NCBI GenBank assembly: GCA_002189035.1
Contig: CM007990.1
Coordinates: 4,216,001-4,280,000 of the forward strand
Direction of reading: 5' to 3'
Length of the DNA stretch: 64,000 bases
From: Utricularia gibba
Taxonomy: Eukaryota > Plantae > Magnoliophyta
This document shows, one piece after another, positions 1-64,000 of the stretch (position 1 is its first letter; each line of letters opens with the position of its first letter). Below the pieces are notes generated by a model. The model ran no database searches. It was given only the letters and a program-made list of their open reading frames with translations, and was not told the origin of the DNA. The position numbers and the translations under genes were made by a program.

Positions 1-1612
1 TTAGAAAATGAAAACCTTCAAATGGTTGGGTTTCATTAATTTGATATTATATTTCATTTTACAAGTAATAACGAAATGCGTGATTGATTGTTTATATTAA
101 AATGTTAATTTTAATAATATTTTATCGTTATACTCTTATTAATTGATAAATGTATAAATTTTGGTTGAGTGAAAAGTCAAAACATACAATTATCATCTCA
201 ATTTCACAAAACCCACCTTCTTGATAGATAATTAAAAATATCCAAAACCCAAACTTAATAAAAAAATCTACATTTTTGAAACGGGTCATGGGAAAAGAAT
301 AACACTTTATCAAGTGATCATTTCTTTTCCAACCCAATATATTTATAATGAATACCCACGTACAAAATGTATTCTTGCGGTTTTACATTCTTTTCTTTTA
401 AAGAAAAAAATCTTATAAGATTATGAGTATTCTTTTATTTAAACATTTATTTACTCATCTATAACCAATATGAGATATCATCATTAATTTCTTGACTTAA
501 TAAACTTTATCTTCTAAATATTTTCTAAAAATAGTATTATGTAGTTTTATTCCTAAGTTGTACAATTACAAATTTTTAGATAAGATCATGAATTCTCAAA
601 ATGAATGTTGTAAAATGAAAATAGGAAGTATAATAAAAATGATAAATAAAAATGAATTAATATTCTATAAATTTTTAAAAAGATTATAAAATGAAAAATA
701 TGATCGATTAAAAATGAAAAGTTATTTTATAATAATATATAAATGACAATTCACCTATATATTTGATGTTAGAATGAAAAAGATATTTAAAGAAATAAAT
801 TGCAATATATAAAAAAATGTATTATTGAAATGAGAATGGAAAGTAGAAATGATTCATTTTGTATTTATATGTCATTTTTTAGAATTTATAATCACTTTTT
901 GGAAAATAATAAACTGTTTTTGTATAATTACTAATTTTCTTTTTTAAAAATAAAAAAATAGTATTTTGAATGTGTAGACAATAATATTAGTAAAAGAAAT
1001 TGGGGTCTTGATGATGATGCGGCGAAAGCGACCGCGATATAATTTTGACTTTTTTATTATAAAATATTATTTGTTATTAAATTATTTGAAAAAGGAGAAA
1101 ATGACAAAATAACCACGAAAATGATGATGATTTAAGGAGCTCCTTTCTTGAAGCAAGAACTTGAAAAAGAGAAAAAGTGCCTTCTTCAATGGTGAGTCCA
1201 CTGAACTTCCTCCATTTTTTTTCTTTCCGTGCTTTGTTTCTGAGGTTTACTTCTTCTTCGTCGATTCATTGAAGTATCTTTCCTCTCCCGATCTCCATTC
1301 AAGAACTCATATCGTGCTTTTCTCGGCGGGTATCCGTTGATTCCGCCGGGATCACCGGAGTATCCGCAGTGGCATTTCTCTGACACTCATGTGGGCCTGG
1401 CGGTTTACTGTCACACTGCTTTTTCAGTTTTGAATGTAGCTTCGGTTAATATTTTAAGGCCCCTGTCGGCATTCGGAGAAAAAGGATTGTTCATATGGTT
1501 TTGACCGGGTGATCGGATTTAGTCGAGAGGTGATAGGGAATGTGGGGTTTGGGTTTTAGGGTTGGTTGGGATAGTGGCAACTTTCTTGATGATGTGGTGA
1601 AACAGAGGGAGG

Positions 1613-4600
1613 ATGAGCAAGTATGATGGCATCAGAGCTGGTGGGTCAGCGGAGAAGGACATCGAACAGGTGAAGGGTTTTATTTACATTCATGTGCCAA
1701 TTATGAGGTTTGGCATTTTCATATTTATTCTGTTTCCTCTGAGTGTCGTATATGTCACTGGAATCTGCAAATTGAATACTCTGTTGTCTATGACATTGCA
1801 TACCGCCGACATCCTTACTTTTCTTCAAGTGTAATGTGTCGCGTTCTGTTTTATGATGCCATGGTTCTGCGTCTCCCGATGAGATTGTTTTGGGTTGTTT
1901 TGTGATGCACCCACACTTTTAAGGCTTGTTTTTTTTCATTGACAATTAGAGTCAATTCAATTCGTCACTGTGAGTCTTAGAACATGTACAATTTTCCTGG
2001 TGCAAAGCACGGGTGATGCTAGATATTTGATTTGTAGCTGATTTTGGAACAGCAGGCACTAACTGCGCTTAAGAGAGGTGCACACTTGTTGAAGTATGGG
2101 AGAAGAGGAAAGCCCAAGTTTTGCCCATTTCGTTTGACAAATGTAAGGCAAAAGGCATATGTTTTCTTCTAAGGCAAAAGGCATATGTTTTCTTCTTGAA
2201 ACAAGCACAGACTACTTCATAATTTTTACTGAATTGTCTCTTTCCTCCACTGGAAAAATGCCTGGGATTGCTTTAGAAATCAACCCCGGAGTAACTCTCT
2301 TCATTTCAGGATGAATCTGCGCTGATATGGTTCTCGGGCAAAGAAGAGAAACACCTCAAACTCAGTCATGTATCCAGGATTATTTCTGGTCAACGGACTG
2401 TGAGTTCCCCTGCTTCAAAAATTGATTAGGAACAATACTTATATTTCCTTTTTGGAAGTTGGCTTTATACTGGAGTTTACAATGGGGCTATAATTTGATG
2501 CTTTCTGTGTTTCTGCTTCTGGTAAACTTTATGCTACTGCTTCATGCCAAACCCTCATGTAGTTTAACTTGTCTATATTTTCCAGTCCATATTTCAAAGG
2601 TATCCACGACCTGAAAAGGAATACCAATCCTTTTCCCTCATATACAATGATAGATCACTGGATTTGGTGAGTTTGCCATTTGTATCATCAATTTCCTTCT
2701 TAAGGCATCATTTCGTCCTTTTTTTACTCTTTATAATTGAAGCCTTTTGTTACCGCTGTTTCCAAATGTTAGATATGCAAGGACAAGGAAGAAGCAGAGG
2801 TGTGGTTCAGTGGGCTCAAGGCATTGATCTCACGCCATTATCAAGGTTACTCGAGATGGGGAAGTAGGAGTGATGGAATCTCATCGGGAGCCAGTAGTCC
2901 CCAAGCATACACTAGAGAGTGTTCTCCTCTAAGCTCCCCATTCCGAGTCAGTGAACACTTACAGAAGGTGAAGGGCTTTCTTTCAAGTTTATGTACTTCC
3001 AGAGCCACATGGTCTCTTTTCCATTGCATGGTCTTCTGCACCTCATTTGCAAAATTTTCTTCTTGAAAAATACTAAAGAATTTCTATTTAGGATGGTGCT
3101 GGGAAAGCCCGCATCTTGGCTCCATATGAAAGCCCGCCTAAAAGTGGCCCATTCTTTGATGATACGCTGTACTCAGTGGCTGGTGATGTTTCCATTCTTT
3201 CCGGATGTTCAGATGTTAAACATAGCCATATGAGAGGAGTGGGAGCGGATGCCTTCAGAGTAAGCCTGTCAAGTGCCTTGAGCTCATCAAGTCAGGGTTC
3301 TGGTTATGATGGCGGTGATTCACTGGGGGATGTTTACATTTGGGGAGAAGGAACGGGTGATGGCATTGTCGGTGGTGGAGCACACAGAGTGAGAAGTTAT
3401 TTAGATGCTGAAATGGACTCATTGCTGCCCAAGGCCTTGGAATCTGCTGTGTTATTAGATGTTCATAACATAGCTTGTGGTGGTAGACATGCTGCCCTGG
3501 TGACAAAACAGGGAGAGACATTTTCTTGGGAGAGGAACTCAAAGGTAGACTTGGTCATGGTGTGGATTCTGATGTCACACAGCCAAAACTAATAGATGCA
3601 CTCATCAGCGCTAACATTAAGCTTGTATCATGTGGTGAATATCATTCTTGTGCTGTATCAATAACAGGAGATTTATACACATGGGGTGATGATCATCATG
3701 GCCTTTTGGGACATGGAAGTGGAATGAGCCACTGGGTTCCCAAAAGGGTTGCTGAGCCACTTACAGGAATTCATGTGTCATCCATTTCTTGTGGCCCTTG
3801 GCACACTGCTGTTGTGACATCTGCAGGTCAGTTATTCACTTTTGGGGATGGAACATTCGGGGTTCTTGGTCACGGAGACAGGTCAAGCCTCTCAAAGCCC
3901 AGAGAAGTGGAATTCTTGAAGGGCCTGCGCACGGTAAGAGTAGCATGTGGTGCCTGGCACACTGCTGCAGTTGTCCAAGTTGTGAGTGAAACAGCAAGTT
4001 CAAGAGACTTTTCATCAGGAAAGCTCTTCACATGGGGTGATGGCGACAAGTATTGTCTTGGGCATGGTGACGAGGAATCAAGACTTGTTCCAACACCAGT
4101 TGCTGCCCTTGTTGAGCAGAACTTCTTCCAGGTTGCATGCGGCCACCGCATGACGGTGTCTCTCACAACGTCTGGACATGTATATGCTATGGGTGCTCCA
4201 GTTCATGGACAGCTGGGGAACCCACAAAGTGATGGGAAGCTCCCTTGTCGTGTGGAAGGAAAACTTGGGAAGAGTATTGTGGAAGAGATAGCCTGTGGTG
4301 CCAATCATACTGCTGTGCTGACTTCCAGGGGCGAGGTTTACACATGGGGAAAGGGAGCAAATGGAAGATTAGGCCATGGAGATGTGAAGGACAGAAATTT
4401 CCCTGTCTTGGTGGAGGCCTTGAAGGATAAGCAAGTAAAGGCCGTTGCTTGTGGTACTAATTTCACAGCAGCTATCTGTGTTCATAAATGGGTCAATGGG
4501 ATCGACCAGTCTATTTGCTCTGGCTGCCGTCTGCAGTTTAGCTTCAAAAGAAAACGTCACAACTGCTACAACTGCGGACTTGTGTTCTGTAGTTCCTGCA

Positions 4601-6065
4601 GCAGCAAGAAGTCGCTCCGGGCTTCAATGTCTCCAAACCCCAGCAAGCCATATAGAGTCTGTGATACCTGTTTCAATAAGTTGAGGAAAGCTGCTGCAGC
4701 TAATGCATCATCTCATTCCTCACCGAGTAGAAGGGGAAGTATGAATTTTGGGATGCACGAGTTGGCAAACAAAGATGAGAAATCAGAAGCTAGGTCTCAG
4801 AAGCAACAGCTTGCTAGATTTTCCTCAGTAGAGACTTTTAAGCAATTGGAGCCCCAGTTCAGAAAGAGGAACAAGAAACAGGATTTCAGTGGCAGTTGTC
4901 GTGTTTCGCCAATCCCAAGTGGAGGCTCCCAGTTTAATTCCAGTAGCATCTCCAAGCCTGTTAACTCTTACTTTGGATCATCCATGAAACATTTCTCAGC
5001 TTCAGTTCCTGGTTCAAGGGTTGTTTCTCGAGCCACATCTCCCATATCAAAACGAGTGAGCCCTCCTCGATCTACTACACCAGCTCCAGGTTTGGGAGGT
5101 CTCGCATCATCTAAGCTTGCCGTGTACCATGTGAAGATGGCAAACGATACCCTCAACCAGGAAGTTGAGAAGTTAAAGGCACAGGTATCTCATCATGTTT
5201 ACTGGTTATCTTTTTCTCTGCTTGGCGCTTTAGCTTCTACGTGCATTTAGATCAGTGAACTTCAAGTGAACAGGTCGACAATCTTACACGCAATGCGCAG
5301 CTTCAGGAGCTGGAACTCGAAAGAAAAACTAAACAGCTTAAGGAAGCAGTGGCAGCTGCCGGGGAAGAGACTGCCAAATGCAAAGCAGCAAAGGAAGTCA
5401 TCAAGACCCTTTCAGCACAAGTATGAGAGCTTCTCTCTCATAATAAGCAATTTTAGATTTTCTTGAGTTTAAGAATGGGGGGATTAGAGTTTCTCAGTTA
5501 CTGACAACACTATTATCAGTCACAGTTGTTGATGGTAAGGTTTTCCATGTCTCAGCTTAGGGAAATGGCCAAAGTGCTCCCTGTGGATTCACCTAGAAAC
5601 ATGGCGTCTCCTCTCCTGCCTTCTAATGGTAACGCTTCCCCTGAATCAAACAATACAAGCAACTGCAGTTTGGATCAAACCAGACATAGCCATCCAGAAG
5701 CAGTGACCAATGGCTATGAAACTAAGGAAAGTGATTCACCCTCTGAAGACAACGAATGGGTTGAACATGATGAGCCTGGTGTATACATCACTATAACGTC
5801 ACTACCTGGAGGCTTCAGAGATTTGAAACGGGTTCGTTTCAGGTTTGCTCCTCTAAAGACTGTTTCCTGCCGGTTTATTTGGCTATATGGTCCATGCTCA
5901 CATAAGGTTATCCGATGCAGCCGTAAACGATTTACAGAGACGGAAGCAGAAGAATGGTGGGTCGAGAACCGCACAAGGGTATACGAACAACACAATGTCA
6001 GTAGAAGGATGGTTGATAAGCCTACCTCCGCAGTTGGCAGCGAGGACATGGCCACTGCACCCTGA
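1613..6065 (+). CDS. PH-RCC1-FYVE-BRX domain protein (PRAF/RLD family)
   Basis: Exons 1613-1669, 2056-2142, 2310-2399, 2586-2666, 2773-2967, 3092-5184, 5274-5420, 5556-5842, 5921-6065, all GT-AG. PH domain ([17 protein letters not shown]...[28 protein letters not shown]), RCC1 repeats (GRLGHG, CGPWHTA), FYVE (CSGC...[14 protein letters not shown]...RVCDTC), BRX ([13 protein letters not shown]...LKRVRFSRKRF). Needs one extra G at 3528-3530 to read FSWGEE. Confidence 0.95.
2144..2195. repeat. Perfect 26-bp tandem duplication at the start of PRAF intron 2
   Basis: taaggcaaaaggcatatgttttcttc twice (2144-2169, 2170-2195). Confidence 0.9.
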
Positions 6066-6877
6066 TATTTTTCTTTTTTCTTCACGAGGGGCACAAAACC
6101 AGAAGCTGAGGTGCCCGAAACTCTCACTGAGAAGATGTACATATAACAAAGGGCTTCGTATGGCAGCAGCTCCTGTGCTTGTTTCCCAACATGCAATGTT
6201 TTTGGAGTTGCTGCGGAAGCTGTCACAGAGCAATAAACTCTGTTTAAAATCACAGTAAAAAATGCCGCATCAGTAGTTTCAAATTTCACATCACTTTTCT
6301 CATATGTGCATTAAGACCCACGAATTCCCATTATTATAAAAGATCGGGGCGGCTGCAAAGACCAAAGCTTGTGATTCCCCCGGGGAAGAACCTGCTTCTG
6401 GACAGAAAAACGGGACTGCAAACGAACAAAAGTACTGCACATAGGAGCTGTCATCACGACGACCGCTGTAGTTTTCACAGAGAGACACTCCACAGCAGTA
6501 CAGCAACAGAACGGTATGTTGCAATTCGATCACTCCTAAGAGTGATGACTGGCTGACTAATAGCAAATGCTTCACTGGAATATATCGAAAAACCAAAACT
6601 GTGGCCGAATACAAGACCCGGAAACACTCCTAAGAGGAGCCTCCTACAAATGTCCATTTTTCAGCACAAACCTGAATTCGTTGTAACCTCTTTTTTGGTG
6701 TTTGTTCACATGTTCTGGTGCAGTTCGACGATTGCTGTCATTTGTCGTTGCCAAGTTTTGGAGAGATGATGAAGGGCGCCCTTTTTTTGGCAATTTTTTA
6801 GTTATCAGTTGTTGCAGACTATACTCTGAATCCTGTGGCTCTGGCTGTACAAGGTCCTCAAGAAGGGAAGGATATAG

Positions 6878-9800
6878 CTACACCCTCTTGTAGAAAAGAA
6901 CGTATGCCTGGTCATGAAGCACTTTGCTTTCAGGAATAAGTGTCACTGAGGCATCATCATAATGCATCCAGTCACCATTTGGATGGCGTGCATCTGCTGT
7001 ATAGTGGCCCTTTGAAGGATCCCTTCCATGGTGCGTGATTGTAGCAACAAGCTGATATCGTCTCGCCTGTAATATTTTTCGCAGGCATACCATTAAAGAT
7101 AATCAGGCACATGTTTCTGCTCTATTGGTGGCAGCAAGGAGTAATAAAGCATGCTACGAACTATGTTGAGCAAGGTTTGACAGTTTCAGTGAGCAAAGAG
7201 TGAAAAACTGGGAGAGAGAGAGAATGCACCTCAGATGATCTGGAAGATAGTATATCATGGCCAAGAACAAGATCCAAGGGGAAATGCACAGCTTTGTGCA
7301 ACTTAGTACTCCCTTGGCGTCCATAGCTAAACCGCATCAAATGCAAAATCATTATCTCAGGAAGTTCTAGAATCTTAACTGACTTGCTGGCACTGACAGT
7401 CTCAGCCTAAAATTAGTTAGCAAAAGGCCAAAAATCAGAAGATTGTAAAAATTTCCAAGCACAAAAAAGCATGCATTTCAATGCATGTGAAACAAGAAGT
7501 GCAAAATAAAGGAAACTTCAATATCAAGAAACACCTTTCCGGAGGACAGGGTTTGATACCCTTCGAGTGTTTCTGGTGCAGAAAACCATTGGAGTGCATC
7601 CTCTATGGTACGTACAGGATCAGGGAAAATATTAAGGTGAAGCAAGAGGAATGGCTGTATGGTGGCTGATGCTTTGCTACCTGCATATTGGAAAAATTAA
7701 TCGGCATGATATGGCAATATGAATAATCTACAGAAAAAGAGTTTGATGGTGACCGCAGTTTCATTTGAAAAATCTCACTTATAATCACATATGACAAAAA
7801 GCCACCCATGGTTTACTGGAAAACATATAGTAGGAGAATAATTTTTAGACACCAAAATCCTAAAAAGAAGATAGATACACGTGATTATGGGATGAATACA
7901 TTAGGTTTTTTGACCAATTCATAATCTATCCCTATCAAATATAAAACTCGAAGACAGAGATCATGGGATGAATATATTGCGTGATAGGAATAGATTACAG
8001 GTAAAAAGGTAAATTCTGTTGATAAACCTCAGTAATATTTTGCCCTGATTCTACCACACAATGCTGGGGTAGCGAATATATGCCGTGCAAATGACTTGCA
8101 CGAACATTTTCGAAACAAAATGCAATATCATGTGCTCCAAGTAGTGACTCACCTCTTGCCTTCACAACACTTCTTAACTGTCCTCCAAATATGGCACTCA
8201 ATTTTGAAGGTATGAAGCTCTGTGTTCGTGTAATTGCAGTTTTTTTCCTTGGGCCAACTGTCTCCCACTCATCTTCTTGGCTTTCCTCATCAGTTGATGA
8301 AACAATTGACGCAATTTTCCCACTTCCATTTGAAATTTGACCATCAAGCTTGAGCAATTCATCATGCATCTGGTGCATGACAAAGCTCAGGAATTCCTGG
8401 GCATCTTCTTGTCTACAAGATATGCATACATGGAAAGTTATTCAGAATCTACAGATAACTTGTGCGGACTGTGGAGTGCCAAGTCTCAAGAATGAAGAAA
8501 ATGACAGGCCAGTGTTGATGGCAAAAGCTTTATCGGTAGATCTAATGATTAGGTTCTAAATAGACTGTTCCTAAAAGGAAAGTGAGCAAATTTCATTAAC
8601 TTCTATAATCAGGGATATAGGCAGCAATCACATACCTTGCCCTGCCTGATAAGTTATCGGAAATATCTGGTGTGAAAATCTTCAATATTGAGTCAAACAT
8701 TATAGGATGGAATGGACTTGCAGTTTCCATCACCGCCTTCCCATTACTTCCGCAAATTGAGTCAGATAGCACATCAAAGTAAGAGATGAATTCAACAAAT
8801 GCACGCAAGGTCGGGTAACCAATCTACAGTGCAAGGAAAATGCAACAAGCATGAGTTGACATGCAGGTTCATACCAGTATAACGCAACAGAAGTTGCTTC
8901 ATTAAACTACCTCTGGTATTTTAAGGCATCTTAGATCCTGCAGAAGATCAAAAAAGGGCAGCAAGACAATAGAGCCTGCAGGGTTGCATTTAAAAAACAA
9001 AGATTCCCCAAGTTGATCAAACCTCGAGGTGTGAAATTCCTGATGACAGCATTAAATACATTTGAGCCATCAACAATGGACTTGTTAGAAACCCCCTTGG
9101 AGATCCCATTCATCGAATAGGTAACATCGTCATTTCCAGATAGTGATAGTTCTCCGGAAGAAGAAGGACGAGGCTCCTTCACAGACGTCAATTTCAATGA
9201 ACTAGCAGCGCTACTAGATCCTATTGACGAGTTCTTTTCCGCGTGGCACTGCTCCAGTTCTTTAGTAATACTATCAGTTGAAGATGCACTTCCCAGGAAA
9301 CCATTTTCCTCCTCCAAAAATTTACTGGTAGGTAAGACAATAGTCTTACTTGCTGAATTCAGCTGCTCATACTTTTCTTTTGGATGGAGATTGGTCAATC
9401 CAGCATCAAAAATGCCAACAGATTTTAAAGTCACCAAATCTAGGGAACCAAACATTATCTCGAGATGGCCCTGTTGTTGGGGACATTGCATGGACCTTGC
9501 CTCTTCCTCTGTGAAGGACCCAAAAATGATCACCTGAAAAGAAGTAGAATTATAAGGGTGAATAGAGAAACAAAACTGAGCTCTTGACTTTTAGAGTCAC
9601 AACATAAGGGCTATCCTAACACGCATGGAAAGAGCATCAATAATGACAATAAAATCAAATCAGAGATCAGCATCCCAAGAAGATGAAATGAAATACAAAT
9701 AACAAGTAACTCTAGGTTTTCATCAAAATCGGCCGAGATCTAAAACCATTCAAAAGCCCCACACCTTCAACACTAAAACCCTAAATATTTTCTTTGATCC

Positions 9801-10095
9801 ATTCCCTCCCCAAAAGCAAAAACCAACTAGGCAAGACCAAAGCAGACCCGTGGAGCAACACCCGAACATTAATTTCTCAAAAAAAAAATTGAAATATCAG
9901 GCATCCGCAATTACAAGTAAACCCTAGCGAGGAAACTTTGGCTCCGGCAACTGGGAAGCTCCGAAAAAGCTTAAAAGGCGAAGACCACTAACTGAAGAGC
10001 AAGATTTCCAGCATTTATTCCGAAATGAAATTATTAAAAAGGAATGGCAATAAATTCGGAATCTGAAGCGGAAAAAAGACCTGGTGGCCTGTCAT
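6878..10095 (-). CDS. UBP24: Ubiquitin carboxyl-terminal hydrolase, UBP24/USP10-like
   Basis: Exons 10095-10081 (MTGHQ, less certain), 9533-8911, 8823-8636, 8412-8153, 7680-7535, 7406-7230, 7066-6878. Cys box GLINLGNLCFLNATLQAL, QEDAQEFL, His box HHGRDPSKGHYTA...YDD, C-terminal AYVLFYKRV. Needs one extra base in the A6 run at 8950-8955. Confidence 0.92.
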
Positions 10096-11258
10096 ATTGA
10101 GAGCGGAAGAAGCAGCATCACAGAGATCATCGAGAAGCAGAAGGGCACATCAATGGAGGGCGAAACGGCGCCGTCTGCCGAGATCAATGCCGGAGCAAGA
10201 CTCGTGAAAAATATGAGAAGAGGAGCAGAGTAGTTCTTTTACCCAACAGACAGCCCCCGCGTGGGGCCCTCCCAACAAAAGAAGGAGCCCACAAAAAAGA
10301 CGCACGAAACCAAACAATTGATATTATTATTATTATTATTTTCATTGAAATTTGTGATTGGATATAAAATTCATCAAATTAATATCCGAAATTCGAAAAC
10401 ATTTTCGGATTGCAGCAAAAAACTGGAGAGATGTAAAAAAATTCAGAAAAATTACGAAAATATAACAAGTAATGTGATTTATTTTGAACATAAAAGTCCA
10501 TAACATTAATAAATATTGATTAAATAAATCCAATAATTTCAATCGAAATTATTTTATTTAGTGATAGTATGAAATTGTGCCCAAACCTGGAAACCCTGGC
10601 TTTAAACTGATTCATTTCTTTCTTTCCTATAAATATATTTAAAAAATTATTAGCAATACATAGGTAACAATGGCCCGAGTTAATATTATAAAATAAAATT
10701 TGGGCACTAGATCGCATACATGCGCATTATTTTTAAAATTGGCACGATTGATTCTTAATAGTTAATAAAATAGTATAATTAATTCTTATTGGAATATTTA
10801 TTTCTCATACTTTCAAGTATTTAACATATTTATTCAACATATTTTGATGTATAGGGTATATTTAGTTCTCAAAATTTTTTTCACTCCAACCATTCTTGGT
10901 TAATTTTTTTTAAATATCAATTATAATTGATTGTAAATTTGTTTTAAAAATCAGATATATTTAATTCTCATTAATTCATAATTTGATAAAATTAATCCTC
11001 ATTTTTTTCGACCGACAGCCGCCTGCTGCCGGCGGGCGGAAGCCATTTGTGTAAATAGTGGAGACTGTTTTTGTTCAATTGTTGAAGAGTGAAGATCAAT
11101 TGTGAATGATTTTGAAACAGTGGAAATTAAAACATTGTTTATAAAACCAATTATAGTATTTAGACAAACAGTAGGGATTATTGGCGTAATTTTCACAATA
11201 AAATTTGATAGTAAATAAAAAAGGATAAAGATTAAGGCTACGTTTGGAAATAATTATA

Positions 11259-11638
11259 GGATCTGTTTGATTCGTGGAATAAGTTATCTCAAGATAAAAT
11301 TAAGTAAAATGGTAGATTAGGATTAAATGAGAATGTATTTTAATGTGTTTGGTTTGTGTTGTAATAATTGGAATAATATAATTATTTGTATGATTAAAAT
11401 GAAGAAAATATCTTTATTTTCTTGAATTGAATTTTCTACAAAAAAAAGCAAAAGGTATTTACCGTATTATGAATTGAATTAAAAAATCTCATCCAATAAA
11501 CCTGAATTATTTTATATTATTTTCATGGTATAAGAAATACATACAATAAAATATAATTAATACCTTATTCATAATTAAACACCATATAAAAATATATCAT
11601 TTAATTATATCTCTTTATCCTACGCACCAAACGCACCC
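11259..11638. mobile_element. Tourist-like (PIF/Harbinger) MITE upstream of PsbTn
   Basis: Imperfect TIRs ggatctgtttga / ccaaacgcaccc (8/12 complementary), ATA on both flanks, AT-rich interior. A second TIR-like end (taa|ggctacgtttgg) lies at 11236. Confidence 0.5.
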
Positions 11639-11771
11639 ATAGTATTTAGTATTTGACAGCATTTGCGTAATTGTCGAAGATGGAGGGGGCTGGGCTGAAG
11701 CTGCAGGGGAATGTCGACGATGTTACTTCTCCAATGATCAACGAGTGGGAAAAAGAGATAACCTGACGGGA

Positions 11772-11872
11772 GCCACAGGTTTAGATAGATAGAAGAGTCG
11801 GACGTGGCAGTGGATGATTGGAGGAACCTCATCTTCTCCTTCCACACCGAAATGGAACCTCCTCCATAAATA
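11772..11872 (+). promoter_or_regulatory. Light-type promoter motifs of PsbTn
   Basis: GCCAC at 11772, GATA repeats at about 11783-11792, ACGTGGC at 11802-11808, TATA-like ccataaataaa at about 11863-11873. Motif match only. Confidence 0.4.
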
Positions 11873-11929
11873 AACCACACCCCCCTTTGGATGCTCAACA
11901 CTGCGATCTTTTCTTCCTGATCTTCCTCA

Positions 11930-12245
<316 letters not shown>

Positions 12246-12779
12246 ACCTACCGGCCGCCCGCTACCTCTGTAGCATTTACACACGTCTATTTTATCCCCA
12301 ATAATGTTTATTTTCCCTAAGCCCGGCCCAATTAACAAAATAATTATTAAATAATAAATAAAAGCATCACTTAATACTAAATTTATTCAGGGAATTTCTA
12401 AAAATTATAAATAAACACACTGCATTAACATAATATTTGATTGATAGGAATGAGATAAAATAAGAATTAATTTTTTAAAATAATATTTAATAATAGAAAT
12501 GCAAAATATACTTAAATAATTTTAAATAAAATAAATGCGCACAAATCTCAAACTTATATAAATCTATCAATTAAACATATTATAATTTATAATTTATAAT
12601 TCTAATTTTAAACTCGTATAATCCTATAAACTGGTAAGAACTCCGACAACAGTTGCATTCATCTCTTTCATATCCACATTACATGAATAACAAATTCCAG
12701 GACCTCAGACTCTCACTAAGCACAGAAAGACAGGGAAGGGAAGATCTGTCCTCTCGTTGTTGCTGTTCCCTGCTTTGCT

Positions 12780-15234
<2,455 letters not shown>

Positions 15235-16866
15235 GACTAAAGAGCTCTTTCAACTATCCCTGTTACCCTTTCCAACAATACAAGAAACCTCGTCAACAAA
15301 AAAAAAAAAAAAAAAAAAAACCCCAGTAGAAACGATCACTACATCGAAACGAAGAGCTGGAACAAAGAATCCATCTGCATCATATAATTTCCCAAGATTT
15401 CAAAGGGGAGGCATAGGTTTTCATATATTTTTTATCAAATCCACAAGCTTCTTCAAGAACCTCCGGGAATCTCAGGAAAGGCGGACAATTGTAGAGAGCA
15501 AGAAACACCCAACAACAAAATAACAAAAAAGGATACGAGATTTCATGCATTTTCATCAATGAAAACCGAAAATCAAAGAGCACCCACAAAAAAAACACGG
15601 ACCAGAAACGAATTGGGAAACCAACCTGCAGTGAAAAAAAAAAAGAGTTGTAAACCAAGCCTTCCCAAACCAATCAATGGATTCTCGCAAAGGGATTGTG
15701 AACAAAAGGGCAGGCGTGAAATGGGAAACAGCGAGAGAGAGAGAGAGTCAAAAAGCTCCCAGCGCAGAAACTCTTTTTTCTCTATCTCCGGATCCTCACC
15801 ATCTCCCGCCTCTCTTTCTCCCCGATCGACCCCTCCTCCTCCCTCCTCTGCTTATCCCTTTTCTTTTTTAGTTTGAATTAAAAAATAGGCAATTTTGTTG
15901 CTCATGCTTTCTGCCCATACCCATTTTGACAGCAACTCGTTGGATCAAGTTGCCGTTTTTGCATCGCCCGCTGTCCGCACCAGAAATTTTCATGTAATTT
16001 CGGCATCACATCCAATTGTAATAATAATCATAATAATAAATACCATTTCCATTCTCTGGGAAGAATCCATCCACGTCCCTGCAACTCACTCATTGGGAGG
16101 ACACCTCCTCCATGTCCTAACAACAGTATGTGGGCATCAAAATTATCGACCAAATGACTGAACACAAATTGTCGGAGAATCAAGTCACACGTGTTAGTTT
16201 TCTTGAGTCTGCTGCTGAGAGCCCGACACAGCATGCTCCTGTTGAAGCGTTCCTCGCTCAAATTTCTTCAACGGAGGTGCCAAAAAAGAGGTCCCCAAGT
16301 CCATGCATCCGGCTTGGATTTACCCATTCTGGACATGCCGTGGTGAATATGAATGAGACCGGATTGTAGGACAGGAGAGGCAGCACGGATTGTTGGAAGT
16401 GATGAGAATCCTGAGACTAATTGTTAGAACAAGTAATTCTAAATTGGGATTTAAAAATAAAACAATCAATTATATGAAAAATTATACATCAATTAATTCA
16501 ATTTAATCTTTTTTAATATAATATATATTTTTGTGTATTTGGGTTTCACGAATATTTGTATAATTCATCGAATCCTTAATTTCAACACTAATACTAAGTC
16601 ATTCGGGTCATGTGAGCTTAAGTTGGGTTAAAGTATAGATACATCAACTCGATTCATGCAAGATTTTGTTATACAAGCAAAGTTTGTTTTTGAAGTAGTG
16701 TTAGATTTCAACAAAGGGGGCAGCTGAAGCAAATAGAGCATCAGGAACTTAACATTGCTGTGAGTTGAAAATTCAAATATGCTGTTAAAAAAGAGTGATA
16801 AAATTGAATTGATAGATAGACTAGATTAATTCGTTTAAAGTGAGTAATAGAACTAATTTGAGAACT

Positions 16867-17486
16867 AGTCATCCAAACTTATGCATAATGTTGTTGACCA
16901 ATTACAATCAATTATATGAAAAATTATAAACGGTTAAAAATGAAATAAACGGTTATATGAAAAATTATACATAAATCAATTGAGTTTAATTTTTTCTAAT
17001 ATAATCTATATTTCTTATGTATTTGTTTAAAGTGAGCAATTGGAGTAACTTGATAACAAGTCATCCAAACTCATGCATAATGTTGTTGACCAATTACAAT
17101 CAATTATATGAAAAATTATAAACGGTTAAAAATGAAATAAACGGTTATATGAAAAATTATACATAAATCAATTGAGTTTAATTTTTTCTAATATAATCTA
17201 TATTTCTTATGTATTTGTTTAAAGTGAGCAATTGGAGTAACTTGATAACAAGTCATCCAAACTCATGCATAATGTTGTTGACCAATTACAATCAATTATA
17301 TGAAAAATTATAAACAGTTAAAAATGAAATAAACGGTTATATGAAAAATTATACATAAATCAATTGAGTTTAATTTTTTCTAATATAATCTATATTTCTT
17401 ATGTATTTGTTTAAAGTGAGCAATTGGAGTAACTTGATAACAAGTCATCCAAACTCATGCATAATGTTGTTGATCAATTACAATCA
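16867..17486. repeat. 192-bp tandem repeat, about 3.2 copies, near identical
   Basis: Unit starts agtcatccaaact at 16867, 17059, 17251 and 17443 (period 192). I saw only about three substitutions across copies. Confidence 0.97.
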
Positions 17487-18860
17487 TACACAAAAAAGAC
17501 ATACACTTGTAAGGAAAAGCAATTACATATTTGAAAAGGAGCTAACACTTACACTAAGTTGAATATTTCTAACAATCTACTTTCTTTTTTCAAAAATACT
17601 AGGAGAAACAATGTATGGTGAACATTGCATCTCCATTTTCCTAGTAGCATGTGGTGCGGTAGAAAGCCTTGGCCTCCTATGATTTGCTCTGCATTCACCT
17701 AAAAAGTAAGTTGTTGCTTGTTATCCTATCACTTTATGTTCCATTCTTCATCTTCTTCACTCCCCTCCTCAAGCAGATTCAACCATTGATGCAATACAAG
17801 CTTGAAGACCAAAGTCCAAAATGGTAAAAAATCTAAAGGCTTACTAGGCACGCTTGTCAATTGATGTTGGAATGACACAAATGAAGTTATAAGAAATCTT
17901 AACTTGTAATGATCATGTACCACATATTGATGTGCTTAATGTGTTCATGAAAAAACAAGGTTTTCCATAACATGAATCACAAATTTTCTATCACACCATA
18001 ATGAAATGGAAGAAAGTAACAACTAAGTTAAATCCTTCAAAACATAGAAACCCTTCAAAACATAGAAACTTACCAGAGGTTTGCAAGTATTATTTCCATG
18101 TTACCATACTCTGCTTCTTAATTTTCTCTAATACCAAATCGTAAGTAAGAAAAATGCAAAACAAATTTGATGAAGAGTAAAACAATGACACTTTAGGACA
18201 ACTCCAATAGTATAACAAAATCAAATTCTCAATTCAATTCATATTTTTACAATTTTACAATTTAAAATAACCTATATCTATTCGAGTCAGTTCTTATATT
18301 TTTCGATTATGATATACTTGAGTATTTTTAATCTCTTTATACTTTGGTTTACTTTCATGAAAATTGATTAAATTAAATTTATCCTATTCTATCTATTTTT
18401 ACTAAAAAATATCACTTATAGTCTCAATTTTTTAATCTACCTTTAAATCGAGATTCTAAATTGTATTTGCTAGTTTTTCTACCTCTTAAATCTATTCGCG
18501 ATATAGTAAAACAACTAGACATATGAAAATGCAAATAAAAATAACTAAAATCTCACGCTACCGTTGAAAAAATTTTGCCCCTTTGATTTGATGGTCAATG
18601 ACTCAATTGAATCGGATGAATAATCTAACAAATCGAATTTTAAATTTCGATTAATTGATTTAGTTCATCGATTAGTTTTTACAATTAATATAAATATTAT
18701 AATAAAATTTAGAATAAAAATATAGGAATACCACCAATCGAAGCCCGACAACGCATTGAATGTTGCATGATAACAAATTCATAACAAGAAAATAACAGAA
18801 ACAGAATCTCGCGGTAGGGATTCCATTCACATTACCGTGTTTTTAGACGGTTTGGATTCT

Positions 18861-18920
18861 CCCACGTGGCCGCATCGCGCCATTTGTGTCCAGATCTTCG
18901 AACATGCACGCAGATATTTT
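18861..18920 (+). promoter_or_regulatory. G-box and evening-element match in the RBCX2 promoter
   Basis: CCACGTGGC at 18862-18870; AGATATTTT (reverse complement of AAAATATCT) at 18912-18920; ATG at 19089. Confidence 0.5.
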
Positions 18921-19088
18921 TTCTAATCCTATGGGACCCACGGCATGCAAGATAGAATAGAAGGTGCACAGAAGTTTGCGTAGGCCGCGTAGCAGCTTTC
19001 CATTTTCTCTCCCTCTCTCTCGCTCCAAGGTTCCACGATTCTCGGAAAGGTGAAAGTTTTGCACCGGAATTCCAATTGGGTTCCCGCA

Positions 19089-20245
19089 ATGGTTGCCGGA
19101 CCCGCTACCTCTTTCGTGGTTGAACCCAAGGCCTCCTCGCCCTGTTTGTCTCTCGATTTCCTGCCTTCTTGCGGCGATTCGGTGGTTATGCAGCGGAGGC
19201 GTTTCACTGGTAGTAGGAGCATTCCAAATTCGGGGTTTCGTAGCTCATTCGTTGATTGCAAAGGGTTCGCGTTCTACGGGCGGCTGACAAGCTCCAAGAA
19301 GGACAAGAAACGCAGAGGTTTGGTGGTCGTGGGAGAGCTCGCAGGGCAGTACGATGACACGTTTAAAGATGTCAAAAGGGTATGCTTCAATTCTCGACTT
19401 CCAATCAAACTTGTTTCGATATTGAACCCCTGTTTCGCCATGAGAAATAAGTAGCGTCATTGAATGTAGAGGTGTATGCAATCCATCCCTATGTTTGATT
19501 TAGAGGCAGAATAGGAATAGACCTGCATTTGCGTATAATTGAAGATCCCAAAATTGAAGTTTTGTGATGCAGCAAATCGTTGACTACTTCACATTCAAGG
19601 CTGTAAGAACGGTGTTGAACCAGCTCTACGAGATGGATCCGAATCAGTACCGATGGTTTTACAAGTAAGCACCCCTTCATTCATCATAATTCCTTTCCAT
19701 CCGTTCAAAACTCTCTCAAGCTGCGATCTTTTTGATCTTCTGTTTTTCCCTTTTGTGAGAACAACCTGTTTTCAAAGCAGTGCTTAGATGATGATACAGT
19801 TGTGTTGCGTTGCCTCTGTCTGTCAGCTATGTTGCATCCAACGAGAGTGGGTACGGCAAACACTTCATTCAGAACCTTGTAAAGGTACGCCATAGCATTC
19901 TCACATGAGCATCAGTTTGTTCTGGGCGTTTGCCATTCGTTTCTGGATTCGCTGGTCTGAAATTTTCTGGGAAGGAGCAGGAGAAGCAGAATCTGGCTGA
20001 GAGGGTAATGGTCACTCGCCTTCACCTGTATGGGAAATGGATCAAGGTTGATGCCTGCTTCCTGGTTTAAGATGAACAGATCCCCTGTTCTCTACTTACA
20101 GGGCTTGTGTGCTCTTATGCAGAAATGTGACCACACTGAAATCTACCAGCGGATCTCCGACCAGAACTTGGAGCTGATGCGGGAGCGTCTGTTCGAGACG
20201 GTGATCTGGCCACCTTCCGACGACTCAGCTGCTGATGATGGTTGA
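19089..20245 (+). CDS. RBCX2: Chloroplast chaperonin-like RbcX protein 2
   Basis: Exons 19089-19379, 19573-19664, 19827-19884, 19981-20046, 20123-20245. Motifs YDDTFKDV, YFTFKAVRTVLNQLYEM, LAERVMVTRLHLYGKWIKKCDH, LMRERLFETVIWP. Reading frame intact. Confidence 0.93.
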
Positions 20246-20455
20246 TGCTTTTTCCTACATTTCGATGCATGGTTTCTGAAGAAAACTGCAGATGGATGGA
20301 TGGATTAGCAGTTCCCCCAAAAGTGTAAATGCTGATAAAATGCCATAACTGTAGCAGCAGAGTGAGCTCCTTTTTGGAGGAACAAAGGCAATAATGAATC
20401 AAGTGAACAAAAATGGCGACCATTTCTCTTTGAGCGGCCGTGGCTGCGGCTTACT

Positions 20456-22744
20456 CTACCATAATCCGATCACCTTCCACCACGCCCCACCGACGCCCAG
20501 CCAAATGGCAAGATTCACAATGGAGATCAAGAAGCCATAGCCCCACCATTTGGCTAGAGAGACATAACCTGCACCATAGAAGACAGGAGCTGATCCTATA
20601 CCATAGTGAGTGATTCCGCCCATGAGATTCGACAAAAACGACAACACGAGTGCTCCCAGATATGGAGGGGTGCCCAGTGCAGTGGCTACGGATAAGAATG
20701 CAGTGAACATGGCCCAATGTGAGCAGCACCACTAGCGAAGAAGTAGTGGGAGTAGAAGTAGAGCAGGACCAGAATGCCGAAGGAGAGCTGCCAAGAGAGC
20801 CCCAAACCACCAACAAACTGCACATAAAATGAGAAGGCATGACAAAGATGGAGGGTATCATCTTACAAACTAGAGCTGGAGGACGAAGAAACGAACCTTG
20901 ACTACAGTTTGGCTGAACCATGAAATGAGACCATACTTGTTGAGATACCCTGCCATTGCAATGAGAGCAGCAAACCAGGTGAGAGTGTCCCATGCCACTG
21001 ATTCAGCAAGGCATTCCTTCCAGGTTACAACGCCGGTGATAAGGAGGACGGATAGTCCGAGAATGGCTGCAGTAACTGCATCCACATTCAAGGCGCTCCC
21101 AAAAACCCAGAGGCCTACCTGATTAAAAGGCAGTGACAACAATTATCAGGATTAGTTCTGGAACAACCAACTTTTTTTTACCTCGAATCTGATTGAACAA
21201 CAGATTGGATTATGAAAACAATGGCGAAACATCAAGCAAATTAGACAAGCAATGAGTGACGCTTCTATCATAATATAAGGAATTTGCAAAGGCACATTGT
21301 CATCGACTTCCCAAGGAGAAATGCCAAAGCGAGGATTTTCCATGGGAGCTCAATAAGTCGAGGGGCGCTTCCACAGTGCCTCTGCAGTATATTTACTTCT
21401 GCCTCTATCTAATTCTTTGCACTACAAAAATATTCACTAATACTAATAAATGCCTAGCACAAGGCACAGAAAGCAACCAGACCACACCGGTAGCATCATT
21501 TCACACTCATGAGAGTATAAGCAAACGGGATGAGCAGTAGAAAAATGAAAAGCATAAGCATAATGGATCAGACTTCCAAGGTAAGAGTGAGTATTGGGCA
21601 TATTTACTGTGAGAAGGAGAGTTCCGGCCATGATGATCTCGTTTTTGGACATAGGGCCCATTTTCTGCAGTTTCTCTCTGGCAAGCTTTGGGGCATCAGG
21701 GCTTGTCTTCACAGTTGGTGGATAAATTATGTAGAGAAGCAACGGAACAACGATCAGTGATACAACTCCAGGGACGATTGCTGCCTTAGCCCAATCCATC
21801 CAACCAATAGGCATGTTGATGGTATTAGCAGTAAGGTTAGCAGCCAAAGGATTTGCAGCCATGGCAGTCAAAAACATAGAAGATGAAATAACTGATGTTT
21901 GGAAACAAGTCAGCATTAACCAAGAACCCAATCTGCCCTCAGTTCCATCACCTGTATTGCTACCACATGCCACACATAAAGATTTGACCAATGGCAAGAA
22001 AATCCCACCTGCCCTGGCAGACACTGAAGGAATGGCTGGCGCAAGCAATGCTTCGCTGAAAACTAAACTGTAGCCTAACCCGAGAGATGAGTTTCCAAAC
22101 AGGGAAACAAACTGATAAGCAATTCTATTACCCAAACCCGTCTTGATAAACCCACGAGCAAAAAAGAATGCCAGTGCAATCAACCATGGAATTGGATCCC
22201 CAAATGCTGAAAATGCAGAAGCAAATGTCAGCGTTTTTGTTAGAACGCTTGCGCCGAGGCCCAATAAAGCTACAGCTCCCAATGGGAGAGGCTGAGTGAT
22301 GATTCCTATGATCGTTGCCAAGAAAATGGACAGCAATTGCCATGCGTTGCGCGAGACACCACTAGGCGCCGGAACAAACCAAAGAATTACCCCAGTGGCA
22401 ATCGATGCGATCAGAGGCTTGATGGCGGCGCCAGGAGGAGGAGTAGCCGGAGCTGACGGAGATGCCGCGGCGGAAGCCGACGCAATTACAGAGGGCGCCC
22501 TTTTCGGCACCGGAAGGAAAAATGCTGGATTTCGGCTAGTCGACAGAATTTCATCTCCCTTAACTGGGTAATTGGAATTGGAATTGGAATTGGAATCGGA
22601 ATTGGAATTGTTGGAAGTCAAACCGCTCGTAAAAAGCGATCTGGTTGCGAGGCGCGGTGCTGCAGACGCGATACGGGGTTTTCCGGGATTGGAAACAGGA
22701 CGGAAACGGAGGCTCACAGTAGAAGTCAATGCTAAAGACGCCAT
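20456..22744 (-). CDS. DIT1: Plastid 2-oxoglutarate/malate translocator (dicarboxylate transporter 1)
   Basis: Exons 22744-21608, 21118-20897, 20817-20456. DASS-family motifs (AFSAFGDPIPWLI, IPSVSARAGGIFLP, THYGIGSAPVFYG, GGAWWKVIGLW). Needs one extra base in the C3 run at 20713-20715 to read HIGAMF. Confidence 0.95.
22575..22611. repeat. (GGAATT)n hexamer repeat encoding an Asn-Ser tract in the DiT1 transit peptide
   Basis: About six units of ggaatt/ggaatc; translation NSNSDSNSNSNSN. Confidence 0.85.
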
Positions 22745-22868
22745 TTTTCCGGTGGCTGAGATCCGCTCCCCCTCGACTATATCGTCAAATTTTAAGATTT
22801 AGGGGAAAAAAAGTGAAGACCGAGAGTGATAGAGATCGGTATCGCTAAATCGACGGTCAGAAACAGCC

Positions 22869-23092
22869 CACGTGTACCTTTCACCCCGGGATTCAATTTC
22901 TGCTCTCTTCCGCGGAGGCGCTGCTAAGCCTTTTCCTTCGGAGATGGCGCCACGCGTCGAGATCACTATTTTACCGGCGCAATAAATGAACTCCGGCAGC
23001 CCGGCAACAAGACTTCCGGCCATTGATGCAACTAACAAGTTGAAAATCTCCCGCCGAGAAATGAATGTCTTAAGTTTCATTCTATTATAAAT
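22869..23092. promoter_or_regulatory. Short divergent promoter between DiT1 and the proline-rich gene
   Basis: Start codons only about 400 bp apart; CACGTG at 22869-22874; TATAAAT at 23086-23092, about 50 bp before ATG 23143. Confidence 0.5.
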
Positions 23093-23142
23093 TCACTGCC
23101 AATCTTCATACTTGTCAGAGCGGGACCATTTCACTGGCAGCC

Positions 23143-23750
23143 ATGTCTTCGATCAGTTTCTTCATCGCCTTCATTCTCTTCATCTTGGCGATGCAGACCC
23201 GGGAATCCGTCGCAGTCTCTGCTAACAGGAGACTCCTTGTTCCCTTCCCCGACAACCATGGAGGATTCCATCACAGGTTCCACTTTCCCCTGTTTCTGCC
23301 AATACCGAATCATCACAGAGCATTTTCACCCGTACCCAATTTACCGCCAATAGATCTCCCGGACGTACCCCGTCTTCCGATACCAAATCCTGGCCACGGA
23401 TTACCGCCGCTTCCCCATTTCCGGCCGATCAATCTCCCCGGGGTTCCCAGTCTTCCCCATTTGCCGCCGATAAATCTCCCCGGGGTGCCCCGCCTACCAG
23501 TACCAAATCCAGGAAACACAGTTCCCCCACGTCCTCCTTTCCCACCGATCAATCTCCCGGGGGTACCAAATCCAGTCAACGCAGCACCGCCGATCATCCC
23601 CCCAGGGACGCCGCGTCTACCATTACCGAATCCCGGCAACGCAATTCCCCACTTCCCCACTTGCCGGCGCACACCGTCCCAGATATATCCATACCGAACC
23701 CACCTGAGTTCCCGCAGCCTCCAACCGCTCACCCCAGCAACAAAACTTGA
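23143..23750 (+). CDS. Secreted proline-rich repeat protein (PELPK-like/HRGP type)
   Basis: Hydrophobic signal peptide, RRLL motif, about five PI(N/D)LPGVP.LP repeats. One extra C at 23655-23658 continues the Pro-rich frame (PHFPHLPAHTVPDISIPNPPEFPQPP...) to TGA at 23748-23750; uncorrected, the ORF runs to 23802. Confidence 0.75.
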
Positions 23751-24143
23751 AAGATGGTGTAAGATTGTAGTGGATTCCCAGTGCATTTTCCACTATAACT
23801 AATACGAATAAATGCAGCCATGCTTGGCTACTGCTCCCTTCCTTGTAGCGTATCTGTACCTGACAACCGCTGCATGATAATGAAAAGGCTTCTACTATTC
23901 TCTCATGCAAAAAATCACTTCTTTTTTCCTTTTATTACGTACCATAAACATAAACCACTCCTTATTCACATTTTAATTAAATCAAAACATAATCAGGAAA
24001 TTCCAATCTACACCTAACACGGATTCGGAGATACATGAGTATGAGTACAAGGATTCATGAAATTTAAATGTATCGCGTTTAAAATAAAATTATTTATTAA
24101 AAATACATAACAATTTTTAAAAAATGATATAGTAACAAATAAT

Positions 24144-24147
<4 letters not shown>

Positions 24148-24181
<34 letters not shown>
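24148..24181. repeat. (TA)17 microsatellite
   Basis: Perfect TA run, read directly. Confidence 0.95.
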
Positions 24182-24187
<6 letters not shown>

Positions 24188-25573
24188 TAAATTTACTTAT
24201 TAAAAATAAAGTAATAAATTAATAGGTAAATATTTAAATATCATGTTAATTAATATTGAAAATAGAAATCTAATATCGGAAATATCAAAATTAACATCAA
24301 CTAATAACATAATTTTAATCTCAATGAAAAAAAGGTAATCTACACAATCACTAGTGAAATAAAATAAAATTATAAATATAGAATTGAATTAGATTATTAA
24401 ATAATATATATATTTAATAAAAAATTATTGGATATATATGAATGCATAGGTATATCCATGAATTATTATATGAATACATAAATTTATATAAAACAGTAAA
24501 ATCCGCATCTACACCATCTTCACCCCTGTCCCCTACCTATGTCACCGTTCAGTTTTCTTAACATTTTCGATAAGCCCAAGCCCAATTACACCCACAGCAT
24601 CGGTTCTCCTAGTCTCTTTTGTTAAATAATCAAATTAACAAAAATAAACTCGTCCAATTAAAATAATTTAATTAATAATGTATTTGAGGTATATAGGTTT
24701 GAATAGATATACCTTATAGAATTATAATTAAAAATATTTTTGATATATACATATTAAAAATGTATGTTGAAATATTATTTTTTATAGATATATTTATATT
24801 ATATAGACAAAAAGAACTTAAGTTAGATTCATTAAAAAACTCAATATGAAAGTTTTAAAAGGGTTATATAAATATTTTAAGGATGCATTTCACTCTCAAA
24901 ATAAAAAATAATAGTTTTAAATAATATAATTATTTCTTATTTTTCATAATATTCTCATTCTAAAAATAACAGATGAATGGAAAATTAATAATTTTATTTA
25001 TTCTGACTTTTAATTCTTAGTCTAATAGTTTTTTTAGTAGTATAATTTTTTCTTTCCTATTTCAATTAATTTAATTAAATTCCCTCTTCAATTTTTCATT
25101 TCCAACAAAACATATTTTTATTTACAATATTTTTTATAGCTATATAAAATCAAGTTATTTTATTTATTAGTTTTATTTTATGGTGTTAAATAATGTTATG
25201 GCGTTAAATGCCCTATATAGGTAAAGAAATAGTAGCTGTAAATTGAATATTTCCTAACCACTTGAAAGGAAAGTAGAATAGTCAAATTGGGAGCACAGCG
25301 GTACCGGAAAAGACCAAAGTGCCCATCCCAAGTGGAGCAATGTCAGCAGTGATCCGAATCCCCCCGCATCCTCCAGTGTCGGTCCCCCACTTCAAGATGG
25401 GAGGCTACAATCGTCATTTCATGGAAACAGTGGGCCCAACAACATGTTTTATGATTTGATTTATTGCCACCTCTCGGCTGCAAAAACAGAGCACGACATC
25501 TGCTTTTTGCGGCGGCGACGACGACGAGGGGTGGAAAACCGGAGGAGTTGGATCCGCAGATCGGAGGAAAAAG

Positions 25574-26005
25574 ATGTCTCAGAAAGTAGACAAGGACGAA
25601 ACGGAGCTTAAGGTTCCCCAAACTGTATCTATACGTATGCCTCTCCCGCCGATTGTGCCGCCACCGTCTAACGCGGCGGTGCCAAGGCCTCCGGAGAATC
25701 CAGATCCGGAAGCGTGCGGCGTCGGCCGCGCGAGGACGATCTCCGATTCGTCGCCGGAGGAATCAGATCTGGCGCCGCAGCGAGTGGGCATGAAGAGACC
25801 TAGGGAGGGAAATCGCTGCTCCAGTTCGGGTTGTAGGAAACGGATCGGGCTAATCGGATTCAGGTGCCGTTGCGGAGATGTGTTCTGCTCGGAGCACCGA
25901 TACTCCGATCGCCACGACTGCAGTTACGACTACAAGGCGGCCGGCAGGGAAGCGATCGCGAGGGAGAACCCGGTGGTCAAGGCGGCGAAGCTTCTCAAGG
26001 TTTGA
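25574..26005 (+). CDS. AN1 zinc-finger stress-associated protein (SAP5-related, no A20 finger)
   Basis: Intronless 143 aa. AN1 finger [39 protein letters not shown] and tail [17 protein letters not shown]. Confidence 0.93.
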
Positions 26006-28893
26006 CGACGAAGACGGCTGTGGTAGTGTTGTAATTGCGATTCGCGACAAGGGTGTAGTTGTCATTTCACGTTGACACGTTGGGATAGAATATTCTCGCC
26101 TTTTCTTTCGCTTTCGTTGACTACAGCCATGGCCACTAGCCTCAACCTCAAGTATGACGTTGGGGGGCTATACGTAATATCAGTATTTTAGGAGGGGAAT
26201 AATGTTAATTATTATTCTTTCTTCTAGACCCCTTGAATTTTACAAACTTGTTTAGACTCCATCCTTGGCAAGATATTGAAATTTAGGCACTTTTAAATAC
26301 TTCAAAATTTGATCATACGCCAATCCACATCAACTTGAATTACACAACTATCAACTACACCCTCCTCCACCATACTATTACTTTCAGCTACTTAGAATTT
26401 GGATTGCTAAAAATATATTGTATTGTTATAGGAAAAATAATTAAATCAAATATTACGGTTAAAGCATAATTTTATCCCAATTGAAAGTAAAATATATAAA
26501 ACAGTACTATTAATCACAAAAATATCAAAATCCCCCAATTCCTTCTCGTCGAGCCTCCCGGTCTAATATTTAATAAAACCCTAATTTTATAATATAATAT
26601 TATCTATTTTTTGATTTTAAAACATTGAAAACTATATGTTATCAATTATTGTATTCATTAGCTTTCAACTTCACCAAGTTTTTCAATACATAATCCAATA
26701 AAATCTGATTTAATCATATTTATTTCATCCTTGTCATACAATCTCACTACTGATTGGTTTTTTGTGATACTAATTAGTGGCTTCAGGGGAATCAAGTTGG
26801 GTCGGGGGGCGCCCCTACGGTTGTAGTTTGAGTTAAAGCCTCCATTTAAGTTGCTTGACAATGGATGTCCTTTTAATGATCTATGCTATATATAGTAATT
26901 TAATTTCCAGTTTTTAATTTTTAAAATATAATAAAAAATTATTGAACTCAATTAAACTTATTATAAATAAGATTCAATCCAAATGCATAATTAATCAGAA
27001 TATTGCATTCAAGCAGTTTTTAATGCATTGCGCCCTAGTTATCACATGAGCATTTTGTTACTATTTTTGTAAAAAAATAATATAAAAAATCACAAATAAT
27101 AGAGAATAAGGATTATTTAATTAGGACGAAAAGTATTTAATTTATTTAAATTTAAATGAAAATTGATGTAATGAGATTAGTAATTTATATGGTGTTTAAT
27201 TACTAGATAAACAATTCAAAATTAGGTAAAAAAAGAATGTGTAGGTTTGAATAAATATGATTTACAAAATTAAATGAAATATTTGTAATTTCAAATTTAT
27301 TTAAATCAATGAAATAAATATAATATAATTTATAGCTCTTTTATTAAAATGTTTCAAATAAATTGTATGATCTTTATCAGAATTACTCAACAAAATATAA
27401 TTTCTAAGTTATGAATAGATACAAATATGATGAATCAATGTTTTTGGTTATTTAAGTTGGCATGAATGAATAATTAATCCATTATATGTTTTTAAAAAAT
27501 GTATAAGATAAGTTTTTTACCAATTTTTGTAAATATAGCTAACTATATCTAGTTTTATTCAAAAAAGATTGAAAAATAGCGATATACCATTTTACATTAA
27601 TATTAAAATTAATATTAAAATTATCCATATTTATCATACTTGGAAATTGTCTTTAATATTTTAATATGAGGGCTTGGTGTATTTTTAGTTTCTGTTGCAA
27701 TTAAATTTAAATAATCATTTTCCATTGTAAAATTCATAATTTCATAGACTTTTATGGAGAGATTCTGAATTTTTGTTTCCGGGTATTTTCATTTTAGGGC
27801 CTTGAAAATTGATATATTGGTATATGAACCAAAGTATACACGTATTGAAGAATCCGTGGTCAATTTTGGCGCGTTCTCCAATGAATTAAGTCCACGTGTT
27901 TCATATATTTTAATTTGTATTTATTTTATTATATTATTAGAAAGTTGATGTGACGTTTTGTATGGTAATATGTGTTATTTAGAATCAAAGTAATATAAAC
28001 GGTTCAATACAAATGGAATTATTAACTAAGATATTATTTATGAAATAAATTAATATATTTAATATTTTAAAGTGGAAAAAAATGAAAATTTATATATTCA
28101 ATATTTTAAATAACTGTATAATATAGCTGTAATTTAGCTCTTGTATTTAAAGCTAAGAATTGCTAGATTTTAGCTTTAAGAAAATAAAAAAAATGACTAT
28201 TGATTGAAAATTTGTAACAAATTTAGAAAAAACCATTTTCATTCTACTAAATTCAATTCTATTTTAGTAGAATTCATTTTAATTTCTAAATATATAACTT
28301 ATTCTCTTATATAAAATTTAATTTTTGAGAATCAATATAATTTTATGTTTCTCACACATATTTTTTAATAATTTATTTTAAAAAATAAATTTACTATTAT
28401 ACCTGCAATTCATACTATTTTTAAAATAATTACTAATTTAATAATATTAATTAAGAGTTTGATAAATATTAATATTATATAATATATTTTATTTAAATAA
28501 ATTTATAAAATTTTATTATTAATAAATATAGGTAAATAAATAATTTATTTATAAGAAATTGTGGTGAGATATTAATCAATTATATAATAATCAATTTTAA
28601 GCAATAGTTTCAAATGTATATTAATTTTCATTTTATTAGAATTTTTAATTCTAAAGCTTTTTTTTCCAAACATTGATTTGATATCTTACCACAATTTGTT
28701 ATAAATTGCTGCGTGACCCCGGGCCCGCAACTAATGTTTCACCATCAAAATTTCATTGAATCCGTACGGGTCATTTTGCAATAAAAAAGAGTTGCGATTA
28801 ATATTTTTGCTTTTTTAATCGTATCTACAAAATCGAGCGATGAGCTAATATAAAGACCCTTGAAATTCCGGGAATCCGAATCTGAGAAGAGTG

Positions 28894-30927
28894 ATGGAGA
28901 GATCCCTTCACTGCGAAACGACGTCGTCGGACGTCTCCTCCCTGGCATCTCCCCCGGCGGACAAAGCCTCCTCGAGAACGGTTCTCTCAATCGAGTGCTT
29001 GAAATCGAGCTCTAGCGCCGACGGCAATCCCAGCGGCGGCGACCTGCTCCAGACCGGCGATATCGTGGAGGAGATCCAAATCGGCAACATGACCGTGAAT
29101 TCCCCTTTCAGAGGGGCAAACACGCGATCCAGAAGATTCTCCAATCCTCCTTTAAACAGAAGGAGACTTCAATCACCGTCCTCGCGCGACGCGGCAGCGG
29201 TCAATCCGTCCAAATGGACGCTACGATCGTCGTCAACGAACAGCTCCTTGGGAGGAGACAGTATATTCTTCGAGCCAGAAGTGATCCAAACTACACCGTC
29301 GGCTTCACCGATCGGACGGAATCCGAGTGCTTGAACTTGCAAGGTTAGGGACCAATTCCTATTGCTACTTCGTTTTTTTTCCCCCATTTTTTAAATATAA
29401 TTTTGACGAATTTTGACTTTTCGTTGGTGCTCTGCCTCACTTTTTTCAAAAATGGCGGGGGCATTCGCAATTCCGCGGGCCCATCCACTCCGCCACAAAT
29501 ATTTTTTTTATTAAAAAATATTTTTTAAAACAATTAAATATTGCTTTTTTTAATAGTAATTTGTTGTAGTTGCTTTGAAATTCAATGCTTTTTGTTTCAG
29601 AAAATATATATTTAAAAATAGGATAAGAAACAAGCCTTCTGGTAGAAGATTCTTGGAACAATTGTGTTTTGACTTCTGGTTTTTCTGGATTCGGATTTTT
29701 TTAGTTAGAAAATGTGTGAACTGAATTATTATTTATTATTTTTTAATTTTTGAATTTGTGGGTTGGATTGTAGTATGGAGGAATGAAAGAATGGTGAATG
29801 ATCTGGAGAGGACGCAGATTCAGGAAGGGTATGTGTCGTATCCATGGGAGAGGCGGATGGAGGAAATGCTGTCGATTCCCAACTCCAGCAGCTTCTTCTC
29901 GATCCTTCTCCTCCCCAAAGCTTCTAACAAAGATGGGACGCGGTACAACGATCTGGAGGACACGCTCGCGCGGGCGCACGCCTGGTTCTACGCCTCCTTC
30001 GAGAGCGGTGCGCCCATCTCCTTCGTCAACATCCAGACAGAATCCCTGCTCACCAAGGTACGCTGAACGCACTTGGAGTCTGAAACCTGATTGGGTTGCT
30101 GACAGTGGTAGGTTGTTCGTAGATATCAGGGGAGACTGCGTCTTCAACTGTGAGTGCCGGGTCGCTCTCCGACCTATCGAACATCGCGAATACCAGTCTT
30201 TACGGCTTCGAGGATTACCACGGAGTGGACATCGGAGTTGTCAGAGCTGTTCGGCTCTGGTTCTCGCCGATGGCAGGGGAGATTCCTATTGAGATCAACA
30301 TCAAGAGCCATGACACTAAGCTCGGGTTCGCCATCAGTAGAACGCAAGAGGTAACTAACTGCCCCTGATGGAATAATGAACTCAATCCAGGCGTTCTGCA
30401 AATAATGCCGATGTTGTTGTTGTTGCGAGCAGGGCTTCATTTACGTCTCATCGGTCATCCGTGACGACAATGACGTGCCGTCGGCGCGGTCGGGGCTCTC
30501 CCACCTCCACAACCTGGCAAGCAGCGCCGCGAGGCTTCTAGTGGTTTCGAGGGTGTCCAACATGAAAGTGCTTCCGTGGATGGTTTCCCAGACGGGTGCC
30601 ATCCGCTGCTTCGACACGTTCTCCCTCAGCCAAAAGCTTTCCCTCCACCGCCGCGCCAAGGTCCCGATCGCCCTTCACGTGTTCCTATGGGATAGAGCCC
30701 TCGTTTCCGCGGGACACCGGTCGGGCGCCGCCTCTGCTCGTGCTCGGACGGAGGAGAAGGAGACTTCCCGGGATGAACAGTGGGTGACGAATGACTTCGC
30801 CCAAGGCGAGGCCAGCGGGAGCGGCAGTGGGAGCGGAAGCAGCGCCGATATGACGCTGGAGAGAGATACGGCCGGCGAGTTCTCCTTCAGGTTCCATGAG
30901 TTTCAGCTCAATAGCAACTGGGTCTGA
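28894..30927 (+). CDS. Conserved uncharacterised plant protein with PDZ-like motifs
   Basis: Exons 28894-29343, 29774-30057, 30123-30350, 30433-30927 join in phase with GT-AG sites after one extra G at 29113-29116. Motifs I recall from a conserved plant family: LQTGDIVEE, YVSYPWE, VNIQTESLLTKISGETA, LYGFEDYHGVDIGVVRAVRLW, FDTFSLSQKLSLHR. Confidence 0.85.
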
Positions 30928-31218
30928 ATGATCTGCGCCTCCATTCCACTTACATCCCCCCTTTTCTCTTCCAAAAGTCACGTAAACTGTACGGTCATGT
31001 GAACTTTTTTTTTTTTTTTTCCCTCACCCAGATGGATTCAGAGCTCATGCTGCAATCAGTTTATTCTTTTCTCTAACACGAAAATACACAATAAAAACTA
31101 CAACGAATGATCACGTTAGCAGTAAGAGCAGCACCGTAGTCGGCAACCTGAAAGACTCACAGGAGAGTCGTTATTGGCAACTACCTTCTCAAGGACTCGC
31201 TTGCAGAGAAAGGGAAGC

Positions 31219-33220
31219 TTATGATGCAAAGTATTCCAGAAAATTGGCATCCATGGAATCCGCGGCGGCCGGGAGGTTGATTCCTAATGAACCCTCAACA
31301 CCAAACTGAAGATCAAATGCGCTGTACGCAGATAACTCAGGCGGCAGACCGCCGAGGTGGGGCCGGAACTCGATAAGCCGGTGAGGCTGCGCCGAACGTG
31401 CATGGTTCACCAAGTGTGCAAAACTCCCCTGAGTAGCATCATTCTCGTTTGTGGGTAGGTAGAAATCGGGTAAGGCCTCTGTGTGTAGACCCACAGGAAT
31501 ACTTGAGCTGAAATGGTGACCACTTGATCCGTGAAGGAAGGCAGAGCTCTGGGTTCCCTGTTGCTGCCAGACGGAGGTTCTTGGCTGAGGTTCATACTGT
31601 TGGCAATGATCCAATAGGGTGTTTTCATGTGACTGAAGAAACTCTGTCTGATCATGCAAAAGACTGTCTCGAGCCAGTTGAATCGTGGCGTCGGCTTCGC
31701 TGGAAATGAAACCTGGCAATCGGTTGGGAGCACTTGAGGATGGGAGAGAGCAGAAGAGGTTGTAGTCAGACTCTACTGAGTCAGGAAGATCCTGCTTGAA
31801 GCTACGATGGCTGGTCATCCTGAGGACACGATCAGGAGCATCGATAACCAACTCACTCCCATGATCATGTGGAAACCGGCTCGGAGATGTATCAGGGATT
31901 TCACTCAGTCTGGGATGTTTCCGTTTCCTCAGCAGACCCTCATCAACATGCTTCTTTTGCTTGTTATTTGTCACAAGTGTGCAGGATCCTGATTCAGGAG
32001 GCGCCATATCGGCTGACTGGTTTATCCCTTCTTCATCTTTGGAGGACACAGATCCCATGCCATCTTCTGTACATTCAACATCGTAATCATTGTCACTTCC
32101 AACACAAAGCTTCTTCTTCTTCTTAATATTCTTCTCACAGCCGCTAGATTTCGAGGGTATGTCACTGATGCTAGAGGAAACGTTGTCGTTGCTCGGTTGC
32201 CGGATGAGCGCTTCTTCCCTACTGAGAACACCTAGCCATATGGAGCTCTCTTTAGCAGTCATCCTATCCTGTAAGCACTTGGACTGCCTGACCAGTCTTC
32301 TTACTCTGGCAATATCAGGGGACATATGCTTAATAACAGCAGTAAGCACACCTACCTTCCACATCTTCTTAAGATCATGAGGCTTCTTGTAAGGGGAAGT
32401 CTGGCCAACCGGCAAACCCAACCTCGGCCACCACTCCTCGTGCCCGGTAGGCCACCATGACGGAGGAATGCCCTTCTCCAACGGATACTTCCTCTGAGGT
32501 GGATCACAGTGCTGCATCAACGACGACAGAAGAGATCCCAAGGTGGCATCCTGCAAGTCTTGAAGAACTTTCTTTGAGTTTCCATTCATCCCATCTCCAT
32601 CCCCTTTTAAAAGACACTCGGCTTCATAGTTCGCTATAGCTGCAAGTCCATTCTTATCAAACTTCACCTTCTCCTTCCACCAAGCTCTGATATTATCGGA
32701 GGAACCGCTTACCGGCTTGCCCTTCTCCGGAATTATGCCGTACACGAATCCTCGAGCGTTACATACCTCCATCAACTTCAGCATATACTTCAAAATCCCA
32801 TCCTGAGCTCGTGCCATCTTCTTGCGACATGCCTGGTCTGTAGTTGACTTGCTCTTCTGCTTCTCAGCAACTCTCTGAACTTCAAGCTTTTGCCTCTCCC
32901 TGAGCCTCCTCAGCCGCACGCGATCCTTCCACATTCGCTTCTTCAATTCCTCTGCGTCAATCTCCTCATCACTAACATCAATCCCCTTGTCATCATCACC
33001 TTGTTGTATCTCATCAACCTCGATATCCGAACTGAAAATCGCAATAAACAAAAAAGAAACATAGCTTACGCATACCAGACACCACAGAGACCAACACAAT
33101 CAACGAAAGCTCCAGCCTAACTACCAGTCCAAATTCCTCAACGAAAACGAACGGCTAACTAACGATTGAACAACATCACTGCTAATCATTACCTCGTATC
33201 CATGCCTTCAATTCCCCCCA
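31219..33220 (-). CDS. EIL3: EIN3-like transcription factor EIL3/SLIM1
   Basis: Large exon 33031-31219 with EIN3 domain ([63 protein letters not shown]) and the EIL3-type SDNDYDV...GSVSSKD motif; short first exon ending at 33193 (ATG at 33203 or 33220). Confidence 0.92.
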
Positions 33221-35896
33221 TAACCGCCCAGAAAACGACGACTTCAACGACGCCGAGGGCAATGAGTAACCAGATTTTCCGCTTCCAATAACAGACAAGT
33301 TGATGACAAAAAAAAAAAGGCGAATTGAATCAACTAAACCTAGGGTGTTGGTGACTCTGCACAGTTGACCGAAGCGAACCACACTTTATGGCTGGAATTT
33401 TTGCCGTTAACTGTGTAGTTGCCCGGCGCACGATACCGGAATTTATTTTTGGACACGCGACCTGAACTGCTTCGTCGTCTTCTTCTCTCCATGATCTTCA
33501 CATTTTACAGTTCACAGTGCAGTTAACCGCGCCTGTTGTTTTTAAACCTAAAAAAACAAACAAATGAATTTAAATATATATATTTAAGAAATACCATAAT
33601 AATATTATAATTAAATATTTGTTAAACCTATTTACCGTACACGTTAAACTTATAATCACATTTAATTAAGCATAAATAATTCACATAGATACTTAATTAA
33701 ATTATCCTAACCAATACATCATTATGAATACTTTTGACTTTTTATATCAATATAATTATTAAACTATCAATACACATAAATTTCATAATATTTTCATCTC
33801 TATGTAAATTCATTTCATTTCACATGTCAACAATTTTTCATTATACTTCAATTATTCTTGTATAATATTATTCATTTTAAGTATTCATTTTTTACGTTTT
33901 TCTCTTCTATAAAAAGTGTATTGTACAACATGAGAAATATTTTCAATTCAAGCATATCAATTCCCCTATTGATAATCAATTGTACACATCGCCACTAGGC
34001 CTATAGTTTTGCATTCTCCACCATTTAGCTACTCAACGTCCTCTTAGAGTATTCTATCCCATAATTGGAGTGAGCTTCCACTAAACTTTAATATTAAATA
34101 TAATAATTCATACTTTCTTATATGATATTGTTTGCTTTATCTCTCGATAACTCGTTAAATCTCGAAAAATTCGAAAGGTTAGCCCTTGGGGTTTGATGGG
34201 TTTCCTCCATCCCATTCAGGGGTAGGGGACAAGTAACCATTGCTGGTGTGTTGAAATGGAAATGTTGTCCAAATGTCTTGGTCAAATTGATTTAGAGCCA
34301 ACATTCCCCATAACGCAACATCCCTAGCCCAGACCGGGCACCCTACCAATAAATAAAAACATTATCCATCTTGTAATGAAGGGGAGGGATGTGGGACCAC
34401 CCTCCTTAAACCGTTGATTTTTGGTGGAATAAATAAATACATTATTTGCTAAGAAAATGCCAATATTCATGTCACACGTGTGATGGAATGATGATTTTGA
34501 ATGCCTCCAAACTATAGTCTACGGTATTAAAAAATAAAAGATAATATTAAAAGGAAAAAGAAAAGAGAGAATTCGCAACTTGTACACTATGGCGTAAAGT
34601 TGGGGATTCTTTGATGGATAGACGTATGGATTCAGGTGGGTAAATTCGTGAATTTTAAAAATTAAATACGATAAAATTAGGTATAATGTATATGAGTAAA
34701 TGTCATAAACATATTGATCATAGAGAAATGAATCGAGTTGATTGGAAATCAAAAGTAAAAAATACGGTGGTTACTAGTTTTAAACTATATATTATAAAAA
34801 TAAAATAGTATTAGACTTTTGAAAAGGGTAAATGATTACTAAAGTGGAATTGATGGAATATAATAATATAAATATTTTCATGGGGTGATTAAAAAAATAA
34901 AACCAAGCTCAAGTTTTCACATCACTTTATAAATTAATACCGCAGGAGTACTTGTTCAACTTTGAGATTATTACCCTATTTTTAGGGTGTGTGTAAAAAA
35001 TTGATATTGGTGTATGAGAGAGAAAATTAGAATGACTATTTTTGTAAATGATCCTTCAACTTTGTCTAAAATAATAACTTTCGAAATTTATATTGTCAAT
35101 AATTTGGCATAGGACATAATTCGAAATAATGTTGGGTTCTATTCTTTGCACGGCTGAAAATCTTCATCATTAAAAAGATTTATAATAAAATAAAAATTGA
35201 AGATCGATTCACAATTTTTGAATTTATATTCTTTTTAAAATAAAAACTGAACTTTTTTATTCCAAATAAGCTGTACATTACCTAAATGCGGAATGGGTAT
35301 GATGCAAGCTAGCTGGCGTGACGCTGCATCTAGTAGTCTATGCATCAAGAATTCAAATTGATTAAGGTAAGAAGGTTTTTGGTTGTTCAGCTTCAAAGGA
35401 TGGGGAAGTCAAGAGTGGGGTGAACGTGGACGGCATCCCTTCCCTTGGACGTGTACCTGGGCGCTTAGCATGCACGAGGTACTTTCAAATGATGGCGTTG
35501 AGAAGTGTACCTTTGGGGGTAAACCCAAGAGCAGCATGACTCGTGCTGCACCTGAAACTGTCACCTTGTTGATGAGGTTTCCTTGGAAGCATTCACTGGT
35601 GCTGCAGCTACCATGAGTTGCTTGAAATGAATGAAACTGGATCTCACACACACCAGCAGATCATAATTCATTGATCATTGGAGATATGTAAACTATGTAT
35701 GAGCAAAAAGGCATTTGATGTGTTGGCGCACAGACTCAATTTTTCTGAAACATGATTTTTAGAACAAAGGGCATGAATTAATTGGTTACTTCTGATGTAC
35801 TGGAATCCCCCCCGAACAATTGAACCTACTCAACAATGACTTCCAAAACTGGTAACAGCAAGAGAATCAGGAGAATGCCACGGAGGGGCTTGTACC

Positions 35897-38800
35897 TCAC
35901 AGATGTTTTGATTTGCTAATAACCTTAGCTTTTGGGGCTGATGCTAGCTGCTTCAGTCTCATTTTGAGTGACTTCACTGAAGCCGCTATCTCATCCTTAT
36001 CCTTCCCATTTGAAGGAAAAGATGTCCCTGACGGAAGTGAGGCGCTCTCATTGTTTGATGCTGGAGAAGTTTCAGGGCAATCGGCCTGGCTGGTGTCCTT
36101 CTTGCTGCTCTTCTTTGTGACCTGTCGAGCATAAGCAGCCGACCTGTATTGCCATGAGAGAGGAGAAACAAAGGTGAGATGTAAAAAAAAAAAAAACACA
36201 GAGAAGAAAAGCAGGAGTTCACAACTCACCTTTTGAACTGAGGATCAGTTGGATCCAAAGCAAAGAGTGGAGATGTAAATAATGCCGAAAAACGTGGATC
36301 ATCATAATCGACTGAGGGTATTTTTTCCTCATCATTAGTGGTCTCCCCCTTTCCTTTCTTTCCCTTGCTCTTTTTAGCTTTCAAGTTGTAGCCCTTTACA
36401 CGGGTGTCTAGTGCGTTATCATCAGCAGTGAGAAGCTCAAGTTCGGCCACACTTGCTTCAGCTTCCAGGTGCTGTTCTCTTTCAGAATTTCTCTTTTTGG
36501 TTTTCTCTTTCTTAGCATCATCATCGGAAGGCTCGTCAATGAAAAAGTCATCTGACTGCTTCCGAAACTCTTCCTCCGCATTACTGTCATCATCAGAATG
36601 ATTCTTGGATCTATTTATTGCCTTCATTTTCTTTTTCTCCTTTTTCTTTCGGAGATAGGCCTCCCATACAGTTTCTGATTCCCTCTCCTTCTTTTCTGAA
36701 ATGCGTTTGCTAATATCCTCTAATCCAAAATTGAAAGTTACTTCCAAGTCCTGGTCTCTCTCTTGATGATCATCATCTAATCCATCTTGTGATTCCAAAA
36801 GGGCACGATATTTCTCTATCTTCTTATCACGTTTCTGTGAAGATTCATTGTGGGTATCATCTGCAACATCGTTACCATCATCTGTTTCGCTCTCATCAGA
36901 TGCTAAATATTCCTTCAACTCCAGTTCGGCAAGCTGAAAGTGAGGAAAATGACGCAGAATATAAAAAATGGAAACAAAAAGCTATACAGTGTTCATCTGA
37001 GCATAGTGTTATATTTCAGACTCTGAAACAATGTTTATGCGACACCACGACTATGCCATTAAACATCTCATGAATAGTGTCTGTGATCCCCACCACCAAA
37101 AAGTGCAAAACGGACACAGAAATAGAGACCAAAGTTTCCTGAGTTTAACTACTACGACTCTTGTGGGAGACAAAGTAATCAGATCATATACTTAAAAAGA
37201 AAAGGAAAAAAATAAAAGATAAACCTGCTTCTCATTGAGTTTTTTCTTAAAGGTCTTTTTACGTTGCAGCTCATCATCATCCCAAGTTAAATCAATCTTG
37301 CTGTGTTGCAGTGCTCGAGTTTGAAACTCCACTCCTTCGTAATTAGCTGGTGCCTATAAAAATCAGACAACAAGCTTTTTCTAAACTCTTTCTAGGTATT
37401 TCTTCAAATGGAATTCGGTACAATATAAACATGAAAAAGAGAAAAAAAAAACGCAGTACAATCCAGCTGAAACACATAATGCCATCAAGAACATGTAAAC
37501 AAGACAATACTTAGCATGAAACACAAGACAAACAAGCTAAGCATCTGAATATGAATAATTATTTAAACCTTGCCTCATCGAATAGTGGGAAAATGCGAAA
37601 TTACCTCCTTTGCAATGTCACGTGGCTCATGTTCAAAGTTCATTGAATCTGGAATAAATCTCAAGTCCAACTTATTTGCTGATCTTTCAAACTCGACTCC
37701 ATCACAAGTTCTGTAAATATAATCTGCTGTAGCAATTGAATCGCATTCAACAACTGCATAATAGTACCTAAGAGAATAAACAAAGGCTCTGAGCTGCAGC
37801 ACAAGTAAAGTTTAAGCAAAGGAAAGGAACTGCATTTACCACAAGAAGCCAATTTTTAACGTAACATGACATCATTAAATTACGAAATAAGCAACGGTGA
37901 TGATAACATCTGTAACCTTACACACTACAGCTATACAACAAAATCTAAAAGCCCTTAAGAAAGCAAATACCTCAACCGGCTGAGCTCATAAGCACGTAGC
38001 TTAACCTCATCTGCCGGTTCATCATCATTTTCATCATCACCATCAAATAGACTAACAGGGCCATGCAGCTCCTCTTCCTTCATCCGCTGTATTCCAAATT
38101 CAGATGGGTAGATAGAAACAGACCAAATTTCGCCCCCTTTAGGTAGAAAGGAACTCAGCAAGACGAATATATCAACAGCCTAGAAAAAAAATAAGACAAA
38201 ACAAAATACAGGTGAAGCATAGGTACTGGGGGGACAGATTACCTGCCATATCATTAGAAAAATTTCAAAACTCAAACTACTGGATCTGTGTAGTTCGGTA
38301 CATCCCAAAAATATTAATACTAACGAAGCAATTACTCACTAACTCAACGATTAGAAAGCACTCAAAATCATTGCACACGCAGGTGACAACTAAAATATAA
38401 CCTAGTCATATAGGACATATGATGAACACATAAAAAATGTTAATTTCACCAAAAAATCTATACCCTAGTTGCGTAGATGCTTTATGAGAACAAAATGCAA
38501 AGTGAATACGAAGTGATCTTACATACCCGCACTTGACCCCAATCCAAATTAACAACTGCAAGTCTCTTCGTCTCCTTATCAATTGAAGGCACATTGTCCT
38601 CCTATGAAGAGCACAGAAAACATAGAGACCTTCAGACGAAAACTAATTCTTGTATATCAGTACAACATCACTTTCAAGGTAAAAGACCCTCACTTGCGGC
38701 ACAAATAAATCCTCCTCCCCATCATTTGAGTAATCATCATCTGATTCCGTTGAACTTGATGCTGATGAATTGTCCATCTGCTCATCATCACTATCAGAGG

Positions 38801-39155
38801 TCTCGTCCAATCGATCACCTTCCCGTTCGCTCTCACTAGAACTTTCAGCTTCTTCTTTCTCGTCAATAGAAAGCAACTTTCTTTCCTTTTCCTTACTTTG
38901 AAGACGATAATAATGGTTCAGGGAAGCGCCGGTTTCCTTTTTGCTTTTGGGTTTTCCACGCTTGTCAACGGAAGCCTTGGAGGAGGCGAATTTAGCATCG
39001 GAGAACACACCACTGAAGCGAGAATCAATTTCCACTTTCGATCGCTTCACCGCAGATCCCATGAAGCGAGGATCAGATTGCGCCGCTGCAAACCGATCAT
39101 CAGTGATCAATTCCTTTTCACCACCCCTGCTCCTTCCTCGACCTTTCCTCTTCAT
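35897..39155 (-). CDS. ESF1: Pre-rRNA processing protein ESF1
   Basis: Exons 39155-38694, 38601-38527, 38179-37971, 37767-37605, 37353-37225, 36933-36230, 36143-35897. Motifs [52 protein letters not shown]153-type [24 protein letters not shown]. Frame intact. Confidence 0.93.
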
Positions 39156-39300
39156 CTTCACTCCGATCAGCAAGAAAAAACTCGAACTCTATGGAAGAGC
39201 TAAACTACCACACCGAAACCACCGAGCGCCGGTCAAAAAGGATAACTCACCCGTCAGCCGTGTGTCGTCGTCCCTCCGGACGCCGGTTTTAGCAGAGGGA

Positions 39301-39309
39301 AAACCCTAA
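39301..39309 (-). promoter_or_regulatory. Telo-box at the ESF1 5' end
   Basis: AAACCCTAA at 39301-39309, typical of ribosome-biogenesis genes; probable 5'UTR intron donor (GG|GTGAGT) at 39250. Confidence 0.65.
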
Positions 39310-39542
39310 ACTCGCGTTTTATAATTTCTAAAAGATATTCACAATAATGAAAATAAATTTCAGTAAAATAACAGAGTTCGGAGGATGGTTTTCTTTTCTA
39401 AAATATGTACGGCACTGTAAATGTCTTCTTCATCCTGTGACTCCAACTCCATGTCCAAGACGAAAAAAACACCAAGGGACAAGGCATACAGAGGGGGCAG
39501 GAGCAGGCAGGCTTCCTTCCAGTGTTCCATGGATGAACGAGC

Positions 39543-42656
<3,114 letters not shown>

Positions 42657-43655
42657 TTCGCCAATTTCTGTTAATTATTTATTATATATCTCTTTTATAT
42701 TTATATTCAACCGCTTCTCGGTCCTTGGTATGTTATGCAATTTTGGATTTATAGGAATAAGATAAAATGAATTTAATATAATTACATATTATTTAATTAT
42801 AGGATTAATTGATTTTAAGTTAAATAAAGGGGATATAGTTTTAATAAGCGTATGTACATGAAATTAAAAAAAAAATCATGTAATTCTAAACTTATTTTAA
42901 TATATCAATTAAACATAGTAAAATTTATTATTCTACTTTTAAATCCATGTAATACTATCAATCAAAAACTTACTCAGTTGTTGTTATTCTTAATTTTTTT
43001 CAATTACATAACACCAAAAAACTCGTTCTATTTTTTTTTTTCACAATCAGTCAACTATGTTGAGTACTCATTTGATAGAATGATTTACTTTATAGAGTAC
43101 CAAGTATGAATATGATTAATTTACCTCAAAAAATATTTGAAAAAAATTGAAATTATAAAGAAAAATTATTTTGGATTATAAAAGTACTGACAATATTTGA
43201 TAAATATTGCATTTTTTATTATTTAAAAATTTATATAAATATAGGCTTTTGATAGTATTTATTATCAAACTGTATAGTAAACATCTAATAATTAGTATTT
43301 TTAAAATTATATTTTATACAAAAGCACATTTATATTTTATCAAATTTTTATATATATTTAATATCGAATAAATTAAAATATTTATTGTTTTTGAGATACT
43401 TCAGCACACGCGGCAAGAATGCGAATTGTTGCCTTTCCGCCGCTTCGTTGCAATTACAATCGTTTGGAGGTGATCTTCAACCGTCATTTTCTTATTTATT
43501 TTAGTTACCTTTTTTTAGAGTGAATTCAGGTGGATGCTGCTGGCGTTTGTGTGAAAGCCGCCATTTTAAGTTGAGATGCTGATTTCATGTTCTTTTTGTT
43601 TTAATTAATGTTGCAGAGATATAGATTTGTGCATGTTTTGAGTGGGCTGTCGGTA

Positions 43656-46506
43656 ATGGATAGTAGAAAAGGAAGTCAGCAGGATACAGGTGGGATAAAC
43701 CGAAGAAATAGGGTGCAAACATGGAGGCCGGTATCCTCGCAGCCTTTTCGTGAGGGTACTTGAAATTTCTGGCTGGTGATAGCTTATAAATGTCATCTTT
43801 TTCGAAAAGTTTTAAGCTTGTGACTTTGTTAGCATTAGTCAGATGGTAATCATGTTGAAGACATTTCTTTTTTTCCAAGATTTTAATTTTCAATAGAGTT
43901 TGTGTCAAGGATGTGAAAGACTTGACTTGTTATAGGAGATGGGGAATGTGGAAAGCAGCAAAGTCAGCTGCATGAAGAGAAGCATCCTACCTCTGCAACT
44001 ATTTCAACGTCATTTTTGGAAAAGGATAATTTGCAAGATCTGGATAATATTGCCGGGCCAAGTACAAGTAGAAAAGAGATTGGCGTTGATGAAGGTTTAG
44101 GGCCCCATGAGAAGCATTCAGTGTCACTAGAGGTTAGTGCTGTTCTTTCCTGTATTTTTCTGTCAGACTTCTCTGTCCTCAGACTTTTGAAAAATTCTCG
44201 GGTAGCTTTATATTTGTGCGTAAATAATTCTTCTTTTGGTGTTAAAAACGAAGTTCTGCAGCATTTTAGCATAATTACTATTCCTCTGTTTTGTAGCTGT
44301 CTGAGCATTTTGTTGTTTCTGTATTGAATTATTTTCTGTTGACTGGTTTTGGTACACCTGCAGGTAGGATGCTCCTTGATGCGTTTCATCAAAGGCAAAC
44401 GGTACAACTTTTCGTTAATTTTTGTATGCATGGATGTTTTTTTATCCTTTTTATACCTTTTGAACAGGGGGCCACTCAGCAGGAACTCCAGTTGGAGAAT
44501 GGGGTTAACATTATATTTCCGATATCTAGAAAGGATGATGTTCTTGGTGAGCCTCAAGTTTCTGTTTTATCACAAGCTTTGACTGTTTTATCGTAGTAAA
44601 CATATAAAACTAAGTGATATTTTGTATCTGGTTAGGTCATTTTTTGATTCATTCTGGTTAGAATTTATCAGGATTTTATACTTTTATTACAGTCATTGAA
44701 GGCATGTCGATCGAAAGTGTTTCAAATGCATCCAAGCAAGTGCAAAATATCATCCATAAGGTTCAAATACTACATTGATCGGATGTTGGGTTGTCCTTTC
44801 TTTTGGGGGGACAACAATAAACTATCAAATTTCTTTTAAGTTGCTGATTCATGAATGTAGGTCCTATTAACACTTGTTCTTTTTTTTCCACCAGGCTGTA
44901 AACAGTCGAGATGTTGACTATTCACACTTTATTTCACTTCCTTTGGCTGTTCACCCTGGGTTAGTCGACAGGCTATTTGATTTTCAGAGTAAAATTCTTA
45001 GAATTACAAATTCCAAAGAAGATGATGAGATGGGTGGAAATAACTCAGACACAGAAGATGAAAGCCTGCATCCAGTGCAAACTTCTAATATCTCAAATGA
45101 GTTGAACGCTGAGAATAAGAATGCACGTAATGAACTCAAAGCTGAAGGCGCTGATTCTCATTTAAAAGCCACTATATCTGATATTTATCCTGTCAGTTAT
45201 CCTCCCAAAGCATCCAAAGCCACTGCCAAAGAAGAGAGTTCTTCGGAATGTAGAGGTAAACAAAATTGCACATCCAGCTAGATTCTTCTTCCACCTGTCT
45301 CTGGATCCTAATTTTGTGCTCAATCTATGTGATCTATAACTTTTGCTTTGTGTTGGGGTGGGGGGCGGAGGGCATGGATCATCTATAACTGTTTTTTCTG
45401 AAGTATCAGACATACTTTTATAGAATCCTTGATCGTGAAATTAATCATCCACTGCCTTGTTTTTACTAGAAAACTTGGGGATTGACAAGTCCATATTCAT
45501 CAATCCAAAAACCTTCCATTTAACGGTTCTCATGTTGAAGCTATGGAATAAGGAGAGAGTTAAAACAGCAGCAGAGGTTTTGCAGGTAATGATAACCAAT
45601 TAAATCATGAAAAGTGAGGAATTGGTTTTTCACACTAGAGACTTTGCATTCCAGAGTGTTTCATCAAAAGTCTTAGAAGCTTTGGGGAACAGGCCCATCT
45701 CAATCAGACTCAAGGGGTTGGTAAGAATTGATCATCCCTTGTAATGCCATCTCATAAACAGTCATGAAAAAGCTCCGTTTTTTCTGCTCTTGTTGGGATG
45801 ATCCATCCGCCTTGTTGTTATCTGCAATGAGTTTTTAGGTCCTCCATAAACGGCTCTCATCCATGTCTGTTGTAGGAGTGCATGAAAGGATCATTAGCCA
45901 AGGCCCGGGTCCTTTATGCTCCAGTTGAAGAAGTTGGGGACGAGGGACGACTTCTAAAGGCCTGTCGTATCCATTTTTAAGAATCTCACAACAATATACA
46001 CAAACCATAGAAGTGTCTTCCACATGTGAACCACATTGAAGATACTTTTCTTAACCCTCACTAGAAGTCATTATCGATGCATATGTTGAAGCAGGCTTAG
46101 TCATGGAAAGGGATGCTCAAAATAAGTTAAAGGTAACGCCTTTCCCTTCTCCTGCGCTACATGAACATCTTTTCTCAGTTGTGCTGTGTTGCAGTTCCAT
46201 GCAACGGTTATGAATGTCCGTCACAGAAAAAGGTATCCCTCCCTGTTCTCGAATTCCAGATATGGTCCTTCATTGCATTCTTATGCTACTGCATGTGATG
46301 CTGGGCGTGCTACTTGTGCTCTTAGTTCTTTCAGACAGTGGGGGAGGAGGCATTTCGACGACTTCGATGCGCGAGGCATCTTCCAGCTCTATGGATCCGA
46401 GGAGTGGGGCGAGTACCAAATTCATGAAGCTCATCTTTCGCAGAGGTTTGCTTTTGGGGAGGACGGTTACTACCATTGCTGCGGCTCCATCCCCTTCGCC
46501 CCATGA
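43656..46506 (+). CDS. KH + 2H-phosphoesterase (AKAP7/LigT-like) protein, ASCC1-like
   Basis: Exons 43656-43755 (true start may lie upstream), 43936-44132, 44364-44401, 44468-about 44547, 44693-44760, 44895-45255, 45470-45585, 45655-45720, 45876-45966, 46065-46132, 46195-46232, 46335-46506. KH GxxG (IKGKRG), YSHFISLPL, two HxT motifs (FHLT, FHAT), IHEAHLSQRF. Needs one extra G at 44467-44471. Confidence 0.85.
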
Positions 46507-47168
46507 CGGGGAACCTGTTTGATTCCCAGCTTCACATACTACTCAACTGTGCTGTATAAAGACTTTGCATGGGTGGGGTTGCTCTGGGTTGCAGTGACAT
46601 ATAAAAATTGAGCCCAGGTCCATCTTTCAAAAAAAAAAAAAATAATATTTATGAATTATATTAAAAATTTCAAAGTTTAAAATTTCAGTAAAATTATTTC
46701 CTATTTTTTAGTATGAATTGCATAATTCATTACTATGGGTAAAACTTTTTTTAAAAAAAAATTGCATAATTCATTACTATATGATATAATTAATTATTTT
46801 ATATTTTAGGTATTTTTAATTATCTATTAGTTGAATATTGATTATAGTTAATTTTATACTATTCAAAAACTAGACACAACTAATTGAGTATTAATTATTA
46901 CAATTATTTTTAAAAAATAAAGATTAATTATTTTAAATTAGAGAATACTAAGATATTATAGATCGACTTTATCATTATGTTGAAATAATATAAATAAAAT
47001 TTACTATTATTTTAAAATAGTGGGGATAACATTAAAATAGTGAAAATCATTTTTATAAATATTGAAGACCAAAAATACCAAAATTCCTAAATATTAAGTA
47101 ATAATTATGCAAAAATTTATCTATAATAATGGGTTGGTACTTTCTAAAGAATCCCTTAAATTCTTATA

Positions 47169-47354
47169 GGTTGTGTTTGGTAGCTATATCGATATACATT
47201 ATTCTGGTATAAATTTATCTATATATAGAATAAATGCATGCTTATAATAAAGGGAAAAAAACGTATTGGAATAAATTTATATTGATTACTGAACATATAT
47301 TATATATTCTAGTATCCAATATATTTCTACTTATATCAACTACTAAACACAGTC
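47169..47354. mobile_element. Tourist-like MITE, about 186 bp
   Basis: TIRs ggttgtgtttggtag / ctactaaacacagtc (12/15 complementary), ATA on both flanks, AT-rich interior. Confidence 0.65.
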
Positions 47355-49735
47355 ATAGGGTATTAAAAATTAGATAAAATAATATGTATTTTTTCTAGAT
47401 TACCCTTTTTTATGCTGATTCTGATCGTTATGTTTTATATTAAATATGGAAAATTATTTTGAATATTTAACCCGTGACTCATCGGTTACAGCCGGATGAT
47501 ATAAAAAGTAATAAAAACAACTGAGGTAGGGCCCACCCGACCCGAACGTGTTGCTAAACAAAAAGGTAGCCGGGAATCAGACGTTTGATTGGTGGGTTCC
47601 CATAAACGAAAAATGGGAACCCAACAACCCTTTACTCAGAAACCCACATCGGATTTCGTGATCATCGCCTGCCGTGCCTGTTGCCCCACCCGCCGTCCGA
47701 TGCACTGTCGCTTTTGCCCCCACCTCCCCTGCTTTCGCTTCTTCCGGGCCGTTTTGCCCTGGCACCCACGCGCGTGCTCTTGCGCTGCCCCTATCGCGCC
47801 CAGGGCGGGCAGCCTCCCCTGCCGCAGTCGCTCCAGTCGAATTAGGGCTTTTTTTAAGTAAATAATTTTCCAAATTACTAATAGGAATAAATAATATTAT
47901 TTCCAACACCTCTGTCAAAATTTAAATATTAAAAAATGTAGTGAGTTGCTTTTGGGGCAAGAGACGAAGTGGGCCCGCCGTCTGATATTCGGATTCTGGG
48001 TGGTCGGCTGGGGTCCCTATCTCGCACGTAAAATTACGAGGGCAGGATCGTCTTTTAAACTGAAACGGCTACCTCTCCATGACGGCGCTGGATAGGGAAG
48101 AATCCAACCTTTTTTGAACTCATGATCCTAAATGCCCTTCATGTTCCCCATATTCATGAGTTTGCCATTCCCATTTTTTTTCCTCGTATAAAAACAATTA
48201 GCAGAAAAACGTCGTTGTCCGAGTATCCCAATTGTCAGCCCTAATACCATCAATATATTTTCTAAGTTTGTTTTGGACATATGATGTTTACATACCATAT
48301 AATTCTTTCAATTATGTTTTAAAAGCTATTTTATTAAGTGAATTTTTTTAATCAAGCGATATGTTTTATTTCATATACTTTGAAATATATCTTTTAAAAA
48401 TAATTTGTAATATCATTTATAAAACATTTGTATCAAACATACTTTTAAATGTAATTACATAATTAAATATGAATAAAATAAATACATTACTAATTAACAT
48501 AATTCTCTTACAATATTGATTATATTAAGATATTCATTTTAATGCAACTAAGGATTAAATTACTTTTCTAAAAAAATAGTATTTGCTTTTTTAAAAGGAA
48601 AAAGTTTTGAACTTGCAAAAGGAATAATTCCCTTCAGCAAAGGGAATCATTTTTCAGTAGTGAATAAGCTAGGGTTCAATCAATAATTCCAATAATAAAA
48701 AAAAGGAATAACATTTTTACCTTTTATGTTTTTAATATTTTTAAATTGAAATTTCATTCAATCCTGATTATTTTTTGGGTGATTTAAAAAAGTAGCCACT
48801 GTCATTTCACTGTGTGAGAAAACTGACCCTTATTTTTATTCGTTGCTCTGTGGTGTTAATTATGGTGGTCTTTTTCACCTTTTGAATTATGGTAGTTCAT
48901 CATCAATGTCTTGGCAGCTTTTGATGTTCCAAGGCAGAGTGGTAGTTTCGTAAGAAAGTTGAAAAGGGAGGGCATAGATACCGAGTTAGGGAGCCCCACT
49001 GAATCCAAAACTTTCCTCCAAAAAATTCCACCCTTTTTCTCTCATGAGTAGATAGCTTAAAACTGCAGCACACCCACTTGCACCATTGCTTTTGGCCTTC
49101 AACTGCGTTGGTGGGCTATCTGCATTAGCATTTTCTGCGTTGGTGAATGTGTAAGCAAACATGCAGAGTTTTTGTTGCTCATCTTGATTTTTCTTCTTTC
49201 TGCCTGTTTCTCTGTTGCATCGTTTGGTTTTGTTTTTCTTTTTATTTCTTTTAGTTTTTGAAATCAGGACTACTGATTTTAAGCTATGTGGGTACTCGAG
49301 TTTTTGAGTGTGGCGTTGGATATAAAACAAATTTTGGAGAAATTGGTGAAGTGGGGATTCCTGTCTTTGTTATTCTTTCTTCATGTTGATACGATTCAGT
49401 TGATGCAAAGTTTGAACCTTGTAGCTTACACGCGTGTACCCTGAAAAGCTTACCTTCTGATTCGCTACGCATTTTCTAAAGATGAACCTTCGGTGTATAT
49501 TCAACGTCTGTCAACATGCCATGGTTTTCGTTTTCTGCTTTCCTGCAAATGTTCAAAGAACGGCTTTCATTTGATTAAATATTGAGAATGTACATTTGGA
49601 TTTCTTCTTCTTCTTCTTTGGTGTTCCCTTCACTGTGATTTTTACAGACATTTGTATTCAATTGTTACTGGATTTCTTTAACAAAATTCATTCTTGATCA
49701 CAGAACTTGGATGACCTAGGAGTGTTAAGAGTAAA

Positions 49736-52700
49736 ATGCCTTCCAGGGGGAGCATGCCGCATCAAAATCTTCAGCTACAGCATAGGACGCCACGGATGCA
49801 GGCAGTTGGAAGCCCTGGGGAGGCAGCCTTCGATAGTGAAGTAGTTCCTTCATCTTTAGTGGAAATTGCACCGATTCTTCGTGTTGCCAATGAAGTTGAA
49901 CGCAGCAACCCACGTGTTGCCTATTTATGTAAGCTTTAGTTTCTTCAGTATGTTTTAATACCTCATTGTCATCATCTTCATGAATCCATACTGTTACATT
50001 CACATTTTTAAAAGCCAGGCAGATGTAAGGAGCTTTTAGAAGGGTTATTATCAGATTGAATTTCATTGAATTCCAAGTTATATCCTGCATTTCGTTTCCT
50101 GACATGTCTAGCACCTCCTTTGTTTTTCGCTCATCAAGCAATAGTGCATTATATGCAGGCCGGTTCTATGCTTTTGAGAAAGCTCATAGGTTGGATCCTA
50201 CTTCAAGTGGACGTGGTGTTCGTCAGTTCAAAACTGCTCTTCTGCAACGCCTTCAAAGGGTACACAGAGCGTGGTGTATTCATGCACAGTGTCCTCATCA
50301 ACTAAAGAAAAAAATATAAAGATTTCTTCCTCGCATTTATGATAACATTGACTTGGATGCTTCCAGGAAAATGATCCTACGTTAATGGGTAGAGTGAAAA
50401 AGAGTGATGCTCGTGAAATGCAGAGCTTTTATCAGCATTACTACAAAAAGTACATACAAGCCTTGCAAAATGCAGCTGACAAGGCTGATCGGTCTGTTTG
50501 TATACTTCTGTGTTTATTTGTGAATTGGAATTATATATACTGAAGCATTATCTTTCTGTGGTATTCTTGAAATGCCAGTGCACAGCTCACAAAAGCTTAT
50601 CAAACTGCAAATGTCCTCTTTGAGGTTTTGAAAGCAGTCAACCAGACTCAATCAGTTGAAGTTGACCGTGAGGTTAATTGCAGTGCTACTTCCCTCTTTT
50701 TTTCTTACATATTCTTTGCTCTTATTGGATGATCGCGTGCTTGATCAAACCTTTTTGAAACTTTAGCCTTTAACATGCACTTGATGCTGTCATTGCCCTC
50801 TATCTCCATAGGTATTGGAGACACACGATAAAGTTGCAGAAAAAACAGAAATATATCTGCCTTTTAATATTCTACCTCTGGATCCAGAAAGTGCAAATCA
50901 GACCATAATGAAATATCCAGAGGTGTGCCTCGAAATCAACTAGCCTTGATTGGTCCAATGATGTTGCACTTCCATTTTAGTAACATTTATTCATTTCGTG
51001 ATTGAGTATCAGATCCAAGCTGCTGTATATGCGCTTAGGAACACCAGAGGTCTTCCTTGGCCCAAGGATTACAAGAAGAAACTTGATGAAGACATACTTG
51101 ATTGGCTTCAATCCATGTTTGGTTTTCAGGTGAAATTGCTTTTTTTTGCTAACTGATCTTATTTTCTGGTGTTGAAACCATTAAATATACATAAATGTCC
51201 CTAAGTGAATTTAACGATGACTGCAGAAAGATAATGTGGCAAATCAAAGGGAACATTTAATTCTGCTCCTAGCAAATGTGCATATACGCCAATTTCCAAA
51301 GCCTGATCAGCAGCCACCCAAGGTTTGCCTTATTCAGGAATTTATGGCATATGCATTTTGATTCGCCTTTTGCAAGCTTATTGATGGTAATGTCAGTCCT
51401 AGTGGGTAGTACTTCATGTAATCGAGTTGGCAGGATTGAATCACATTTTAGTAGCAGAATGTAGCTGCTTAGCCTATTAAAAACTTGCTCAGATCCATGA
51501 CTTGTGCTCACTCCATTGAAAATTATGAAGTTTCTAATTCAACTCCAAAAATTGAGATATAGAACTAGGGAAGATTTGTATTGATGCATGATCTATTAGA
51601 GCCAGTTTGCTTCTCCTTTTCTCTTTGGATTTTGAAACATTACCATTTCATTACTTTGTATTCGAGTTTTAGCTGGATGACCGAGCTCTGGATGAAGTCA
51701 TGAAGAAGCTGTTCAAAAACTACAAGAAGTGGTGCAAATACCTGGATCGCAAAAGCAGTCTATGGTAATATCTACGCATGTATATATTTTTGCCTTTCAT
51801 ATTAGTGCAGTACTGTGGAGCTCATTACCTTTTTTGTTTCATGTCATTGCTGAAAACATGAAGGTGTAGCTCTATGGTTTTTAAAGTTTACTTGTGTGCA
51901 CCAATAGTGGAAAAAACTTGCTCATTAATCATAAACTGCCAACATTCTTATTTGCAAATGCATCTTCTGTATATATGAATAGGTAGAATACCTCAACTGC
52001 TGAGTTGTACATTCTCTATGTAAGGCAAGACAAAATGTTAGTTGTTACTTTGCAGGTTGCCTACTATACAGCAGGAAGTGCAACAACGCAAACTGCTGTA
52101 TATGGGGCTTTATCTTCTCATATGGGGAGAGGCAGCAAATTTAAGATTCCTGCCTGAGTGCCTATGCTACATCTACCATCATGTATGCTTAGCTACCTGT
52201 AAATTTCTTCATAGCAATGATAAAAAATTTTCTTCATCACATCTGAAAGCTGGGCATGTGAATACAAGGAAATAATGTGTTCCCTGACTAAACTATATGG
52301 CTCTGTTTTCTCTACGTTTTGTTTTCAACAGATGGCTTTTGAACTTTATGGTATGCTTGCTGGAAATGTTAGTCCTATGACTGGTGAAAATGTGAAACCA
52401 GCGTATGGAGGGGAGGAAGAGGCTTTCCTCAAAAAAGTTGTCACCCCAATTTATGAAGTGATTGCCCGGGTATGACATGCACATCTTCTTTATAGTACAA
52501 AATGCCCAATGAGAATCTTATTCCTTGTTTCACTTCATCCTGTTGGTCACTTAGGAAGCTGCCCGGTGTAATAAAGGAAAATCAAAGCATTCAGAATGGA
52601 GAAATTATGATGATCTCAATGAATACTTTTGGTATAATCTTGTCCCATGTTTCACTTTCAACTTTTGGCTTTACACCTTTTTTAATTGATATTATGAATT

Positions 52701-55700
52701 CAGGACGGTTGATTGCTTTCGTTTGGGATGGCCAATGCGTGCCGATGCTGATTTCTTTTGCAAGACAGTTGATCAACTTCGAAATGAAAATGACGGCGTA
52801 AGCTTTGCTTGTAATTTAAATATCATATATTATCAAGAATCTATTCTGATTTCTGACAGCATAATCCTGACGATCAACCTTAAATCCTGTGAACCTGCAA
52901 AGCCTGTTATTTGCATGTTTTTTTCCATCTTGCTTTTTCCTAAGGCTTTGCATCCAACCTTCCTTTTAAAAATGGAATGCAGGACTACTCTTTAATGGTA
53001 TAGACAATCAAGCTACATAGAAAGCTATGAAGTTCCCTGGAGTTTTTTTTTTTTTTTCTGAATAGCATTCATATGCTTCAGAAATATGCCAGATTGTTCA
53101 AATATTTGATGTACTAAGCATCAGTTTTCACATTGTCATCACGCCAGGAAATTGACTAGGGTTATTCTGATTCTTTTAACTGTAGTTTTCTCTTTTTTTT
53201 TTTCAGGAAAAAAAGGCAAAAACAAATCAGTGGGTAGGGAAGGTTAATTTTGTGGAAACCAGGACATTTTGGCATATATTTCGAAGCTTCGACAGAATGT
53301 GGAGCTTCTTCATATTGTGCTTACAGGTATGCGCGGGCAACGCTTTCATGATTTGTTTGTCTAGTACCGTAGGATATAGAAAAGTAGTATATACAATTCA
53401 AATGAATAAATATTGTACCGAGTACTAAAATATTCAAAAAACGCGTATTGAACACAATCTAAACTGTTTTTTCATTTGTTTTATGTTAAGTTACAAATAT
53501 CATAAAATTACCCAAATAGGGTTGAATAATGTCTTTGCAAGTATGATTAGAAATGTATGAGAAATTGATATTAAATATGTACCTTTTTTTGTTTGTTTGT
53601 CATCTGTATGTATAAATGATGAAATTTAGAATAATAGGATATGTGAATTACATAAATATTAACGTTAGATAGGGGATTTGTGGGGGGCGGGTGGGCTGCA
53701 AGTGCCTGCCCCTACTGGGTCCGCCCCTGCTAGTACCTAAATTTTTCTTGATGTATCAGCTGCTTACTCCATTCATTCATGTAGGCAATGATAATTATTG
53801 TTTGGAATGGTTCTGGACAACTGAGTTCAATTTTTGATTTTAACATCTTCAAGAAAGTGCTGAGTATCTTTATAACTGCTGCAATATTGAACCTAGGACA
53901 AGGTATGCTTTGTTTCCAGGTGTAATAGATTGAATACATTGTTTTTAGATTGCTCTACTGACACATGCTCCATCTTGCAGCCATCCTTGATATTATTCTA
54001 AGCTGGAAAGCTAGATGTAGCATGTCCTTCCATGTCAAGTTAAGATATATTTTGAAGGCTTTGTCTGCCGCTGCATGGGTGGTTATCCTCCCGGTTACAT
54101 ATGCCTGTACATTGAAGAATAATCCTCCTAGTTTTGCCCAAATTATAAAAAGTTGGGTGGGCAAGGGCTCTAGTTCTCCTTTGTTTGTCTTGGCAGTAGT
54201 TGTATATTTAGCACCAAACTTTCTCTCTGCTTTGTTGTTCCTTTTCCCCTTCATTCGCCGGTTTCTTGAGAGTTCACATTACAAAATTGTAATGATAATG
54301 ATGTGGTGGGCGCAAGTAAGCCATGAAATCTTTCTAGTGCTTGATTGCTTTTTCTCTTTCCATGTTTATTGACTAATTCTAGCCTTCACTATCCTTGTAG
54401 CCTCGTCTTTTTGTTGGAAGGGGAATGCATGAGAGCACATTTTCGCTTTTCAAGTAATGAAAATATGGAAAATATATTTCTTATACAATATTGATATTTA
54501 GTTTGATATCATAATTTCTTTTTTCGTGATTCTCAGGTATACATTCTTTTGGGTGCTACTCATTGTTACTAAGTTGGCTATCAGCTTTTTCATAGAGGTG
54601 CATTTGTTTCTCTACTCATATTGTTTTATTTAAAATTTTCTGTCAGTTTGCGCATTTTGTCCAATTAGTAATTTTACAGTTGGCCTGTGTATTTTCTTTA
54701 TTTTCAGATACGGCCTCTTGTTGGTCCAACTAAACTTATTATGAATACTCATGTGAAGGATTACCACTGGCATGAGTTTTTCCCCCAAGGTAGTTAATGT
54801 TTTCATCCCTCAATGCAATTACTAGCTGTTATTTGTTTAACTACAAGTGGCTTGTCGGTAAGACTTGGAAGTAGCACTCACCTTTCACTCATGGCTTCTG
54901 CAGCAAAAAACAATATTGGCGTGGTGATTGCAATATGGGCACCAGTTATTCTTGTATGGTGATCATGCTTTTATTTAGTGTTATCCAATCCTAGAGAATT
55001 ATGGAAGAATGACGGGGATGGAGGAATTATTATAGCTGCTGTGTTTTCTTCTTATTGAAATAATATGCTGAATTGTCTATTTCAGGTGTATTTCATGGAT
55101 GCTCAAATATGGTATGCTATATTTTCCACACTGTTTGGAGGCATTTATGGTGCATTCCGCCGTCTTGGAGAGGTCAGATGAAAAATATGTTATAATTTAA
55201 GAAAATTATTTAACGCAACATTTGTAGATTATTGATTCTCAAAATCGTCATGAGATGACATTTTGTCTGTTTCCTGATTTTTTTATTGTGTTTAAGGCTC
55301 CATGTAATAAGGGCGTGATTATCATTTTTTAATGCATTGAACTTGGTTTGATGGTTTGGTCTAGATTCGCACGCTTGGAATGCTAAGATCTCGATTTCAA
55401 TCACTACCTGGTGCTTTTAATGCCTGCTTGATACCTGAGGAGAAAACTTTAAAGGCAAAAAGGAAGGGACTGAAGGCTACATTTTCCAGCAAATTTGAAG
55501 TGGTAATATAAGCTAAATCTAGGACTTTGTCTAGTAACCGACTCATCTTAACATCATTCTTCTCAGGTTCCATCTAGCAAAGAGAAGGAAGCTGCAAGGT
55601 TTGCTCAGTTGTGGAATACAATAATAACAAGTTTTAGAGAAGAGGATCTTATAAGCAACAGGTGGAACTCCTTGTATAGTGTTGCATCCATATCCATCGT

Positions 55701-58700
55701 CCATTTATTTAATCTCTCTTCTTTATTCCATCAGGGAAATGGATTTGTTGCTTGTTCCATATTGGGCTGATCGCGATTTGGAGATAATGCAGTGGCCACC
55801 ATTTCTCCTTGCCAGCAAGGTTTTTTTAGACCATTTGTTATTCTTAGCATTTCACTGCATTACATGCACTGCACTATATTTTTTTCTCCCTGGAAAAAAG
55901 TGTTGCTCTAAATTGAGGGTGATAAAGTTCACTGCAAAGTTTTAGGGTCTATCTTAATGCAAGTGACTGAGCTAATCGCTCAACTAGTTGGAAAATATTC
56001 CTATCTATACAGATCCCAATAGCAGTGAATATAGTAATGATATTCCTAGCTGATTTTTGTTTCTCCAGATCCCAATAGCAGTGGATATGGCAAAAGATAG
56101 TAAAGGCAAGGACAGTGAGCTAAAAAAGAGGATTAAATCCGATGTTTATATGTACTCTGCTGTCTGTGAGTGCTATGCTTCATTTCGGAATATCATCAGA
56201 TTTCTGGTTTGTGGAGATAGAGAGAAAGAGTAAGCATCTTCAGGGTTTTTATGCTCCCGTTTTCTGGAAATCTCATGAGTCATCAAGTTATTTTCAGGGT
56301 GATTGAGTACATATTTTCTGAAGTTGACAAACATATAGAGGATGACGATTTATCAAGTGATTACAATCTGAGTGCCCTTCCAAGTCTTTATGATCTGTTC
56401 ACCCGGCTTGTCAAGTACTTGGTATATTTTTCATGCAACTTCTATCAATGCTGAAGGTCTTGCTAATCCTTATGGCTGATATGGAACATGCAACTGAAAT
56501 TTTCACAGCTGGATAACAAACGTGAAGACCGGGATCAAGTTATCATCCTGTTCCAGGATATGCTTGAAGTGGTCACTAGAGATATAATGATGGAAGATCA
56601 CATATCCAAGTAATAATTTCTTTTATTTATGGATCTCTCAATGAGTTTTCTGAGATTGGATGGAGCACTCTTAAATCATTGTAATTTCTGTTGATAGCTT
56701 GTTGGACTCAATTCCTAGTGGATCTGGGTATGAAAGTATGAGCGCCCTTGATCAACAATATCAGCTATTTGCATCAGCCGGAGCAATCAAATTTCCAACT
56801 CCTGAATCCGAAGCTTGGAAAGAGAAGGTAATTGAAGTCCAGTCTTTTATAAACATTCCTATCCAGCATCTCTTTCCTACATGCTTTATATTTCCTTTCC
56901 ACAGGTTAAGAGGCTGTACTTGTTGCTGACAGTAAAAGAATCTGCAATGGACGTGCCATCAAACTTAGAATCTAGAAGGCGTATTTCATTTTTTTCCAAT
57001 TCGTTGTTTATGGATATGCCTTCCGCTCCTAAAGTTCGAAACATGCTATCTTTCTCGTGAGTGGATACTTCAATCTTTTGTTCTTTTTACTCCATATAAA
57101 CGCTATGTGTCTTTCTGAAAGTGTGTTCCTGATTAGTGTGTTGACCCCATATTACACGGAAGAGGTTCTCTTCTCACTACCTGAGCTCGAAGTTCCAAAT
57201 GAAGATGGTGTTTCAATCCTCTTTTATTTGCAGAAAATTTTCCCAGGTCTGTGTCTGCTTCTTTCTTCATGCATGTTATTTATGCCTTCTCTAATATAGT
57301 TACAATCTTATAGATGAGTGGACCAACTTTCTGGAGCGTGTCCAGTGCATCAATGAGGAGGAACTTAGAGGGTCTGCTGAGCTGGAAGAGCAACTACGTT
57401 TTTGGGCATCCTATAGGGGCCAGACATTAACGAGAACCGGTATAAAAAAGTTAAAGACATCACAGAATGTTGCTGCTCGGGATTACATTTAATAGAAATA
57501 TTCCTTCTAGAGATTTTTCGCTTGATTAATTTGTCTTCAAAATGGTTTTCTCCCTTTATGTTGTATGTTTTTCTAAACTAGCGCAATGTCTACAATGTGG
57601 CAGTCAGAGGAATGATGTATTACCGCAAAGCTCTAGAACTCCAGGCCTTCCTGGATATGGCTAAAGATGATGGTACTGTGTTTACGGTTCCATGAATCTA
57701 AAAGGAAAGAAAATTATTAATGTGGAGATTGTCATGATGCTCTACAGATTTAATGGATGGCTATAAGGCTATTGAGCTGAATGACGATCCAATAGGCGGA
57801 GAGAGGTCTTTGTGGACCCAATGCCAAGCATTATCAGACATGAAGTTTACATATGTTGTTTCTTGTCAGTTGTATGGTGTACAAAAACGATCAGGAGATC
57901 CTCGTGCTCAAGATATATTGAGACTTATGGTGATGTAAGGCCGTACATTTTGTGCTTTATAACAATGCCATTACTAATGATGCAGCTTTCATTCAGGTAC
58001 CCGTCCCTTCGAGTTGCATATATAGATGAAGTTGAGGAACCAAGTAAAGACAGATCACGCAGAGTTAACAAGGTGTACTATTCTACCCTCGTGAAGGCTG
58101 CTTTACCCAAGTCAACTTCATCGGAAACGGGTCAGAACTTGGATCAGGTGATCGTCCATTTAATCATTCTTATGTTAGATGGCTAAATAATTTTCAACTT
58201 ACAATGTATGTGCTGTGCACCCCATCTTGTAGTTCATCAATTCATAGCCGGTGAAGATGAGTGATGAATGAATTATTAGAATGTTTCATCTTTTTTTTCT
58301 TGTATGTTGGATTTGCAGGTTATATATCGTATAAAGCTTCCTGGACCGGCTATCTTGGGGAAGGGAAACCTGAAAACCAGAATCATGCGATTATTTTTAC
58401 TCGTGGAGAAGGACTGCAAACTATTGATATGAATCAGGTATGATGATACCTCCTGCCAGCTGATCCATTTGGATCCTTATCATGATCTTTCATTCTAATT
58501 TAGGACAACTACATGGAAGAAGCTCTTAAAATGAGAAACTTACTCCAAGAATTTATCAAAAAGCATGATGTGAGACACCCATCAATTCTTGGGCTGAGGG
58601 AGCATATCTTTACTGGAAGGTTTGTTCGGATATCTATGATCATGCATGTATCATCGATAAAATGATTTTCTAATTAATGCTTTGCAGTGTTTCTTCACTT

Positions 58701-60962
58701 GCTTGGTTTATGTCTAACCAAGAGACAAGTTTTGTCACCATTGGACAAAGACTGTTGGCTAATCCTCTGAAGTAAGTTTCCTAATGAATTTTTCAGCATG
58801 GCTCCTTCAAGAACGTCATTTTATTAGGAAAAAGGAAGAATATTGTTTACTTTGGACTCTAGTATTCTCCTCTATCAGTGGCATTTCCTATTGTTAAGTG
58901 GATCCATCTCTAGAAACTTACCATTGTGTTTCACCATCTGCCTTTTATAGGGTTCGCTTTCATTATGGCCATCCAGATGTTTTTGACAGACTATTTCACC
59001 TTACTAGAGGGGGGGTGAGCAAGGCATCTAAGGTTATCAATTTGAGCGAGGATATATTTGCTGGTATGGCTGAAATAATTTGCAATCCAACCCATTCAAC
59101 TATACGAACATAATTATGGAATGGTACATGATTTCAGGTTTCAATTCAACACTCCGTGAAGGTAATGTGACACACCATGAATACATCCAAGTTGGCAAAG
59201 GAAGGGATGTGGGCCTTAATCAGATTTCTCTGTTTGAGGCCAAAATTGCCAATGGAAATGGAGAACAGACTCTAAGTCGTGATTTATACAGACTTGGGCA
59301 TCGATTCGATTTTTTCCGGATGCTGTCTTGCTATTTTACCACAGTTGGTTTCTACTTCAGCATCCTGGTGAGCTGAAATCCATAAGCATATCCCATTTGA
59401 TCATCATTATCATCTAGTTGTTTTGACCATTTTTGTTTCTTCTTAACAGGTGACCATACTTACAGTATATGTTTTCCTTTATGGACGCCTGTATCTTGTC
59501 CTCAGTGGGCTTGAAAAAGCAATAAGCAGTCAACCAGGAATTCGTGAAAACAGAGCTCTTGAGTTTGCTCTTACTTCTCAGTCATTTGTGCAAATTGGTT
59601 TTCTAATGGCTCTCCCTATGGTGATGGAGATAGGTTTAGAAAAGGGATTTCGAACTGCATTAAGCGAATTCATCCTGATGCAACTGCAGCTTGCTCCAGT
59701 TTTCTTCACATTTTCTCTTGGAACAAAGACGCACTACTATGGTAGAACACTTCTTCATGGAGGTGCGAAATACCGACCCACAGGCCGTGGCTTCGTGGTG
59801 TTTCATGCCAAGTTTGCAGACAATTACCGGCTCTACTCTCGTAGTCACTTTGTGAAAGGGCTTGAGCTCATGATCCTGCTCCTTGTTTATCATATTCTTG
59901 GTGAGGCCTACCAAGGGACAGTTGCATATATCTTCATTACAGTCTCGGTCTGGTTCATGGTCGGAACATGGCTCTTTGCTCCTTTCCTCTTTAACCCCTC
60001 TGGTTTTGAGTGGCAAAAGATTATCGACGACTGGACTGACTGGACCAAGTGGATCACCAACCGTGGAGGCATTGGCGTCCCGCCTGAGAAGAGTTGGGAG
60101 TCATGGTGGGAGGAGGAGCAAGAACATCTCCGCCATTCTGGAAAACGAGGAATAATCTCCGAGATTATACTCTCATTGCGGTTTTTCATATATCAGTACG
60201 GTCTCATCTATCACCTGAGCATCACAAGGCACACCAGGAGCGTTTTGGTATGGAATGTTTCTCCTGTTTTTGTGGGGTGAATTTGTAACAGATCCTGAGA
60301 ATTCCTGCTTGCATTGGCTGCAGGTTTATGGTGTATCCTGGCTGATCGTCTTCCTCATCCTGTTCATCATGAAGGTGAATCTTACTCTTCATTGCATTTC
60401 CTTCTTGCGCAGACATGTTTGATCTTCTCATCTGGTTAATTTAACAGGCGATCTCCATCGGACGTCGGAAGTTCAGTGCAAACTTCCAGCTGGCTTTCCG
60501 GCTGATCAAGGGCTTCATCTTCACCACCTTCGTCGCCATCCTGGTGATCCTGTTCACCGTCCCTCACATGACAGCTCGGGACATCGTTGTCTGCTTGCTC
60601 GCCTTCATCCCCACCGGCTGGGGACTCCTCCAAGTCAGCCTCTCCCCAACACACGTTTCCCCGGAAGCTCGAACGGGATGATGTTACTAACATTTGAGCG
60701 TCGTTTGCAGATTGCTCAAGCCTGCAAGCCGGTGGTGCAGAAGGCCGGAATCTGGGGCTCGATCCGATCGCTGGCTCGCGGGTACGAGATCCTGATGGGG
60801 CTGCTCCTCTTCACGCCGGTCGCCTTTCTGGCCTGGTTCCCTTTCGTGTCCGAGTTCCAGACAAGAATGCTCTTCAACCAAGCTTTCAGCAGAGGTCTCC
60901 AGATCTCTCGTATTCTTGGCGGTCCGAGGAAGGAGAGGAGGTCCCTGAGGAGCAAGGAGTAG
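49736..60962 (+). CDS. CALS3: Callose synthase (1,3-beta-glucan synthase), CalS3/GSL12-like
   Basis: 42 GT-AG exons traced from 49736-49928 to 60711-60962. [24 protein letters not shown]1 domain ([24 protein letters not shown]), glucan synthase core ([42 protein letters not shown]), C-terminus [21 protein letters not shown]. One extra G needed at 58357-58360. 5'UTR intron probably 49151-49704. Confidence 0.96.
53369..53729. mobile_element. hAT-type MITE in CalS3 intron 13, with only one TIR
   Basis: 8-bp direct repeat CTAGTACC at 53361-53368 and 53730-53737; right end gggtccgcccctg (reverse complement CAGGGGCGGACCC, a hAT-like TIR); matching left TIR absent. Confidence 0.75.
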
Positions 60963-61874
60963 TGTCAGCTGCCGTACAATGCAGAAAGAATCTCGATGAT
61001 TAGTGTGTAATTAATTGTTCCAGAATCTTCTCGAAGGCAGATTGTTTGCCGTGCACTTCAGTATGAAATATGTTTCCTTTTTTATTTATTATTGCAGAAA
61101 CAAAAAGAAGAATATTGATTACACTTTTTTATTACAAAGAGCGCTGAAAAAACCTTATTACAAAAGACACCACATTTTATTATATATTGCATAATGGGAT
61201 ATTTAATATTTTATGACAAGTATTTAATATTAAATATAATCATTTTTATTATATGCATATCATAATGTGATCACTTTTTTAATGGTCTATTTGTTACTAT
61301 CTCAATGTTTAAATATGAGATATAATCAATTATTTAATTGTATATTGCACTTTTCAATTCTATTTTTTTATAGAATTGTTTTGAACTTCCAAATGTATAC
61401 TTAATTATATTCTATGAGAATTGATTTTTGAGAATCATGAATATATCATTTCTAATATATACATAATTTTTTTTTAAAGATTGATTTTAAGAAATAAATT
61501 TAATATTACAGCTATTTGATAAATCTTGATAAATAAATATCATAAAAATCAATTATTATTTTTTTAAATATTGATTTTGAGTGTGATAAATGTTTATATT
61601 ATGTAATTAATTTTTAAACAAATTTTATAAAATATTATTTATAATAAATATGGATAAATATGTCATTTATATATAAAAATTTATTTGACATGAATGAAGA
61701 ACATATTTTTCAATACTTGAAATATTTTATTAATAAAATTTTTTATTATATGATTATATCAATTGAATTTTTATTTTATGAATATATAGCAAGAAATAAA
61801 TACAAGATATCAAGGCATTAATGTATTCGTATTCTTTTCTTTGTTAACCGACTTTATTCTCGCTAATCCAAATC

Positions 61875-61933
61875 TCAGCCGTTGATTCAACGCGGATCGG
61901 CCCGTTGATTTTTTCCCCTTCCTCTCTATAAAT
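61875..61933 (+). promoter_or_regulatory. Two MSA/MYB-like AACGG motifs and a TATA box upstream of the last gene
   Basis: tcagccgttgatt at about 61875 and ggcccgttgatt at about 61899; ctataaat at about 61925-61932; a third ttcaacggtt at about 62122. Confidence 0.45.
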
Positions 61934-62199
61934 ATGTGCCGTCTAGAGTTTGTCTTACCCGAAACGCGTCGAGAGAACGGTCTTCGGTGGTATTCGCTCT
62001 AGGTTTTGTTTCGGATCGAGAAATTTTCTGTGAATTCCTTTTCTGTGAGGGTTGCTAATCTTTTTGTTTGATCGAAGGTTTCTGAATTCGATAGTCTAGA
62101 AGTTGGTTGAATTGTAGGAAGTTCAACGGTTTAGATTCTCCTCTCTTCTTGTGTTGTTACTTTTATTGTGCCTGTTTAATCTTGAATCGGTACCAGAAA

Positions 62200-63155
62200 A
62201 TGGTGGATTCGATGAACTTGCACGTGCAGCATCCGCAGCATCTACCTCAGGTAATCAACTTTCCTCAGGATCATATGTTTGCATCACAGCTGGGTCATAT
62301 CATTTATGTTGGACCTCAATCTATTCAGATGAATCCTGGATACGATAATTGGATTCTTCCGCTGGAGTTTCAGAAACCGAACCCTAGCTTTGGGGCTTGG
62401 AAGCCGCCGCAAGCTGGGTTGAAAAGGTCAATGGGTCCAAGGGTCAACAGGGACGGCAAGAGGTATAACGGTAAGGGGAGGACGCAGGTTCATAAGTCGC
62501 TGAACAGGAAATCTGTTGATTATAATTCTATGTTGGTGAATGATTTGCAGCATCGGGGTGTGCTGAAGCCTAGAAATTTCCTCCCCCGAGCACCAATCCT
62601 CGTCGGAAGAGCTTTGGTAACGATAGCGTTGTTCCTTTTGCTCCTAGAAACACCACTTCTTTCTTAATCAGGTCAAAGGGAAGACGCGGGAACGCGCCTT
62701 CAGTTACCCCATCTCCACAAACTCCCGCTGTATTTCCAACCCCGAAGTTCTCGCCTTTGCCGGACGCTTTGGTAAACAAGGCAGAGGAAGCGTGGGGCAT
62801 TGATGGCTATGGCTCTATGAATGGGCTGATCAGGTTGAAAACACAAGGGCATGAGCCCCCTGTCGAGGTGCAAGTAGACGATGAGGATGTGGGAGAAATG
62901 GAGTCAAGCGAAAGTGATGTGGAACAACATGTTGAGATGGAGAAGCGTGTGGATCAGGATCTCAGTAGGTTCGAAATGGTACTCAATCCCACATCGATGA
63001 TCAGAAAAATGGACGACCAAGACACTCATCTGGCTCATCTGCAGGAGGAGAACTCGATTCTGAAGGAAAAGGTGGTAATGATTGAAAGAGAGATGGAAGA
63101 GCTGAGGGCGAAGATGGATCTTTTTGGCACAAAAGAAAACGGACGAGAGCAATGA
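62200..63155 (+). CDS. PRL1-interacting factor A-like protein (basic region, APRNTTSF motif, acidic tract, C-terminal coiled coil)
   Basis: Single coding exon after a probable 5'UTR intron (acceptor at about 62196). ORFs 62107-62667 and 62757-63155 join with one extra base, best placed in the C5 run 62583-62587. Motifs PFAPRNTTSFLI, WGIDGYGSMNGLIRL, SSESDVEQHVE.E.R.D.DLSRFEM, DDQDTHLAHLQEEN match the plant family I recall as PRLI-interacting factor. Confidence 0.85.
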
Positions 63156-64000
63156 AACTCATTGCAGCATCAGATGAATCATTGCACCTTCAGTGGAAGC
63201 AGCAGGTGCATGGAATAGGAACTGGTGATTGGAGTATCATCAGATCGCAACTTCACTACGTTGTCATTAGCCAAGAAAACACCAGCTTTTTTTCCCTTAA
63301 ATTTCTCATGTAACTTAGTATTTATTTCAAGTATTGAAAACTGTACTAAATTGTTCGCCCTCTGTCCCCTTGGTTGTCACGCTGGTTTATAATATGCAAA
63401 TAGTGATTTTTTCCCCGCATAAATTAATATTAAAAATGTATAGAATCCGATGCTCAGTTATTGCAATAATATTATTCTGATACAATGCTAACCAAAATTG
63501 ATATCATCTGTTTGGAATTTCAGTAAAATTTAAAACCATCAAATTCCGATGCGGGAAGTTGAACGCCGTTATTGGGCCCATTGGGCCTGTGAAAAAACGC
63601 GAGAAAAGATGGGCATGGAGTAGGCCGGCGTGTCGCCTGATGCCCGACTTGTGAAGATTGATTTGCAGGGCTGCTGCTGAATTCTGAGTTGTGAGCGCGA
63701 ACGCTCACCCTAACTGATTCTGACGCCGCTGCTAATGGGGTTTCCGTTTTGTTGTTCATTTTGGGGACCTCGAAACTTGTGTATTCTCTTGATATTAACT
63801 TTTTTCCCGTCTCTAGTATCTACCAGCTTTTGGGTTGGCAGGCAGGTTCTCCTTCTGGGACAATGGAAAAAAGCTTACACCTGTTTATCAATCAATCTCT
63901 CCCCCCCCCGGCCCCCCCTTTTTCCACCAGTAGTGGAATCGGAATCCATCCACCATCAATCTCGCAACTGCACTGTTCTATCTATCCCATCTTTGCAGAT

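What the first reader, a model, noticed from the sequence alone, without database searches (positions are those of the whole stretch)
62200..63155. Plant PRL1-interacting factor A looks like a cryptic HEXIM homologue: a possible plant P-TEFb inhibitory system
Seen in sequence after repairing one homopolymer deletion: a basic Arg/Lys region (with WKP, KRYNGKGR, PRRK), then VPFAPRNTTSFLI, an acidic tract (DDEDVGEMESSESD), DQDLSRFE, and a bipartite coiled coil (LAHLQEENSILKEK / MIEREMEELRAK). From established knowledge, as I recall human HEXIM1, the same order appears: basic 7SK-binding region with WKPY, QPVAPYNTTQFLM (the PYNT motif needed for CDK9 inhibition), acidic region, QRDFSETYE, then the cyclin-T-binding coiled coil (LSRMEDENNRLR / ELELELDRLRAE). 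APxNTTxFL shares 7 of 10 positions. HEXIM/7SK is usually described as metazoan, while plants do have P-TEFb (CDKC-CYCT1). Inference: this family may be a plant HEXIM-like regulator of CDKC-CYCT, perhaps with an unidentified RNA partner. The key PYNT tyrosine is Arg here, so the mechanism may differ. I cannot confirm that this link is unpublished.
Basis: partly seen in the sequence, partly recalled or inferred. Interest (0 to 1): 0.8.

Follow-up and report, generated by a model that had tools for sequence, protein, structure and literature searches.

The report
Plant relative of HEXIM transcription brake
This intact, expressed plant gene (PRLI-interacting factor A family, Arabidopsis AT5G19900) is probably the land-plant and streptophyte-alga version of HEXIM, the protein that switches off the transcription-elongation kinase P-TEFb in animals and that plants were thought to lack.

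Summary
The frame break is an assembly error: two RNA and two DNA runs all carry one extra C in the C-run at 62583-62587. The gene is intact, transcribed and under purifying selection (pN/pS about 0.33).

The protein belongs to the streptophyte-wide PRLI-interacting factor A family, from zygnematophyte algae to angiosperms; the Arabidopsis member is AT5G19900.

The HEXIM link is not chance:
- hhalign of plant against HEXIM profiles gives probability 79-84%, E 1.6e-5 to 7.6e-6.
- A plant HMM scores real animal HEXIMs up to 29.4 bits (P 3e-11), against 9.3 bits at most for 3,535 shuffled controls.
- A protein-language-model search returns each family as the other's nearest.

The signal against animal HEXIM sits almost entirely in the AP-x-NTT-x-F motif. 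The Pfam threshold is not met.

A published alignment of protist 'HEXIM-like' proteins (Chivu et al. 2024) closes the gap. Most of them carry APRNTT with Arg, as plants do. They also share a second block (D-x-SM-x-GL-I) with plants that animal HEXIMs lack. That paper found no green-plant member.

Homology is probable (about 0.8). Inhibition of CDKC-CYCT is inferred and untested (about 0.4). No paper in the searched library makes this link.

The parts
61927..61934 (+). TATAAATA, a possible TATA box about 270 nt upstream of the ATG
   Evidence: Sequence only. RNA contigs run upstream beyond 62100. Weak inference.
62200..62250 (+). Coding exon 1 (start codon, 17 codons)
   Evidence: Translation. 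The RNA contig joint is; the joint 62246>62325 is read with the cut 4 places further right, giving GT..AG.
62251..62328 (+). Intron 1, 78 nt, in frame, GT..AG
   Evidence: Spliced out in the contigs of both RNA runs X1 and X3. After splicing, the N-terminus matches the orthologues' SQ-MNR-YG-W start.
62329..63155 (+). Coding exon 2 through the TGA stop. It holds all the conserved blocks and reads through only with the true 6-C run.
62471..62550 (+). Optional 80-nt intron inside the coding exon (GT..AG). Its removal shifts the frame into the TAG at 62571-62573.
   Evidence: the junction contig has depth 51.5 / 71.2 and the retained contig 21.9 / 30.6 in runs X1 / X3. The frame consequence is worked out.
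62583..62587 (+). C-run with one C missing in the window (assembly error). The true run is 6 C.
   Evidence: table 4: 'put in behind 62582: C' in all four runs.
62395..62481 (+). Basic Arg/Lys region with the conserved Trp (AWKPPQAGLKR...KRYNGKGR)
   Evidence: A Trp in a basic tract is found upstream of the motif in 123 of 187 plant sequences. It is the positional counterpart of HEXIM's basic region / WKPY. Inference.
62515..62580 (+). DY-x-x-x-L-x-x-LQ block followed by a basic stretch, the counterpart of the GYKPPTLNELQSQNRLKARRF block of orthologues
   Evidence: Alignment. AF2 puts a short helix here in orthologue P0001 (residues 87-95). hhalign aligns this stretch with the HEXIM linker upstream of PYNT.
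62640..62669 (+). APRNTTSFLI: the HEXIM 'PYNT'-type motif
   Evidence: P, N, T, T and F are nearly invariant in more than 180 plant sequences. They are invariant in 35 HEXIMs. This motif carries the hhalign and HMM signal.
62703..62756 (+). Cluster of Ser/Thr-Pro sites (VTPSPQTPAVFPTPKFSP)
   Evidence: Conserved as VSPCPVTPAILPTP-FSP in the family. Reading these as proline-directed kinase sites is inference.
62793..62840 (+). WGIDGYGSMNGLIRLK: the second conserved block
   Evidence: Nearly invariant in plants. It matches the D-x-SM-x-GL-[IL] block of protist HEXIM-like proteins in the published alignment. It is absent from animal HEXIMs.
62874..62927 (+). Acidic tract (VDDEDVGEMESSESDVEQ)
   Evidence: It sits in the same position as the HEXIM acidic region.
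62928..62978 (+). HVEMEKRVDQDLSRFEM block
   Evidence: Conserved in plants. BLASTP aligns the orthologue's EHVEVERRLDH with ELIELESKLDH of an animal HEXIM. This is not significant on its own.
63012..63119 (+). C-terminal coiled coil (…LAHLQEENSILKEKVVMIEREMEELRAKMD)
   Evidence: Coiled-coil Pfam and PDB hits. AF2 gives a long helix 233-284 with pLDDT above 90 in orthologue P0001. There are no differences from the 2%-diverged relative in this stretch.

Best explanation
The locus is an intact, transcribed gene for a mostly disordered, probably nuclear protein of about 292 aa. It belongs to the streptophyte-wide PRLI-interacting factor A family (Arabidopsis AT5G19900). That family is most likely the green-lineage branch of the pan-eukaryotic HEXIM / HEXIM-like family. 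The elements lie in the same order: a basic region with a conserved Trp; a short helix; a basic stretch; the AP-(R)-NTT-x-F-[LI]-[IM] motif, which in human HEXIM1 binds and inactivates the CDK9 active site; a D-x-(YG)SM-x-GLI block shared with protist HEXIM-like proteins; an acidic tract; and a C-terminal coiled coil. By analogy, the protein is predicted to dimerise through the coiled coil and to dock on the plant P-TEFb equivalent (CDKC;1/2-CYCT1), with the NTT-F motif in the kinase cleft, holding the kinase inactive. Control could come from nucleic-acid binding to the basic region and/or from phosphorylation of the adjacent Ser/Thr-Pro cluster. Shown here: the gene is intact, expressed and constrained; the family spans streptophytes; its similarity to HEXIM is statistically significant and reciprocal; it shares its motifs with protist HEXIM-like proteins. 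Inferred only: nuclear location, dimerisation, binding to or inhibition of CDKC-CYCT, and any RNA partner. My odds are about 0.8 for homology with the HEXIM-like family and about 0.4 for a P-TEFb-inhibitory function.
For: - Gene intact and expressed: an extra C in all four runs, and spliced RNA contigs. pN/pS is 0.33 against a 2% diverged relative, with no change in the motif, the second block or the coiled coil.
- Family breadth: 113 angiosperm and lycophyte hits; Mesotaenium, Closterium, mosses, liverworts, ferns, Ginkgo, Amborella and Arabidopsis.
- Profile-profile comparison: plant A1 against 35 Pfam-verified HEXIMs (A2) gives probability 79%, E 1.6e-5 over 50 nearly gapless columns. A 187-sequence plant alignment gives 84%, E 7.6e-6.
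- hhalign controls: real score 44.7; reversed 23.6-25.3; column-shuffled 12.8 +/- 2.0.
- Plant HMM against real HEXIMs: up to 29.4 bits, P 3.3e-11, with 12 sequences at 21 bits or more. The maximum over 3,535 locally shuffled or reversed HEXIM controls is 9.3 bits.
- Pfam PF15313 is the only non-coiled-coil family that recurs: 33 of 71 members, best E 0.0025.
- BLASTP of plant P0014 against an animal HEXIM gives one collinear 183-residue alignment from the motif to the coiled coil, E 7e-6.
- ESM Atlas, plant query: the top named clusters are all HEXIM. Animal HEXIM query with PF15313 excluded: the top three of 7.7 million clusters are PRLI-interacting factor A / Streptophyta clusters.
- Published alignment of protist HEXIM-like proteins (Chivu et al., bioRxiv 10.1101/2023.02.19.529146, supplement file 67). 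APRNTT with Arg occurs in glaucophytes, cryptophytes, Picozoa, Malawimonas, Spironema, stramenopiles and ichthyosporeans. Oxyrrhis has APHNTTSFLIR and Abeoforma APRNTTLFLIRNK. A downstream D-x-SM-x-GL-[IL] block is present (Baffinella VDGSMQGLI; Rigifila, untrimmed, VNAFGTMEGLM), which matches the plant VDGYGSM-GLIRLR.
- AF2 model of an orthologue: disordered, with a short helix before the motif and a long confident C-terminal helix, as described for HEXIM1 (10.1101/2024.10.10.617642).
- The function of PYNTTQFLM in CDK9 binding and inactivation is stated.
Against: - With the 10-residue motif cut out, neither the upstream nor the downstream halves score above reversed controls against animal HEXIM. 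The statistical link to animal HEXIM therefore rests on one short motif and its spacing.
- No member reaches the Pfam HEXIM gathering score (29 bits).
- A plant profile does not find the HEXIM1 chains in the PDB.
- The WKPY-x-x-L-x-WEE box and the F-x-x-DFSE-x-Y block of HEXIM are not recognisable in plants.
- The residues after the motif are basic in plants (RAKKSGG) and acidic in HEXIM.
- The comparison with protist HEXIM-like proteins was made by eye on a published, trimmed alignment. It was not scored, because those sequences could not be brought into the tools by reference.
- ESM scores (0.63-0.77) are below the tool's 0.9 'lead only' line.
- Chivu et al.'s HMM searches did not pick up any Chloroplastida protein.
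- There is no experimental link to CDKC/CYCT. The only known partners are PRL1 (the source of the name) and SHP2 IP-MS (PMC11723901).
- No 7SK-type RNA is known in plants, and none is in this window.
Confidence: 0.6

Rival explanations
1. The family is a true descendant of the HEXIM-like family but no longer acts on P-TEFb. It would work elsewhere in nuclear RNA or transcription biology, for example with PRL1 and the NineTeen/MAC spliceosome-associated complex or with transcription-factor complexes. The NTT-F motif and the Ser/Thr-Pro cluster would then serve as a docking or substrate site for another proline-directed kinase.
For: The family is named after a yeast two-hybrid interaction with PRL1. 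AT5G19900 was enriched in an SHP2 immunoprecipitation together with a Ser/Thr kinase (PMC11723901). Plants have conserved blocks that animal HEXIM lacks: the SP/TP cluster, EEWGVDGYGSM-GLIRLR and DLSRFEM. The HEXIM blocks F-x-x-DFSE-x-Y and WKPY are missing.
Against: The one element with a defined mechanistic role in HEXIM, the CDK9-binding motif, is the most strongly conserved element of the plant family. Its target kinase family (CDK9/CDKC with T-type cyclins) is present in plants, as Chivu et al. report.
Confidence: 0.3
2. Convergence: an unrelated plant disordered protein independently evolved the same short linear motif, AP-x-NTT-x-F. The basic/acidic/coiled-coil layout would be a generic feature of nuclear disordered proteins.
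For: All of the significance against animal HEXIM disappears when the motif is removed. Short linear motifs do arise convergently. Pfam does not reach threshold.
Against: The same positions are invariant (P, N, T, T, F) and the same are variable in both families. The alignment is nearly gapless over 50 columns. A second, independent block is shared with protist HEXIM-like proteins in the same order. The protists carry the plant-type Arg or His at the variable position. The language-model relationship is reciprocally best among 7.7 million clusters. No other HEXIM-like gene was reported in Chloroplastida, which leaves this family as the natural occupant of that slot.
Confidence: 0.12
3. The locus is a pseudogene: the frameshift is real and the similarity is a relic.
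For: The window as assembled has a frame break at 62583-62587. The more abundant splice form ends at a premature stop.
Against: All four independent runs carry the extra C that restores the frame. The gene is transcribed. pN/pS is 0.33 and the conserved blocks are untouched.
Confidence: 0.02

Closest known systems
Metazoan HEXIM1/HEXIM2 (Pfam PF15313, InterPro IPR024872), the 7SK-dependent inhibitor of P-TEFb
   Same: AP-x-NTT-x-F-[LI]-[IM] motif with the same invariant positions. A basic region with a Trp lies upstream, with a short helix between them. An acidic tract lies downstream and a coiled coil at the C-terminus. The protein is mostly disordered. hhalign gives 79-84%, E about 1e-5, and the plant HMM scores HEXIMs up to 29 bits.
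   Different: Arg (or His, Leu, Cys; Tyr or Phe in a moss subfamily) stands in place of the metazoan Tyr. There is no recognisable WKPY-x-x-L-x-WEE box or F-x-x-DFSE-x-Y block. The residues after the motif are basic, not acidic. Extra conserved blocks are present (SP/TP cluster, YGSM-GLIRLR, DLSRFEM). The Pfam threshold is not met. No 7SK RNA or LARP7-type partners are known in plants (the last point is from general knowledge).
Protist 'HEXIM-like' proteins of Chivu et al. 2024 (glaucophytes, cryptophytes, Picozoa, Malawimonas, hemimastigotes, stramenopiles, dinoflagellates, CRuMs, ichthyosporeans)
   Same: An APRNTT (or APHNTT) motif with Arg or His, in some cases continuing as -SFLIR- or -LFLIR- exactly as in plants. 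A D-x-SM-x-GL-[IL] block lies between the motif and the acidic tract. A C-terminal L-x-x-EN-x-x-L coiled coil is present.
   Different: The protist proteins keep a clear WKPYSQLTWEEK box, which makes some of them detectable by Pfam or PANTHER. Plants have only F/Y-R/K-P-P-x-L-x-x-L at that place. This comparison was made by eye on a published trimmed alignment and was not scored here.
Plant CDK inhibitor families KRP/ICK and SIAMESE/SMR
   Same: Small, largely disordered plant proteins that act on CDK-cyclin complexes through short motifs (general knowledge).
   Different: There is no sequence relationship, and no KRP or SIM family appeared in any search. Those families target cell-cycle CDKA/CDKB, not the transcriptional CDKC.

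Membership tests
PRLI-interacting factor A family (AT5G19900-like, streptophytes) | Full-length sequence similarity to named family members | tested here: met
   E down to 1.6e-49, 52% identity over 91% of the C-terminal piece, with hits named PRLI-interacting factor A..
PRLI-interacting factor A family (AT5G19900-like, streptophytes) | Conserved blocks in order: basic region with Trp, APRNTTSF, SP/TP cluster, GYGSM-GLIRL, acidic tract, DLSRFEM, LEEEN coiled coil | tested here: met
   All are present in the window protein and aligned with the family. The window copy is a divergent member: RSKGRRGNAPS in place of RAKKSGGIASL, and no C-terminal GDVCSEKSVG tail.
HEXIM (Pfam PF15313 / IPR024872) | Match to the Pfam HEXIM model at or above the gathering score (29 bits) | tested here: not met
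   no hit for the window pieces; 33 of 71 family members hit below threshold, best E 0.0025; P0001 scores 9.4 bits on profile positions 17-50.
HEXIM (Pfam PF15313 / IPR024872) | PYNT-type motif P-x-N-T-T-x-F-L-M, the CDK9-binding element | tested here: met
   APRNTTSFLI at 62640-62669. P, N, T, T and F are nearly invariant in plants and invariant in HEXIM. The metazoan Tyr is replaced by Arg, which is the common state in non-metazoan HEXIM-like proteins.
HEXIM (Pfam PF15313 / IPR024872) | Significant profile-profile similarity to the family | tested here: met
   hhalign probability 79% / E 1.6e-5 and 84% / E 7.6e-6, with controls. The signal is confined to the motif region.
HEXIM (Pfam PF15313 / IPR024872) | Basic RNA-binding region (KHRR / ARM) followed by the WKPY-x-x-L-x-WEE box | tested here: inconclusive
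   Plants have a basic tract with a conserved Trp 13-198 (median 63) residues before the motif. The upstream halves alone show no profile similarity (score 10.7 against 11.0 for the reversed control).
HEXIM (Pfam PF15313 / IPR024872) | Acidic region after the motif, and the F-x-x-DFSE-x-Y block (Tyr271 region) | tested here: inconclusive
   The acidic tract is present (62874-62927). DLSRFEM resembles DFSETYE only loosely. The downstream halves score 22.2 against 23.8 for the reversed control.
HEXIM (Pfam PF15313 / IPR024872) | C-terminal dimeric coiled coil that binds cyclin T | tested here: inconclusive
   A long confident helix is predicted and there are coiled-coil family hits. There is no specific match to the HEXIM1 coiled-coil chains in the PDB. 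Cyclin binding is not testable here.
HEXIM (Pfam PF15313 / IPR024872) | Binds 7SK RNA and inhibits CDK9-cyclin T | not testable with these tools
   Needs biochemistry. No Rfam family, including 7SK, is found in the window, which says little.
Pan-eukaryotic HEXIM-like family (Chivu et al. 2024) | APRNTT-type motif plus a downstream D-x-SM-x-GL-[IL] block plus a C-terminal coiled coil, in that order | tested here: met
   By inspection of the published alignment against the plant alignments. Not scored statistically, because the protist sequences could not be loaded by reference.
Pan-eukaryotic HEXIM-like family (Chivu et al. 2024) | WKPYSQLTWEEK box | tested here: not met
   Plants show only [FY]-[RK]-P-P-x-L-x-[ED]-L at the corresponding place.

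The most novel reading that the evidence does not exclude
HEXIM is not a holozoan invention but dates back to the last eukaryotic common ancestor, and streptophytes retain it as the PRLI-interacting factor A family. On this reading plants possess a HEXIM-type, possibly RNA-gated, inhibitory complex for CDKC-CYCT (plant P-TEFb), with a still undiscovered 7SK-like RNA or other ligand. That would give plants a layer of control over transcription elongation that they are currently assumed to lack.
Probability: 0.3. Interest if true: 0.9.

Novelty: new variant of a known kind. Interest (0 to 1): 0.72.

Why it matters
Plants have P-TEFb (CDKC;1/2 with T-type cyclins) but no known counterpart of the 7SK/HEXIM brake. 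The most recent broad survey placed the origin of HEXIM near animals and found no green-plant member. A HEXIM-family protein conserved from zygnematophyte algae to flowering plants would give a concrete, easily testable candidate regulator of CDKC activity, and hence of Pol II CTD Ser2 phosphorylation, flowering, the circadian clock and virus infection, where CDKC is implicated. It would also push the origin of HEXIM back towards the eukaryotic root. It would show that Arg, not Tyr, is the ancestral residue in the kinase-binding motif. Finally, it would attach a mechanistic hypothesis to an uncharacterised family present in every land-plant genome (AT5G19900 in Arabidopsis).

Tried and rejected
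- Direct Pfam and PDB searches with the window pieces gave only generic coiled-coil hits. A PDB search with the plant profile found no HEXIM chain.
- The flanks-only hhalign test (motif removed) showed nothing above reversed controls. I therefore do not claim that the basic region, DLSRFE or the coiled coil are individually homologous to their animal HEXIM counterparts.
- The exhaustive profile search found 261 proteins at E <= 0.001, but only the best 150 are listed, all of plant type. Any protist or animal hits in the tail could not be seen.
- I made three attempts to bring protist HEXIM-like sequences into the session. An algal alignment query was swamped by low-complexity words. A low-complexity-free alignment gave 880 hits, of which only 120, all plants, were listed.
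- I did not type the published protist sequences into any tool, under the long-sequence rule. The plant-protist comparison is therefore by inspection only.
- The literature search found no paper linking plants to HEXIM. One apparent hit was 'cyclo-heximide'. No CDKC/CYCT interactome text mentions AT5G19900.
- Rfam found no family in the window. The bacterial-type promoter and terminator scan is irrelevant here.
- A fold search was not run, because the model is disordered apart from one long helix.
Full report
**1. What is in the sequence**

From the ATG at 62200, frame 1 is open to 62667. From 62574, frame 3 is open to the TGA at 63153-63155. The two frames overlap at a run of five C (62583-62587).

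Public reads settle the frame break. Contigs of two RNA runs and two DNA runs, one from a relative about 2% diverged, all carry one extra C behind 62582. The break is therefore an assembly error and the gene is intact.

They show a second, optional 80-nt GT..AG splice (62471-62550). The mature protein is about 292 aa.

Against the diverged relative there are 9 synonymous and 11 non-synonymous differences, giving pN/pS of about 0.33. None lies in the motif, the YGSM block, DLSRFEM or the coiled coil. The gene is expressed and constrained.

**2. The family**

The C-terminal piece finds 113 proteins, with E down to 1.6e-49, many named 'PRLI-interacting factor A'. None has a precomputed Pfam domain.

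Further searches and cluster look-ups extend the family widely. It includes Zygnematophyceae (Mesotaenium, Closterium), liverworts, mosses, lycophytes, ferns, Ginkgo, Amborella and all angiosperm groups. The Arabidopsis member is AT5G19900.

The conserved blocks, in order, are:
- a basic tract with a Trp;
- [GE]-[YF]-[KR]-P-P-x-L-x-E-L-Q-x-Q-N-R followed by a basic stretch;
- AP-R-NTT-S-F-[IL]-[IM]-RAKK;
- a Ser/Thr-Pro cluster;
- EEWGVDGYGSM-GLIRLR;
- an acidic tract;
- RLDHDLSRFEM;
- a coiled coil containing LEEENL-LKERL.

The AF2 model of orthologue P0001 is disordered except for three helices. They are a short helix just before the motif (87-95), a helix at 158-165, and a long confident helix at 233-284.

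The window's copy is a divergent member. It is about 50% identical to the others, which are 65-84% identical among themselves.

**3. Is the HEXIM resemblance real?**

HEXIM sequences were needed by reference, so I scanned metagenome contigs for the back-translated PYNTTQFLM (88 loci). I extracted the ORFs and aligned 35 diverse ones (A2). All 35 match Pfam HEXIM, with E down to 3e-45.

*hhalign, plant profile against HEXIM profile*
- A1 against A2: probability 79%, E 1.6e-5, over 50 nearly gapless columns from the plant YKPP block to RAKK.
- A 187-sequence plant alignment: probability 84%, E 7.6e-6.

| hhalign test | score |
|---|---|
| real A1 vs A2 | 44.7 |
| either profile reversed | 23.6-25.3 |
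| A2 column-shuffled | 12.8 +/- 2.0 (max 18.7) |
| A2 shuffled in 8-column blocks (can keep the motif) | max 38.3 |

*HMM built from the plant alignment*
- Real HEXIMs score up to 29.4 bits (per-sequence P 3.3e-11), and 12 of 35 score 21 bits or more.
- 3,535 locally shuffled or reversed HEXIM controls reach at most 9.3 bits.

*Other sequence tests*
- Pfam's HEXIM model is the only non-coiled-coil family that recurs among plant members. It hits 33 of 71, best E 0.0025, always below the 29-bit cut-off.
- BLASTP of plant P0014 against an animal HEXIM gives a single collinear 183-residue alignment from the motif to the coiled coil, E 7e-6.
- The window's own piece gives E 0.002 by BLASTP and 3.4e-4 by hhalign.

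*Protein-language-model search, independent of the alignments*
- With a plant query, the top named clusters are all HEXIM.
- With an animal HEXIM query and HEXIM clusters excluded, the three nearest of 7.7 million clusters are 'PRLI-interacting factor A family protein' and two other Streptophyta clusters.
- The scores (0.63-0.77) are below the tool's 0.9 line, so on their own they are leads. The reciprocity is still notable.

Chance is excluded.

**4. The limit of that evidence**

When the 10-residue motif is cut out of both alignments, nothing remains above the controls. The upstream halves score 10.7, against 11.0 reversed. The downstream halves score 22.2, against 23.8 reversed.

Against animal HEXIM, the measurable signal is therefore the motif and its placement.

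**5. The bridge: protist HEXIM-like proteins**

Chivu et al. (bioRxiv 10.1101/2023.02.19.529146) surveyed HEXIM across eukaryotes. They report orthologues in choanoflagellates and ichthyosporeans, plus 'patchily distributed HEXIM-like sequences' elsewhere, and favour an origin near animals. Their HEXIM files contain no Streptophyta.

Their final alignment (supplement file 67) shows that most non-metazoan members carry AP-R-NTT rather than AP-Y-NTT:
- glaucophyte Cyanoptyche: HAPRNTTQFLI;
- cryptophytes: RAPRNTTQ-;
- Goniomonas: HAPRNTTSD;
- Picozoa, Malawimonas, Spironema, Haloplacidia, Capsaspora, Pirum and Sphaeroforma also carry it.

Some continue exactly as plants do. Oxyrrhis has APHNTTSFLIRD; compare Solanaceae TPHNTTSFLIRAKK. 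Abeoforma has APRNTTLFLIRNK.

Tyr is the metazoan novelty, a point Chivu et al. themselves stress.

These proteins also share a second block between the motif and the acidic tract, D-x-[ST]-[ML]-x-G-[LIV]-[LI]:
- Baffinella: VDGSMQGLI;
- Guillardia: DLSMQGIL;
- Colponemidia: DVTMAGLI;
- Rigifila, untrimmed: VNAFGTMEGLM.

This matches the plant VDGYGSM-GLIRLR and the algal VNPYGSMNGVIRLR. Animal HEXIMs lack this block.

So there are two independent conserved blocks in the same order. Both are followed by an acidic tract and an L-x-x-EN-x-x-L coiled coil. The green lineage has no other HEXIM-like candidate. Together these make common descent the best reading.

This comparison is by eye on a trimmed published alignment. 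I could not load those sequences by reference, so it is not scored.

**6. Mechanism**

In human HEXIM1 the conserved PYNTTQFLM directly binds and inactivates CDK9. It is masked by the basic and acidic regions until 7SK RNA binds the basic region. The coiled coil binds cyclin T (10.1101/2024.10.10.617642; 10.64898/2026.09.03.749171).

The plant family keeps that motif as its most invariant element, together with the flanking basic and acidic tracts and a C-terminal coiled coil.

The most likely function is therefore a dimeric, motif-dependent binder and inhibitor of CDKC-CYCT1. It is possibly gated by nucleic acid or by phosphorylation of the adjacent SP/TP cluster. All of this is inference.

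The main rival is a HEXIM descendant that has moved to another nuclear role, for which the PRL1 interaction and the SHP2 IP-MS result are the only hints. Convergence of the motif remains possible but less likely. The pseudogene reading is refuted.

**7. Novelty**

No paper in the searched library links plants, PRLI-interacting factor A or AT5G19900 to HEXIM.

The only public trace I saw is an automatic transcriptome annotation that named one Anthurium family member 'Protein HEXIM2' (P0014).

I rate the family as a new variant of a known kind. It fails the formal Pfam membership test but carries the family's functional motif and architecture.

**8. Verdict**

My odds are about 0.8 for homology and about 0.4 for the P-TEFb-inhibitor function. 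The rest of the functional odds lie mainly with a diverged nuclear role.

Noticed in passing
window 62471-62550: An optional 80-nt GT..AG splice lies inside the coding exon. Removing it shifts the frame into the TAG at 62571-62573, before the motif. By contig word depth the spliced (unproductive) form is deeper than the retained (coding) form in both RNA runs: 51.5 against 21.9, and 71.2 against 30.6. This looks like regulated unproductive splicing of an exitron-like element.
   Followed up: partly
P0254, P0206, P0174, P0199 (Physcomitrium, Sphagnum): Mosses have a subfamily whose motif reads R-A-P-[YF]-N-D-[SN]-[ST]-F-L-M. It has an aromatic residue at the position of the metazoan PYNT tyrosine, and NTT is replaced by ND[SN].
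   Followed up: partly
P0014: One Anthurium amnicola transcript of this family is named 'Protein HEXIM2' in UniRef, evidently by automatic best-hit annotation. Sister transcripts are named after unrelated coiled-coil proteins (Early endosome antigen 1, Centrosomal protein).
   Followed up: partly
P0319 = AT5G19900: Many eudicot members, including the Arabidopsis one (494 aa), are 450-520 aa long, against about 300-340 aa for the class nearest the window gene. Angiosperms therefore have at least two size classes. AT5G19900 was enriched in an SHP2 immunoprecipitation alongside the kinase At2g40120 (PMC11723901).
   Followed up: no
window 62100-63300 against run X9: A relative about 2% diverged shows 26 substitutions and a 3-nt deletion at 62152. 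There are none in the last 290 nt or so of the coding sequence (DLSRFEM block and coiled coil).
   Followed up: yes
Chivu et al. supplement file 67: The published HEXIM-like alignment spans far more eukaryotic supergroups than the paper's text suggests: glaucophytes, cryptophytes, Picozoa, Malawimonas, hemimastigotes, CRuMs, stramenopiles, dinoflagellates and colponemids. This argues for a much older origin of HEXIM than the holozoan origin the paper favours.
   Followed up: partly
L033: One metagenome contig carries a mammal-type HEXIM2 gene, probably host DNA in the sample. I left it out of the alignments.
   Followed up: no
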